Positions 1 to 64,000 of a stretch of DNA of 64,000 bases are shown piece after piece. Under the pieces are notes generated by a model that made no database searches, had not been told where the DNA came from, and worked only from the letters and a program-made list of their open reading frames with translations. A program made the translations under genes and the position numbers. Source of the DNA: Schizochytrium sp. TIO01 (Eukaryota; Protista; Bigyra: Labyrinthulomycetes); the NCBI GenBank assembly GCA_004764695.1, contig SMSO01000032.1, positions 8,340,483-8,404,482 on the forward strand, in the 5' to 3' direction. The stretch's first letter is position 1. Each line of letters opens with the position of its first letter.

Positions 1-1410
1 GCAGCGACACTTGATAGCCGCATTGCCGCTGCGCAGGCCAAACACATGCATTCAAAGGAACAGGATCGACTCAGGGAAGAACTTGAACACCGCGCAACAA
101 GCCAATCAGACCAAATCACACAGCTACGCGAAAAACTCAATCAACTCACCGCACAGATGGCAGATATGAGCCATAGCAGACTGCAACATGAAGCAGAGCT
201 CAAACGACAAGTTTCAGAAAATGCAACCCTTGTGGCGGAGAATTATAGACTCTCAACAGCGCTGTCAAACATGGATGAAATTAAGAAAAACCTAGAAACA
301 GAGAAGGACCACACAGCGTCAACCAAGGAGAGTCTCGAATCTGCTCTTCGTCTGAACGAAACTCGCGAAAAACAAATTAACGCTTTGCAAGAAGCCCTGC
401 AGGCTGAGCGCGTGAAGGCTACACGTATGGAAAATGCGCGTCTTCAAGAAATGGACCTCTTACGGCATCAAGTTGATAGTTTACAACAGCAATGCAAACA
501 GACAGAACGTCTTCGTGCAGAACAAGTAGCCTCATTTCAAGACCAACTTAAGGATCAACGGGCTCAAACCTTGCGACTCACGGAGGAACTAGCCCAAATC
601 GAAGGAAGGGCACAACAACCAAATCCTAGAAGCCCGGATTCCGAATATCATCAGGTTCGTTTCCAGGACCGATTTGGCACCAATCAAAATGAGTATAATG
701 ATTCGAAAGCATCGTGGAAACCACAGGGCAATTTTCAACGAGATTTTTGGTTTGATCCTGAAACTGAAAATTCTCCGAAACAAATGCAACAACGTAACTA
801 TATTTTCGACGACCAAAATCGTGTAGTAAACAAAGTCTTAATAGGAAAGCAACAAAGCCAATTGCCCGACACGTCCACGCGAAGACCTTCTTGGGGGTTG
901 CCGAATGTTGACCATCTATATATTAGTGATGAAATTGATATGCCAGCATTCTCCACATCTCGCTCTCAGAATCTCGCATGGTATAACAACCAGCCAGGTG
1001 AACGCGATCTTGAACGGTCGTTAGTTACGGATTATGTCTCTAGAGTACTTGACGAAACCAGAGAGCTTGATGACGAGGACAAAGAAGCTCGCATTCATAT
1101 CTCTAGACAGTTGGACGATGGACCTGTCAGCACTGCTACATCTGATACTGAACAGATCGCCGGGAAGAAAAAGTATATTAAAAAAATCGTGAAGAAAAAG
1201 AAGAAGCCAACGTCAAGCAAAACTAGTAACGGTAGACTGAGAGTAAGCAACAATAATGGCACCAATCGGTCATCTGCACAAGCATCACGCTCGGTTACAA
1301 AGCCTGTTCGAAATACATCAATACCGAAGAGTAAACAAGGTGTTCGTTCCCAATCTTCTTCCAACAGAGATCCTTATGAAAAGATGCAAACTCCACGATG
1401 GCGTTGTTGA
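1..1410 (+). CDS. Coiled-coil protein, 5'-partial, with a basic low-complexity C-terminal tail
   Basis: Frame is open from base 1 (GCA GCG ACA...) through ATG 46 to TGA 1410. Q/E/L/R-rich heptads over the first ~190 aa, then a disordered region with a KKIVKKKKK basic patch. Confidence 0.8.
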   Translation, partial: AATLDSRIAAAQAKHMHSKEQDRLREELEHRATSQSDQITQLREKLNQLTAQMADMSHSRLQHEAELKRQVSENATLVAENYRLSTALSNMDEIKKNLETEKDHTASTKESLESALRLNETREKQINALQEALQAERVKATRMENARLQEMDLLRHQVDSLQQQCKQTERLRAEQVASFQDQLKDQRAQTLRLTEELAQIEGRAQQPNPRSPDSEYHQVRFQDRFGTNQNEYNDSKASWKPQGNFQRDFWFDPETENSPKQMQQRNYIFDDQNRVVNKVLIGKQQSQLPDTSTRRPSWGLPNVDHLYISDEIDMPAFSTSRSQNLAWYNNQPGERDLERSLVTDYVSRVLDETRELDDEDKEARIHISRQLDDGPVSTATSDTEQIAGKKKYIKKIVKKKKKPTSSKTSNGRLRVSNNNGTNRSSAQASRSVTKPVRNTSIPKSKQGVRSQSSSNRDPYEKMQTPRWRC

Positions 1411-1591
1411 TAGCCAATGTCAGGATTCCCTGCTCTGCCTTGGTGCGCAGATGGATAAACCAGTACACATTGTATGATTTTACACTGTGCATGGAGAGAA
1501 ACCCAAGTAAATGCAGTGTTGTTTAGATTTCCAGCTAATTTAACGATAGAAACTGAGACTTTGTCAAATAGAAATTAAAAAAAGAGATTTG

Positions 1592-2745
1592 TTACATTTT
1601 GGATTTTTGGGTTTCCTTGATTGTTTCCATAACCTTTTCGATCACTGCAGGCTTTTTTTCAGGGCCATCCCGGCGCAAACGGATCAGGCCCTCTTGGCTC
1701 ACTGTCACTGCGAGAGTGCCATCACGACGATAAAGTTTACCAAAAGCAAGACCACGCTCATTATTTGCGCGAGGGCTATCCATCACGTACAGCATCCAAT
1801 CGTCCATACGAAATGAGGAGTGGAACCACATACTGTGGTCAAGCGACGCTACCATAGCCAAATCTTCGAATGGAACAGCACCTCTAGCGGTTGTGAGAAG
1901 ACCCATGTCGCTTGCGTACGCCAACACGCTACGGTGAACATTTACATCGTCCGGAAGCTTGGTTTTTGTTCGCATCCAAACAATCTGCCGGTGCTCGTGC
2001 GTGTACTTGGGATACTCAGGAGGGGAAAATGACTTTGGGTAAGGCATACCCTGGAAAAGGTCAGGCAAGAGCACAGCTCTAATGTCAATGGGTCCATCAC
2101 GCTTCGCGCGCATCTTCAACACCGGTTTGTAGCTCTCGGGGCAGCGCGGGTCTTCAATTACCTTTAAGAGGTACTCTTCCTGAGGCATTAAGCTTTCTGG
2201 ATTAGGTACCATGGGCATGACATCTTGGTGAAGCAAAGAAGAGAGCTTTGGCTTCTGGAAAGAGGCCAAAAGAACAAAGATTGGCCGCCCTCCTTGCTGT
2301 GCAGTGACTAGTCGAGTTGCAAAAGATTTACCATCTCGGAGGACAAGCACATGATAGATGATATCCGAGGTTTCCTTTCCTGCCCGTAGAAAGTAAGAAT
2401 GCATGCTGTGTAGCTCTTTGCCCTTTGGAACTGTACCGATAGCTGCAGCCAAGCTCTGGCCCATCACTTGGCCACCGAAAACACCGCGCTGGCCCGTTGG
2501 CCGCCAAAGCTCTTCCTTAGGTCCACGGTACAAACACTCGTCAATTTTGTCCAAAACAACAGGAGAAAAAGCCGCGGGCGGGGCGTTAGGTTCCCCCACA
2601 CGAGCTAGATCATTTTCGAATTCAAATTGCAAAAGCTAGAGTTAGACTTCCTTTTCTTTGTATCTTGCGTCCGGAGTGCTGCTTCTGGATGTTTCTACGG
2701 ATAATACTGTGCAAGAGCTTTACAGAATTAAACCAACTTACGCAT
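1592..2745 (-). CDS. ACOT8: Acyl-CoA thioesterase II (TesB/ACOT8 family), peroxisomal; two exons: 2745-2742 and 2604-1592
   Basis: Motifs VFGGQVMGQ, HSMHSYFLRAG, RDGKSFATR, LAYASD, ASLDHSMWFH, TVSQEGLIR; C-terminal SKM is PTS1-like. The track ORF starts at TTG after an in-frame TAG. Splicing ATGC|GTAAGT (2741) to CTAG| (2605) restores the frame: MPRVGEPNAPP. Confidence 0.93.
2605..2741 (-). other. Spliceosomal intron (137 nt) of the thioesterase gene
   Basis: GTAAGT donor, CTAAC branch-like motif at 2645-2641, CTAG acceptor; the phase-1 junction restores the reading frame. Confidence 0.8.
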
Positions 2746-4030
2746 TGCTTCAACGTCTGACTGCCCTGAGGCCTTCTCATCTTCAGGATCAACCTTGCCT
2801 GAAGGCGTGTATTTGAGGCTTTCGATACCCGGGTTGCTCATATTGCTCTGCCTTAGAGTCTCTTAAACGGATTATCTTTGGTATCCGCTACAGTCGCCAA
2901 CGAAGTTATGCCTTTGGCGATTCTTCGGGCTGTGTCAGCTGAAGGTTCGATGGTTCGCGCAAATTGAGACGAACTTGGGAAGCCTGGTTTACCTTGAACT
3001 GCCCTTTCAATCCTGCGTCAATGATGCTGCCACCACTACCTTTTTCTCCAAACGACGACTTCCCGAGTCTAAAGATCCTAAGGAGTTTTGCGCGTTCGCG
3101 TTTCTGCTTTGCAAACTGATCTCAGTAGCGAGATCAACTAACTTCGGCACTATTGCAAAGTCGAATTAGGATTTGATTGACTTTTCTAAGGTTTCCAAGT
3201 GGACATTCATTTTGTTTCCCAAGCTATAATACGAATTTAGCTAGTAATTCTATTTCCGATCGATCAATCTGATCTTTTAAAAAGGCTATCCAGGAATTAT
3301 TGCAATCACTTAGGTACCTACCTAGTACCAGACTAGTACTTATTAACCAGAATTACTTTAACGCGCAGCACAGTGCTTCGATTAAGTCCTAAGTTGTCAT
3401 TCATTCAAGTCTATTAGTATTGCGCAAGACCTGACGATCAACGTTTTGGTCTGCACTTTTTGAAGTCAAACTGTTCTGCTGTAGTGGAGAGTTGCGTTTT
3501 CATCCAATCTACTAGTTCACTATCCAGAAGCAACAACCCTTTAACATACAAGTCAAAATAAATTACTTCATATATGGAATGAGACCACGATAATCGTAGG
3601 TACAAGAAGTTAACGAACGAAATACGCAGAAATCTCGAATGTCAACATTGCTTGAAAACTACTCCTCATGTCTATTAAATACTCTAGGTGCTGCTCTCGG
3701 TATCAGAAACTGAATAAATACACACAACCATTAAAACCTAGAATAGATAAATCAATAATACGGATGGCTTCTTTTTTTAGTATCTCTTGTTTTACTGTCT
3801 GGCATCCACTAGGTTTCCAAAAAGTAGACAAGGGAATATAAATAAATATCTTCCTCATATTTAGTGCTTTTAGATTATATAGTCTAAGGTAGCACAAAAT
3901 GCAGGTGGGTTAATCATGACCTCTCCTTTAAATTGCTAGGCAGGGTCTAGATCTTCAGAAGCTTGCATGAGAAAGCAGCACACAGAAAGCTCAGTGATTT
4001 GGTTAAAAATGAATATAAACTAGTAACTGA

Positions 4031-7000
4031 TTATGACGAGGCTGCGGCGCTAGCTGCAATAAGACGTTCTAAGCGGTCACGAAGAGGAGACGCCTCTTCT
4101 TCAAGAGCAGCTGCTGTTTCAAAGTCTTCTTTGTCCACTGCGTTGGCGATGTCGGCATCTAATACATCGATCGCAGCTTGGAGTTCCTCCAAAGTCATGT
4201 TTTCTTCTTCATCTGCTTCTTCTTCTACTTCCTGCTCTTCCTCTACTCCCTCCACTCCACGTTGCTCAGCGTCATCTGCAGTATCACTGCCCTTGGAAAC
4301 CAAGCCTTCATCGTCATCCATCTCCCCGTCGTCACTCTTGCGGACCACATCTTTTTCACCGTTGACAGAGTCCACGGCTGCATCTTCATCTGCACTACCT
4401 GTCCGAGCATCGTCTGTGGCATGGTTCTCGTCCCCGTCTACAGCTGAACCCTCGTCAGCGCTTGTGGCATCCTGGTCTTTCTGATGCAGTTGTACCTCAC
4501 CGATATCTTCTTCACTTGGAAGCACCGCAAGTGATTCGTCACCACAAATCTTCACAGAGATTGCCTTAGCCTCTTCCTCACAAGCTGAAGCCTCAGCTTC
4601 CAAAATAAAGAGCACAGTTTCACCAAATGTATTCGGTTCTACTGATCCGGACAAGCGTACTTCAGCCTGTGTTGACCGCAGCGAAAGCCGTTTCGCATTG
4701 AGGGATGAAAGGGTGGCACGATTAACACTGTCTTGCATACCCTTGATGGCCTCAACAAGTTCCTTCACCATCTCAGCCTTACTCTCAATCTGCTCCCGAA
4801 TTTCATTCGACTTGCTCTTGATCTCATCTATTTCTGCTTCTACAGCCTCCTTCTCAGCGGTAACTTCCTTGATGACTGTATTAAGGCGACCAGCTTCCTT
4901 GAAGTTGCGTGAAGATACAGCCAGGCGCTTTTGTTCGTTGAGGGCTGGCAATTTACTATCAATATCAAATTGGCGACGACCAAGATCTGTAAGTTGCTGT
5001 TCGAGCTCTTGAGCTTTACGTGAGTTGAAATCAATATTTTGGCGAGCCACGTGAACGTCATCCTCCATCTTACGCATCTTGTTAGCTGCTACAGCTGCTT
5101 CATCAGCCTCATTATCGTCACCATCACCGTTAGTATCCAGGCCATCATGGCTCTGGCGCAATCTGTTCGCAATCTTTTCTAAGATTGTGAGCTGAGCATT
5201 AATCTCGGCAGCGGACTGTTCTAGCATAGCAACCTTTTCCTCAGTTGTTTGTTTACGCTCCTCAATTATATCACGAGAAGTCTGAATTGCCTGAGCCCGG
5301 GCCTCAGCGGCCTCTTGTTTCTGAATAACGTGCGAACGGCGATCATCAAGCTCATTAAGGCGAGTTTCATACTTTGAGCGGACAGCTTGAATTCCAGAAT
5401 TCACTTCGTCTAGGTGCGTCACAAGTCCATCGCGCTCCTCGCGTTTTTCTGCAAGCTGGCGCTCAAGTTCCGCAATCTCGTCATCTACGGCAGCTATTTT
5501 TTCTTCCCAGCCTTGACGCTGTTCACGAAGGTCTACAGTACCAGCATCAACTCGCGTATTGATCTGATCAAGCTCTCGCTGAGCCACCTCAAGATCGCTT
5601 TCAATACCTTCCATGTCAATGCGCAAGAGATCCTCCTGCTCGTCAAGCTCACGTGTCTCCTCGGCAGCCCTAACGGCAGTTGACTCAGCAAGCTCCTTCG
5701 CCTTGGACGACTCCTTCTTACAGCAGTCGCTCAAAAGGTCAGAAATAACATCAATACTTTGGACCTGGTCGTTAAAAATCTTTGCCTTTTGCGTACGAAG
5801 CTCGTCTAGCCGTCTCTTCAAATATAATTTCCGGCTATCAACTTCGTCAACAGACCTTCCAACAGCATCAATCGTACGCTGGAGTTTATCAGCCTTCTCA
5901 AAATCTTCTGCAGCAAGAGCAGCATTTTGTTCCTCTTCCAACGCCTTGACGCGCTCTGCGAGATCATGCGATTCCTCCGCATTGCGCTCAAGAGATTCCA
6001 AAGTCGATGCTGTCTCATCGTTGACACGTGCAAGACCCTTGGAAAACTGGTCCGCACCCCTTCGAAAGGCACGCAAAAGCTCGCCAAGTTCACCAAGATC
6101 AGAATCATCTTGTTCACTCTGTTTGCTTTGCTGAGCTTCTTTCTCAGCAACCTGAACGGTTTTAGGCTCCTCCTTTGTAAGACTACTTCTAGCATCTTCA
6201 CTTTCAGTAGGCTCATCACCTTTAGCTGATTCAATCGCTGATTCAGAAGCTGAGTTGCTCGTCTGTTGGATGAATGAAAATCCTCCAGCAGTTGAAGTTG
6301 ATGATGGCTTATCATCGTCCCGAGGGTTATATTCATCCCTGTACTCCTCAACAGGTGCCATGGCCTCATGAATTGGGCCGATGCCATCTGCGTTGACGTT
6401 ATCATCATCGTCGATGTCTTGCTCCTGGTCGATATCCTCCCCAACATGGCTCGGTGCGAGCGAGCTCGTTTCGGACATTGCTTCTGATCCTCCGTCATAT
6501 CTTGCAAAACCAGGCTTCCTGGAGCTGCGTTTCTTCTTGATCTTAGGTACTCGGATCACAGCCGTCGGTGCAAGAAGATCAGCATCGGCGCTAGCAGCCA
6601 TTGCAGATGCTAAGGCACTAGCACTGTGGTCACCATGGACACTTGAGCCCGAAGCCTGAGATCCCTCAAATCCTTGGCTGTGGTTTTGGTTCTGAGTTGA
6701 GTTGTTCACCATAAACGAAAATGAAGATGGGGGATACGCAGTAGATCCAGTTTCTGAAGAAGCGTAGGCGCCACTATCTTCGCCAAGATCAACATTATCG
6801 ACTGAAGAGTTTGCATTCGACGAGCTTGAGAGAAAACCAAATCCAGAGGTCGACGTAGATGTCACATGCTTGTCCTTCGTGGCCAAGTAATCGCCATCTT
6901 CTACACCGCTGATCTCATTTTGAAGTCCTTCAGGATCTTCATTACGGTCATAATCGTTGTCATAATTGTTCTCTGAATTGCGGCTAACAAGGCTAGCTCC

Positions 7001-7252
7001 GTTTCCGCCCTCGACACTATCCTCAGGCTCATCACGAGCGGGCGTGCCAGTTCCAGTGCCCGAGTTAGCGAACGAGGAAACAGAATTCATGAAATTGAAG
7101 CCGCTAGGTGCAGCCCCTGACTGCGGTGCTGCAGAGGAGCCATCAGGGAGGGCCGAGGCTTTTGCGGGAGGTACGTCCTCACCGCGTGGCGGCTGATGAG
7201 CCGCCCCCGCCTTCTGGCTCACGCGCAGGTTGAGGCCGCCGAAGAGACTCAT
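4031..7252 (-). CDS. Large acidic coiled-coil protein with three UVR (UvrB/UvrC)-like motifs
   Basis: 1073-aa ORF. Motifs AALAAEDFEKADKL, LAVSSRNFKEAGRL and NAVDKEDFETAAAL. Disordered N-terminus with repeated FxF motifs (GFNFM, GFGFL, SFSFM, GFSFI). Confidence 0.85.
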   Translation of the reverse strand: MSLFGGLNLRVSQKAGAAHQPPRGEDVPPAKASALPDGSSAAPQSGAAPSGFNFMNSVSSFANSGTGTGTPARDEPEDSVEGGNGASLVSRNSENNYDNDYDRNEDPEGLQNEISGVEDGDYLATKDKHVTSTSTSGFGFLSSSSNANSSVDNVDLGEDSGAYASSETGSTAYPPSSFSFMVNNSTQNQNHSQGFEGSQASGSSVHGDHSASALASAMAASADADLLAPTAVIRVPKIKKKRSSRKPGFARYDGGSEAMSETSSLAPSHVGEDIDQEQDIDDDDNVNADGIGPIHEAMAPVEEYRDEYNPRDDDKPSSTSTAGGFSFIQQTSNSASESAIESAKGDEPTESEDARSSLTKEEPKTVQVAEKEAQQSKQSEQDDSDLGELGELLRAFRRGADQFSKGLARVNDETASTLESLERNAEESHDLAERVKALEEEQNAALAAEDFEKADKLQRTIDAVGRSVDEVDSRKLYLKRRLDELRTQKAKIFNDQVQSIDVISDLLSDCCKKESSKAKELAESTAVRAAEETRELDEQEDLLRIDMEGIESDLEVAQRELDQINTRVDAGTVDLREQRQGWEEKIAAVDDEIAELERQLAEKREERDGLVTHLDEVNSGIQAVRSKYETRLNELDDRRSHVIQKQEAAEARAQAIQTSRDIIEERKQTTEEKVAMLEQSAAEINAQLTILEKIANRLRQSHDGLDTNGDGDDNEADEAAVAANKMRKMEDDVHVARQNIDFNSRKAQELEQQLTDLGRRQFDIDSKLPALNEQKRLAVSSRNFKEAGRLNTVIKEVTAEKEAVEAEIDEIKSKSNEIREQIESKAEMVKELVEAIKGMQDSVNRATLSSLNAKRLSLRSTQAEVRLSGSVEPNTFGETVLFILEAEASACEEEAKAISVKICGDESLAVLPSEEDIGEVQLHQKDQDATSADEGSAVDGDENHATDDARTGSADEDAAVDSVNGEKDVVRKSDDGEMDDDEGLVSKGSDTADDAEQRGVEGVEEEQEVEEEADEEENMTLEELQAAIDVLDADIANAVDKEDFETAAALEEEASPLRDRLERLIAASAAASS

Positions 7253-8000
7253 AGCAACAAGTTGGCAATTTGTTCACTCTTCGTCTCTCCATGGCTTCAC
7301 AATCTATTCTTTTTATTGAAATCTTTATCCTACCATGTACTACTAACAATAGATACTCACCCTCATTCACCCTCATTCAGACTTAGCCCAGCAACACTAC
7401 TTTAAGATATTTGTTGGAAGTAGTAGGCAGACTTATTTTACACCAAAACATTAGTACGACGAATGTAAATCGAAGTACCTCGTATAGGTCATCTATGCTG
7501 CTCTTCGCAGTACAAGAAGGGCCCACCATCATGATTTGAGAGAGGAAAAGCACAAAATGATTGCAAAAAAGGCTTCGGTCGGCTTATCAGCTAAGCTTAC
7601 TGGTGGTCATGCCATGGACTGCTTTCAGAGACGGCGAATTGAAGAATCGATAATGATAGATTCGAAAAGTTTACAGAAGGCTTGGAAAGTAGTTCGTAGC
7701 CAAAATTGACCAATAACGAAGGTGTAAGCAGAGACATCTGCAAGGTAGCAGGTAGCTGTTTTATCGTGAGGAAAGTCTGGATGACATCTATACTTTGGAG
7801 AATTTGAAGATATAGATTTATTACAAAAGAATGTGAACTTGGAGTTATCTTTCGATTATGATTGTGTCGGTTTTGGAAACGAATACAAGTCATTCAACCG
7901 AACCTAGTTGAATACAGAAACTCAAACAAGGGTTTTTACTGCCTCTCAGTCAGAAATATTCTTATGTAAGGTGTAATGTGCGCAAGAAGTATTTCAAAAT

Positions 8001-9164
8001 TCAGAAATCGCCATTTTCATTTTCATCTTGGTCAGAGTCATCATTGTCCTCATCATCATCGTTCCCTTGGTTGTCTTCGTCTTCGCAATTTGAGCCTGCG
8101 CAGCTAGCACTATATGTAGGTTGTGGAGTAACAGTTGACGGTGGGGGTGTGGTAGCATGTCCCTTGTTGGGCTTTTTAGTGGGGGTTTGGGTTGGCTGAT
8201 TCGAGGGACTCGACAGAGGAGCAGAGGTCGATGTGCTTGGCGTGCTAGGGCTCACAGTAGGCACCAGAGCCGATGGAGCCACTGTAGGTGAGTTAAAGCT
8301 TGTGGGACCTGATGAGGTTGGCGCTGTCACTGGTTGAACGGAAGGTATCGTAGTTGATGGTGTCGAGGTAGCTCCAATTGAGGGTGCCCTGCTAGAACTT
8401 GGATTAAATGTAAACGTGTCAATCTGGGATGGCGCAAGGGTTAATGAATCTGTGGGTGAAATTGTGGAACTCACACCTAGTGAAGGATTCATTGTTGGAA
8501 TAGGGGGTTGCGTAGAGCTTACACTTGGACTTTCTGTTTGAGTGTGAAACGTCGGCGAAGGGTTGGCGGGGCTTTGTGTAGGTGTTTGGGAATCATCTTC
8601 AGATACAACAGGACTAGAGGTTGATAATGTAGATGGGGATTTCGGAGAAGTAGTAGGTGTTCCAGTTGGACTAGATGAGGTTAGTAAAAATGTGTTTGGC
8701 ACTGGAGTTGGACCGTGCGAGCCCGTTGATATTGAGAATGGATTCAAGGTTGGTACATGTGTTGGATATTCTAATAGAGTGGGAGAAGATGTATGCGAGG
8801 GTGGGATCGAAGATACTACTGGCATTAGTGTTGGCAGGCTCCCAGGCTGTTGACTCCCGTCATCGCCGTTGTCCTCAGAAGGGGCAGACGTGACTGGTTC
8901 TTCTGTTGGAGCGCTGTCACTCCATGTCGGTGCCAACGTTTCTGGTACCAGTTCTCCGCTAACTTCACTTGAACCTGAGCTCTCCAAGATTGCCCCGCGT
9001 TTTGTTGTTAAAGCAACACCGACGGCTGTACCCACGAATGCAATCAAAAGCAATGTTAAAGCTGCAATCAAAAGGTTTTGCTTGGTTTGTTTTGGGTTGT
9101 TATACGTTCCGCGCGGGGGAACTCCAGCGATAGGCGCATGGATGCCTTCAATGTCGTCACTCAT
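8001..9164 (-). CDS. Ser/Thr/Pro-rich mucin-like type II membrane protein
   Basis: First ATG at 9164 (MSDDIEG). Single hydrophobic segment LLIAALTLLLIAFVGTAVGVAL, then TxAP/PTxSP repeats and an acidic tail. Confidence 0.8.
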   Translation of the reverse strand: MSDDIEGIHAPIAGVPPRGTYNNPKQTKQNLLIAALTLLLIAFVGTAVGVALTTKRGAILESSGSSEVSGELVPETLAPTWSDSAPTEEPVTSAPSEDNGDDGSQQPGSLPTLMPVVSSIPPSHTSSPTLLEYPTHVPTLNPFSISTGSHGPTPVPNTFLLTSSSPTGTPTTSPKSPSTLSTSSPVVSEDDSQTPTQSPANPSPTFHTQTESPSVSSTQPPIPTMNPSLGVSSTISPTDSLTLAPSQIDTFTFNPSSSRAPSIGATSTPSTTIPSVQPVTAPTSSGPTSFNSPTVAPSALVPTVSPSTPSTSTSAPLSSPSNQPTQTPTKKPNKGHATTPPPSTVTPQPTYSASCAGSNCEDEDNQGNDDDEDNDDSDQDENENGDF

Positions 9165-11025
9165 AGCTTTTGTTTTCGTTCCAGAGCAAAACCTCACTAC
9201 AGTAGCTTAAGAACAAACAACTTGTTCTTTCTCTACGAATGTGTAGCAAACGCCCTAGAATTTTGCAGAGTACATTCGGTCCTCTGACCTTGCGCCTAGC
9301 TCAATGCACGTCTGGCACTTCCTCTCCAAGTCCTCTCCAGAGCTACCGCCTGGCCACTCCAACAATGAAACTCTCCTTTGCAGTTCTGCTTGCAACAAAT
9401 CCTTTGCCCAGTCAAAGTTTGCTAACCTGCCAGAAACTCCCTTTCCAGCAAATATCATTGAGTGTGCACATTTTAAAAAACAATATGCTGATGTCAGAAC
9501 CACAGTTGAGCTTTAAATACCCCTTTTGAATAACACATCACTGAAAATACTGGAATTTAATATGCATCACCTTCGATCCTCAGTCTTAGTACTGTCAGTG
9601 ATCCCTTCCGACGCTATGCGCAAGGCAGCCTTTCGGAAGTACTTAGAGACTTCATAGCTAAAGGTGTTGCTCCTCGCAACGCCTGGCTCTTCGCCTAGAG
9701 GTTACTTCACACGCACGTGCACGAACCAGACTACGTGCATTACCCCTTTATAAACCAATCAAATTAAAACCAACTTTTATTCACCTTTTGCTAAAATGTG
9801 AGACGACATAATTATGTGTGCAATGACCGAGAGAGCATTTTTAACCCAGAATCTTGTCACTGTAGATGCCTACGGTGCCTCTTGTTCGGTTCTCGATTGA
9901 AAAGTGCCATGGCATCGTTCGCCTTCCAGAGCTACCATGGGTTGACAAGCATCATCCTCTCTATCGTTCTAAATCAGTCACGCACGACCATTGTGTGTAC
10001 TATTGATGTGGCGCCCAGATCTTCATTGGCCGGCTTTCCCAAAGCATGCACACACCCTCTTTGGTATCCTGTCCAAGTTTAAGTTGTGCACAATTACTAT
10101 CTATCTATTCATAATGCTGATTGCCAGACCTCCAAGATTTGGAGGACATGCATACACTGACCGTCACCATCCTCTCTGAATCGGCACTTCTTCGACCTTC
10201 ATTTCGTGTCTCCCGTGCGGGCTCTGCTAGCGGAGCTACAAAGCTTGATTTGATGCCTGAATTGGTGCTAGTTCAATTGCCTGCGGGACGTACCCACTAG
10301 TTTGCTTTGTTCCTAAAGAAGAAACTAACGTTGTGTCCGCTGCACGTGCTGCCGAAAGGGTTTTGTTTACTTTATCTTCACAAAACTCAATCTGATGCAT
10401 AGCTGTGATTTGCAAAGCGAGCATTCCTGAACTGAGTCAGTGGACAAATTTCGATTTCAAGCACCCCGCGCGGCTCGCACAAAGTGTATGTCCCGCACAC
10501 GTGCCTTTGGCAAGATCGCAAGAAGCAAAGCGGCTCGCGGAAAGTGGCGAAATTTTGTAGTCTTAAAAGGAACGCGCTAGTTTAGAACAGAACGAAGGAC
10601 GGCGAACCCAACGGATTTATGGAGATTGAGAGCGCGAAGAAGGGTGTGCGAAATGAGCAGCGAATGTGAATGAATGAAAAAAATTGAAAATGTATGTATA
10701 TAATATACACAAGATGCAGGTATGTTTAGGTATTCTGCATTAAGAGAAATTATGAAAATTTCCAAAGTATCTCTTGCAGCGAAGCTATTGAGAATATGAG
10801 ATCATTGTTGTGAAAGGTGAACAGCTTACCTAGGACGACAGTGGAGAGGCGCTGTGTTGCGAGCGCTGCGAGTCGTGTGGAACGCAATCTCGCAGGTGGC
10901 TGTAAGGCCTGCTCCTTGCACGTTTTGCCGAGCACCTTGGCAACCTCTGACCTGAAAATAGGTAATAAACCTGTGTGGCGCACGTGGTGAGCTTCGAGTC
11001 TGTTTGGCCATCAATCACCAATACC

Positions 11026-12876
11026 ATGGGCAAGCCAGCGAATAAGAAGGGTGCTTCTGGCGCTGCTGCAACGCATGATGTAGACGAAGCAGAGCTCATC
11101 GCAAAAGTAGAGAGAGAAACGATAAGGATTCATGCTGAAGAGCTATTTTTTGAGGCTCTACATAAAGCAGATGAAGAATTGTACGAACAATACTTGGATT
11201 CACGGGAGGTACCCTTCACTGTCGAGACGGCCTTGTTAGAGTTGACGGCGATGCTCAAAGTTGCTTTTTTGCGTCCAGATGTCGGTGAAGGCAACTACCC
11301 ACACGGAAGTTGGTTCATTGGAGCAGAACTCCCCCCTGGGCCAGCGCAGATTGATACCTGGGCCCGAGGTGCCATTCCTAAGAAAAAGCGTGTTCGAAAC
11401 CTCAAATCGCGCGACGGAGCTCTGGACTCACGTGATAGCGCATCAGTCCACCCCAGCGAGACAGGACGTTCAAGAACTCGATCTGTTACTAGCAAAATGC
11501 GGAGACAGAGAGAGAGCATCTCTGGAGATAGTAAATCGCGGAAGAAACGTGGCGAGCTCCCAGATTATCTTGTGCCTCTTGATGATGATCTCTCGGTATC
11601 GACCGATGCAGAAAGTCGTGAAGCTAGGCGCCAGAGTAATCAACGGCGCTCAAGCTTATTGTCAACCCCAACTAACTCTGCTCTTTTGGGAGAAATGGAG
11701 GCAAAGAAAGCGGCAGCTGAAGCAGATCGAAAACGAAGACAAGATGAGGAAAAAGCGGAAGACGAGAGAGCGGCACAGCTGGCTAAAGATCTCCGAGATA
11801 AGACATTTGTTTTGGGTAATGACGGGGAAATCATTGTAGTTAACCAAGTTGCAGGCGACAAACTCCCTCGAACTAATTACACAATGACCCATAGCATATC
11901 TTCGGATCAGCTGGAAGAAATTCAAAAGCAGGCTGTGGTTGAGGATCTCAGGCGAGAAACCGCTCACCAAGAAGCTTTGCATAGAGCAGCAGAGAAGGCT
12001 GCGGCCGAAGCTGAGGCCAGTAAATCTTCTGCGCACAATCAGTTCTATCGCAGTTCAGCAAGTTTCCAGCAACGAATCCTGAAAAACCCAGCCCTTGACG
12101 TGCAAGCTGGTGTGACAATTCGTGAGGATGGCAGTGGCGTGAGTGGTCCGGTATGGGAGGGCTCTGAGCGCCAAATGTCGCGCACTACTTTCCAGCAGCA
12201 CCAATCCATGCTTGAATCTCAGCTTGGCATTATGGACACTGGAATTCCAGAAGAAATGGCCTCAGACACTGCAAATGCTAACATGGAGGACCACGCGGCG
12301 CCTGTCCCGGTACAGCAGGTTGGTAAAGGGTCGACCATACGAAAGCATAGCAGTAAGTTTGATTCAGACTTAGGGGATGAGGATAAGCCCAACCAAGGAG
12401 ATGCTCGCAGCGACGAGCCACGGAATTCAGGACAGGTGTCCCCGAGTGCACGTGATGGGGAAGATGATGAAGAAATTGATAGTATGCTAGAAGACCCAAA
12501 TCTTTCTCTCATGCAACAATCAACGTGGGGTCAAAACCGTGAACCAAAAGAATTTGTCCCTCCTGTACTTCGCAGCCCAACACGAACCGATCCACACTTA
12601 AACATGGGCTCACCACAGCTTGTATTAATGAACTCACCTAAGCGAAAGCCACGTGACCGCGTCGCATATGAAACAAATAGCATCCAGGCGAACAGGCTTC
12701 CGCCGCCCTTTAACTCGTCACCGCGGACGGTAGAGAAAGAAGTGCAAGCAGCAGCGTCTCTTTCCACATCACAGTCCGGATATGTTCGGAATTTTGAAAC
12801 AGTGACAGACCGTGGACTCATTCGTGTAGAAACGGATCGAGCCTTCCGAATGCTAGGTCTGGCGCCACAGCCGTAA
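11026..12876 (+). CDS. C2orf81/DUF4639-like protein
   Basis: ATG at 11026 (MGKPANKK). The block LYEQYLDSREVPFTV..AFLRPDVGEG..W....P.PAQIDTWARGAIP resembles the conserved N-terminal block of C2orf81-type proteins (recognised from memory); the remainder is low complexity. Confidence 0.7.
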   Translation: MGKPANKKGASGAAATHDVDEAELIAKVERETIRIHAEELFFEALHKADEELYEQYLDSREVPFTVETALLELTAMLKVAFLRPDVGEGNYPHGSWFIGAELPPGPAQIDTWARGAIPKKKRVRNLKSRDGALDSRDSASVHPSETGRSRTRSVTSKMRRQRESISGDSKSRKKRGELPDYLVPLDDDLSVSTDAESREARRQSNQRRSSLLSTPTNSALLGEMEAKKAAAEADRKRRQDEEKAEDERAAQLAKDLRDKTFVLGNDGEIIVVNQVAGDKLPRTNYTMTHSISSDQLEEIQKQAVVEDLRRETAHQEALHRAAEKAAAEAEASKSSAHNQFYRSSASFQQRILKNPALDVQAGVTIREDGSGVSGPVWEGSERQMSRTTFQQHQSMLESQLGIMDTGIPEEMASDTANANMEDHAAPVPVQQVGKGSTIRKHSSKFDSDLGDEDKPNQGDARSDEPRNSGQVSPSARDGEDDEEIDSMLEDPNLSLMQQSTWGQNREPKEFVPPVLRSPTRTDPHLNMGSPQLVLMNSPKRKPRDRVAYETNSIQANRLPPPFNSSPRTVEKEVQAAASLSTSQSGYVRNFETVTDRGLIRVETDRAFRMLGLAPQP

Positions 12877-13171
12877 ATATATTTCTATAATGTTTTTTCT
12901 AGTACCACGGCAACGTTAACGATGCTGATCTGCTGTTAGTTAATAAAGTAGGGTTGTCCAAGTGAATATTTCCTCATATTTTCCGTTTTTGTGTATTTAT
13001 GTTATATCTAAGATACGAGAAATTGTATAGCACTCGCCATTTACTAAGAAATTGAAAGGCTAGATCCCCATTGTATCTAGCGCCAGGAGCCTTGTAAAGA
13101 TTCCGTATGTTCCCGAAAGTTGGTTACGTGCAGCTAGATAGAAAATCGTTTATTCAGAAAAGAGTAGAAAA

Positions 13172-14869
13172 TTAGACAGAAGGTTCATCACCAATTGCAG
13201 CAGAGGCAAAGTCAATAACTTGTTCAGCTCCATGCTGCATGTCCGCGGATGATGTCCACAGATTATAGGCCTCTTCTAATGACTTGTAGGAAGCCAAAAT
13301 GACCAAGATCACACTAAGAACGAGCAGAATTCCATGGAGGATGCGGGAGCGCGAGGAAATCTTGTTGCCGTAGAGCTTGAGGTAAAATAAGAGAGGGAAG
13401 ATGAGCACAAGGAAGCCTGCGCAGAGAGAACCAATAAGAGATTGGAAGAGGCCAAAGTAGGGCAGGAAGATAGCCATAATCACAGTGAGGATGACAAGAC
13501 CGATACGAATGAGAGCTGAGTGACCATTGGCACGCTGCACAAGTTCCACTGCAACCGGCTCAAGGGGAAGAGCATAAGTGAGCCACTTCTTCAACGTGAC
13601 AGCGAGAGTGATGACTGTCTTGAGCCATGGGATTGGCAAGTTAAGAGTAATCTGATCACTGGTATTTTGTGCAAAAAGGTAGTATCCAGTGGCTCCTACA
13701 AGAAACTTCAGCACGTATCCAGTAGCGTAGACCTTGTCGAAAAGGGCGCCAGCGTCGCTTGGGGTGCGCATGTCGCGGTAGATGGTAAGCAGGGTACCGT
13801 GCATGGCGAACGCAAAGATCATGTTGCCAGCAGCCTGAACCTGAAAGCTGGCCCATTGATACTCATTGTGCTCGAGAGTTTCGGGCGCAGTGGAGATGGC
13901 AGCATAAAGTACGGCAAGAACGAGGATAAGCATGATATAGGATCCGATAGCACTCAGAAATGTAAGTTTCTGTAGCTTGAGCAGCACTGTGGGCAGAAGG
14001 GAAGCTGCCGAGACGATGATCCACATGGTCGGCGAGAGCACTCCCGGGAACATTTCTGCCATATTAGTGGCAATAAAGACGAGGAAGAGTGCGCTGCTAG
14101 CTACGAGGTCCACGTAGAGTACGTAGTTTACAAACGTGCGTCCATGAGGTCCAAAGGCTGCGTCTCCAATGTCCGAGTACGTGTTGAGCACTGTAACAGA
14201 GCCACGACCGGCCTCGTGCTCAGGAACGTAATCAATACACGTGCATAAGAGCTTGGCAGTGTATGAGCTGAGCCAGGCAAGAAGACCAAGCAGTACCAGC
14301 CCAAACCATCCCAGCTCCTTGAGTACATATGGAATTGTCAAGGTGCCAAGGCCAAGCACAAGAGTCATGCAATGCCAGAAGGCCTGCTGCGTCGTGAGCA
14401 TGTCTCCGTAGCTAAATTTGCGAGGCCGATTGGGCTTGGCCTTATTGCCCTTGGGCCACAGACCTTCATCGGAAATCTCAGAAGTCATTGTCGAAGACAC
14501 AGGTGTCGTGGAAGAGGTCTTTGACAGTACGACGGAGTTGTCGTCGATTGAGTGATGATGTTGATGTTGCGGCATCTCGTCCTCTTCGGTCTTTGCTTTG
14601 GAGAAGAAGCTGCGAGGGAGGATTCCAGAAAGCATAGAGGCTACAGCGCCACCGGGGCTGGGCTTAAGGTCCATAAGGGGCGGCTTGGAGGCAGCCTGGG
14701 AGGCCTGAGATGAAACGTTACCAGAAGAGGTCATGGAGGCACTTGGGGCCTCATGATGGTGGTGGTGGTGGTGGAGTCCAGCCTGCAGAAGAGGAGCCTG
14801 CTGGGAGGAAGAAGAAGAGGCAGACGTTGATGCGGGGGATCCCGCGGAGCCCACGAGACGCTGCCACAT
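13172..14869 (-). CDS. Amino-acid transporter, AAAP/Aa_trans family (AVT1/SLC32-like)
   Basis: QAFWHCMTLVLGLGTLTIPY, GWFGLVLL, TYSDIGDAAFG, IFAFAMHG, PYFGLFQSLIGS, LIFPLLFYLK; about 10-11 hydrophobic segments; long N-tail with His8. Confidence 0.92.
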   Translation of the reverse strand: MWQRLVGSAGSPASTSASSSSSQQAPLLQAGLHHHHHHHEAPSASMTSSGNVSSQASQAASKPPLMDLKPSPGGAVASMLSGILPRSFFSKAKTEEDEMPQHQHHHSIDDNSVVLSKTSSTTPVSSTMTSEISDEGLWPKGNKAKPNRPRKFSYGDMLTTQQAFWHCMTLVLGLGTLTIPYVLKELGWFGLVLLGLLAWLSSYTAKLLCTCIDYVPEHEAGRGSVTVLNTYSDIGDAAFGPHGRTFVNYVLYVDLVASSALFLVFIATNMAEMFPGVLSPTMWIIVSAASLLPTVLLKLQKLTFLSAIGSYIMLILVLAVLYAAISTAPETLEHNEYQWASFQVQAAGNMIFAFAMHGTLLTIYRDMRTPSDAGALFDKVYATGYVLKFLVGATGYYLFAQNTSDQITLNLPIPWLKTVITLAVTLKKWLTYALPLEPVAVELVQRANGHSALIRIGLVILTVIMAIFLPYFGLFQSLIGSLCAGFLVLIFPLLFYLKLYGNKISSRSRILHGILLVLSVILVILASYKSLEEAYNLWTSSADMQHGAEQVIDFASAAIGDEPSV

Positions 14870-16826
14870 CCTGCTGCCTTGCGGGCGGTCTTGCGGCTTT
14901 GCCAGAAGAGATTTACTACGAGTCCGTCCAAATTATGTAAACTAAAAAGAGAGACGGAGTTCCACAAGAACTTATTATATAGGCCTACAACTTTTATCAT
15001 GAAAATTTGACTGCTTAGCCTACTAATAAGTAGGTACCTACGTACCATGAGACTCTACAGCGGAGTACACGCGCTCATTTACAGACCATGCAAAGGTGGC
15101 CACAAACTTCGAATTAAAGAAATACTTGGAGTCTTGAAGCTCGAATTGCAATCATCTGTATGGCTTCGTTCATTACACGAGGTCTCGATAAAAACAATAA
15201 AAAAAGAAAAATGTTAAAAACACAATTTGAAAAAAATACATTTGATGATCGGTTATGTTGAGAGAGAAGATAAATATGTCATAGAGGGTTTAATACGAAT
15301 ATTATGTGAGAAGCCGACGACGATGAACTGTGACAGTAACCGAGTGCTTCTATAGAGATATTGTTGAAAAGGCCCGAGAGACGACCCCAAGCAATCAATC
15401 AATTTCAAATGAGAGATAGATTTGTTGCTCAGGGAGCTTGGGCTTTGTGACAGAGGTTATATTGTCGCCAGAATCCATTTTGATCAAGACATTTTATGTT
15501 TTCTTTTCTTTCTTTCAGAAAATGATTTAAGTTGGAGCAAGGTAAGGCTTTATCACTCGTTTAATTAAAAATTGAAAAAATCCATTGGCAAAAGACTCAG
15601 TCTGAAGAAGTAAACGATGTTGTCCAAGAGCACCGTACAATCGAAGAGATGGATGACTTGAGCAAAAGGCGCGGGGGGTTATGCGGGAAGCTGTGAGAAG
15701 CTACTTTGTTTCTGAAAAAGTAGGGAAATGCAAATAGTAACCTAGCTCTCCAGTAATCTAAATTTCGACAAATGTTATACTGTGATGTCTGCTTGCCAGA
15801 CCAGTGAAGGAACATGTGTTTCTTAGCATGGGTACATACTTGGTTTGCAGATGGCGATATTTAGGAATGTGATGTGAAGGCCTGCCGCTTGGAGATGATA
15901 ATGCTAATGCATGAAGATGATCACCCACTTGTATTGATAATCCTGCGAGACAATAATTCACTTCGAGTGAAAAGCACGCTCATTATCTAAATTCTATTGA
16001 TGATAGCACTTATTAAACTTCAGCGTCTTATTGATGTTGAGAATACTGAACCGGGTCTTACTAGAAGTTCGTGAGGCTTCATTCAAACTATTTCGTTAGT
16101 AACAAACGAGGAAACGAGTGGGTAAGAAGACGGTCGCGTTGGGCATGTATTGATGTTAGAGACAATCATAGATTGTGCGACAGCTTATGCTTAATTAAGG
16201 CAAAGGGATTAAATTAGTTGCATTCGATCAGGGGCAATTCTAAAGAACAGCATACCGAAGCATCCGAAGAAGACTAAATTCCCGCATACTACTACTCGGT
16301 ACAGGTGCTTGTGTCCAATCAAATTCAAAACTTAGAGCCAACGATGTACCATTTAGAAAGCCATGGTGATGTACACGCGAAACTCATACGTCAAATCTTC
16401 TTCAAGTTGAAAAAAAAAAAAAAAAAGAGAAAAAGAGCAATTTCACATCTTTAAACGAAGGAGTATGATTTTTAGAATATAAATTTGAAAGAGCAACCAT
16501 TTGAAACTTATTAAGCCAATTGGGCTAAATCTTGGAGAGCATAATCAACTTCTGCCTTTCCTCTCCTGTATTCTTTTTCCTGGTTAATATGTTATACATA
16601 CTATACCATCCACCTAGGTATCATTATGGTCACAGTTGCTTGTTAATTTATGGCCATGACTTAGTCTATAGCGGGTTTCCTTGCTTCTACCTAGAACTGT
16701 TTTGTAATAAGACGAACATGTTCTTTCTTGTTCAATTGTTTCCTAAATCAAACAATTTAGCTGTAGTAATCAAAATTGGATTTTTAGTAAAGAAAAATCA
16801 TATAAACTTGGCACGAGAGAAATGAA

Positions 16827-17885
16827 TTACGAAGATCGAAACCAAGAACTTGTGGCTGATTCAATAAACGTTTGGCTTGATTGTAAACTACGTTGAGACT
16901 GTTCGAGCTGTTTCCTTAGGTCATCGATAATAGTTCCGCTTGTAAAATTCTCAATCATAGCATCAAGCTCTTGCTGCATCCTCGAGGCTTTGATATTATT
17001 AGAATTGTCTTTCTCTGGTCGACGGGGACTGGTTGAAAAAGGCGAGCGTGAGTCCGCTTCAAATCTGAGGCTTCGTGTACTTGACTTCTTCATTTTTTTC
17101 ACTTTCTTCTTTCCTTTGCGGCGAGTCTGTGATGCCGCTCCTGTCGATGAAGATGAGAACGAAGAAGGGGTTCTTCGTTGAGCATTTGAAATATGACGTT
17201 GACTAATAATTGGTGCAAGTGTTGTTGTGCGTGCCTGGGTCCGAGGCTGTTGTTCTACTGTTTCAGATGCAATTAAATTAGCCCGTAAAGATTTCCGTTG
17301 CGTAAGAGTGACCATGGTTTCTAAATCCTGGGCATAGTCATGATTTCCATTTGTAAAGGAAGCAGTGTTGATCATATATGTTGGCTTTTGACCGAATTTA
17401 AATGCTTCGGCTAATAATTGTGGATCAATATCTCCTACCTTACCTCCTTGAGGATTATTGTCCTTTGTTTGAGATGCAGGTAAATCTTTATTCAATAGAG
17501 AACTATGCTCTTGGAGATAACCATTCTGCACTTCGTCTCTCTTTATTTGAGCAATACCACTTTGAAAATCTCGGATTTGTTTCTGTTGATTACGAAGTTT
17601 GTCCATGCCTATGCTAGCTTGCCACGCCCCAGCATCAATTTGGGGTCCGGGAACCGCAAGAAAGTCATCCAAAGAACCACTACGTCGCAAATCTGGGGCC
17701 TGGACCACAGGTTTGCTTGTTTCTACCCTGGGCTCTTGTCGAAACTGATGGCGTCGAAAGTTAAAGGAACGGGCATCGTTTGAGTCTTCGTCTCTATCAT
17801 TTATTTGTGCCGGTCCAGATATCTTGCATCCTCGGGCATGCTGCTCGCGCGTGAGCAGCGCATCGCGACTTTGACCCCAAAACAT
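16827..17885 (-). CDS. Hypothetical protein with a C-terminal coiled-coil helix
   Basis: 352-aa ATG-initiated ORF; amphipathic C-terminus LDAMIENFTSGTIIDDLRKQLEQSQRSL. Confidence 0.65.
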   Translation of the reverse strand: MFWGQSRDALLTREQHARGCKISGPAQINDRDEDSNDARSFNFRRHQFRQEPRVETSKPVVQAPDLRRSGSLDDFLAVPGPQIDAGAWQASIGMDKLRNQQKQIRDFQSGIAQIKRDEVQNGYLQEHSSLLNKDLPASQTKDNNPQGGKVGDIDPQLLAEAFKFGQKPTYMINTASFTNGNHDYAQDLETMVTLTQRKSLRANLIASETVEQQPRTQARTTTLAPIISQRHISNAQRRTPSSFSSSSTGAASQTRRKGKKKVKKMKKSSTRSLRFEADSRSPFSTSPRRPEKDNSNNIKASRMQQELDAMIENFTSGTIIDDLRKQLEQSQRSLQSSQTFIESATSSWFRSS

Positions 17886-18390
17886 CTGTTTTGCTTCTTC
17901 CTGTTGCTTATGAAGAGGCTGTTTCTTTATGAATTGTTATCTGATGTTGACTTGAAGAAGATGCCAACGTTCGCATTTAGCAAGTGGACCTGTTATTCTT
18001 TGCTGTCACCAACCAAAGCTTAAACAAGCTAAGTACCAATCTTATCTGTGCTTACTCGAACAAGGAGATCCGTTTAAAGTACACACCTTTTAAATATCTA
18101 GGAAAATAGAATAGACAATTATATACTTTTAGACAAAAAGATCATATTTATAATATAACAACAGAAGGATGTATTCAAGCTTTTGAATTTACTGTTGCAA
18201 TTGTTTGTTCCTTAACCAAGGTACAAAGAGCTTGAATAGTGCCAAACCTAAATAAGGGGGGTTCTAGGAGTAGGTGCGCTCTTAGTATGTGACGTAGAAG
18301 ATCCCGAAGCAGAACTTGATTCGTCAAAACCAGGGCAAGGCATCTAGATAGCATCGCTGTACTTGATAGTTCTAAGACGCGTTGTTGAAT

Positions 18391-18885
18391 ATGTTCAAGC
18401 AAGCACAAGAGTCGCTTGTCTCGGCGGGGAACTCCGTTTCACAAGGAACAGGCCCAGCCATGGTGACTGCTACAGGTCATCGGTCCACGTTACATCATTC
18501 TAAGCAAAGCGTATCAACAAGTTTCTCTGTTGATCCTGCATTAGCTCAGATCTCCAGAGCACTTACAGAGACGTTGTCTGGCTGTGATCAAGGAATACAG
18601 TCGCTTCAGGAGCTTGCAAAACTCTGCCAAGAAAACTCAAACTATAAATCGATTGATTTTTCCAAACATGAAGAGACTCGAGGATTAGCATATCTACACC
18701 ATGGGAAGATGCTAGTGATGTACTTAATGTTCATTACACAAAATGACACAAATACTGCTCAGGTTCGATCGTCAGCTATATTACAAGCTCGGCAAAGCCT
18801 CAAACTAGCTTTAGAGTGTCTGCGCACAGAAAGTGAACGTGCAGAGGTCTATTCGTACTTAGAAAAGCTGGACACATTGGCTTAA
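18391..18885 (+). CDS. Hypothetical alpha-helical protein (TPR-like C-terminal helices)
   Basis: ATG at 18391, 164 aa; GLAYLHHGKMLV and ARQSLKLALECL resemble TPR helices. Confidence 0.6.
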   Translation: MFKQAQESLVSAGNSVSQGTGPAMVTATGHRSTLHHSKQSVSTSFSVDPALAQISRALTETLSGCDQGIQSLQELAKLCQENSNYKSIDFSKHEETRGLAYLHHGKMLVMYLMFITQNDTNTAQVRSSAILQARQSLKLALECLRTESERAEVYSYLEKLDTLA

Positions 18886-21565
18886 TAGAGATTAATTGTT
18901 GCCATTATCGAAAAATCATGGCCGAGTTGTAAAATTGACTATTATGCACGTGTCACGATTAGCTCAATGCATCACTTGCCAGTGGGTTAGGGAAGAATTC
19001 GAAGGCATCATGTGTTTGAATAACAAATTTATTACAATTACTACGAAGCCTTTGGGCTCTTTCTGAACTTGCTAGCCCAGGACATTATTATCTGACCAAT
19101 TATTCCTAGACCTAACCCCTGTCCAACACACTGACGCAACACCCTGCTCACAACCCTGGACACACCCTGGCCCAATAGGCTGTGGTGTCAATGCCTTGGC
19201 CAAGACTTATATAATCGATTCGGGTGAAGGATTATATTTACTCTGGCTAAAGGTTACTCTTAATACTTTGTCCCAGGCTTGCTTTTCGTGCATAACATTA
19301 CCTATCCTTTGAGGAGAAAAGTGGCCCAAGTGATTCTTGAACGCACTGGTGAATGACCAAACAGGCTTTTTTGTCCACTACCCAGGCTAACTTTATAGGA
19401 TTATGTCTTGATCGTGGCATAATGCCACGCGCACCGTACACCAATGGACGAAAGGTAGTCTGCAGGGAATCAAAATTGCTGGTTGTTGGCACGAACCATT
19501 CTATGGTCACATTCCTTTGTTGTCTCAGTACAGTGTGCTGTTTAGTATTATTATTATTTTTAAGTTTTTTTTAAGTTTTATAAGTCTCTCGGTTTGAGGT
19601 GCTGTTGAACGAGAGCCAGTTAGCTAGTGGTCTGAACAATATTTAAATCAGCACACATTCTATTGTTATTCCATAGCTCATAGCTAAGAGCTCCTGCAAT
19701 ATGTGGCGCTGAGTGACAACATGGCTTGTAAGAATGCAAGCAAACAGTTGTGCAAAGTAACGCAATTACCTTCACTCTCCCTAGCTGTCACATTCAAAGA
19801 AGCATATAAAGCTTGGGCTGGATGGGGAAGCTCAAGTACATGATTTCTAAGGTTATAGATTCCTACGGTGAAAATTGTGAAAACTGGTCGCATGAAGCAG
19901 AATCAGTTTCTTCTCTCGAAACGCGCGATGCATTAAAACCCGACCCCCCTGCAGCTCTTTAGTTTGCTCTTGGGACTAAGTGCTTTTCATTCCGAAACTC
20001 TAGGCATCAGATTACATTATGCTAAAACCTGAATAAAACGAATTATGGTCACTCAATCAAAGGTTTCAACCTTGATTCTCAGACTAGTGGAAGCGCTCGA
20101 GATTTCACCCTTTACATTAAACAGCTTCGTATATCACACTGCAATGGTTGGTATCAAAATTATCAAGACCTCTCGATTCATGCATTTGAAAATCTGGTGA
20201 AGAACAAGGCAAGAGGGAGATTTTAAGACGCGTAAAAATAATTCTTTAAATTAAAAAAAGTGGAGTTGGAAACAGAATATTTTGATGCGACTTACTGTTT
20301 ACCCTAGGCCTAACTCATGAGAATCTCCGCGCGGAGTATGTTGTGCTAGATTTTATGAAAAATACTCAAGACCTTGCTTTTTCTTGGACTGTAATGATTA
20401 GCCTGACTCGTTGCCTCAAAAAGGAGAAAATTATATAGAATTTTTAGTTTCAGAAAACGCATCATGATTTCAGAGAGACACAATTCACAGCTATGGGTTT
20501 TTGTAATTTCAAAATTTAATTTTGTGTTGTTTTTCTAATGCGATGGTGTTTTGTTTCCCCGCAGAGTATGTACGACAGTGCGGGAATGTGCTGCTCCAAA
20601 TATTGCGGATGACTTTTTCAGACTTACTGGTTCATGGTCTGCGTCTTGAACCTGTTTGACCGCGCTGAAGAACATGGCGGTTCGAGGAACGTTGTATTCA
20701 TGCCTTAAGCTTTCTTTCAATATCTCATATTGCTCAGCAGCAAAGCGTTCCTCTCGCCTATGCTTGATATACCTTAGATGGCTAACTTAAGCAATCACTC
20801 TGCGGTGCGTTGCGATATGAACAGTATCTCGTTCATAGTCTACTTGTACCTAGTTAGATATGCAACATTCTAATAACAAAATCCGTTGAAATGTGTAACG
20901 TGGCATGTAAGACAGTTGCAAATCCCCGTTCTGCATAAAGATTGAAGCTCCGTGGTCTCGAAGAGATCAAACGAGCTAAAGGGTTATGATGACCGTCTTT
21001 AAAATCTGGACTTTATTAAGCGAAAATGATGGGTCATTTTCTTTTTTTTTTTTATTAAATTTTAATCTATTATTGTAAGCGAAACAGGACATGATGAACG
21101 ATATAACTAGTGAAGGTACTGGTGAAAAATACAGGACAAATGAAACGCATGTTGCACCAACTGTGGATCACGGAAAAGCTAGTAGCTTTCACTGTCTTGG
21201 ACATAAACCAACAACTGTGAAATGATCAAAGGTCTTGACCCAGCAAAATCTCGATAATTAAGTGTTGCAAAGAAATAGTCTAAATTTGTAGAACTATAAA
21301 GTTAAAACCAAGTATTACTGAATTTAATTAAAAAAAACTTTTACTTTTTAGATGAACACTTATCTACATACAGCAAGTGATAAGTGTTAGTGCAAGGTAG
21401 GAAAATAGCTAAATATTTTGAAATGGATTGCAAGTGCATGCTTGTGACCTTTTTTACCAAATCAGTCTTGTGAAAGCTGAGGGTAACAGTAGCAACACTG
21501 TGCATTTCATATATTACCTATACCGCTGCAGCACCTCGAACTTCAAAGCTGGGACTAGAGTAACT

Positions 21566-21600
21566 AAAACCAAAACCAAAACCAAAACCAAAACCAAAAC
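21566..21600 (+). repeat. (AAAACC)n microsatellite upstream of the BLUF gene
   Basis: About 6 tandem hexamer units. Confidence 0.9.
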
Positions 21601-21756
21601 TTACAGCGTAGAACCGCCAACTTGCTGTCTTGAGTACGTTCATCAGCAGACCTCGGTTTTGCAAGCAACTAAATAGCGAAGAATCGGGCATTTTTTTTAA
21701 TTTAATATTTTTGCTGTCAGATAACCTATAGTTTACGACATTAACTCTGCCCAAAA

Positions 21757-22158
21757 ATGCCACTTACAAGACTAGCCTACATTTCAAAGCTTCGCATCAC
21801 CCCTGATTATGTAGGTTTTGAAGACGAGTTTGTGGAACGAATTCGCAAGCAATCTGAGTTTAACAACAGACGGAGAGAGATCTCTGGTGTCCTGTTATAC
21901 AACCATGATACCCAAGAAGTCGTGCAGGTGCTGGAAGGAGAGGAAGATGTAATTAAGGACCTTCTTGAAACAATCAAGCTTGATAACCGTCATCGCAACA
22001 TGCGTGTCATGAGCCAGATGGCCGTCACAGAACGCCAGTATTCTCACTGGGGCATGCTTCGTGGTGGTGGTAAGGCATGGAAGCTGGTAAAGATGCATCT
22101 TCCTGCGAGCTCAGATCCGGCCATTGTTGAGTCCTTTGATAATGCCTTTGATAAGTGA
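21757..22158 (+). CDS. Stand-alone BLUF-domain blue-light photoreceptor
   Basis: RLAYIS (Tyr), SEFNN, ISGVLLY, VQVLEG (Gln), IKLDNRH, RQYSHWGM (Trp/Met): BLUF signature residues in a 133-aa protein. Confidence 0.92.
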   Translation: MPLTRLAYISKLRITPDYVGFEDEFVERIRKQSEFNNRRREISGVLLYNHDTQEVVQVLEGEEDVIKDLLETIKLDNRHRNMRVMSQMAVTERQYSHWGMLRGGGKAWKLVKMHLPASSDPAIVESFDNAFDK

Positions 22159-23145
22159 ATTAGAATGGCTTAGCCTCCAGCATTCACTAAATGAACAAAA
22201 CTCTCTTGTGAAATTGACAGAGGCGTTAACCTCGCATATTCGGGAGATCACCACCTGCAATTTATTAGCATAAAATTATAAGTACATTCTTGTCACATGT
22301 TTAACGTGATGATTCGCAATAAACGTCAATGTAATGCTATTATAAAGCCACAACCTTTCCTTTGCGCAAATCACTATGATTTAAAGGATTTCCTCAACTT
22401 TTATTGAGTAAAAGATGTGTTTTATGTGAGTAAGTGCTCTAAGGGATTCATTCATGTGTGATGGATAGCCTTAACCCAGTCATAACTAGTATATAGACCT
22501 TAGGATCTTCAACTAGCTTCTTCAGCAGCATGCTGATTTTCTGCAGAATCATATGAGTTAGTAAATCATTTCTTTTGCAGATCAACATTTACTTGCAAAG
22601 TTTGTATGCAGAACTTCACAGTACGCTCTTGTGATGCCATTGATTTAGTACCACGAATCATACCTAAACTTTATAATTTGTGTAATCACGGATATTTAAC
22701 TCTAATGAATTACTGCAAAACGAGTTTACTCAGCTGGAATTTACTGGCAAGATAAAGGTAAGAGGCTTGAAGGGAAAGCTTGACGAGGCTTCAGAATGTA
22801 TTAACTCTGGGACTCTAATAGATAGCGATTTACTGTAGTTTGGATTCAAAGATGATCTATAGTGCACAAAATAGATGAAGTTACAAGTTCACTAATCTCT
22901 TGAACCACCAACTTCATTACATCCGATTGTGAGACCTCCATTACCTGGACATCACAACACAACATTTATCAAGCAAAACTGAGATACGCCAAGGGGCAGC
23001 ACTGCAAAACTAGTCTAGATCTTGAACGTGTATTGTTTGTTTTTTCTAGTGATGGCAGGGGGCATAATTCAACACGAGGCTATGTAAAAATGGGTATGGA
23101 AGTGAACAGTATCGTTTTAATGTTTGTTTTTTAAATTTTCTATAT

Positions 23146-23826
23146 TTAGACCTTGCTCATAGCCTGAACATCGATGGACTGAATGAGGTCACCGTACTTC
23201 TCCTCGATCATATCACTGAGACCATCGACACCCATAAGGTCATCGTAGACAACAGCGGAGATAGCGAGCTTCTTGATACCGAAGGCAACGGGCATGAGCT
23301 TGTGCTCCTTACCCCAGTTCTGGATACCCTCGTGCTCGAACTTCTTGATGCCCTTGGCAAGCTCCTCAAGGTCAGTCTCAGCGTCGAAAGGCTTGACCTC
23401 AAGAACGATAAGGGAGCGCTCACCCTTACCCTTACCGGCCTTGCGGGCAGCCTTCTCAGCAGCCATCTTCTCGGCGAGGGCCTTCTCGGCCTCCTCGTCG
23501 TCGTCGCCGAAGAGGTCATCATCGAAGTCATCATCGTCGTCAGCGGCAGCAGCGGCCTCCTTAGCGGGGGCAGCGGGGGCAGCGGCGGAGGCCTCAGGCC
23601 AGGCAGCGCGCTCGGCCTCGGAGAAGGCGTTCATGTGCTTGAGGAAGCGGGCGACGTGAGCAGCCTTCTTCTCATCAACAGAGACACCCTCAAGGGCCTT
23701 GAAGAGCTTGACGTCCTCCTGGGTGGGGGCGTAGCCAGACACGTAAGAGCGGGAGCTCATGAAGCCGTTAAGCTTGCCCATGCCGGCGGGGGTGTTGAGC
23801 TGGTCGAGAGCGGGGAGGGAGGCCAT
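23146..23826 (-). CDS. EEF1B: Translation elongation factor 1-beta (eEF1B)
   Basis: ATG at 23826 (MASLPALD); SRSYVSGYAPTQED, acidic DDDLFGDDDEE, SLIVLEVKPFDAETD, PVAFGIKKL, IQSIDVQAMSKV; strong C-ending codon bias. Confidence 0.95.
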   Translation of the reverse strand: MASLPALDQLNTPAGMGKLNGFMSSRSYVSGYAPTQEDVKLFKALEGVSVDEKKAAHVARFLKHMNAFSEAERAAWPEASAAAPAAPAKEAAAAADDDDDFDDDLFGDDDEEAEKALAEKMAAEKAARKAGKGKGERSLIVLEVKPFDAETDLEELAKGIKKFEHEGIQNWGKEHKLMPVAFGIKKLAISAVVYDDLMGVDGLSDMIEEKYGDLIQSIDVQAMSKV

Positions 23827-23846
23827 TGTGCTTGTGTGTGATATAC

Positions 23847-24529
23847 CTAAGTAAATAAAATTTAGAGTATCCGTGTCAACACATTTTGCCATAAAAAGAG
23901 TGAAGAACCGTTGTCGTAAATTAATACGTAATCGCCTCGAAATCAAGTTAGTTCACATTTTGTTCACGTAAAGCATATCTAGCCACACCACTTCTTCTTC
24001 ACTGAGATCTAGTAGCCTTGAGCAGTTACTTTTTCAGAGTGCATTCTTCAATACGCAATCCATTTATTACTGCCGCAAGAAGTAAACCTGTTGTATCAAC
24101 AGGAAAGCGTCACCATCGCAGTATCTCCGTAACCTTTTTCATCTTTGTTTCCCCTCCTTCTTTCCTACAAAATACCATTATTCAATACCATACAGGAAGC
24201 CAAAATATCTAGCCTACATATCAATTCATCCATCGTCACCATCGTATTCAACAGAGCTACTACGCAAAGCGACACTATTATTCGCGCCACAGCTTTGCAC
24301 AGGTACATGCAAGCATCAACAGTTGAGAGGTAACCCAAGAAGGATGTCGAGGCCTTGGGGCCACACGTTTCGGTCACGGAGGTCTCTCCGTGACCATCAA
24401 TCGATGCTTGACAGATAGCTAGTGCCTTGCAGCGTATCGGTGCGATCACAGCCTCATCCCCTTCCTCTCCCTTTCTCAGCAGGCGATGCGCCTACCGCCA
24501 TCCGCGCCGTCGGAGCAGCGGCTACGTAC
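23847..24529 (-). other. Probable 5'UTR intron of eEF1B
   Basis: Acceptor TTTATTTACTTAG|GTATAT 20 nt before the ATG; candidate donor ACG|GTACGT at 24529. Donor choice is inferred. Confidence 0.5.
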
Positions 24530-26253
24530 CGTGGAGTTGCGAGCGGAGTTCGATCGTTTGTTTGATTGTTTGTTTGTTTGTTTTCTTCTTCTTTAGCCTT
24601 CGTTGCGTTCCTTCTTCGAATCCTGTGGCTGTGCTATAGCCCCCTTTTTAGCCCTTTAGGCCACTTCCTCTACGCCTTGCATTTCTCCCCAAGCCAACTA
24701 GGAGTCTCTTACTGTTCACTACTAGTCCTGCCTCTCCTTCTTTCTTCTTCTTCTTCTTCTCTACAAAGTCTGAAGAATAAATAGCAGCCGCAGTTGAAGA
24801 TTCTTCACCGCGGCTGCTGAGGACCGTGCCGCCACCGCTGCTTCCCATGGCAAGCGGGCGAGCGAGCTGAAGGCAGGGCCCTGCGTCTGTGCTGCCTGTG
24901 GCGGCCTTCTTCGAAAGGCCTCCGAGTCTCCAGCTGCGTCGGAATTCTTTCTTTGCAGGTTCTTCGGGAAGGGACTAAGCTGTCAAGTAGTAAGTACTTT
25001 GCTCTAACTAGGCGAGGTCCTAGTGGCAGTCCTACCAGTTTCACTAGGCCCCGCGCTAGGAACTCGGTAATCGCAGAGCCGCCAATTCTTAGGGAGGTGG
25101 CACGATAACTCGATCTCTGAGGCCATCGCAAAGGAGCCTGAGGCTGCAGAAGATTGCTCGTGAAGTTTAACTTCAGATCTTGGGGCCTTAGTTGGGCAGC
25201 ACCTTTGCACGCTGACGATAGGCCGCGGGGTTTGGGATTTGGGCGAAGATACGAGAAGATGCGAAGAGCAGTTTGTCGTTGGGGTCTTAGCTGACTACGG
25301 TTGGCTTATGGGTTTACGGTAGAAGGGTGGTAGTCAGGGTCTTTCGCAGTGCCATTGACCGAAGATGCGACTTCTGTTCATCTTTGTAAATCAGACATTT
25401 AGAGGACATATCCAGAAAAAAATGCGGAGACGCTATTCCGAATGCTGGTACTGTTGCGTTGACTCAGGAGAGAAGAAAGAATGGCCCTCTAGATAGCACT
25501 GTGAAGCAAGACAAACTGCTAGGGAGCGAGCAATGCTTTTGTAAAGAGTAAGAGCCAGAGAGAAACGATTCGAGCGCCTGACTTTTCATTCAGGTAAAGC
25601 AATTAGCTGAGTGATCTTATGGGTACAGTATGCACAACACCATCTATCAAAATGTCCACCAAGTAGGGGGGAAGCCGTGATTTTTGACAAGGGTGTCAAA
25701 CCCATCACTGGAGAAATGTTTAGACTACAGAGAACCTCACTACACAGGTTTTTAAGAAGAAATCGCGTTTACTAAACCTCGCATGACTGAAATGAAGGGA
25801 ATGAAAGGGTCTTGAGAAAATGTGTATATGCAATTAAGGGTCACAGGATAGTCTTCTCTATAACTACAGTAAATTTGTTCTTGGCATACAAATCAAAATG
25901 TATAAAGCTTGAGCGCGGGTCTTTTAAGGCCATTTGGCCAGATCTAAAGCTAGAAGAGGGACAACGAGAGATGTTTTACAACAGATATAAAGATAGTCAA
26001 CAGTTTGAGCACGAGGGCAAATCAGATATAACACAGGAGTACTTTTCCTGGGTCTTAAACCTGTGCGTCGTGCTCTTTTATTATTTCGCTAGGGTTGCTA
26101 TTTGCTACAGAAGAAGCAGCGACTCACGGATTGGGGTTACAGGGTAACCATCAAACTTGCAGGATGTGCATGATGCAGATATTTGCCAGCTTGTTGAGAG
26201 ACCCGAATAGACGTTTTGGATCAGCAATTGTGGGGGTTAATATATGTCAGAGA

Positions 26254-26970
26254 TCAGTTGGCTTGAACGTTGTTGCTAGCAGCAGTAGTGGTGCTGGTGT
26301 GATGGCTGTGGAAGCGAATGCGCTTTGGGTGGATACTGTGCTTGGAGAAAGCGCGCTCCAGAACATGTGAGATTTGCCTGCGGAGAGTCTTTGGGGAGAG
26401 CGGGTTCTTGCTGGACTTTGTGGTCAGCTGCTTAGAGGAGGATGCAGACGCAGTGGCCACGGCAGGTGGTGCTGAGAGGGTCTTTTCCGGGGTCTCGACC
26501 CTTGCGTCAACAATCTTGGCCTCGATGGCTTCCGAGGAAAGAGCAACTTCAACGGCCTCGGGCTCCTCAACTGGTGACTCAATGGTAGCAGGCTCCTCTT
26601 CAACGTCCTGGATGTCCTGGAGGTCCGGGACATCATCGCAAGACATGAGGGTGGCGTTGTCATCAAGGAGGGTCTCGTTGTCGTCGTCCTGGTCGATATC
26701 AATATCGAGGTCGAACGGGGTCAGGAACATGAGTTCATCAGCAGATTGAGCGCGCAGAGTGGGAGATTGAGTAGGCGAAGCGGCCGGGGTGGTCTCCGGG
26801 GTGGAAAACATGGGAAAGTACACCATAATGTCATCCTTTTCCGGGGCCTTGAAGAAGACACCCTCATGTGCGGCAATCACGCCGGCGAGGCCAAAGTTCT
26901 TCATCAGATTTCTCTGCGAGTCTTCCCTGCTCCACACCACCGGGAGGTTTTCCTGGACCATGGCACCCAT
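26254..26970 (-). CDS. Orphan acidic/disordered protein
   Basis: 238-aa ATG ORF with AAG-ATG-G context and pronounced C/G-ending codon bias; no recognisable domain. Confidence 0.75.
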   Translation of the reverse strand: MGAMVQENLPVVWSREDSQRNLMKNFGLAGVIAAHEGVFFKAPEKDDIMVYFPMFSTPETTPAASPTQSPTLRAQSADELMFLTPFDLDIDIDQDDDNETLLDDNATLMSCDDVPDLQDIQDVEEEPATIESPVEEPEAVEVALSSEAIEAKIVDARVETPEKTLSAPPAVATASASSSKQLTTKSSKNPLSPKTLRRQISHVLERAFSKHSIHPKRIRFHSHHTSTTTAASNNVQAN

Positions 26971-26999
26971 CTTGATAGTTTTCTCAAAAGTCAGCTAGC

Positions 27000-29900
27000 T
27001 CGCTTTTCTCAAATCGCGAAATGAATGAATGAGTTGCTTGTTTGTTTGTTCTGAGTATTGCGCCTTGAAGAAGACCTTCTTCTCCAAAACCTGTCAGTTC
27101 TTGATTTGGATTTGCTGTTGCGTGCGAATGTCTCAACGACTGTTTGCTAAGATCTCGATGACTGGCTGCCGCCTTAGTTGTGGGTTTGCCTGCTTGGGTT
27201 CGCTCCGTTTGCGCCGTGTTTGTGCGTGCTGAGTGAGCGTGCCTTCCTTTTTCCCTTCATTCTTTTTTCTTTTTCCCTTCATTCTTTTTTCTTTTTCCCT
27301 TTCTCTTTCCTCTCAGAAATAACCTTTTCTTTTCTTTCATTTCTCTTTTCTTCGTTTTTTTTTTTTTTGCGCGCGCGCTTTCTCACCCTTTCTTCAGCTA
27401 TAGTACCTTTTTGATTTCTTCAGTGTTTCATTCAAGCAAAACTCTTTATTTTCTGTGAAGAACATAAGTAAACAAATAATTGAATATGATCATACACATA
27501 AATATATACATTATGTATTTATAAATAAATAAATTAAAAAACAAGTAAACAGCTTGAAATAGCAGATTAAGAAGGCTTCCCCTTTCCCTGCTTCAGTGCT
27601 TGGTCTCTTGGAATTCGCGTCTCTTCCTCCTCCCTTCATTCTTCTTCCCAGAGGCCTCGTACTGCTCCAACTGACACTGACTGTTGACAGTTCTGAGGTA
27701 GATACGAACGGAAGGCCAAGCAAGACAAAACTTTATGCCTCGTTTGGGCAGCGCCATCCATCCTCTCACGAATGTATGTTTTCCGTTCCTCTCAATACGC
27801 TGCAACTGCGATCTCATTCACTCACTCACTCACTCATTCGCTCTGCTTTTCTTTCTTTTCTTTTCTTTTCTTTTCTGCTGTTCTTTTCCGCTATTCTTTT
27901 CTTTTTCATTCGTCCTTTCTTTGATTCGAAAGTTTCTTTTGCCGTGTTCTTCAAAAGTTCGAAGTTCATTCTCCCCTCTCGACCACACTTTGGCCTGCAG
28001 GGACTCCTAGTGACCTCCTATCCCAAACAATAGCCCTACCCCTCTCTCGTTCTCGCGAGCAACCTGAGACGCGTGGGAACATTGAACACCAGCGGCGGTG
28101 CTAGTAGTTTCTATCATATTTGGCTAGCACGAGGTCAGCACGGCGTCCACCCACGGGAACGAGAGGCGCTACCGATTTCTACAGTATTCGATGGCACGAT
28201 AACGAGCCGAGGCCCTCGTTTCCTCTCATGACATGCATCGTCCTTCATTCATTCATTCATTCATTCACTCATAATAATAATCAATCGAGATCCTGAGAAG
28301 GACTTAGGAAGGAAAGTGATTCTTCTTTCATGATGGCGAACTTATCATTCATTCATTCATTCATTCATTCATGAACGAATGAATGAATGATGACGACGAT
28401 TCGTTGCTGCAGACAGATGGACTGACTGGCCTGGCCGATCGATCGGCCGCTCTAGCCGCTCGAGAGCGCTCGTGCAGGAACGGAGAGAGGGCAGCCCTGG
28501 TAGGCAGATTAGTTTGGGCCCGGCCGCTCGCTGCCCAGATTTACACGAGCGGCGAAGAGCACGCGGTCCGCTCGGAGGCCTCGCTTCGTTTTCCGGCGCC
28601 TGTCCTTGATATCATTACTTAGTCAATGAATAAATAAATAAATAGCAAATGAAAGGAAGAATCGAACTTTTCTTTCTCTCTTTCTCTCTTTTTTTGTTGT
28701 TTTGTTTTGTTTTTGTTTTGTTTTTGCTTTTGCTTTTAAAAAGCTCGTTCTCAAGCCCTCAATGGGTTGTGTTCGCAAGTAAATATGGTAGGTTAATGGA
28801 GGACCGATGGTTGGCTTTTCTCTCTGTTTGTTTGTGGAAACCTGCCACGATTTGAAAGCTGGAAAAGAAAAGGCAGCGACGAGAATTCGCTTTATTTTCT
28901 TGTTTTTTTATTTTTCCACGCTCTCAATCGATCAATCGTCGATCAATCGATGCATCACAGGATTCAGTAATTAGGCAGCGGGTCGCCTCAGAAGGATTTC
29001 TGAGGCGTATTGCTCACGCGAGTGATATGGAGAACGCGCAGCAGCGGCAGATTGACGGCCAATCTTGAATGCCTTCCATAGGTAAGTAAGTAAGTAAGTA
29101 AGTCAACTCTGGTTTCCTTTGGTTATCCTCAGTTCTGTCCTCTGCAAAGGAGAAGGCCGCGCCAACTGTCTGCTAGTTTTAATTACAGCTTTCATGAGAA
29201 AAAACTAACTCAGCCTGAGTTTTGACTTTTTATGGTTAAAAAGCGACATAAAAGAAAATGAAAACAAACCCATCAGGGGAAAAGGCGAATTAATTCGTGG
29301 TCAGCCTAGCGCGCTCTTAACATCTGCGCTAGGTGCTCTGGTCAGCGCTTTTCTTCGTCGCTGATTTCAAACTCTCAGTGCGATTTCAACAACAGTCCTG
29401 AGTTACGTGTTGGTCCTAAGTATGTCAGATTATATGCATGTTTACATAGAAACACCAGCAGATTTTTATTTTCATTTTTGTTAGTTTCTATTTAAAAAAA
29501 TAAAATAAACATAAAAACTTTTCTAAACACGAATAGATCAATTAATAATAAAAAGGCGTCATCGTGCCTGTTCTGTTCTTGACAGAGCGCTATTTCGATC
29601 GAGGCTGGCTGCCTGCCTGCCTGCCACTCGTCGCGGCCTCTTCTGGAGACGTCGAGGACGTGGCGGCAGCTGCAGATCCCGCCCACAGACAGACACGCGA
29701 CGCCTTCTCCCTCTCGCTCTCGAGTCGAGCGGGCGTAAGCAGCGTCCTGGGCACGTCTCGCACCGCACGGGCTGGCCGGAGATGGGCTCCCTCGAAATTG
29801 CGCTCGCTCGACAGAGAGAACGCAGTCTTACGTTTCCGCATAGTTAGGCGCCTACCACGGGAGAACGGGAGAGAGAACCGCGAGAGAGAGAGAGACAGAG

Positions 29901-32900
29901 AGAGAGAGACCCAAATCGTAATCGCGAACCTCCAAAGGAGGAAAAAGAAGGCCCAAGGAATACAGGGGACGCTTCTAAACGGTATGCCTTTTCTCTCTCG
30001 GTAAGACTCCGATAGCAGCGGCTAGGGGGCGAGGAGTCGTGGCGATTAGCAGAGCAGGCTCTTCAGGACACCATTGGAGAACTAGCTAGCTAACTCACTA
30101 AGCTTTTTTGCGTTGGAGATGCACGTGTGAACAGAATGGAATAGAATAACTGATGGCGCTCTCCATCGTTAAGAATGCAGGGCTGCTTGCGAAGGCTGAG
30201 TTTGCAGGGTTGGTCCCAGAGGCCCTGAAGAGCGCCTGCCTGCTGCTCGAGGAGGATCTATCTACCTCGAAAGCCAAAGGTCTCCGGCTCAAGGTCGGTT
30301 TCCTGGGCGACTTCTTTCTTTCTCTCTCTGCGATAGTTGCTGCGATATTGCGCGAAGGCGCTCAAGCTAAAACAAGATGGCGCCCCGGTGCTTAAAGCAG
30401 CAGAAAAGCAGATGAAAAGAAGAGGGAAGGACCGAGAGAGCCCGGAAAGACCAGATTTAATTAAAGCCATCGCTCGGGGCCGCGGCCTCCTTGTTTATTG
30501 TAAGCCCTTACTTCAAGACCGGCCGGCGTCTCCAAGTCTGAGATTCTCCAATCGATCGCTGCCATCGGCCTCGAATAAGTAAGTGCGGTTCACTTCACGA
30601 TGATTATTGATGCCTTTCTGTCTCAGTAGGAAAAACTAATTACTACCAGAGCCTTCATTTGTTTCTAAGTACTACTTACTGGTGTCTAATTGATTTATTT
30701 ATTTAAATTTAAAACAATAGAATCTTTACTTCGATTCCCTTTTTCTTTCTTGAATTTATTCTTCTTTAAAATATAAAGGAAAGAAAGAATGAACCGGAGC
30801 GAAACAAAGAGACGGAGAGATGCGTCCCCGAATCAGCTCTGTCGAACAGAGACCGCCTTTCGGCAGCTCTGATGACGGCAGTCCTTCGCTTAATATTCAC
30901 AGTTTGGCCCCTAAGAAGTGAAAGGAAGGGAATCAAGTTCGCCCCTTTCACGGAAAAGCACAGTGTGAGGAAGAGAGAGGACGGTAGGTACTATCGTAGC
31001 AACGTTGTATCGATGTATCGATCGTGAAGAAAGTATTTTTTAATTAAATTTAACTAAAACAGCTGCGATGGAGTCAGCGACGAGCTTGAAGTTTTGGCAA
31101 CGCGAACACAACTCACGCATAACGGTTGGTGTGGTGGACAGCCATCGGCTTCGGAGTGGCTTAGAGGGGAAGGTCACTGTTCAGGGCCCTCCGGAGAACC
31201 GCCGCTCGCGCTTTTCACGTTGGTTTCCAAACGGCGAGGAACAAACTGAAGAATGCGGCGGAAAAGAGAAAAGAGAATGAAGCGGAGGAGGTCTACACCC
31301 CCACTAACCTAAACGGCAGGACTGCACTCGTTTGAAATTATCCTGGCGGGAGAGAACGCAGAGAACGCGAGCGTCCTGCTCGCGATACCTATCACCCGAA
31401 ACCCTTCGCAGGTCAACAGAACTTGAAGACGCTTAAGCCTGTGGAGACTTGGTTGCGCATGCACCGTTACGCTTGCGGTCCAAATTGCGTTGACTCTGCT
31501 GTGTGGGTGTGTGCGTGCATTCAAACAACGGTCTTGACCTGCGGAGCGAAGATATCCTGGCGCTTTCTTCTCCTCTCAGAGCGGCGCTCCTTTCCGGCGC
31601 CTTTCTCGAGTCGAGGAATCCCTGAGATGTTGAACAGGTCTTCAGAACAGGCTCGAAAGAGAGGACAAAAGCTCCCGCCCGTTGCGGTGAGCAGGCACGA
31701 GCCGAAAGGAGCAACGATGAACCCATTTCGAGGATTTTGTAACGGATGGATGTCAAAAAGGAGTAGAACGAAGCAGGAAAACAGAAGAAAAAAGACTCCT
31801 GAGATGTCTGTCCATTCACAGTGATCGATTGGTTGGCGGTGAGAATCGTACCGGAGCCGGCATCCTGGCGACTCGAAATTGGATGAAGCTAGTGAGGAGG
31901 AGGTACGCGCGAATGATCTGCTTCGCGAAAATGATATCGTTGATAACTCGACTTCTTCAACGTCTATTTCAATCAAAGAAAAGCACCATGTAAGAGCATG
32001 TTCTTTGTCTTGTTAGATTATTCCATAGGGTCAATATTTAAATAATAATAGAAGGCTAAAACTGAAAGAAAGAAACACACATTTTTAATTCATTTAAATT
32101 TAAAATAAAAAAAATAAAGAATGGTTTTTAGTTAAAATATTGCCATCGTCACAAAGTGCGATTTGTTTTAAAGTGCCCTGAAACAGTAGAAAAGATGTCA
32201 CGCAAAGAGAGATGTAGTTGGACGAACTTTGGCTGCTTAAGGGTGGTGAAGGTAAGGTGTGGACAAACATTGAATTTCCAACCGCGTGCTCGAAGCTGAG
32301 AGGGTCTGCGAGACCCGCTTTTGCGAAAGTAGCCACAACCTTCAAATCAACCCAACAACAAAAGGTAAGTAATTTTAACCCACTCAAATGAATGCATGTG
32401 TAAAGTAAGAATGGAATTTTGAAACCAGTCAGTCAGTCAGTCAGTCAGCCAGCCAGCCAGCCAGCCACTTAGTCAGCCAGCTAAGAGGCGAATAGCACTG
32501 CCTAGTCCCTGCGACGATCATCGTCATCACGTTCACTCTGCTAGTTTAAACTAAAGAGTGTGTACCTAGGCTTCGCAGAAAGTGCCCTCACAGAACACTT
32601 CAGAACGCTGTGCTCCTACTGTACTCCATAACAAATCCCCCTAAATTGAGCGCGGTGGGAAAGAACGCAGTTTGAAAGTTGGAGAGAACGCAGATTGCGT
32701 GAGCGAGCGTTGATAGGACCCAGCTAGCGTAAAGTGTAGCACGGCAGGGTTCCCTTCGCTCGTGGATAGTGCCTCTTGTAAGTAAGGCTCGTTCGGGATG
32801 CGAGATCGTGCGACATTTAGTTCTACAGGCAAGCCTTGAAGGCGCGCCGTCCGTCCTGAACCCTGCTCTGGAAATCTGTTCGAGGCGAAGGCGGCTCCGG

Positions 32901-33157
32901 CGGAGAAAGTTCTTTCCGTTTTCCAGCCCGGCTGGCGGCTAGCTGGGCAGGTATTCATTCGTTTGTCCTCGGTTTGTTTGTCCATCGGTTTGTTGATTTC
33001 TCCAGCTCACTCGCTCGCTCGCTCGAGCCCAGAATTCCCCCTTACCGCCACTGCTATCTCTTTACGGTAGCACGGTATGGCGGGGCTCTGCTATTACATC
33101 CTCTTGTCAAGCAGGGACGGCCTTCGACCTAGTTGGCAACTCGTGTACGATACCGTG

Positions 33158-33197
<40 letters not shown>

Positions 33198-33900
33198 GTA
33201 TTTGTTTACTTCTAAATCATAGAAAAGAAAGAAAGAAAAAGACTTCCTTCTCTAATGTAAAATTTTGAATTGGTTTGAAAACACGTACGTACGTACAGGC
33301 TATGGCTAGTCGAGAGTGTGCCTGCGCGATAAGTCCCGGAATTCCGGCGTCGATGCGCTGGTGGATTCTTTGTTTTTGGATCTGGCGCTTCGACTGGATG
33401 AAAGAAAGTATTGAAACCTCAGCACAGATAAGTTGCTTCTTCCACCCATCGCGTGCATGATTAGGCGTAGGTATCGATCGCATCGTCGCGTGGAGGACAG
33501 AAAAAATAAGATACCTAAGCCCAACGAGCGACTGGGCTTGCTTGCAGAATTAGGAGAAGAGGGCGGGCGGGCCGCCTCTTGAGCGCGGCGTCCTGAGCAG
33601 CCTCTTCGGAACTGGACCAGTACGAAAGGGACGCTTCCTTTTAATCCGCTAGGCAACTGGTAGTGGCGACTACGGCGCAGTTAGGAACCAAGTCGTTTTT
33701 ACTTCTTTTATTTTTATTTTCTATTTAAATTAAAAAAAATTATATATATATAAATGATTATAAGCCTGAGCATTAATTCAAGAGAATAATTATTTGGGGA
33801 ACACGAAAAAGAATCGCTGCATGTATGTATGTATGTATGTATGTATGTGATGAAAAGTTTTCGAAGAAAGAATTGGAAAGGAAAGGGAAAAGATATGTAT
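27000..33900. repeat. SSR-rich non-coding region: (ATTC)n, (GTTT)n, (AAGT)n, (GA)n, (CAGT)/(CAGC)n, (TTGA)n, (ATGT)n
   Basis: For example (ATTC) at 28245-28266 and 28345-28371, (CAGT)/(CAGC) at 32426-32466, (TTGA) at 33160-33196; no credible ORF. Confidence 0.85.
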
Positions 33901-36126
33901 TTATCGTTGTGTCACGTTTATGCGGTACAGAAACACAAAAGGTTGGGAGGTCTACGAGTAGCTTCTACACAAGGGCGGGTGGTAAGCAGCACTTATTTAC
34001 ATCGTTCTGGCAGAGATGACACGTAGAGATGAACTTCCTGGGACGCACGGGAGATAATGATAACTTCGATTCGGAGCCAGCGATCATCATGATGGTCGTC
34101 ATTATGCCTACGATTGCGTTCTGCAAAGCGCGATGACGAACGAAGCAGCACCAGCACGGCCTCTGCGACCATACTCACAGGGGATAGACAAGAGCTAGCG
34201 TAACACAGATTATGACGTTGGCTGGTTCACAAGCAGCGACTCGCGGCGTCACGGAGGACACTGAGATCTGCGTTGCTTCTCGTCTCGCGAATACGTGCGG
34301 ATGTGCCTATAGGGGAGGAGGTGGCGATCTACGAGGAGGACCGTGAAGTTGGTAAGCATGGCCAGAGACCTTTCTACGCAGGGTGACTATCTAGCTAGCT
34401 ATTGCAGCATGGACCTTTGTTTGCGTCTCTTCGAGTCTCGGCATCGTTTCTTCCATTCTTGGACTTGGTACAATCAGGGAAGCGTCCGGGGGAACCTAGC
34501 GTATGGACGATGTGACAACATCTTTCTGGTGGTGAGAAGTATGCAGATTGCCAACGCATCTATTGACTGGTGACGTCCGACGGCGGAGAGGTGCATTTCG
34601 CTCTCGTGCCGTGGACAATGACGTCGTGGGTCATCGTTTGAGATGTCACGGAGACCGACACGCAACCAAAACCTCATCACCACTTCACGCAAGAGAACTT
34701 GGCTTGGCTTCAGCTCATGGGTCTTGGTTTTGACTGATTCTTTTGGCTTCATTGTAAGACTTGAGAGAATAACTACCTTGGATTAATTTTGCACCATGTC
34801 TCCAATAGATATAGTCTTCAGCGGATTTGCATTATCCTTCTTTGAGGATGAGGACCTGCAACAACTTCAAACTATGCTTGACCTACAGCCTAATGCATCT
34901 GCACCTACTCCGAAAAGGGCACCGGCACCCTCTCCTCGAACGTTTTTTAGTAATTTGTTGCAAGGTTTGCAAGGTAAAGCAGCAGAATAATGTACTTTCA
35001 TGATACAATTTACTGATTGAATTCGCTGTATATATAACTGCATGTGTATGTAGGATTCAGCCCTATTAACAAATTATCATGCACGGCTAAATTAAATTTA
35101 GATGGGGGCAGAACCATTCAAGTTTCTCAAGTAATAATCAAGCCTCTCACACAATTGCGGAGCTGCAGCAGAGATCATCTTGTGAAAGTGTATAAACACT
35201 ACAACATGCAATCTAGAGGAGTTAGCATCACTGTGACAAATTTTGCGTAGAGCTGCGTACTGGTTCTTCAAAGAAGACAACCCTAGACACAAAGGCATGT
35301 AAGCGATATATGCACAATTAAGATTTTCCGTTTGTGCTCCTGCGTTTCATTTTCAACCAATTCTTTTCCATGTTTATTTTATTGAGTGAATAGATTTCCT
35401 CAAGCGATAATATGAACAGTCAAACATACTCTTTAGCCACTGCAGTAGTATGAGTCTGCCGTCAAAGTGATTGAACTTCTTTTGGTATATCTCTCGAAAC
35501 AGAATCCGGGAGGTTTCTGATCTAAACTTCAACTTCGCGATCACAATAATCAATTCGTTGACAATTGTATTGTGATCAATGAACTGGATTGAAATCTTCA
35601 TCACTCGAAGCTCAAGTTTCTCTTCTCGCTACCCCGGAACCCAGGATATGTACCTCTTTTCGATGGTCGACATAGTTAGTATCTCTACTACAATGCTATT
35701 GTTTTAGCACTTCCGAAGGATATTTTCTTATCCCTAGCTATAAAACCCAGAATATTCAACTTCAACAAAAATTCAACTCAATAAATCAAACAACAGAGAT
35801 TCTCTCAAATGATAATTTCATCCAATGCATAGATGCCACACGACCCATCATTTCTCAATCAAATAACCAAACCACAGCCCCCGCTTGCTCTGCCTAAACA
35901 CTCACATGCGAGTATTCTTAGGTACTTACTGCACCATCACGTCGTAAATAGGTTTTGTAGGTAGGCAAGTAGGTACTACTACGCTATGAAATTTGTTGCA
36001 CTGTACCTGTGAAAACGTTAGAACCTAGACAACCTCCGAATTGAGGGTAGTGCCTATTCCATACGAATGATACATCATAATAATTTAGGTCTTTGTTAAG
36101 GACTGGATGTTAGGTAAGAAAATGGC

Positions 36127-36474
36127 ATGGCCAAGGAACCACCAAACACTGCAAGTGGAGCAAACCTTCAATTCAAATTATCAAATTACTTCAACCAAAA
36201 GTTTGGTGCCTCGGCAAGTGTCCTTCGGGTGCTTCCTCGGAGGCAATCGCATATACGCAAGTGACGACGTTGAGGGCACCTATGGCTAGGGTTTGTTTTG
36301 GCGCCGGCGAGCAACGCAGCACTGACTGTATCATTTTCTACGCCAGAGTATATCCTCTGCCAAGCAAAAACAGAATTTCAAATGCCAGACGAATAACCTT
36401 CAGCGTGCCTATCCAAACGCTACAAAGACTTCGGTAGAGAGGTCAATTTCAAAAGGCCGGGCTTGCGCGCCCTG
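36127..36474 (+). pseudogene. tnpA: IS607-type serine recombinase (TnpA), 5' half, frameshifted
   Basis: Read across frames: VLRVLP/GGNRIYASDDV (HTH wing, cf. R.PGG.RLY); IIFYARV (TAC at 36339), then a 2-nt TA insertion, then SSAKQKQNFKCQTNNLQRAYPNA; then KDFGREVNFKRPGLRAL (36424-36474). Matches the IS607 TnpA pattern YARVSS.KQK.DL.RQ...L...YP....D.GSG.NFKR.GL. Confidence 0.88.
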
Positions 36475-36810
36475 CCGAGATTCTCCGCAAGCTTGCTCTT
36501 TGGCTCTGTGAAAACTACAGTGTTATCCTTTTGTCTGAAGGTGAAACCTCAACAAGTGAACAACGTGGATCAAAGTTAAGACAGCTGGAATGATGTGTCG
36601 TTCAAGCGCTCATTCACAAAGCCGAACTTCCCCTCTGCCAGTGGTATAAACTGTTTTTTTTAATCAAGAGAATTGCACTTTCAAACCATGAAATGAATGA
36701 ATGTGGTACTATTCACGACAAGCTCGGAACATCCTCCCAAAAAATGTAAACACGTCGTTGATCGTAATATCCACGACGCCAGAGGCATCCTTTTGCGCTG
36801 CCTACCCATC
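36474..36810 (+). pseudogene. tnpB: Fanzor2 / IS607-TnpB RNA-guided nuclease, C-terminal part, disrupted
   Basis: AEILRKLALWLCENYSVILLSEGETS (36474-36551); IKVKTAGMMC (36569-36598); QALIHKAELP; QENCTFKP*NE (from 36665); ECGTIHDKLG (36699-36728); CKHVVDRNIHDARGILLRCL (36745-36804). Fanzor2 pattern: HRKLA.WLCENY..ILLP.FET..KTAR.M..L.HKA..E.YTSKTC..CG.IH.KLG..C....DRD.N.ARNILLR. Confidence 0.9.
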
Positions 36811-36930
36811 CAAGGACACAATTTAAGAATTGCCTTTGAGTCGCGGGGTAATTTTATCCAGCGATTGGACCTTATTGGCCCCACCTTGTGACCATCGGAA
36901 ATGCAAGTTTTGCAAATATTATTGGTTGAA
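36805..36930 (+). ncRNA. Candidate remnant of the omega-RNA scaffold / element right end
   Basis: Positional inference only: TnpB/Fanzor omega-RNAs overlap the 3' end of the ORF and run to the element right end. Structure not verified. Confidence 0.3.
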
Positions 36931-38104
36931 CTCCAAGAGATGCCTTCTGCAGTAAATATCACTTGGCGAGGTCCGCGGGAACCTCTTCAGCGAACCACTG
37001 CTTCAGCTACCATAATCCACCCCTCCCATGCTCCATGCTGGAATGCTTGCCTGGTGGCGAGCGGAGTAGCCAACCGCTGTGCACGACGAGCCGAAGCCAG
37101 CAGCCATCCATCTTGGCGCCGCATGCGTGGCCTTTCCCCACTCCGCTCACAGGTGGTCTAAACAACAGCGGTAATTTTTCATTATATGGCAGGCAGATCT
37201 ATCACCCTGTCTATCACTTGGAGGTAGGTAGGTACATGAGCATCATCTTCAAGTTCTTGGTTGGGAGGTTCCCTTTGACTTTCAACCTGCCTCCAAGCCA
37301 AGCTGCGAAGCTGTGAGAATCTGTGCTGCTGCTGCCTTTCAGAGGGGAGGTGCCATAGCTGGTGGGCCAAATGATTGGATGATTCTGATCGGCGGTCTTT
37401 TGATCTCTGATTCAACAAAGCTCGTCGTCATCGTAAGATACCACATCAAGCAAACTCTGCGAACTTCCAACACATTAGGATATATACACTCCACCCATGG
37501 TCAGCCTTGACACAACAACCCATGGGTCACCCTGGGGTTGCTGTTATGTACGGCAGTAGAGCGGTGTGCGCCGTCGCTTCAATCTGATAGGCATCCTCTG
37601 GGTCATGAACTTTTAACATGCAGTGATACAGTGGGGTGCGGAGCTCATCGTCAAGGAGCGGTGTGCAGTACCTTTCCGTTGGTGTATTAGAGACGATGGA
37701 TGAGAGCTCTGTAGATTGTATGAAGAATCAGATGTGCTTGACGAAATGCTCACATGAAAAAAAAAAGTTGTTGCTTTTTCTTTACTTTTTTTGTTGTTTA
37801 GTTGTTAATTTTGTTAATTACTTGATTGGTCTAATTATAATAATAGTTATGACAGTTCGTTCGTTCGTTAGTTAGTTGCCTATGCTATGGTTAGATTGCG
37901 GTTTAGTCTTACTTTTGTCGTGTTTGTTTGAACTGGAATGATTCAAATTCACTATATCTTCATCGATCCCAACGTTCCCTCGCTCCTCTGTTTGGAGCCT
38001 CGCCGCAGTGCGGGCAAGCAGGATCTCCGTTGCGTTGCCTGTTGCTCCCTCTGTTTCAGTGCTGAGCTAGGTGATTTCCGCGCGGTTGCGCTCCGGATGG
38101 CATC

Positions 38105-41100
38105 ATGGAAAGCCTTCGAGCGATTCATGGGTATGGGTCGCTGCGAATGACGCCCTCGCTCGTGGACGGAAATGATATTGATCTTTTTGTAGACCTGCTC
38201 GATGCTGCTGTTGATGGGAACCTGAGCCGAGTGGAAAGCCTCCTGAAGGTACTTGATGTGGGCGCCGCGAGCAGGCTCGACTTCAGGCGTAACCAGCCGA
38301 CCTTTGGCGAGTCACCTCTGCACAGGGCATCTACGGTTGAGATTGCAAAGGCACTCATCGAGCATGGAGTTCACCTTGATTTGCAAGGTGCCGTTGGCCA
38401 GACGCCACTGCACACGCAGGTCAATAATCCTGCAGTTCTGCAATACTTGCTCAAGCGAGGTGCGGGAGTGGACGCAATGACCGTCGACCATTCGACGCCG
38501 TTGCACTGGGCCGTGGTGCAAGACTGCGCCGAGTCTGTGCAGATACTTCTAGCAGCAGGAGCTAAAGTGGATCATCAAAACGATAGTGGAAATGCGGCGC
38601 TGCATATGGTATGCTCGCTGGAAGTTGCGAGGATCCTTGTGGCGAGTGGGGCAAGACTAGACTTGATTAATAAGGATGGCCAAATCCCGCTCGAAGCGGC
38701 GGCCTCGAGACCCGAAGATGATGTTCACCTCCAAGTTGCAACCTACCTACTCGATGTATCGCATAGCGCAAGTATGAGAGCATCTAGCAGCTTCAATATT
38801 TTTAGACCAGAGTTCGACGGATTGCAGTCAGCGTCGAGTGAGATCGGACCTGACGACGAACACCAGATTCCCATTGATGAACCCAACACAGAAGGCACTG
38901 ATGGAAGCAACGGCATTCACAATAATAATAATAATGCTGCAAGCACTGGCAATAACGAATCGGCAACGGGATCAAGAATGGGTAGCATTTCAGAACTAAG
39001 ACGCTTGAGTACAGGTGAAGAGGTCCGTTCTGTACTTAAGAAGGTTGATGCTCGGGAGCGATGGCGCATTGTACGCCAAAGGGTACTTAAGGGTGAACTA
39101 CGTGGGGCTGCAGGAATCGGTGGTAGAGTACCGAAGCGCCTGCGGTTTGCATCCGATGTTGCGAAGTTTGGCCGAGCTGCAAGTACAGCAAGCTCGTGGA
39201 GCGGTGGCGATACTATGCCTTCTTTGCTTCAGGCACGAACGGATGAGTTCTACTATCGATTCTTTGAAGTCATGGTTCGGGACCGACCCAAACTCGCACT
39301 TCGAATGCTAGATCGCCAACGTACCTTTTTGTTCGCTCGTGGTAATGACAAAATATACTCATATGATCTCCTGCTCACTGGTGGGCCCGTGAGCAGCAAC
39401 GAAGTTCTGAACAAAATGGTACGGGACGAAAGGCATGAGTTGATATCTCACGAAGTTGTGCAGTGGGTTTTCAACATCCGATGGATACTCTTTACCCGTG
39501 AAGCACTGCTCTTTGAATTTGCTGTGCACTGCATTTTCATTGGAACATTTCTTATCACGACTCTCTATGGCGAACAGAACTTGCAGAATTGCTTTATCGA
39601 AGCTTTTCATCTCTTCACACGTGGTCCAACTCCTGAGCGGAACTCTCATCTTATCCAGGCAACCATGGAGCTGGTACTTTGCGTTCTCAACTTGCGGTAT
39701 GTGATGCGGTATGCTGTGGAATGGCACATGCGCGAACGTCTCACGGAGGTCTTTTCTAATCCTTCAATTGATGTTCTGCCGTATGCTTGTGTAATGGTAG
39801 AACAGGTCATGCGTTTGTCAGTAGTGGCAAAATTTGACGATACCTGGGTTGCTGATCTTACAAGTTTTGTATCAGCTATTGGTGCTGTACTCTTATGGAT
39901 TCGTTTGCTCAGTTTTGCTGAGGGCTTTGAAATTATCGGCGTGACAATGTGCACAATCCGGCGCATGCTTCAGGACATTGGTATTTATCTGGTGGTTTTG
40001 CTTATTTATGTTACTGGGTTTAGTCACGCTATCGCATTGATCTTCCGCGGTTCTGATTCTTCCGTGTACGGAACAGTTTACAACAGTTGGATTACGCTTT
40101 ACTTTTTCGTCTTTAATCTCGATGTTGGTGCTTTGGATGAAGAGCCCACAGCCTTCCGAAAGTATATGGGCTATCTCTTAATTGGCATTTACATGGTCGT
40201 TGTTGCACTTGTTATTCTAAACGTGATTATTGCCATCATGACCAACACCTTTGATGAGATTCAACAAAACGCTAAAGAACAATGGCTCTTACAGCGCGCT
40301 CGACTCATTTTGACATATGACATCCGTGAGAAGAGTCTTAAGAAGCTTTATAGAGCCCTTTGCTTTCGTCGTGGACGCTGGCTTAATGGCACGAACCCAG
40401 TGGCTGATGAGGCCTTTCCCGAGCTCCCACGAAAGAATATTGTTGTCGAAAAGGGCACCGGTCAGGTCGAGGTCCAAGTTCCTGCAGAATGGTTGCACGC
40501 CGTCAACCTGATTCGCCGTACTTCTCCTACGTACAATGAGTTTCGCTATAAGCTCTTCCGTGGTTGGAAGCAGTTGCGAAGATCGCCATCATTCTTGTGG
40601 CCTGAGCTAAAGGATACGACTGAGTTCTTTGACCGGGTGGAGGCTGACGAGCAACGAATCGCACAGCAAGCTCTCAACAACGAAGCCATGGCAATCAGCC
40701 GCGAACGCAGTATGACGGGCATGGGCGTAAGTGAGAGTGAAGAGGAGGACGAAGATTCGGATTCTGAAGAATCAAGTTCAGAAGAGTCAGGCTCTGAAGA
40801 CGACGAGTCCAATTCTGAAGAAGATGAGGAGGTTGAAGCTGTTAACAGTCAGGACGATCTTGCTTTTGAAGACGACTCTCGGCATGGAGGTTCTCGGGCT
40901 CCTCTACTTCGTGGTGCTACATCAGCTCGCATGTACAGCAGCGGCTATAGTTCTGCTAGTGGTAGTAATGGAAATGGAAAGTCAACTACACGTCAGCGTG
41001 GTGTTTCCACGGCGTCACATTCTTCTGCAGCTTCGTCCTCTGAAGGAGCGCATATCAGGCGATTCAATAGCTCTGATAATTCTGCCCTGCGCACTGGCGT

Positions 41101-41842
41101 GGAGGATGAACTGGTGTATATTGGGTTCTATCAGCGCAACCCGAAGCGCATAGCTGCGGATCGTGTTATGCAAAGTGCTATGGCCTTGCAGCGCGCCATC
41201 CCGCGACCTTCTTTCGTGGCTGCAGACCTTTCGAGCGCAGCAAGTTCTGCGCGCATGGAGTCAGAAGATACCACGCCTGCAGATATTCCAATAGAACCTC
41301 AATCACCCAGATCCGGGCCTGCGAGTGGAGATGTGGCTTCCAACCCGGAGAGTCTCACTTATTCTATGTCTGCTCCTACAATGGGAGGAATTGTACGCCG
41401 CCGTGGTAAATCATTTAAGCGGCATACCACAACTTTAGAAGGCCAAATTCAGCACGAAGTTGAAGATATGCAAGATGTGATGGCCTTGCACCATACTCTT
41501 CCAACTCATACTAGCATGGCAGAAGATACCATGAACTTACGCAATGAGGCAGCTATTGAGCATTTAACAGGTCTTGTTGTTCGCCTATCTGATCAGGTGT
41601 CCGCGTTGGAAGATAAAATCACGTCAATGGGAGCGAGTAAGCGATCTCCCCCAACATTGCAGTCTCCCCCAATTTTCGAGCTTCCTCCACATGCTAATGA
41701 AGAGCAAGATCTATCGAACGCAATGGTCGGTCCTCCTCGGACAAATATTATGTCTGAATCTTTGCAAGACGAGGATGACAATCAGGCCCCACCACGCTTG
41801 AACTTGTCATCATCTTCACTTCACAACATGCATCATGAATGA
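38105..41842 (+). CDS. Ankyrin-repeat TRP-family cation channel
   Basis: About 5 ankyrin repeats (ESPLHRA, GQTPLH, STPLHWA, GNAALH, GQIPLE); 6-TM region with S4-S5 LLWIRLLSFAEGFEIIG..IRRMLQDI and S6 ILNVIIAIMTNTF; TRP-box-like EQWLLQRARLIL; C-terminal coiled coil. Confidence 0.92.
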   Translation: MESLRAIHGYGSLRMTPSLVDGNDIDLFVDLLDAAVDGNLSRVESLLKVLDVGAASRLDFRRNQPTFGESPLHRASTVEIAKALIEHGVHLDLQGAVGQTPLHTQVNNPAVLQYLLKRGAGVDAMTVDHSTPLHWAVVQDCAESVQILLAAGAKVDHQNDSGNAALHMVCSLEVARILVASGARLDLINKDGQIPLEAAASRPEDDVHLQVATYLLDVSHSASMRASSSFNIFRPEFDGLQSASSEIGPDDEHQIPIDEPNTEGTDGSNGIHNNNNNAASTGNNESATGSRMGSISELRRLSTGEEVRSVLKKVDARERWRIVRQRVLKGELRGAAGIGGRVPKRLRFASDVAKFGRAASTASSWSGGDTMPSLLQARTDEFYYRFFEVMVRDRPKLALRMLDRQRTFLFARGNDKIYSYDLLLTGGPVSSNEVLNKMVRDERHELISHEVVQWVFNIRWILFTREALLFEFAVHCIFIGTFLITTLYGEQNLQNCFIEAFHLFTRGPTPERNSHLIQATMELVLCVLNLRYVMRYAVEWHMRERLTEVFSNPSIDVLPYACVMVEQVMRLSVVAKFDDTWVADLTSFVSAIGAVLLWIRLLSFAEGFEIIGVTMCTIRRMLQDIGIYLVVLLIYVTGFSHAIALIFRGSDSSVYGTVYNSWITLYFFVFNLDVGALDEEPTAFRKYMGYLLIGIYMVVVALVILNVIIAIMTNTFDEIQQNAKEQWLLQRARLILTYDIREKSLKKLYRALCFRRGRWLNGTNPVADEAFPELPRKNIVVEKGTGQVEVQVPAEWLHAVNLIRRTSPTYNEFRYKLFRGWKQLRRSPSFLWPELKDTTEFFDRVEADEQRIAQQALNNEAMAISRERSMTGMGVSESEEEDEDSDSEESSSEESGSEDDESNSEEDEEVEAVNSQDDLAFEDDSRHGGSRAPLLRGATSARMYSSGYSSASGSNGNGKSTTRQRGVSTASHSSAASSSEGAHIRRFNSSDNSALRTGVEDELVYIGFYQRNPKRIAADRVMQSAMALQRAIPRPSFVAADLSSAASSARMESEDTTPADIPIEPQSPRSGPASGDVASNPESLTYSMSAPTMGGIVRRRGKSFKRHTTTLEGQIQHEVEDMQDVMALHHTLPTHTSMAEDTMNLRNEAAIEHLTGLVVRLSDQVSALEDKITSMGASKRSPPTLQSPPIFELPPHANEEQDLSNAMVGPPRTNIMSESLQDEDDNQAPPRLNLSSSSLHNMHHE

Positions 41843-42790
41843 CTGAACTTAATATGAATTACAGCACATTAATTTTTGTTTTCTCGTCTTTGATTCTTGT
41901 TTTCTACAGCTGTAATTTCCAACCTATATGGAATGATATATACATATATGATGATCTTGTGAATAGCTAAATTACAATTTATGATGAATATTACTTTTTG
42001 TAACATGCAGCTCAAGTTTTATATATATGTGGCGACTGCTCTTTGTCCCCTGCCCTTGACATAAATATAGTAAAACAAAATAAACGAGAAATATGAAGCG
42101 TTTTCCTCTAGAGCTATTTGACACTGTCCAGTAGCCGACGGGGTAGTCAGCTAGCTATACGGTCTGTCTCTGGAAATTTTAAATCTCGATAAGCTCCAAC
42201 AAAGTGTGGCATATGCTGAATGAAGTTCGGGAGCTCTGAGGAACCCGCACAATTTTGTTTCCGACCAATAGTGTACTTCGGTGAAACATGCTAGTGGATT
42301 TATTAGCATGTGCACGTGAAAATGTGGCCAACCGTGCTCCCACATTTGCATTCTTGGGTTTTTGGAATTATGATATGCCAGAGGCCGCGTGCATACATAC
42401 ATACATATTTACGTCGTTTCGATGGAGTACTGGGACCATGGGGACCAGAAAACCGGGTGATGATCTTTTCTTGGGCGGGTCGGTTAGCGCTAAAACGGGC
42501 TACTTTGATTTTTGATTATTTTCGCAAGACGGATGTAAGATTGTGAAGCTAAAGATAAGGAAAATACACATTTGAATAGGGAATACAATAATAAGGGTGA
42601 CGAGCGGATGGGTGTTAAGAAGGGATTATGGGAGATACATGTTAAATACAGGAACAGCATCCTTTGTTTTGTGCAGCAAACTTCGTCTCCACTGCTAGCT
42701 CTCAAAAGCTCGCGATCCAGAGACTCGGTTCCTGGCAGGCAACCCAAAAGCGAGGGCACCAGATAGGGGTATCAGGTTGCTGCCCGCTTA

Positions 42791-43102
42791 TTAGTCGCGC
42801 TTGCGGTGCACTATCTTCGCCTTTTTGTCTACAATGGTTTGTTGTTGACGGCGGTCGTGATGGCTGTGTTCCTCTTCTGCATCCTCGTCGTGGTCCTCGT
42901 TGCCCTTGGGTGCCTCCTGAGCCTGCAAGGCGTCAAGGTTGCCAAGGGCGAATTCCAAGCTCACCACGTAAAGGAACTGACGCTGCATCTCGCAAAGCGT
43001 CTTGATTGTTGGTGGGAGTTGGCTTGTGTTGTCGAAAATAGGTGACTCTGAATGCGGACGGCCCTTGCCGAGCTCGTGCGCTGATGCTGGTTGAAGAAGC
43101 AT
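42791..43102 (-). CDS. Small orphan protein (103 aa)
   Basis: CACA-ATG at 43102 (MLLQPASAHEL...); central amphipathic helix and acidic/His patch; GC-richer than its flanks; AT-rich sequence downstream. Confidence 0.45.
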   Translation of the reverse strand: MLLQPASAHELGKGRPHSESPIFDNTSQLPPTIKTLCEMQRQFLYVVSLEFALGNLDALQAQEAPKGNEDHDEDAEEEHSHHDRRQQQTIVDKKAKIVHRKRD

Positions 43103-44754
43103 TGTGTTGACTTGGGTGTGGTCTTGCTGCTTCAATGAGCGAATGTTTTGTGTTTGAGCCGTGGCTGCGACGTGTTTGGCGCCGGGCTAGAGTTTGAGAT
43201 CTGTTCTTTGCTCGCTAGCTCAAGCAAGTCCACTCGAGTATTTGCAACTGTTAATGCTGTAAACGTCGAGGAAGCAGACGAGAGACCTGACTCGATAATG
43301 TTATTACTTGCCAATCCTCTTGCCGTATAGTCCACACCCTGAATCCCAATTGCCTAGCGTTGTGAACAGTGAAGTGGAGTCAATTGACAACGGTGCCTGC
43401 TATCTGTTTGGCTAAAAAGGTTTGGATCAACAATCAATGTTGTCGAGAATGGACTCTCGAGCTTATTGATATATTTAGAGAGAGTACGTTACAGTGCGTT
43501 TGGGCTCTGGTTCTCTTCTTTTGCTTCTCACAGCAAGAGTTGGTTATCGCCTTTATATGTATATATGAGTACCAAGCAACTGGATAAGTCCAGTCCCCAC
43601 ACAGTGCACTTAACTATCGCACGCTTAGACGAAGCACTGCCTCAAACCAAGCGGTAGTCTCTCCTTTCGCTGTCGCTCGCAGGCTTGTATAATTACAAGT
43701 TTGCTGTCTCTCTCTCTGTCTGCGCTCCGATCGATCAGCGAATCGCTTGCCGTCGCCTCGGACTTGTTCGCCTCAGTCGTGAAGATGTACCGAACAGCGG
43801 CTGTCGAAGTTTGGGGCGTTGAAACCTACCCCTGTTCACAAGGGACTGATTTCTGCTTTCTTTCCCTTTATTCAATGAGAAGAATGAACGAAAGAAGAAA
43901 GAAAGAAAGAAAGAAAGAAAGTAACACAGAGAGCGAAACCTTCGAACGACTGAATGAATTAATTAATCAACTCAGTTCGACCAATTGATCGAACGATGAA
44001 AATTAATTAATCGCCGCAGAGCACGTGTCGAATGGCCGCTCAAGTCAAGGTTCGGGACCTGGAGCCTGGGCGAGACGCTCGATCGATCGAGAGGACTAAC
44101 TAACTAGCTAGCTAACTAACTAACTATAGCTAGCTCGAGGGCTGGGCGCTTCAGGGAAGCGGCCGGACGAGGCAAGTGAGCGAGTGGATTTATGGACGCT
44201 AGTTAGCTAGCTCGGGCTGCTTCTTACAGTGGTTCTCTCGCGTTGTTGTTGTAGTTGTAGTTGTTGTTGTTGTTGTGGCTTTTACTCTGATGGTCGTGAA
44301 CTTGGACTCACTTGGTCCCACAAACGAGCAGTCCACTCCTCTGAGAGAACGCAGTAACCGCTAGGTAACTCCTACCTACCTGTATCAGAACAGAACGAAC
44401 GCGCACAAGACACAGTGTCACTGTCCACTTTCCTCCGCCTAGACAGACAAACAAACAAACAAACAAATAAACAGGCAATTACTTCAGAACAACGCAGCAG
44501 AGACGAATGACAACAGGTAACCAACCTGCTGAAACGCGGGTCTTCGTTCTGTTCCTCTGCGCCGAACGACCGTCGTCAGACCAACGCGGACTGAGGCAGG
44601 CAGGCACTCGCTGCCTTCTTCAACCCACGAGATCGAGAGAGACGAAATGAATGAAACGAAGACAAAAGGGGAAAAAAGAAAAGAAAAAGAGAAAAGCGCT
44701 TTCTCTTCTTTTCTCCGCGCCGCCTCTTCGCCGAAGTCGAGCCGAACCGAGGCA

Positions 44755-44793
44755 AACCTAACCTAACCTAACCTAACCTAACCTAACCTAACC
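44755..44793 (-). repeat. Interstitial (TTAGG)n telomere-type repeat, ~8 units
   Basis: Perfect (AACCT)7 AACC on the + strand. Confidence 0.85.
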
Positions 44794-47094
44794 AGGAGCC
44801 GGGGGTGCGTACTTTGGGTTAGCGTGATAAAGTGGGCTAGCGATCTCTATATATATATGTGTGTGTATGTATGTATGTGTGTATGTATATATGTGGAGAC
44901 CCCGAAGCTGGCTCAAGCACGGTCTCCGATATCGTTGCCTTCCTTGAGGTTTAGACGATTTGCTTGACGCTTGATGCGAGGCTGTGGCTTTGGGGCGAGC
45001 GCGGGTAGCTAGCCAGCTGGGTTTGCTTGTGGCTGGGCTGCTGCTGCTCTGTACACTGACTGACTGACTAACTGACTGTGTCGTCTGGAAGAGAAGATGG
45101 AGTGAGTTGTTTGTTTGTTTGACTGCTCCGGTTTCGAATGCGAGAATCCCGTGCGGCGAGATGCAGATGGGGAGAGAGAAAGGGGTTTGGAGGCTTTCCT
45201 GACCTCCTGCCAGGCTGGTGGAGAGCGGCGGCGGCGGTGCTGGCTGGCTGGCTTCGCGACGCTGGCTAGTGCAACTGCTTCCTTTGTTTAGGTGCCACGT
45301 TCACGCTGGCGGGAACAGCGTTGAAGCAGGGCGCGAGAAGGGGGTTTGGTTTGCTCTCTCTGCTTTCCTCACTTCTTCTTCTTCTTCATTCTGAGTTTTG
45401 AAAGAAAACAAAACAACTAAAATGTTTTCAGAATAAAGTGCAAACAGAGCATTGATTTCCAGAAATACAACATTTGATTGACACTATCCTATATTGCGCT
45501 TGCGCGTTAGTAAATCTACAAAGAACTGTTTACCTTTTTTTTTAATAATTCTATTTTAACTTTTAATTAAAAAACAAACAAACCACAATAACAGGAAAAA
45601 AGAGGGAAAAAGAGGAAAAAACACCCCTAAATTTATTTCTTTATTTCTTTATTTCTTTATTTATTCATTCATTCATTCATTCATTCATTCATTCATTCAT
45701 TCACACTCACCGAATCTCTGAGAAGTCTCACTTCCCTCCTAAGGTATTCAGTAGCGGGTTCTTTAACGCATTCAGTTTCCCAAATGGTGAAAATTGAAAC
45801 ACCTTTTTGCCGTATATACTGCTAGTGTTTAGGTTAGATGCACCCCTGCACCGCTGTGCATTGGCCAATAGGAAGAAGAGGGAAAGTGGGATGAAGAATG
45901 AAGGAATGAATAGAAGCTAACAATAAGAAGGGCGTCGATCTCTTAAGCGCACGCTCCAGGCAGAAGGAAGGGTTAGTAGGCAGGGCTGAGCTAGCGAAGG
46001 AGAGCAAAGCTCAGATGGGAGTGGCAGGCCACACTCAGGAGAGAGAAAGCGGCGGATGCTCTGCGGGTGAGAGTTCACTGTTCGCATTTGAAGCTAATCA
46101 CAGTGGCGATGGTCAACATCATCAACTAATTTTCATTTCTTCGACTTGTGTCTTGAAACTTAAATATTTTTAATAAATTATTTTAATTTAATTTAATTTA
46201 ATTTAGTTTTATTTTATTTTATTTTATTTTATGATAAAATTAACTCATATGCGATGGATGTATCCCATTTGGAGAATGAAGATAAATGCATTCATGAGAA
46301 GCACTACGACCACAAGCGAAGGGAAATCAGAAACCCGAAGAGAATCGACGGCAGGCACATGTTTAGGATTGCAGGGCAGAGGGTGCGTGGAATTAATGGC
46401 TGCCGACAGACGGCGACCCCAATCGATTTGCCATGACTCAGGTGGGCTATGCGTGACTCGAATCATGTGTCGTGACACGCACGATTCATGAGCAATTTGC
46501 ATTCATTCCACCTTCCTCGAAGCAGCTACATAAGGTAGTTAGGATCATCGATTTAGTCAGATTTGCTCATTTACACGAAGAATTAATTAATTGCACGAAT
46601 GCATGACTGACTGACTGCTGACTGACTGGCTGACTTGTAAGTGCAGAAGCTGGTTTAGGCTGCCTTTGGTGAGCCGTGCCTTCTTCCTCTCCAATCAGAT
46701 GCTTTCCGCTGCGAAGAGAGCTGTTCATGCCCATTCATTCATTTATTCGTCATCTCTGCGATGTAATCTATCGCTTTTGTTCAGGATTCAGAATTCATTC
46801 CTTCATTCCGGATCCTCTCATTCCAAGAACTCCTAGCGGGGTGGATACCGACCCTTAGGCGGTCCGTCTGCCTGGCTGCCTGCTAGAGAGTGAGTTAGTT
46901 AGCTAGTTAGTTAGTTAGTTAGGTGGTCTCTCCTGCTCCTTCTTCTCTCTCTTCTTGTTTGATTGTGGTAGCCGCTCAGGAGGAACAGCAGAAGTCTCTT
47001 TACGGGCCACGCCTGCGGTGCGGAGGCGCTCTGGAGACCACTCGATGAGCCAGCCAATGCATCATTTGAGGTTATATGCACGGCACCTCATGGA

Positions 47095-47262
47095 CATTCA
47101 TTCATTCAAGTTCATTTATTCATTCAAGTTTGTTTATTTCCATTCATTCATTCAAGTTCATTTATTCATTCAAGTTTGTTTATTTCCATTCATTCATTCA
47201 AGTTCATTTATTCATTCAAGTTCATTGATTCATTCAAGTTCATTGATTCATTCAAGTTCATT
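47095..47262 (+). repeat. Compound minisatellite built from ATTC and CAAGTT units
   Basis: A 46-bp unit CATTCATTCATTCAAGTTCATTTATTCATTCAAGTTTGTTTATTTC twice, followed by 18-bp TTCATTCAAGTTCATT(T/G)A units. Confidence 0.85.
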
Positions 47263-49555
47263 GTGGAGACACTTCGAAACAGCGAGATTCGTCAAATGTA
47301 GCCAACTTTCTGCGGCTGTGAGGATGGGTGACACCAATGCAAGTCGCTTCTTCTTCTTCTTCTTCTTCTTCTTCTGTGGAGATTGGAGTTCCCGCCTTTA
47401 GAAGGAGGAATGGGTATGCGGAATGTGGCGAAGGAGAGGGAGCGAAATGAAAGAGTTGGAGTCGAGCAGTCAGTCAGACAGTCAGCTGGACTGATTTTAG
47501 GGCGATCGACACGGAGCTGCGCTGACCTCGTTGCTCCGGAAGGGTTTCTTTCTGATGGTTGATCGAAGAAGAGTAAAACTTCGAGGACGATGAGTAGGCT
47601 AGAAATTTTAGTCGATCGATGCATTGATTCATTGATTTATTCATTCATTCATTCATCTCACTGACATCCTGAAGAAAGCGCAGACTCATCGTAGATGGAG
47701 AGATGGATGCGGACTTTTGCAAAACAACTTCTTCGCAAGAATTAGAATGCTTCATGGATCGATGTGATCCATTGCGATGGAAACTACGGCAGAGATTGGA
47801 GTTTCTTCACCCAGCAGACACGAGCTGAAGGCCTTGAGACCTCGAAAAGGCGCCGAACATGTATCGATGCTAAAAATACCACACGGTGCTTTATAATAAA
47901 TTTATTATATTGCTTTTCTTATTTTCTAATTAAATCATTAAAAAAAGTAAAGAATAAAAATTGGATTTGTATTATTGTATAATTTCCATTTCTATTTTAC
48001 TTTTATAGAATTTAAACTTAATGCATGCATCTCTAGCTGCGCCCCAGCCAGGTACTATATTTAAAAAAATGTAAAGTAAACTAATAAAACACTCCTTCAA
48101 GAACTAAACTCAATATTTGCCGAGAACGGCGCAGTCTTGACGAAGCCCAAACCAGGTGTTTTCGAGGCCAACTCATCGATTGCCCAGGCCCTTGGCCAGA
48201 GCCGCCCAGGTCCGGGGCTTCCCGCTGCAGCCGCTTAAGCTGCCAGCCTCCCACGCCTCTCTTTTGACGGATGGCCTTGCATATTTGCTCACCCTGAAAC
48301 ATGTAATATGGGGATTAGATTTGCATACCAATTCGCACAATTCGTGTTGTTGCAAATTCTCGCAGAAAGCGGACATTCATCAGCACCCGCTCACTGACTC
48401 GTGGCTCTGAAGAGACCAAAAGCACGCATTGCATTTGGCAGAGGCGGCGGTACCCATAAGGTTTGCAGACGCATGCATGCATATGCGCAGGCTGTAATAG
48501 TGAATGGCATGTGCGTGGATGCCTCCAAGGACTAACGGGGAAGCACAAAGCTGACAAAGCCAATGCGAAATGCAGGAATGGGCCAAATGTGGCCAGAATA
48601 CAGATCGAAATCATCGAAGCCAATTGAAGCAGTGCTGACAAGACAACCAAGTGACGTCAAGAAGGCTGGGAAACGGACCACGCAGCTGCTCGCGTCCTCC
48701 TCCAGGCACGCGACGCGGCCTGTTCCCAGAGGTGGCGGGCAGAGAGCCCAAAACTGGCCTCATTCTATTATCTATAAACAACCATCTGAGGTCGTTCATG
48801 GGGTTCCGGGACCTAATTCGACCGGTAATGTGAAAGGGAATGGAGTCCAAATGGAGCTCCATATGATCAATCTGAGGCATGTGGATGGATGGAAAGCAAT
48901 GAACTGTAGGGCTTTGACAGCTTTAGTTGGAAACAGCGCAGACCTATCTATTATTTATAGCAAGGGATGGGTCACATTTGTTTTGTTTGTTTGTTTGTTT
49001 GTTTGTTTGGACAATGTGATGCCGATGTGATGCAATTTGGAATGGGAGAATGCGATGAAATTGAATGGTATGATATAAATGCATCTGAGTATCCTTCCTA
49101 CCCAATGAATCGATCAATCGGCTGCGCGTCGGTCGTTGCAAGAGCAGGGCTTTCAAGGCAGCGCTTCAGAAGAGCTGTGTTTCGCAGCTGCAGAAACGCA
49201 GAATGTTGCTAACCAACATCTTTCCATGGCAAGAGATGGTCTTTTTTTTCCTTTCTTTTTGTATTTAAATGAAACTAAAATGAAAATGTTTTTTTAGTTT
49301 TAAGTTTTTTCCAAAGAAGTTAATTTTTTTGTTGCAAAATTTAAGGAAAAGAGACAGAAACAGAAACGGGGAAAGAGTAGATAGATATAGGTACCTTATC
49401 GAGAGATTTCCGCCACATGCGCAGTGCAGGTCTCGGCTTCCAAGGAGGCCCAGGCTCTGATGAGAGTGGCACGCGCAGAGTGAACTCCACGATGCTCTTT
49501 CTTTGCATCGTCTCCGTTTTCACCAATCGACCGATCGACCAATCGACCAATTCCT

Positions 49556-49620
<65 letters not shown>

Positions 49621-52600
49621 GACCTGGTCAAACCCGACGAAAAAGGGAGCAATTGCAGAAAAAGAAGCGGGCAAAGCAAGAAAAGGCCAAAAAGCCGCCG
49701 CGTTTGCTCTTCTCCTTCCTTACAACCTGAGCATACATAGTGGGCAGGTACCTTCTCACCTACGTAGCACGCTCTCCTCTCGCAAGTAAGGAAATAAGGA
49801 AGTAAGGAAGCAAGGAAGGAAGGAAGGAAGGAAGGAAGTAGACCGCATTACCTATAAACGAGCTTTGCAATTTCATCATCCAATTTCAACAAATCGATTA
49901 GTTTCTTTCTGTTGCTTTGGAGTTTCACTTTTCGCTCGGATTGGTTAGTTTCCTCTGCTGTGTCTTTTGCTTCGGTTAAGTTGGTTGAGACAGCTCTCTC
50001 TCTCTCTCTCATTCACTCTTGCGCTGTCATGGACAGCTTTGGAATGAATGAATGAATGAATTATTGCGATGAATTAGAACAAATGAATGGATGAATTAGA
50101 GCGAGCCAATGAATGCATCTCGAATTGGAGCAAATGAATGGACGAATAGAGCGAATGAATCAAATGAAAGAATGACTCAGAGTGAACGAATGAATGATCG
50201 ACAGCGATGAATTGCAACAAATGAATGAATGAATGAATGAATGAATTAGAGCGATAGTGTCACTTACATCAATCAGGGCGCGTGTGCAAGACATTCCAAG
50301 ACAACGACGGGCACATGGAAATTCGCTCGCGCGCGCCCGCTCTATTCTCTCTCGCGCGCTCCCGGAACAAGCTCGCTCCTCTCCATCGAGGCGGAAGCGA
50401 CGCCAATGTGTCCGCACGCTTGAGCCTGCGTCTGCTGTGCATTGATGGCATGGCATTCATTCCTCTGCGACGTTGGTTCGGAATGTTGAGTGAAACTCAG
50501 ATATGCATTTCATGTTCTGTTTACTACAATGAGCTACGATCAATAAATTATTCTTTAGTTTTCTCTTTTTTTTATTAAAAATTGAATCAAAGCATTAAAA
50601 CACATAAAAAACTCATTCATTTCTTACTCCATTGATCTCCTCTGTTACTGCCATTGTGCTGTGAACAACAGAACAGAAGAAGTATGAGGACAGAGTTGTT
50701 TGTGCGAGGAGAGTGAAAGACAGACGCTTCGTTGCGATTTGAGGCCTCCGAAGAGTAATTAATCAACGGCGGCGAGAAATAAATAAGCAACGCGGAAGTC
50801 GGAGCTGAGTTCGCTGAGGGTCTCGGCACAGGCAGGTTGGTATCTGCGTGCGTGGAAAGAGGATGGATTAACAAACGAAATTGAAACCCGGACCACGGCC
50901 TTTCGATGTTTAATGGCAACACACACATATATACACACACACGTCAAGGCTCGCTTTTTAATGTTTTGTCTTTGTCTTTCATTGTTATATGTGATATGGC
51001 CACAGCGGCAAGACTCGCTCACAGCCTTTTCAGCTTCGGGCCGAGGGGAACTTGCTCTGAGAGGCGCGAGATGGGTAGGTAAGGAAGTAAGAACGATAAC
51101 TCTCCAAAGAACTTCCTCGTGTTTACATTAATCAGGCGGCTTCTACCTGCTTCAGGCTCAAGTTGGACGCGAATAACTCAAGGAAATAGGTTTCCTGTTT
51201 CCACGCAGTTGTGACAAAATTGAATTTGCAAATTATTTATTTTAAAAAAAAAATAAAAAAAAAACTTATGTCGAGGGTGCTTCTATTTTTATTTATTTTT
51301 AATGCTGTGATAACAGGTGAAAGAAGTGCAAGCGAGCAATGCCTTGCCCATCCAATGAAGTACTTTCGCAGCTATGAGAAAGTACGTTTTGCCTTTATAT
51401 GTATTTTCCTTTAATTGAAAAAAAAAAGTAAAGTGAAATTGAAAAGAGAACATTATTATTATTATCTATTATTTAAAACTAAAATAAAAAAATTAAATAT
51501 TATACTATTCCATGTGTATGCTATGACCAGAATGGGCACGCGCGGCGCGCGCAAGATAAGTTGCTGCCGAGTCCACGTGTGGAATCTGCAAGCGCAGGTC
51601 CGACGCGGCGTCCTGCTGCGCAGCCGTGCTGTGCAGTTGTGCCCAGCGTCGACCGGCCTGTTCCTCGCGCGAATCGGTTGCGGCGAGATGGTTGCTGGGA
51701 TCTTGAAGAAACTGGAAACCGCCGTTGCTGTAGGCGGACCATCTCGACATCCCTCAAACTCCTCGTCCTGTTATCAGCGCAATTGCAAATTAAAGCACGT
51801 GCTGCTTAATTTGCCCCTTTGCTTCCTCACATTAGGCTGAGCAAACAAAGAAAGAAAGAAGAATCAGTCTTCACAATCAAACTCTTGAAAGAAATGGGCA
51901 AGAGCAAGTCCCGGCAACAGGTTGAATAAACTGAGGTTGTCGATTGTGTGCAGAAGCTCAAAAGAAGCAAGTCGTTGAGGCGGCTGTGCAAGCGGGAGGT
52001 AAGAGGCGAGAGAAACCCTCAACATAAAAGCGCCTGATCCTCTGGGCCAGTGCTAAACGACTCCGACATCTGAGGTTACTTGAACGGTGCACGCCTTGAG
52101 GTGTGCAAGCAGTGGGTGTGTAGGTATGTATGTATGTATTTATGTATGTATTTTGTAAATATACCTTCATTTTATAGACCTTTGAAACTCTGATTGTAAT
52201 ACGTACTTCAACTTCACCAGTTTGAGCGCTTGCTTGCTTTCTTGCTTTTGCTTATCTCTGCATAAGCAGGGAATATAAGAAGAAAGAAAGTAAGAAAGAA
52301 AGTAAGAAAGTGGAAAGTAAAAGCCGCCGGAAATAATTCGCCTGAAATGATTGATTTTGGGTGATTGACAGGTCGGTCAATCGAGGATGTCACCCAGGTG
52401 CTCCAAAGCCATCGCCAGGCAAAGTCAATCTACCGGAGTGGACGCTCGATGTTCTCGGTCGGCAGGCAGGCAGGCACTCTCGAGGATTGCTTTGCTTTCG
52501 ACTACTGATTAGTCGAGCGATCTTCGAGCGATTTTCTTCTCATCTTGGCTCATGGGGAGGGAGAGAGGGAGGGAGGGTGAATAAATGTGTGTGCACCGCT

Positions 52601-54339
52601 GAAAGTGAGAGAAGGTGTGTGCACGAAGTGAGTTAGTGACCTCTAAGAGCGTTTAGTGTTTTTAATTTTGATGATCGAAATATCATAATTCTGGGTCCGA
52701 ACTGCGGAAGTTGATAGATCGATCTCGGGTCAATCATCTCTGAGATCGCATCGCAACTCATCAGCAAACACGCTCTGGCGCACCTACTGCCTACCTCGAG
52801 CAATCAAACAAACAACCGACTCGACGAAGCCTCGGACCCAATGAGGCGTGGCATCAAGTTCTTCTCTGAAGCTAGCTAGTGCTAAGGCCAAGGATCGAAA
52901 TCGGGTTACCTTGCGTTATCGGAATCTGCTTCGACGACGATAATAACCTTCTTCGATCTTCTCGTTATCGAGGAGGAGAAGCTAACTCGGTACGACCAGG
53001 ATCGCTCGGCCTAAGTTGCCCGCGTGACAGACAGACAACAGACAAACAAACAAGCAAACAGCTCGACGGCAACGCGCAGGCAGCACCAGGATCACGACCT
53101 TGGCGAACGCAACGTCGTCGAAGACCTTGGCTATGGTTTCATAAATATCATCGATAGATATGCGGATTCACGGCTTCCCAGGCGAGGTCCCAAACAAACA
53201 GCATTGTTGAAACTAATTAGCTAAATGCCCTTGAGAAACGAATGCCTTTGGGGCCCTGACGGACAGCGGCGGTTGAAGGGGTGTCAGCCTTGGCAACGCA
53301 AACAAACAAACAAACTAAACAACTTACTCACAGGCATACATACATCCATCCATCAGCGAGCTTTGCATAGGGCTCGCTCGACGCCCTGAAGATCGGCCGT
53401 TGAGGATGGTGGTCAAATATAGCCGAGCATATGAATTAAGTGAAGTGAGTTGTGAATATAATGGGATCTGTGAATGAACAACACTTTCTTTTAATTAATT
53501 CATGTGGACTGTACTATGTATGTATGTATATATGTAAACAAATGGCGGAAGCTTGGAAATAACGAACAAAAATTAAAGATCAGAGTTGTGCTCTCTAAAA
53601 GGAAAGAAGGAAGGAAAGAAGCATTTCATAAGAGTGTGAAAGTGCGCCCTAGGAAGAGGAAGAAGAGGAACTTGAGGTACAGACCCGCCGCACCGTCATT
53701 TTGTAGGCAGAGGCAATGAAATATTCAAGCCCAAAGAAACTCTGCGAAGAATGGAATGGGGTCAGCACAACGCAGGACTTGTTGTTTGTGAATGTGGCAG
53801 CTAAAAGACGATTGATAGCCTTCACATCACTTTATCTAGATACTTGATGTGAAGGATGGAGAATGGAGGTAAGGAATGAAGTATTTATTATATTAAGTTG
53901 CAATTTATGCAACTTTGTAAACGGTGGGGGTGGTGAATATCTAATGCGAGGCGGCAACTGATATGGTTGTACCGTTGGATTCTACCTCGAGTTCAACGTA
54001 TGCTTGGATTGCTCGAGATCATCATCTTGTTTTGGGAAATCGCCACGAGGGCTAAGTGCTGGCTGGGCACTGGGACTAAGTTGAGTTATTTCTGCTTGTT
54101 TTTTAGTTGATTAGGAAATTTCGCCAAGTGTCCCAGAACGTCATGGTTTGAGATATATGCCAAGGCCAAAGGACTTCTTTGAACAGCTCGTCGAACCAAA
54201 TACTTGTATGGAATGTACCAGTAAACTTGAAGAGAGAGATGGAAAGGGAAAAGTTTGGTTCTCTAAAGTGGGGGCAAATAGGTTCAAGTTTTTAAAACAG
54301 TATTTTACAAATGTGTGCCAAATTTGATCGGTATTCCTC

Positions 54340-55143
54340 TCAAGAAAGACTGCCACTACGCGAGGCACGTGCTTCTTGACCCTCCATTAGGGATGCTGAA
54401 CGAGCTACAGCAACACGGTGTTGTAAATTCTGCACACGGCGAGATATATGGGACATCTTTTGCATAAGTACTGCAACTTCGCGGACACGCTCATGTAAAT
54501 ATTTCCCCGCATCTCCATCAAAGTACTCGCGAGACATAATGTTAAACGCCCGCAACTTTTCCGTGGTTCCGGACATGTCACTCAAGGCCTCTGTCTGTAA
54601 CAATGCAATAGGCTCAAGATCCGAGGGTGTCACCATCTCGTACAACTTACGCGCCACATAAGACCCTGCCAAAGTCGGGGACTCGCCCGAACTCCCCTTA
54701 GGATCGCCATTTTCAACGTCATCATTGGCACTAGCCACGCGCATATTGAGGGACTTTGACCCGTTGCCCACGGGCTTCAAGTCCTTCCCAGATTCTGAAA
54801 AGCTTTGTGCATCGCTTTTTTCAAATTGTCCCTCATCTCTAGCATCACCTACACCTTGGTTTCCATATGTAACACTATTTGGGCCTTTGAGACTCAAGGT
54901 GGCGTCACGAATGTTGCCGTCGAGCAAATGATCTGAGTTGCCCGATGCGCCTTGTCCCGGGACGTAGCTGCTAACAAGATCGTCCAGTGCTGCGAGCTCA
55001 GCTCTGAGATCCGCCGGCACGCTGTTCACAAGATCGGCCTCATTGAGAGAAACGAGGCCCTCGCCGCCCAGGCTCGACTCCACTTCCTCTAGCAACGCCA
55101 GCTCGTCCGCGGTCAGCGTGAACTCGCTTCCCTTGTCAGTCAT
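54340..55143 (-). CDS. KxDL-domain (KXD1/BORCS4-like) protein
   Basis: ATG at 55143. C-terminal LYEMVTPSDLEPIALLQTEALSDMSGTTEKLRAFNIMS..MQKMSHISRRVQNL follows the KxDL-domain pattern (Q...L..FN..S...IR.L), but the KxDL motif itself is degenerate. Confidence 0.6.
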   Translation of the reverse strand: MTDKGSEFTLTADELALLEEVESSLGGEGLVSLNEADLVNSVPADLRAELAALDDLVSSYVPGQGASGNSDHLLDGNIRDATLSLKGPNSVTYGNQGVGDARDEGQFEKSDAQSFSESGKDLKPVGNGSKSLNMRVASANDDVENGDPKGSSGESPTLAGSYVARKLYEMVTPSDLEPIALLQTEALSDMSGTTEKLRAFNIMSREYFDGDAGKYLHERVREVAVLMQKMSHISRRVQNLQHRVAVARSASLMEGQEARASRSGSLS

Positions 55144-55632
55144 TGCGTGAGTGGAACGTTGCCACACCCGCGTTGAGCTCGTAGTCAGAATCGAGAGATT
55201 CGGGAATGGATGCGTTCCTTTTTCTCTTTGTAGCTTGGCCGCAGAGTCGTTTCAAAAATAAAATCTTCAGGTATTTACAAATGTCAAGATACAGCTCAAA
55301 TGACATGATAGAATTATAATGAAGCCTCAGGAACCAAGGTGAGCATGAATGCTCTTCCCCACAATATTGTGAAGCGTACAGAATATCCGACTATATAATA
55401 AATAGCAGTGAATCAAACTACTGAGTGCTGATTTAACTCCATATCATTGAAATCTTTGTTGACAATAGAAGTTAACAACTCAAAGGGAATGCATATCTGC
55501 AACAAGCGTCTGCAGCGGCCCACGGAGCCGCATTCAATATAGTATAGATATATTCATTTTATAAGTTATAAGCCAGGGTTGCCATGGCACGTATAAATAG
55601 ATCAATAAACACAAACTATACCCAAAAAAAGT

Positions 55633-56775
55633 TCACGAAAGTCTCACTTCGATATGTTCCTCCACGAACATAGAGTTACGGAACAGACCTGATTGAGTTT
55701 TGGAGGGATTTATAAAAGGAGCAGGCAGGCTTTCTCGAGTAGCATTTACTAGCAAACGGCCATCTGCTGAGACGCGGAGCTTATCGATGCAGATGCGGCG
55801 ATCCTCACCCGTGTACGTCGGTCTTCTTTCCATTTTCTGGTGATACAAGACCCACATATCTCCAGCATCATCTGTGGTAATAGCAAGATGCCCAGGTCCG
55901 AAGACAGTCTCGGATTTGTGCATAATCGGATTATCCGGGCTTCGCTCAAAGGGTCCAAGCGGGGAAGAAGAGGTAGCATACCCAATTGCGTAATCCTCCA
56001 GATAAAAGTAGGACCCCGAATAAAGTAAATAGTAAGTGCCATTTTTCTCAAAAACCCACGGAGCTTCATTGATTTCGCCACCATGCATCTCCCAAGGGAT
56101 GCCTTCATGGGCTATGACAAGAACAGGCGAAGCATCGGCATCAAGTTCTGTTGGAGAAGACATTTTATGAACAGAAATCTCTGATGACGGAAGATTCACG
56201 TAATATAAATATAAGTCATTGCCATCTTCCAAGACGAAAGCATCGATTGCGTTCGGGATCAGCACTGTCACATGTTCGAATGGACCATACGGCGAACTTG
56301 CACGTGCGACACCAACGCGCGTACTGAGTGAATAGTATAAGTAAAAAGATTCACTTCTTTTGTCGTAAAAGACGTGCGGTGCCCAGGCGAAAGGCAATCG
56401 GTCAGGCGGGTCAAAGACCACAGGACCACGTTTCCAGTTCACAAGATCCGTGGATAGAAATACACGGTATCCATGATCCGTCAGTGCATTGCCTTTAGGT
56501 GATAAATAGTACTGATCGCTGAAGTCTTCGTTGGTAGGGAGGTCACTTTTGTGAACATCTCCTGTCGCATACATGTAGTACATACCCTTGTAGCGCATAA
56601 CCACAGGGTCGGCCAGTTGAATGTTTGGCAAAACTGGGTTGGTGTAAATATCATTCCGTAATTGAGGGTGGTAGATTGTTGTATAGTTGTCCCACGGCCC
56701 GAGCATCCGACCATCTGAAGGCCGAAGCGTAAACAGTGCTGTGAGGACTGCCACAAGGCAGCTTTTAGCGCCCAT
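55633..56775 (-). CDS. Secreted glycoside hydrolase family 43 (five-bladed beta-propeller)
   Basis: Signal-peptide-like N-terminus; NPVLP..LADP (base Asp), WAPHV, AIDAFV (pKa-modulator Asp), NEAPWV (acid Glu), YYLLYSG, GPGH. Confidence 0.92.
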   Translation of the reverse strand: MGAKSCLVAVLTALFTLRPSDGRMLGPWDNYTTIYHPQLRNDIYTNPVLPNIQLADPVVMRYKGMYYMYATGDVHKSDLPTNEDFSDQYYLSPKGNALTDHGYRVFLSTDLVNWKRGPVVFDPPDRLPFAWAPHVFYDKRSESFYLYYSLSTRVGVARASSPYGPFEHVTVLIPNAIDAFVLEDGNDLYLYYVNLPSSEISVHKMSSPTELDADASPVLVIAHEGIPWEMHGGEINEAPWVFEKNGTYYLLYSGSYFYLEDYAIGYATSSSPLGPFERSPDNPIMHKSETVFGPGHLAITTDDAGDMWVLYHQKMERRPTYTGEDRRICIDKLRVSADGRLLVNATRESLPAPFINPSKTQSGLFRNSMFVEEHIEVRLS

Positions 56776-57040
56776 GAGTCCAATGGCGCCTCGAGAACAG
56801 AGTGCTTAGCTACTAACACCGCAGAGCAAGGAGCACTGAGGCCAAGAAAACAGAAACACCTTGCGCGCAGGCCTTGATTCTCGTTGCAACATCAAAATCG
56901 ATGGGACGCAATAGAGGCAATCAGCTTCTTCGCTGCGAGGTTGGAGATATGCATTGGACTGTGTGCTGGTCAACAGCGTCTTTTGGAATGAAGCTGAGAT
57001 TGAATGTAACTCATGTCAGTTCTGAAACAGAACACAATAG

Positions 57041-57175
57041 GTAATTTGTACATCCTCTTAAGCTTAAGCAGCGGAGTCAGAAAGAAAGCAAACAGGATTA
57101 GCACTAACTATATATAAGGATCACCAGTAGGCCAGCTCCTTTTTTTTTTTTTTTTCCTGTTTTTTTGTTTGACAG
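57041..57175 (+). other. Probable intron 5' of B9D1
   Basis: AG|GTAATT donor, CACTAAC branch motif (~57102), long poly-T tract, GACAG| acceptor. Confidence 0.65.
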
Positions 57176-57239
57176 AGGACCATTGTGGAGTTCCGTTGAG
57201 GCATTAAATAGGCCTATAAATGTTCTGACGCAATTAGTG

Positions 57240-58061
57240 ATGACTGACGGCAAGAAGAAACAGAGTCCCAAACATTCTTGCACAGGAGAAAGGAAATCTA
57301 AACAGGCATCATCGGGCCTGAGAAAGACAGTATTAAAGGATCACGGCCATAGTGTACTGAGAAGGACACAAGGGAGAAGGCAAAGCAGGGCTCACAGCAG
57401 GCGAAAACTCGAGGCAATGCTTACGAGCGGGTCGACATCGATTTACTCAGGGAAAACAATCAAAACAGTGCCGGGAGCGATCGGAAGTCTGCAGCATGGT
57501 ACCTCTGAAGAGAAAGATGTACGTGCGGCACGTGGCTTTCGTGTCCATGTGCTTGGACGTGTGGAAAGCGCACAGATGACAGACGTAGACGAAATTAGTT
57601 GTAGTTATGAGATCGTCACGGGACCAGACTGGCAATTCCAATACGGAGAAGAGGCGTCCGAGACTCAAGCAGCGCAAAACCAGGTCGTAGATGAGAATAC
57701 TCCTTCTGTCACATGGAATTACCCCATTGAAGCGTGTTTTCAGACCACAAATGCTGCTGGCTGGCCAAGGATAGCGATTTGCGTTCGAGATAGCAATCGT
57801 AACATCATTGGATATTCCGCTGCGCGAGTGCCAACACAAGAAGGAACAGTTGTGCGTTACTGTAAATTATTTGCACCATTGACAAGCTCTACCCTTGGGG
57901 ATGCCATCGCCTCGCTAACATCAGAACCAGCTGAGTTCTATGACTCAAAGTTTTCAACAGCATGTCCTGGACGAGAGGCTGTACGCGTTATATCATCCGG
58001 GGTTGTCAAAGTCATTTTAATGGTGAGCATAAGAGGTCATAAGGAACTTGGGTATATCTAG
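57240..58061 (+). CDS. B9D1: B9-domain ciliary transition-zone protein (B9D1/MKSR1-like)
   Basis: FRVHVLGRVESA, GPDW, VTWNYPIEACFQTTNAAGWPRI, GYSAARVP, LFAP, PAEFYD, GREAVRV, ELGY C-terminus. Start codon uncertain (first ATG at 57240). Confidence 0.85.
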   Translation: MTDGKKKQSPKHSCTGERKSKQASSGLRKTVLKDHGHSVLRRTQGRRQSRAHSRRKLEAMLTSGSTSIYSGKTIKTVPGAIGSLQHGTSEEKDVRAARGFRVHVLGRVESAQMTDVDEISCSYEIVTGPDWQFQYGEEASETQAAQNQVVDENTPSVTWNYPIEACFQTTNAAGWPRIAICVRDSNRNIIGYSAARVPTQEGTVVRYCKLFAPLTSSTLGDAIASLTSEPAEFYDSKFSTACPGREAVRVISSGVVKVILMVSIRGHKELGYI

Positions 58062-58541
58062 AATATCTCATGAATGAGTTTTTACTCTGAAATTCCTAAA
58101 AGCATCTGCGCACGACCAAAGGAGGTATATTTTCCATTTCTGTCTTTATAATTTTGTGAAATCACAAAACTCTTTAAATCCGAATTTGTCTTTTTTTTGG
58201 CCGCTTGCTAATTTTCAAGAAAGAAGAATAAACACATCACCCGCAACCTGGGGAAAATAGTAACTCTTATTCAGCTGAGCATTTCTAGTACACCAAACAT
58301 CGAATCCTGCTCCGTCCGCACTCCTCAATCGACCTTTCCCAAATATTTTACCAAGCATCATATTTAAGTTTTTGTTTCAGTTGTTAGACCTAGTTGCCTC
58401 ACTTGTCACCCCACCACGTATACGAGAACTCCAAAAGAATAAATGGGGGCATTTTCGATTGAAGTCATACCGTCTGCTTCAAGATCATGATTTTGTATAT
58501 GAAAAATGAGTATACTTTATAAGGGCGTACTTCATGGGGAT

Positions 58542-60557
58542 CTAATTTAAGGTTATGCTCATGGTGGGATTAATTGCATCCCGGTCAATATGTTCGTGAA
58601 CTGTTTCGAGAAAGTGAACAGCATCTTCATGCTCGGAGAGGTGATGTGAAATTCGAGCAATGTCGCGCAAATACACTTCACGTTGGCGAATGCGCTGCCA
58701 TGGTCGAGAAAACTCAATGTTTGAGAAATCTTTGGCACTTTCTGTAGCCACATTCATAAGAGCTTGTTTATTGAAAATGCCAAGCTCCAAGGCAGCGTAT
58801 GCTGCCCCAGCGTAGCTTTGGAACAACACAATCCCTGCTTCTGAGCATTCATTCTTACGAAATCCATCTGGTACACTTTGTTTTACATATATTTGCTTTT
58901 CCAATTCACCAGTAGAAAGTTGGCGTTCAAGCTGGCGAACACTGTTTGATACGGCATTGTCACCCATAGGAATGTCGTCGAGCTCCTCTGTGTATGGTGT
59001 CTCCAATCCTAAGCCCCGAATACCGGGGCTAGCATGTGCTGCAAGCTCGTGCACTGGTTGATCAACCCACTCTTGCCCCTCCTGGCTTCCTTCACCATTC
59101 TGTCTGGATAGGAGTCCAGCTTCCTCAGACTGGGCCTGGTCCCCTCCATCAAAGTTAGATGCACTCATCATCTCCGTTTGTATTGGCAACGGTGGAGGCG
59201 ATGACATGGGTGGGGGTGGAGGTGGTGAGAACGGCGCGGGGACAACCGAGGGCGCCATTTCCTCAGTGCGCGCCGACGAGCCTGTTCCATTCGTTCTGGA
59301 GGATGCTGACCTGCTAAATGGTCCGTTGCGCAATACGTCACTGAGCAGCTGCCTCTTTGAAGATCCTTTTTGTAGGACTTGAGGCTGCCCATACGATAGA
59401 GGTTCAAAAATGTCGTGAATAAAGACAGCACGAACAAGATTCAGGCGAAGCAGTTCCTTGCCGAGATCAATGTCTCGTTGGCCATTATCACCAACAAGAT
59501 AACATACGCATTCCGGATACAAAGCACGAACTTGAGAGCATTGCATGGTTTTGCGCTGCAACATCTGCGTGGGGGTGATGAAACTCATGGAGGATCCAGT
59601 AAGCGCTACAGACTTGCCAAAGCCATGCCTTTGCATTTCACTTCGAGTCCACGGATTAAGCCAACTCGGACGCGCCGTGACAAAAATTACTTGCTCCTTC
59701 GCCTTATTCCAATCCGCAAGGATTTCTTGAGCCCCACCTGACCGGATCAACTCATGATAGAACTGTCTCACCCCAGGATACATTGTGTTAAAGGGGAACC
59801 GCCTATCCTTGAAAGTTGAGACCAATGTGTCGTCCATATCACTCAGCACTATGATACGCTTATTCACACCAGTCTCTGTAGCAACATCATTCGAAGGTAC
59901 ACCTTGGATGTGCTCAATGTGGCTAAGGAGCACTGCTCTGTGATTCATGGAGAGAATTTCAAAGACCAGAGAGTAAAGTGAACATCCAATGTCGCGGAGA
60001 TCGCTATCAAGCACCAACTTAAAGTCTGCCAGAGAAATAGGGTCTTCAAAAGTGGAGAAAACACTTGCGATTGCCTCAGCACACTCACCTTGATGTGCAT
60101 CTCCTGTTTTAACGGCGTTGACTACGAACTCGAGCTTCTCATCAAAAGGGCGCCCAAAAAAGTTGAGCTCAGAATTACGACGATTTGTGTGAATTGTTGT
60201 GAGCCAGATTCCACCTGGATCTCTCCTAGAGTTGCCTAACCTCTGCAAGGGCAGCAAAGAATAAGCTTTGGATGCATTCAGGGGCCCTCGCGTACATCTG
60301 TGCTGCAAGATGATAGCTGCAAAGAACACTGAAGCCGAGATCACGGCGCATACTGGAACAGCGGGGTTGACAGCGCTTGGACCTCCAGCTGATGCAGCAG
60401 CATCTGTAGAGCCCAATGCGATCCAAGCTGAGAGGCTTGCGACGAGCCCCAGGAACGAGAGCAGCAGGATCACTCTGCAGAGAAACAAACGCCTCGCCAC
60501 GTTGGTGGCAGCACCTTCAGCGTCCACAGCCTCTGCTACCGCAACTCGGGGCTCCAT
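58542..60557 (-). CDS. App1-like (HAD-superfamily) phosphatidate phosphatase-domain protein with two N-terminal TM segments
   Basis: VLSDMDDTL (DxDxT), YPGVRQFY, FVTARP, LVGDNGQRD, VFIHDI; first ATG at 60557. Confidence 0.75.
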   Translation of the reverse strand: MEPRVAVAEAVDAEGAATNVARRLFLCRVILLLSFLGLVASLSAWIALGSTDAAASAGGPSAVNPAVPVCAVISASVFFAAIILQHRCTRGPLNASKAYSLLPLQRLGNSRRDPGGIWLTTIHTNRRNSELNFFGRPFDEKLEFVVNAVKTGDAHQGECAEAIASVFSTFEDPISLADFKLVLDSDLRDIGCSLYSLVFEILSMNHRAVLLSHIEHIQGVPSNDVATETGVNKRIIVLSDMDDTLVSTFKDRRFPFNTMYPGVRQFYHELIRSGGAQEILADWNKAKEQVIFVTARPSWLNPWTRSEMQRHGFGKSVALTGSSMSFITPTQMLQRKTMQCSQVRALYPECVCYLVGDNGQRDIDLGKELLRLNLVRAVFIHDIFEPLSYGQPQVLQKGSSKRQLLSDVLRNGPFSRSASSRTNGTGSSARTEEMAPSVVPAPFSPPPPPPMSSPPPLPIQTEMMSASNFDGGDQAQSEEAGLLSRQNGEGSQEGQEWVDQPVHELAAHASPGIRGLGLETPYTEELDDIPMGDNAVSNSVRQLERQLSTGELEKQIYVKQSVPDGFRKNECSEAGIVLFQSYAGAAYAALELGIFNKQALMNVATESAKDFSNIEFSRPWQRIRQREVYLRDIARISHHLSEHEDAVHFLETVHEHIDRDAINPTMSITLN

Positions 60558-63313
60558 CGTCGGCACCAGAGAGTCAAGGAGGCACCACCAAACGCCTCGC
60601 CTCGGCTCGAGGCACTTCTGGCTTTGCCCTGGGGCCCGGGCCAGCACTGCCACGCAGCAGAGGCAGCGCCAACGAGCACAGAGCTTACGAGAAGAACAGC
60701 GTTTTATTCACTGAGGAATCATCGTCATTCTGCTTTTCTCTTCCCTTTTTTGCAAATAATCACGGTACTAACATGAATTTTAGCAGTGTGAATCATAGGA
60801 ATTTACACGCAAACTTGTGTGTTCAACTTCTAATAAGCAGAAGTGCTACTACCTACTACGCATACCTCCTCTGCTCTTTCCACGTGTTGTGTTTTTTTCT
60901 TAACATTCACAAACTATCGAGCTTCACAACGCAGGTGGCATTTCCGGTGACAAGGCTTGCGTGCCTCGCCAGTGCGTTTGACCATCGTCCTTAGGTCATT
61001 GAGGAGTCAGTTTCTGATTAGATGCGATTTTATTTATTGGTCTACTTGGGGATTGATTCTTTGGAAAGAGCTCGCTCGGGTCGACGGCTTTTTCATAGTC
61101 AAATTGAGAGGCTTTGCTTTGGTTTGCTGTTAAAGTCGATGAGCAAGTCGTGGAGTTCGTCACTGACTTCATTCTGCAGGGCAGAAAAGACAACGTGGTG
61201 CGGTAGCGCAGGAGGAGGAGGAGGAGGAGGAGTACCTAGTTGGCTAGAGCATTTGCTGCTCTTGTTAAAATGTAGTGCTGGTATTTTAATTGAGGTCACG
61301 AGGAGCCTGGGCTCATGTGAGGGAGGTGGGAGGGGGTGAATGAATACGGGCTTGGGGAAGAAGAAGGAGGTACTTTCCACGCATGAGTGAGTGAATAAAT
61401 CAATAGTAGCTAGCCACTGAGAGTTTCTCGCAATAAATCGACCGTGGTTCTTGCGTCTCTGAAAAATGAAGAAGTAGTATCGGTTTCTACGTACCTCGAG
61501 ATACCACCTCTATAGGTTCATGAGCAGGGAAACCCAGGGCACTGAGACGCCCAAGGAAGTCGAAACAAGAGGGCCAGACGTCGATAATGTGCAAGCATTG
61601 TGGCAGAAGTGGTGGGTGTACGGAGTTCATTGAGAGATATTGTTCACAATAAATTTGATGGCAGGTTCGTTGCATATAGAGCCTGAAGTCTGCAGAGCAG
61701 TACACACTGACCCACCTTTGCAAGTTTGCTTAAGTGTTCATGATGGTTGTCGGCCAAAGAGGATATGAAGAATGAGTACTTGAGGAGGATGCAAGGATAC
61801 GACAAGGGTGTATTACAGCTGCTTGCTCTACGAATTGCTATGACTAATTGATCCATTTGAAGGATAGATTCCACACAGACTGTGTAGACATGGATGCTGA
61901 TGGCCGCACGATTCTTTATTAAGGTGATCTTCACTAGTACATGTGATACGCTACGACAATTCTGTTGTATGATTAGGGATCTGGTAGGGAGAGGCTCACT
62001 CTTTCAGATATGCAGAACGGCAGCATGATTATCGACCAAGTCAGACACAACTGTTCATGAGGCCTGACGACAAAGGTGCCATCATTTGATATCATCCTCA
62101 GATTTGCTTTTTTCTCAAATGTGGTGGCAGTACCTAGGAAGTCTTTAGTTTCTTCTTATTAATTTACGAAGATTCGACTGTCAAGTACCCACCAGGCGGA
62201 AGTGCATTCATGCAAGGATAGATCTCATACTCATAGAATGATCTTCTTATGAACGATTAACATTTTCTTTCTTGTGCAACAACTAATGTATATGGTGACC
62301 CACCTGAACCCTGAGGTAGAATTGCTTGCACATGGTATGCCCTACTATTGCAGCGAGCCCATGTATGCACTGGTTCATAAAAACGCCAGGAGCTACTGCC
62401 ATTGTGTCGCACAAAGACTTGCGTTCTCGCACCTCGCGCCTTAAGTTCTCATAACTTGAGAACGGCTGGAGCATGGATATTAATCCTATTGTATCACTAC
62501 AAAAGTCTATTTGTCACAGTATAACCTATTCTATCTCTAAAATGTTCTATAGTGATAAAAAATGTATATTTCACTTGAAGACACAGAATTAAGTCCGCTT
62601 GTGAACGCGTCCTTTCGAGTTGTTCTTAGGTAGGTGCTAGGTACCTACATACCTATGTTTCTTTCAAGGTTTGTTTCTCATTCTTTCTTCGCAGTAGTAA
62701 TCAAAGGTGCTTCTGCAGTGCCGAGACCGAGAGAGAAACTCGGTCAAGACTGAGCTCCAGGCTCAAATACACGCGCAAACCGCCTAAATTCAGGCGAACA
62801 AAGCTGAACCCAGTGCGGAGTGGCACCCCCGCGCCTTTTAGCTTCGCTGGAAAGGCCTTGTGGGTGGAGATGCGCATGGATGGACTTGGGCGCGGCGAAA
62901 GCACAAGTCTGCATATTCTTTATTAATAGAGTTAGATAGTCGTAGAAGTAGGTAGTATTATTAAAAGTAATAGATAGGCAATCGTGAGCAAAAACTACAC
63001 ATAGAAGATAGCAGTGGCGTCTGTTTTGGAGAAGTCGTGCAGATTTTTGCGCAAGAGCTCGATATCCGTAACACACATATATTTGTACAGAAACGTTGAG
63101 ACTACTGCAAAATTTGTGTGGACTTGCACATTTGTGAGGAATTCGACTACTCAGGTGGGATTTGGGTGGCTTCTGGAGCTCTTCTCTTGCAGCAGTGCAA
63201 GCCAAGAGACTGGAGCATTGTAGTTGTGGTGCAGTGACAATCTGCAACTGTTTTTTAAATAGGTGGAAGTTAAGTATCACAAGATTACGCAGTTAAGAGT
63301 GTTGTCGAAAATT

Positions 63314-64000
63314 ATGGGCTCGGCGCCCAGCTGTGCGCAGCCACGACATCTGCTCAACGAAGGCACCCACATTCCCTTTCATGAAAATATCACGCTAGAT
63401 CAGCTGCCTAATTACTTTAAGCAGGGATCGTCTTGGCAAATTGCAAATGGAACGTCTGGACAAGGATTTTTCGGTGCCTTGGTAGTGCGTGTCGAAGGCA
63501 CCACAGTGATCTTTAGATCTGCTGTTGATGGTCGCGAAATTAGAATTAATTTGAGTGACCAGAAGCAGTGGGGCCGCATCAGACAACCCCCTCAAACTGT
63601 TAATAAAACTATCGCAGATGCTATGGAAGTGGATAACCCCATGGACCCTCAAGACTTAAGTGGTGGAACCCTGGTGGAGGTCCGCCGCCAAAATGGAAAA
63701 TGGGTCCCTGCAACTATTGAAAGCATCGATCCCACCACAGATTCTCTTCTTGTAAAATATACCCCCAACCATGAGTCATATATGCACGGTAGTCACCAGG
63801 CAAGAGCTCCTGAGACAGAAAACTTGCGATTGCAACAGGGTCATAATTGCCGCGTACGCTCTTTTCACAGCAAAGGTCCCGTGAAGCTCAATGGCATTAT
63901 TTATGAATCGCTTATTGAGCAAGCTACTACGCAGATAAAGCATGTACCCACATCGATATCAACTGATAAAGGTCGTGAACTTATAACTACAGCACATATT
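63314..64000 (+). CDS. 3'-partial protein with an N-myristoylation motif and Tudor/Agenet-like beta-barrel segments (absent from the ORF track)
   Basis: Manual translation: MGSAPSCAQPRHLL...LSGGTLVEVRRQNGKWVPATIESIDPTTDSLLVKY..., with no stop in 229 codons to the window end. In-frame TAG and acceptor-like TTTTTTAAATAG at ~63262 upstream. Confidence 0.8.
   Translation, partial: MGSAPSCAQPRHLLNEGTHIPFHENITLDQLPNYFKQGSSWQIANGTSGQGFFGALVVRVEGTTVIFRSAVDGREIRINLSDQKQWGRIRQPPQTVNKTIADAMEVDNPMDPQDLSGGTLVEVRRQNGKWVPATIESIDPTTDSLLVKYTPNHESYMHGSHQARAPETENLRLQQGHNCRVRSFHSKGPVKLNGIIYESLIEQATTQIKHVPTSISTDKGRELITTAHI

Follow-up and report, generated by a model that had tools for sequence, protein, structure and literature searches.

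IS607-type transposons that carry Fanzor2 have been known from eukaryotes and viruses since 2013, and the nuclease activity has been known since 2023. Described examples are ISvMimi_1 and ISvMimi_2 of mimivirus (ApmFz2, which is L79; PDB 9b0l), ACa-1 and ACa-2 of Acanthamoeba, and NlovFz2 of Naegleria (Bao and Jurka, 2013, PMC3627910; Saito, 2023, PMC10432273; Jiang, 2023, PMC10530073); association with an IS607 TnpA is a hallmark of Fanzor2 (PMC3627910). IS607 elements move as double-stranded DNA, which TnpA excises and integrates. The guide RNA of TnpB and Fanzor begins in the 3' end of the gene, crosses the right end of the element, and enters the flank; the nuclease cuts the emptied or homologous site, and the element is copied back (Saito, 2023, PMC10432273; Jiang, 2023, PMC10530073; 10.1101/2023.11.20.567912). 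A proline or glycine at the RuvC-II position combined with an alternative glutamate is the signature of Fanzor and "pro-Fanzor" proteins (Yoon, 2023, 10.1101/2023.08.09.552727; Jiang, 2023, PMC10530073), and the Fanzor papers describe a disordered N-terminal region with an NLS. Derivatives available for comparison are the PATEs of IS200/IS605, the TnpA-less IStrons (10.1101/2023.11.20.567912), and TE-N2_CMe, which shares an end with a Fanzor1 element (PMC3627910). No paper was found that names Fanzor or IS607 in thraustochytrids, and thraustochytrids are absent from the accessible part of the supplements of Saito et al.

The locus considered here lies in a thraustochytrid (stramenopile) nuclear genome, in a 64-kb stretch of DNA that was analyzed as a whole and is called the window. 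Positions ~36003-36940 of the window are very probably a copy, now dead, of a short non-autonomous element derived from an IS607-type transposon carrying Fanzor2. Full-length paralogues in the same genome share with the giant-virus and protist IS607-Fanzor2 elements the order and orientation of tnpA followed by Fanzor2, the lack of terminal inverted repeats, the DPG motif, the RuvC-II proline, the glutamate placed six residues ahead of the zinc finger, and an N-terminal stretch rich in lysine and arginine. They differ from those elements in their host, and the window copy differs further in being a deleted, dead derivative that encodes neither protein. Like the PATEs, the IStrons, and TE-N2_CMe, the derivative is short, keeps its ends and fragments of genes, and has a copy number well above that of its autonomous relatives; unlike them, it is of eukaryotic IS607/Fanzor2 origin, has one internal deletion that fuses a 5' fragment of tnpA to a 3' fragment of Fanzor2, and keeps the whole 3' region in which a guide RNA is expected.

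The element in the window

A sequence-only reading had flagged positions 36127-36810 as a hidden IS607 tnpA and Fanzor2 pair on the + strand. The place is right, but the true element is wider and is made up of the following parts.

36003..36940 (+): probable whole short non-autonomous IS607-Fanzor2 element, ~938 bp, from a 20-copy alignment and blastn to the full-length element
36003..36121 (+): non-coding left end, GTACCTG TGAAAACGTTAGAAC..., corresponding to the left end (114 nt) in the full-length element
36122..36473 (+): tnpA remnant, residues 1 to ~131 of 232 (tblastn E 5e-17, frames 1 and 2)
36150..36164 (+): motif TGCAAGTGGAGCAAA, repeated as TGCAAGTTTTGCAAA at 36902-36916 (repeat search)
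36473..36477 (+): deletion junction, where full-length positions 510-1714 (1,205 bp) are absent (blastn)
36477..36826 (+): Fanzor2 C-terminal remnant, residues ~367-492 of the 492-aa core (tblastn E 2e-17, frames 3 and 1)
36827..36940 (+): non-coding right end, presumed omega/fRNA scaffold remnant, a role suggested by the homologous intact 3' region
36841-36864 (+): hairpin in the right end
36902-36914 (+): palindrome TGCAAGTTTTGCA in the right end

In an alignment of 20 family members with their flanks, column identity is 0.8-0.9 inside the element ends and ~0.5 outside. The left boundary is uncertain by ~7 nt (~36003-36010). At the right, where the element reads ...CTCCAAGAG(A) at 36939/36940, window position 36940 corresponds to the last base of the full-length element (blastn). 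The window copy aligns to full-length positions 43-509 and 1715-2205 with the junction at window 36473|36477, and the deletion has taken the rest of tnpA together with Fanzor2 residues 1 to ~366, RuvC-I included. The first description, of an element merely read across frameshifts, is replaced by that of a member of an amplified, internally deleted (non-autonomous) family, in which the junction is present in 20 of 20 copies.

Homology was established by searches with the intact paralogues. With intact TnpA and Fanzor2 as queries against all 64 kb, the sole tblastn matches fall here (E 5e-17 and 2e-17), the next-best matches in the window having E values of 0.2 or worse; in blastn, the left part of the window copy matches the full-length element at E 1e-51 and the right part at E 1e-18. 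Pfam has no match for the stop-free pieces of the window copy alone, and the copy is absent from the PF07282 profile matches of the genome, so homology is shown through the paralogues and not through profiles. The sequence-only reading had proposed both kinds of search and had named a lack of similarity as its refutation; the similarity is significant for both parts, and the profiles are silent on the window pieces.

All of the motif strings that had been reported on the + strand are present. They were recovered by translation of 36100-36900, distributed over the three + frames and broken by stops, and include FLGGNRIYASDDVE, SSAKQKQNFKCQTNNLQRAYP, VNFKRPGLRAL, RKLALWLCENYSVILLSEGETS, KTAGMMC, LIHKAE, ENCTFKP, ECGTIHDKLG, and CKHVVDRNIHDARGILLR. 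Both remnants are on the + strand with tnpA first (tblastn).

The tnpA remnant holds the wing of the MerR-like HTH (FLGGNRIY) together with the beginning of the serine-recombinase domain (..SSAKQKQ..LQRAYP..VNFKR); the recombinase "core" recognized earlier is therefore genuine, yet it amounts to just the N-terminal ~131 of 232 residues. Its sequence is distributed over three frames and is interrupted by two in-frame stops; 32 nt of the HTH are missing, and indels of 7, 32, 4, 2, and 10 nt distinguish the remnant from the intact element (DNA alignment).

The Fanzor2 remnant spans the RuvC-II region (RKLALWLCENYSVILLSEGE) and the relocated glutamate codon. A glutamate at 36668 beside the zinc finger had been claimed, and GAG is found at 36668-36670, aligned with the glutamate of QESYTSKTC in the intact protein; the canonical RuvC-II proline position is a serine in this copy. 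The shifted-glutamate layout had been taken as particular to Fanzor2, and although the layout is there, it is also found in Fanzor1 and in some bacterial TnpBs (Yoon, 2023, 10.1101/2023.08.09.552727; Jiang, 2023, PMC10530073). The C-terminal Fanzor2 motifs are likewise present, but as just the last ~126 residues, the RuvC-I DPG having been deleted. Traces of the zinc ribbon survive as NECG at 36696-36707 and KC at ~36745, and the RuvC-III "RD" has become "RN" (36763-36768); zinc ribbon and RuvC-III are degenerate (HEMNECG, KKCKH, DRN), with zinc ligands lost. Several frameshifts, one in-frame stop, and more than 10 indels separate this remnant from the intact element, and many of the indels of the window copy have lengths that are not multiples of three. 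The window copy now encodes nothing and is itself an ordinary one.

Full-length relatives in the same genome

Intact copies had been predicted elsewhere, and they are found in the same genome. A search with the internal 1,205 bp, which the window copy lacks, gave 23 full-length places at 81-100% identity (20 of them at 92% or more), most with both frames open and all sitting in different flanks. The same search returned ~20 old fragments at 65-77% identity, showing that old full-length relatives of the right age exist. In a whole-genome profile search there were 36 matches to PF07282 (TnpB zinc ribbon) and 29 to PF00239 (Resolvase), many of them paired ~1.3 kb apart in open frames of ~660 aa and ~240 aa. 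Six full-length copies are 95-99% alike over 2,205 bp and have unrelated flanks, and the span of this alignment defines the reference element, L046:2756-4960 (G000:C32).

The 232-aa ORF of the reference reads ...FPGGKRIYACDDVE...IYARVSSAKQKEDLERQVGDLQRAYPDA...GSGVNFKRQGLCSLL..., and its long ORF ends ...HRKLALWLCENYRVILLPKFETSKM...VRMMCRW...ALIHKAE...CQESYTSKTCNECGTLHHKLGASKVFQCPNPKCNHVADRDVHAARGILLRYL; these are the intact versions of the strings read in the window. Its tnpB-family gene follows tnpA and is read in the same direction. With 144.9 bits, reference TnpA (2870-3565) exceeds the cut-off of 110 for NF033518 transpos_IS607, the match covering profile positions 4-187 of 187; its score for PF00239 is 72.5 bits. 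A repeat search found no inverted repeat joining the two ends in the reference or in the window copy, and inspection by eye of the flanking DNA of 6-18 full-length copies revealed no target-site duplication. That TnpA excises and integrates the full-length family is indicated indirectly by the 23 full-length places with their different flanks.

The intact Fanzor2 matches PF07282 (51-55 bits) and PF12323. Its RuvC-I DPG (ALDPGVRSF) is invariant across nine aligned homologues; the canonical RuvC-II position is a proline (VILLPKFE); the glutamate lies six residues before the zinc finger (QESYTSKTC) and aligns with the ApmFz2 residue in NEYLTTKTC; and the C4 ribbon and RuvC-III read CNEC...CPNPKC...ADRD. 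Among solved structures the best relative is the mimivirus L79 Fanzor2 (9b0l; E 3.7e-19), with the catalytic positions aligned, and no Fanzor1 or ISDra2 TnpB chains appear at E values up to 10. The intact paralogues thus show the tested defining features of an IS607-type element that pairs a serine-recombinase TnpA with Fanzor2, which upholds the proposed source of the relic.

The comparison with bacterial systems gives likeness and difference. As in bacterial IS607 elements (H. pylori IS607, ISXfa1), TnpA lies above the NCBIfam IS607 equivalog cut-off, and as in "pro-Fanzor" TnpBs (Yoon, 2023, 10.1101/2023.08.09.552727), the nuclease matches guided_TnpB, over residues 198-610 at 94.7 bits, just under the cut-off of 100. 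In contrast, the intact Fanzor2 falls far below the cut-off for bacterial IS607_TnpB (62 versus 350 bits), resides in a eukaryotic nuclear genome, and has a ~190-aa N-terminal extension with an NLS-like stretch. The closest database protein to the intact family is a 91%-identical transcript in a marine-protist transcriptome set (MMETSP); the next homologues, from metagenomes and a dinoflagellate, do not exceed 48% identity. The tnpA/Fanzor2 gene pair is also present on many giant-virus contigs.

A TAA at tnpA codon 167 of 232 is common to six young full-length copies (L024, L025, L027, L029, L030, and L034, on G000 contigs C32, C5, C36, C13, C31, and C4) whose identity to the reference is 94-98%. 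In L029 the overlapping Fanzor2 frame has a single stop; in the other five it has none. A truncated TnpA seems to have accompanied the spread of this sublineage.

Ends, repeats, and the presumed guide-RNA region

The right end of the window copy is presumed, by analogy with the intact element, to be the remnant of a guide-RNA scaffold. Set against 200 shuffles, the 3' 281 nt of the intact element has the better fold in every case (z = -3.96), which is consistent with the IS607/Fanzor guide-RNA model. Two 3' hairpins are common to the old and young families, with 82.5% of cells paired compared with 29-46% in slid controls; their covariation is weak (20/500 shuffles, for a structure specified by hand). 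RNAalifold gave no useful consensus for 21 right ends, in which decayed copies and indels break the alignment, and Rfam had no match to the intact and window elements at E values up to 1.

The repeat pair of the window copy occurs in the intact element too (L046 2905-2919 and 4922-4936). A 15-nt motif, TGCAAGT(GGA/TTT)GCAAA (TGCAAGTnnnGCAAA), is found once near each end and is conserved between the old short and the young full-length families; its left copy falls within a highly conserved coding stretch, PNTASGANL. The motif may be a repeat to which TnpA binds in both ends, a role for which it is a candidate.

At the left end of most short copies, GTACCTA precedes TGAAAACG (window 36003-36009; flanks L002-L020), and the young family has (CA)GTA TGACAAAAA at the corresponding site. 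GTACC may be part of the element, or it may be a preferred target or TAM-like motif.

Neighborhood and age of the insertion

The relic sits in an ORF-poor stretch, 1.16 kb upstream of a channel gene.

38105-41842 (+): 1,245-aa ORF, the first gene downstream of the relic; ankyrin repeats at the N terminus and a TRP-like channel domain of the ion-transport/polycystin type

Public runs with the relic stretch carry at least nine organism labels and come from 13 studies. Contigs of other strains carry the relic with its own flanks, as in a 3,576-nt contig over 34500-37566 that has four differences; the same insertion with the same flanks in other strains shows that the insertion is old and fixed.

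In a rival reading the short element has acquired a use: the host, or the transposon family itself, would for instance draw guide RNA from it, or it would act as a regulatory or transcribed element close to the channel gene. Of four runs, three have uneven, RNA-like depth and cover the relic, contigs from these runs span the relic and its flanks continuously, and the 3' hairpins are still recognizable. None of the runs is on record as RNA, however, and decay has gone as far in the window copy as in its siblings, with indels along its whole length; 17.5% of cells have broken hairpin pairs, the covariation is not significant, and the RD motif and zinc ligands are lost. Co-option is accordingly given little chance, and the copy is regarded as a dead one.

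Just upstream, at 34500-35800, contig depth in three RNA-like runs rises to ~1,300, far above that at the relic and at the downstream channel gene. This ORF-poor segment may be an unannotated, highly expressed transcript.

The short family and its origin

A whole-genome DNA search with 36000-36950 gave 51 matches at 68-78% identity to the window copy (245 first-look candidates, 40 of them scored). The short family measures ~0.94 kb and has at least 40-50 copies, 68-78% alike, on many contigs and in mutually unrelated flanks. All 20 of the copies fetched fuse full-element positions ~489-524 to ~1708-1745, joining TnpA residue ~131 to Fanzor2 residue ~367 with an alignment uncertainty of ~+/-15 nt at the junction, and the 32-nt HTH deletion is common to most short copies (family profile). 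Short copies are 63-73% identical to the young full-length family; each one, the window copy included, lies ~10-15% from the column majority, a profile that served solely to measure divergence. The shared deletion and similar divergence point to a single deletion derivative, amplified in one old burst and then left to decay. Old full-length fragments at ~70% identity are present in the genome (search with the internal 1,205 bp), among them G000:C31:1840927-1841943, C7:183979-184837, and C13:1239458-1240457. For the short family, neither empty sites nor recent insertions were seen.

The ancestral element, ~2.2 kb long, would have carried a left end, the tnpA serine-recombinase gene, Fanzor2, and a right end with a guide-RNA scaffold. 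After the internal loss of 1,205 bp, the ~0.94-kb product would have consisted of the two ends enclosing tnpA codons 1 to ~131 and the final ~126 codons of Fanzor2. With both ends in place, this product would have been mobilizable in trans, the TnpA of full-length relatives excising and integrating it, as its structure and copy number suggest. It multiplied long ago to at least 40-50 copies, which have decayed neutrally since, and its retained 3' end may once have yielded a guide RNA usable by Fanzor2.

It is very unlikely that a full-length copy was instead deleted in place here, the other short copies having arisen by separate deletions at a hotspot. Recurrent deletion between short repeats can happen, and the ~+/-15 nt of slack in the junction alignment leaves some room for such a history; against it, the junction is shared by 20 of 20 copies along with the second, 32-nt deletion, and the copies are about equally distant from one another (68-78%) and from the young full-length family (63-73%), which fits one old burst.

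That the relic belongs to an integrated element of a giant virus or another virus, and is not a cellular transposon copy, is highly improbable. Many giant-virus metagenome contigs are among the closest non-thraustochytrid relatives of both Fanzor2 and TnpA, and the thraustochytrid Aurantiochytrium is reported to host endogenous viruses. Every copy, however, has sharp ends 0.94 kb apart and unrelated flanks, the copies are scattered over many contigs, and the neighboring gene is an ordinary ankyrin/ion-transport channel; no viral hallmark genes were seen flanking the relic among ORFs of at least 130 aa at 28-46 kb. Chance resemblance of the motifs across frames, unrelated to IS607 or Fanzor, might appeal to the lack of Pfam matches for the window pieces alone and has a practically nil probability, being refuted by the tblastn (E 5e-17, 2e-17) and blastn (E 1e-51) matches to intact paralogues and by sibling short copies that pass the PF07282 cut-off (C35:838669, C30:9208677, C30:1139173).

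Overlap of tnpA and Fanzor2

In the reference element the Fanzor2 frame (2994-4850), which is the +1 frame of tnpA, has no stop across the whole of tnpA (2870-3568). The overlap was followed in 17 non-redundant loci from this genome and giant-virus contigs (also L052-L102). The +1 frame has no stops in 10 of the 17 loci and 1-8 in the other seven, compared with 5-31 in the +2 frame; synonymous shuffles of the tnpA codons have a mean of 0.5-10 stops, giving a Fisher combined P of 2.6e-16 for an open +1 frame. The first ATG in the Fanzor frame lies between -26 and +139 nt from the tnpA ATG in 16 loci and at +265 in the remaining one, with no intervening ATG between the two starts in 13 of 17. 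The alternative-frame translation aligns with the N-terminal ~190 residues of Fanzor2 homologues that have 38-48% identity and lengths of 618-692 aa. Amino-acid conservation in the overlap frame is weak (median 61 bits for +1 versus 45 bits for +2), and shared substitutions in young copies have no synonymous excess in the Fanzor frame.

On this evidence the Fanzor2 gene may start close to the tnpA start and not after tnpA, with its disordered N-terminal extension and NLS-like stretch made by overprinting of the transposase gene, a tentative proposal that falls somewhat short of an even chance. A single 5' end could in that case serve the translation of both proteins, by leaky scanning for instance. 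In the reference element, candidate start codons for Fanzor2 are the ATG at L046:2994 and those at 3372/3399. The overlap is not mentioned in the Fanzor papers searched; a partial tnpA/tnpB overlap in some bacterial IS607 elements is noted in one paper.

In the bacterial control, the overlap is absent from two IS607 loci and present in two loci that come from fragmented assemblies. The claim that the overlap is a eukaryote-specific adaptation was dropped because this control is ambiguous, and the idea is kept as a hypothesis.

Tiny contigs (0.6-2.1 kb) in bacterial MAGs encode Fanzor2 and TnpA proteins 38-51% identical to the thraustochytrid ones. The same long overlap is seen in the MAG loci L103 and L106 (labeled Hydrogenophaga), L104, and L105 (labeled Gammaproteobacteria). 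These contigs may be eukaryotic or viral DNA binned into MAGs.

Significance

The relic alone matters little, but it marks a genome in which a Fanzor2/IS607 family can be studied in its natural host, a culturable thraustochytrid. The material comprises about twenty young full-length copies, most with open frames, and an older burst of short derivatives that retain their ends and the presumed guide-RNA region. The intact Fanzor2 is, judged by its sequence, one more candidate for a compact RNA-guided nuclease. If Fanzor2 does begin close to the tnpA start, overprinting would suit a two-gene element of bacterial type to the cap-dependent translation of eukaryotes, and the short dead family would have kept exactly both start codons and the guide-RNA end. 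For the role that Fanzor plays for eukaryotic transposons, autonomous members, non-autonomous members, and members in which tnpA only is broken give natural contrasts within one genome.
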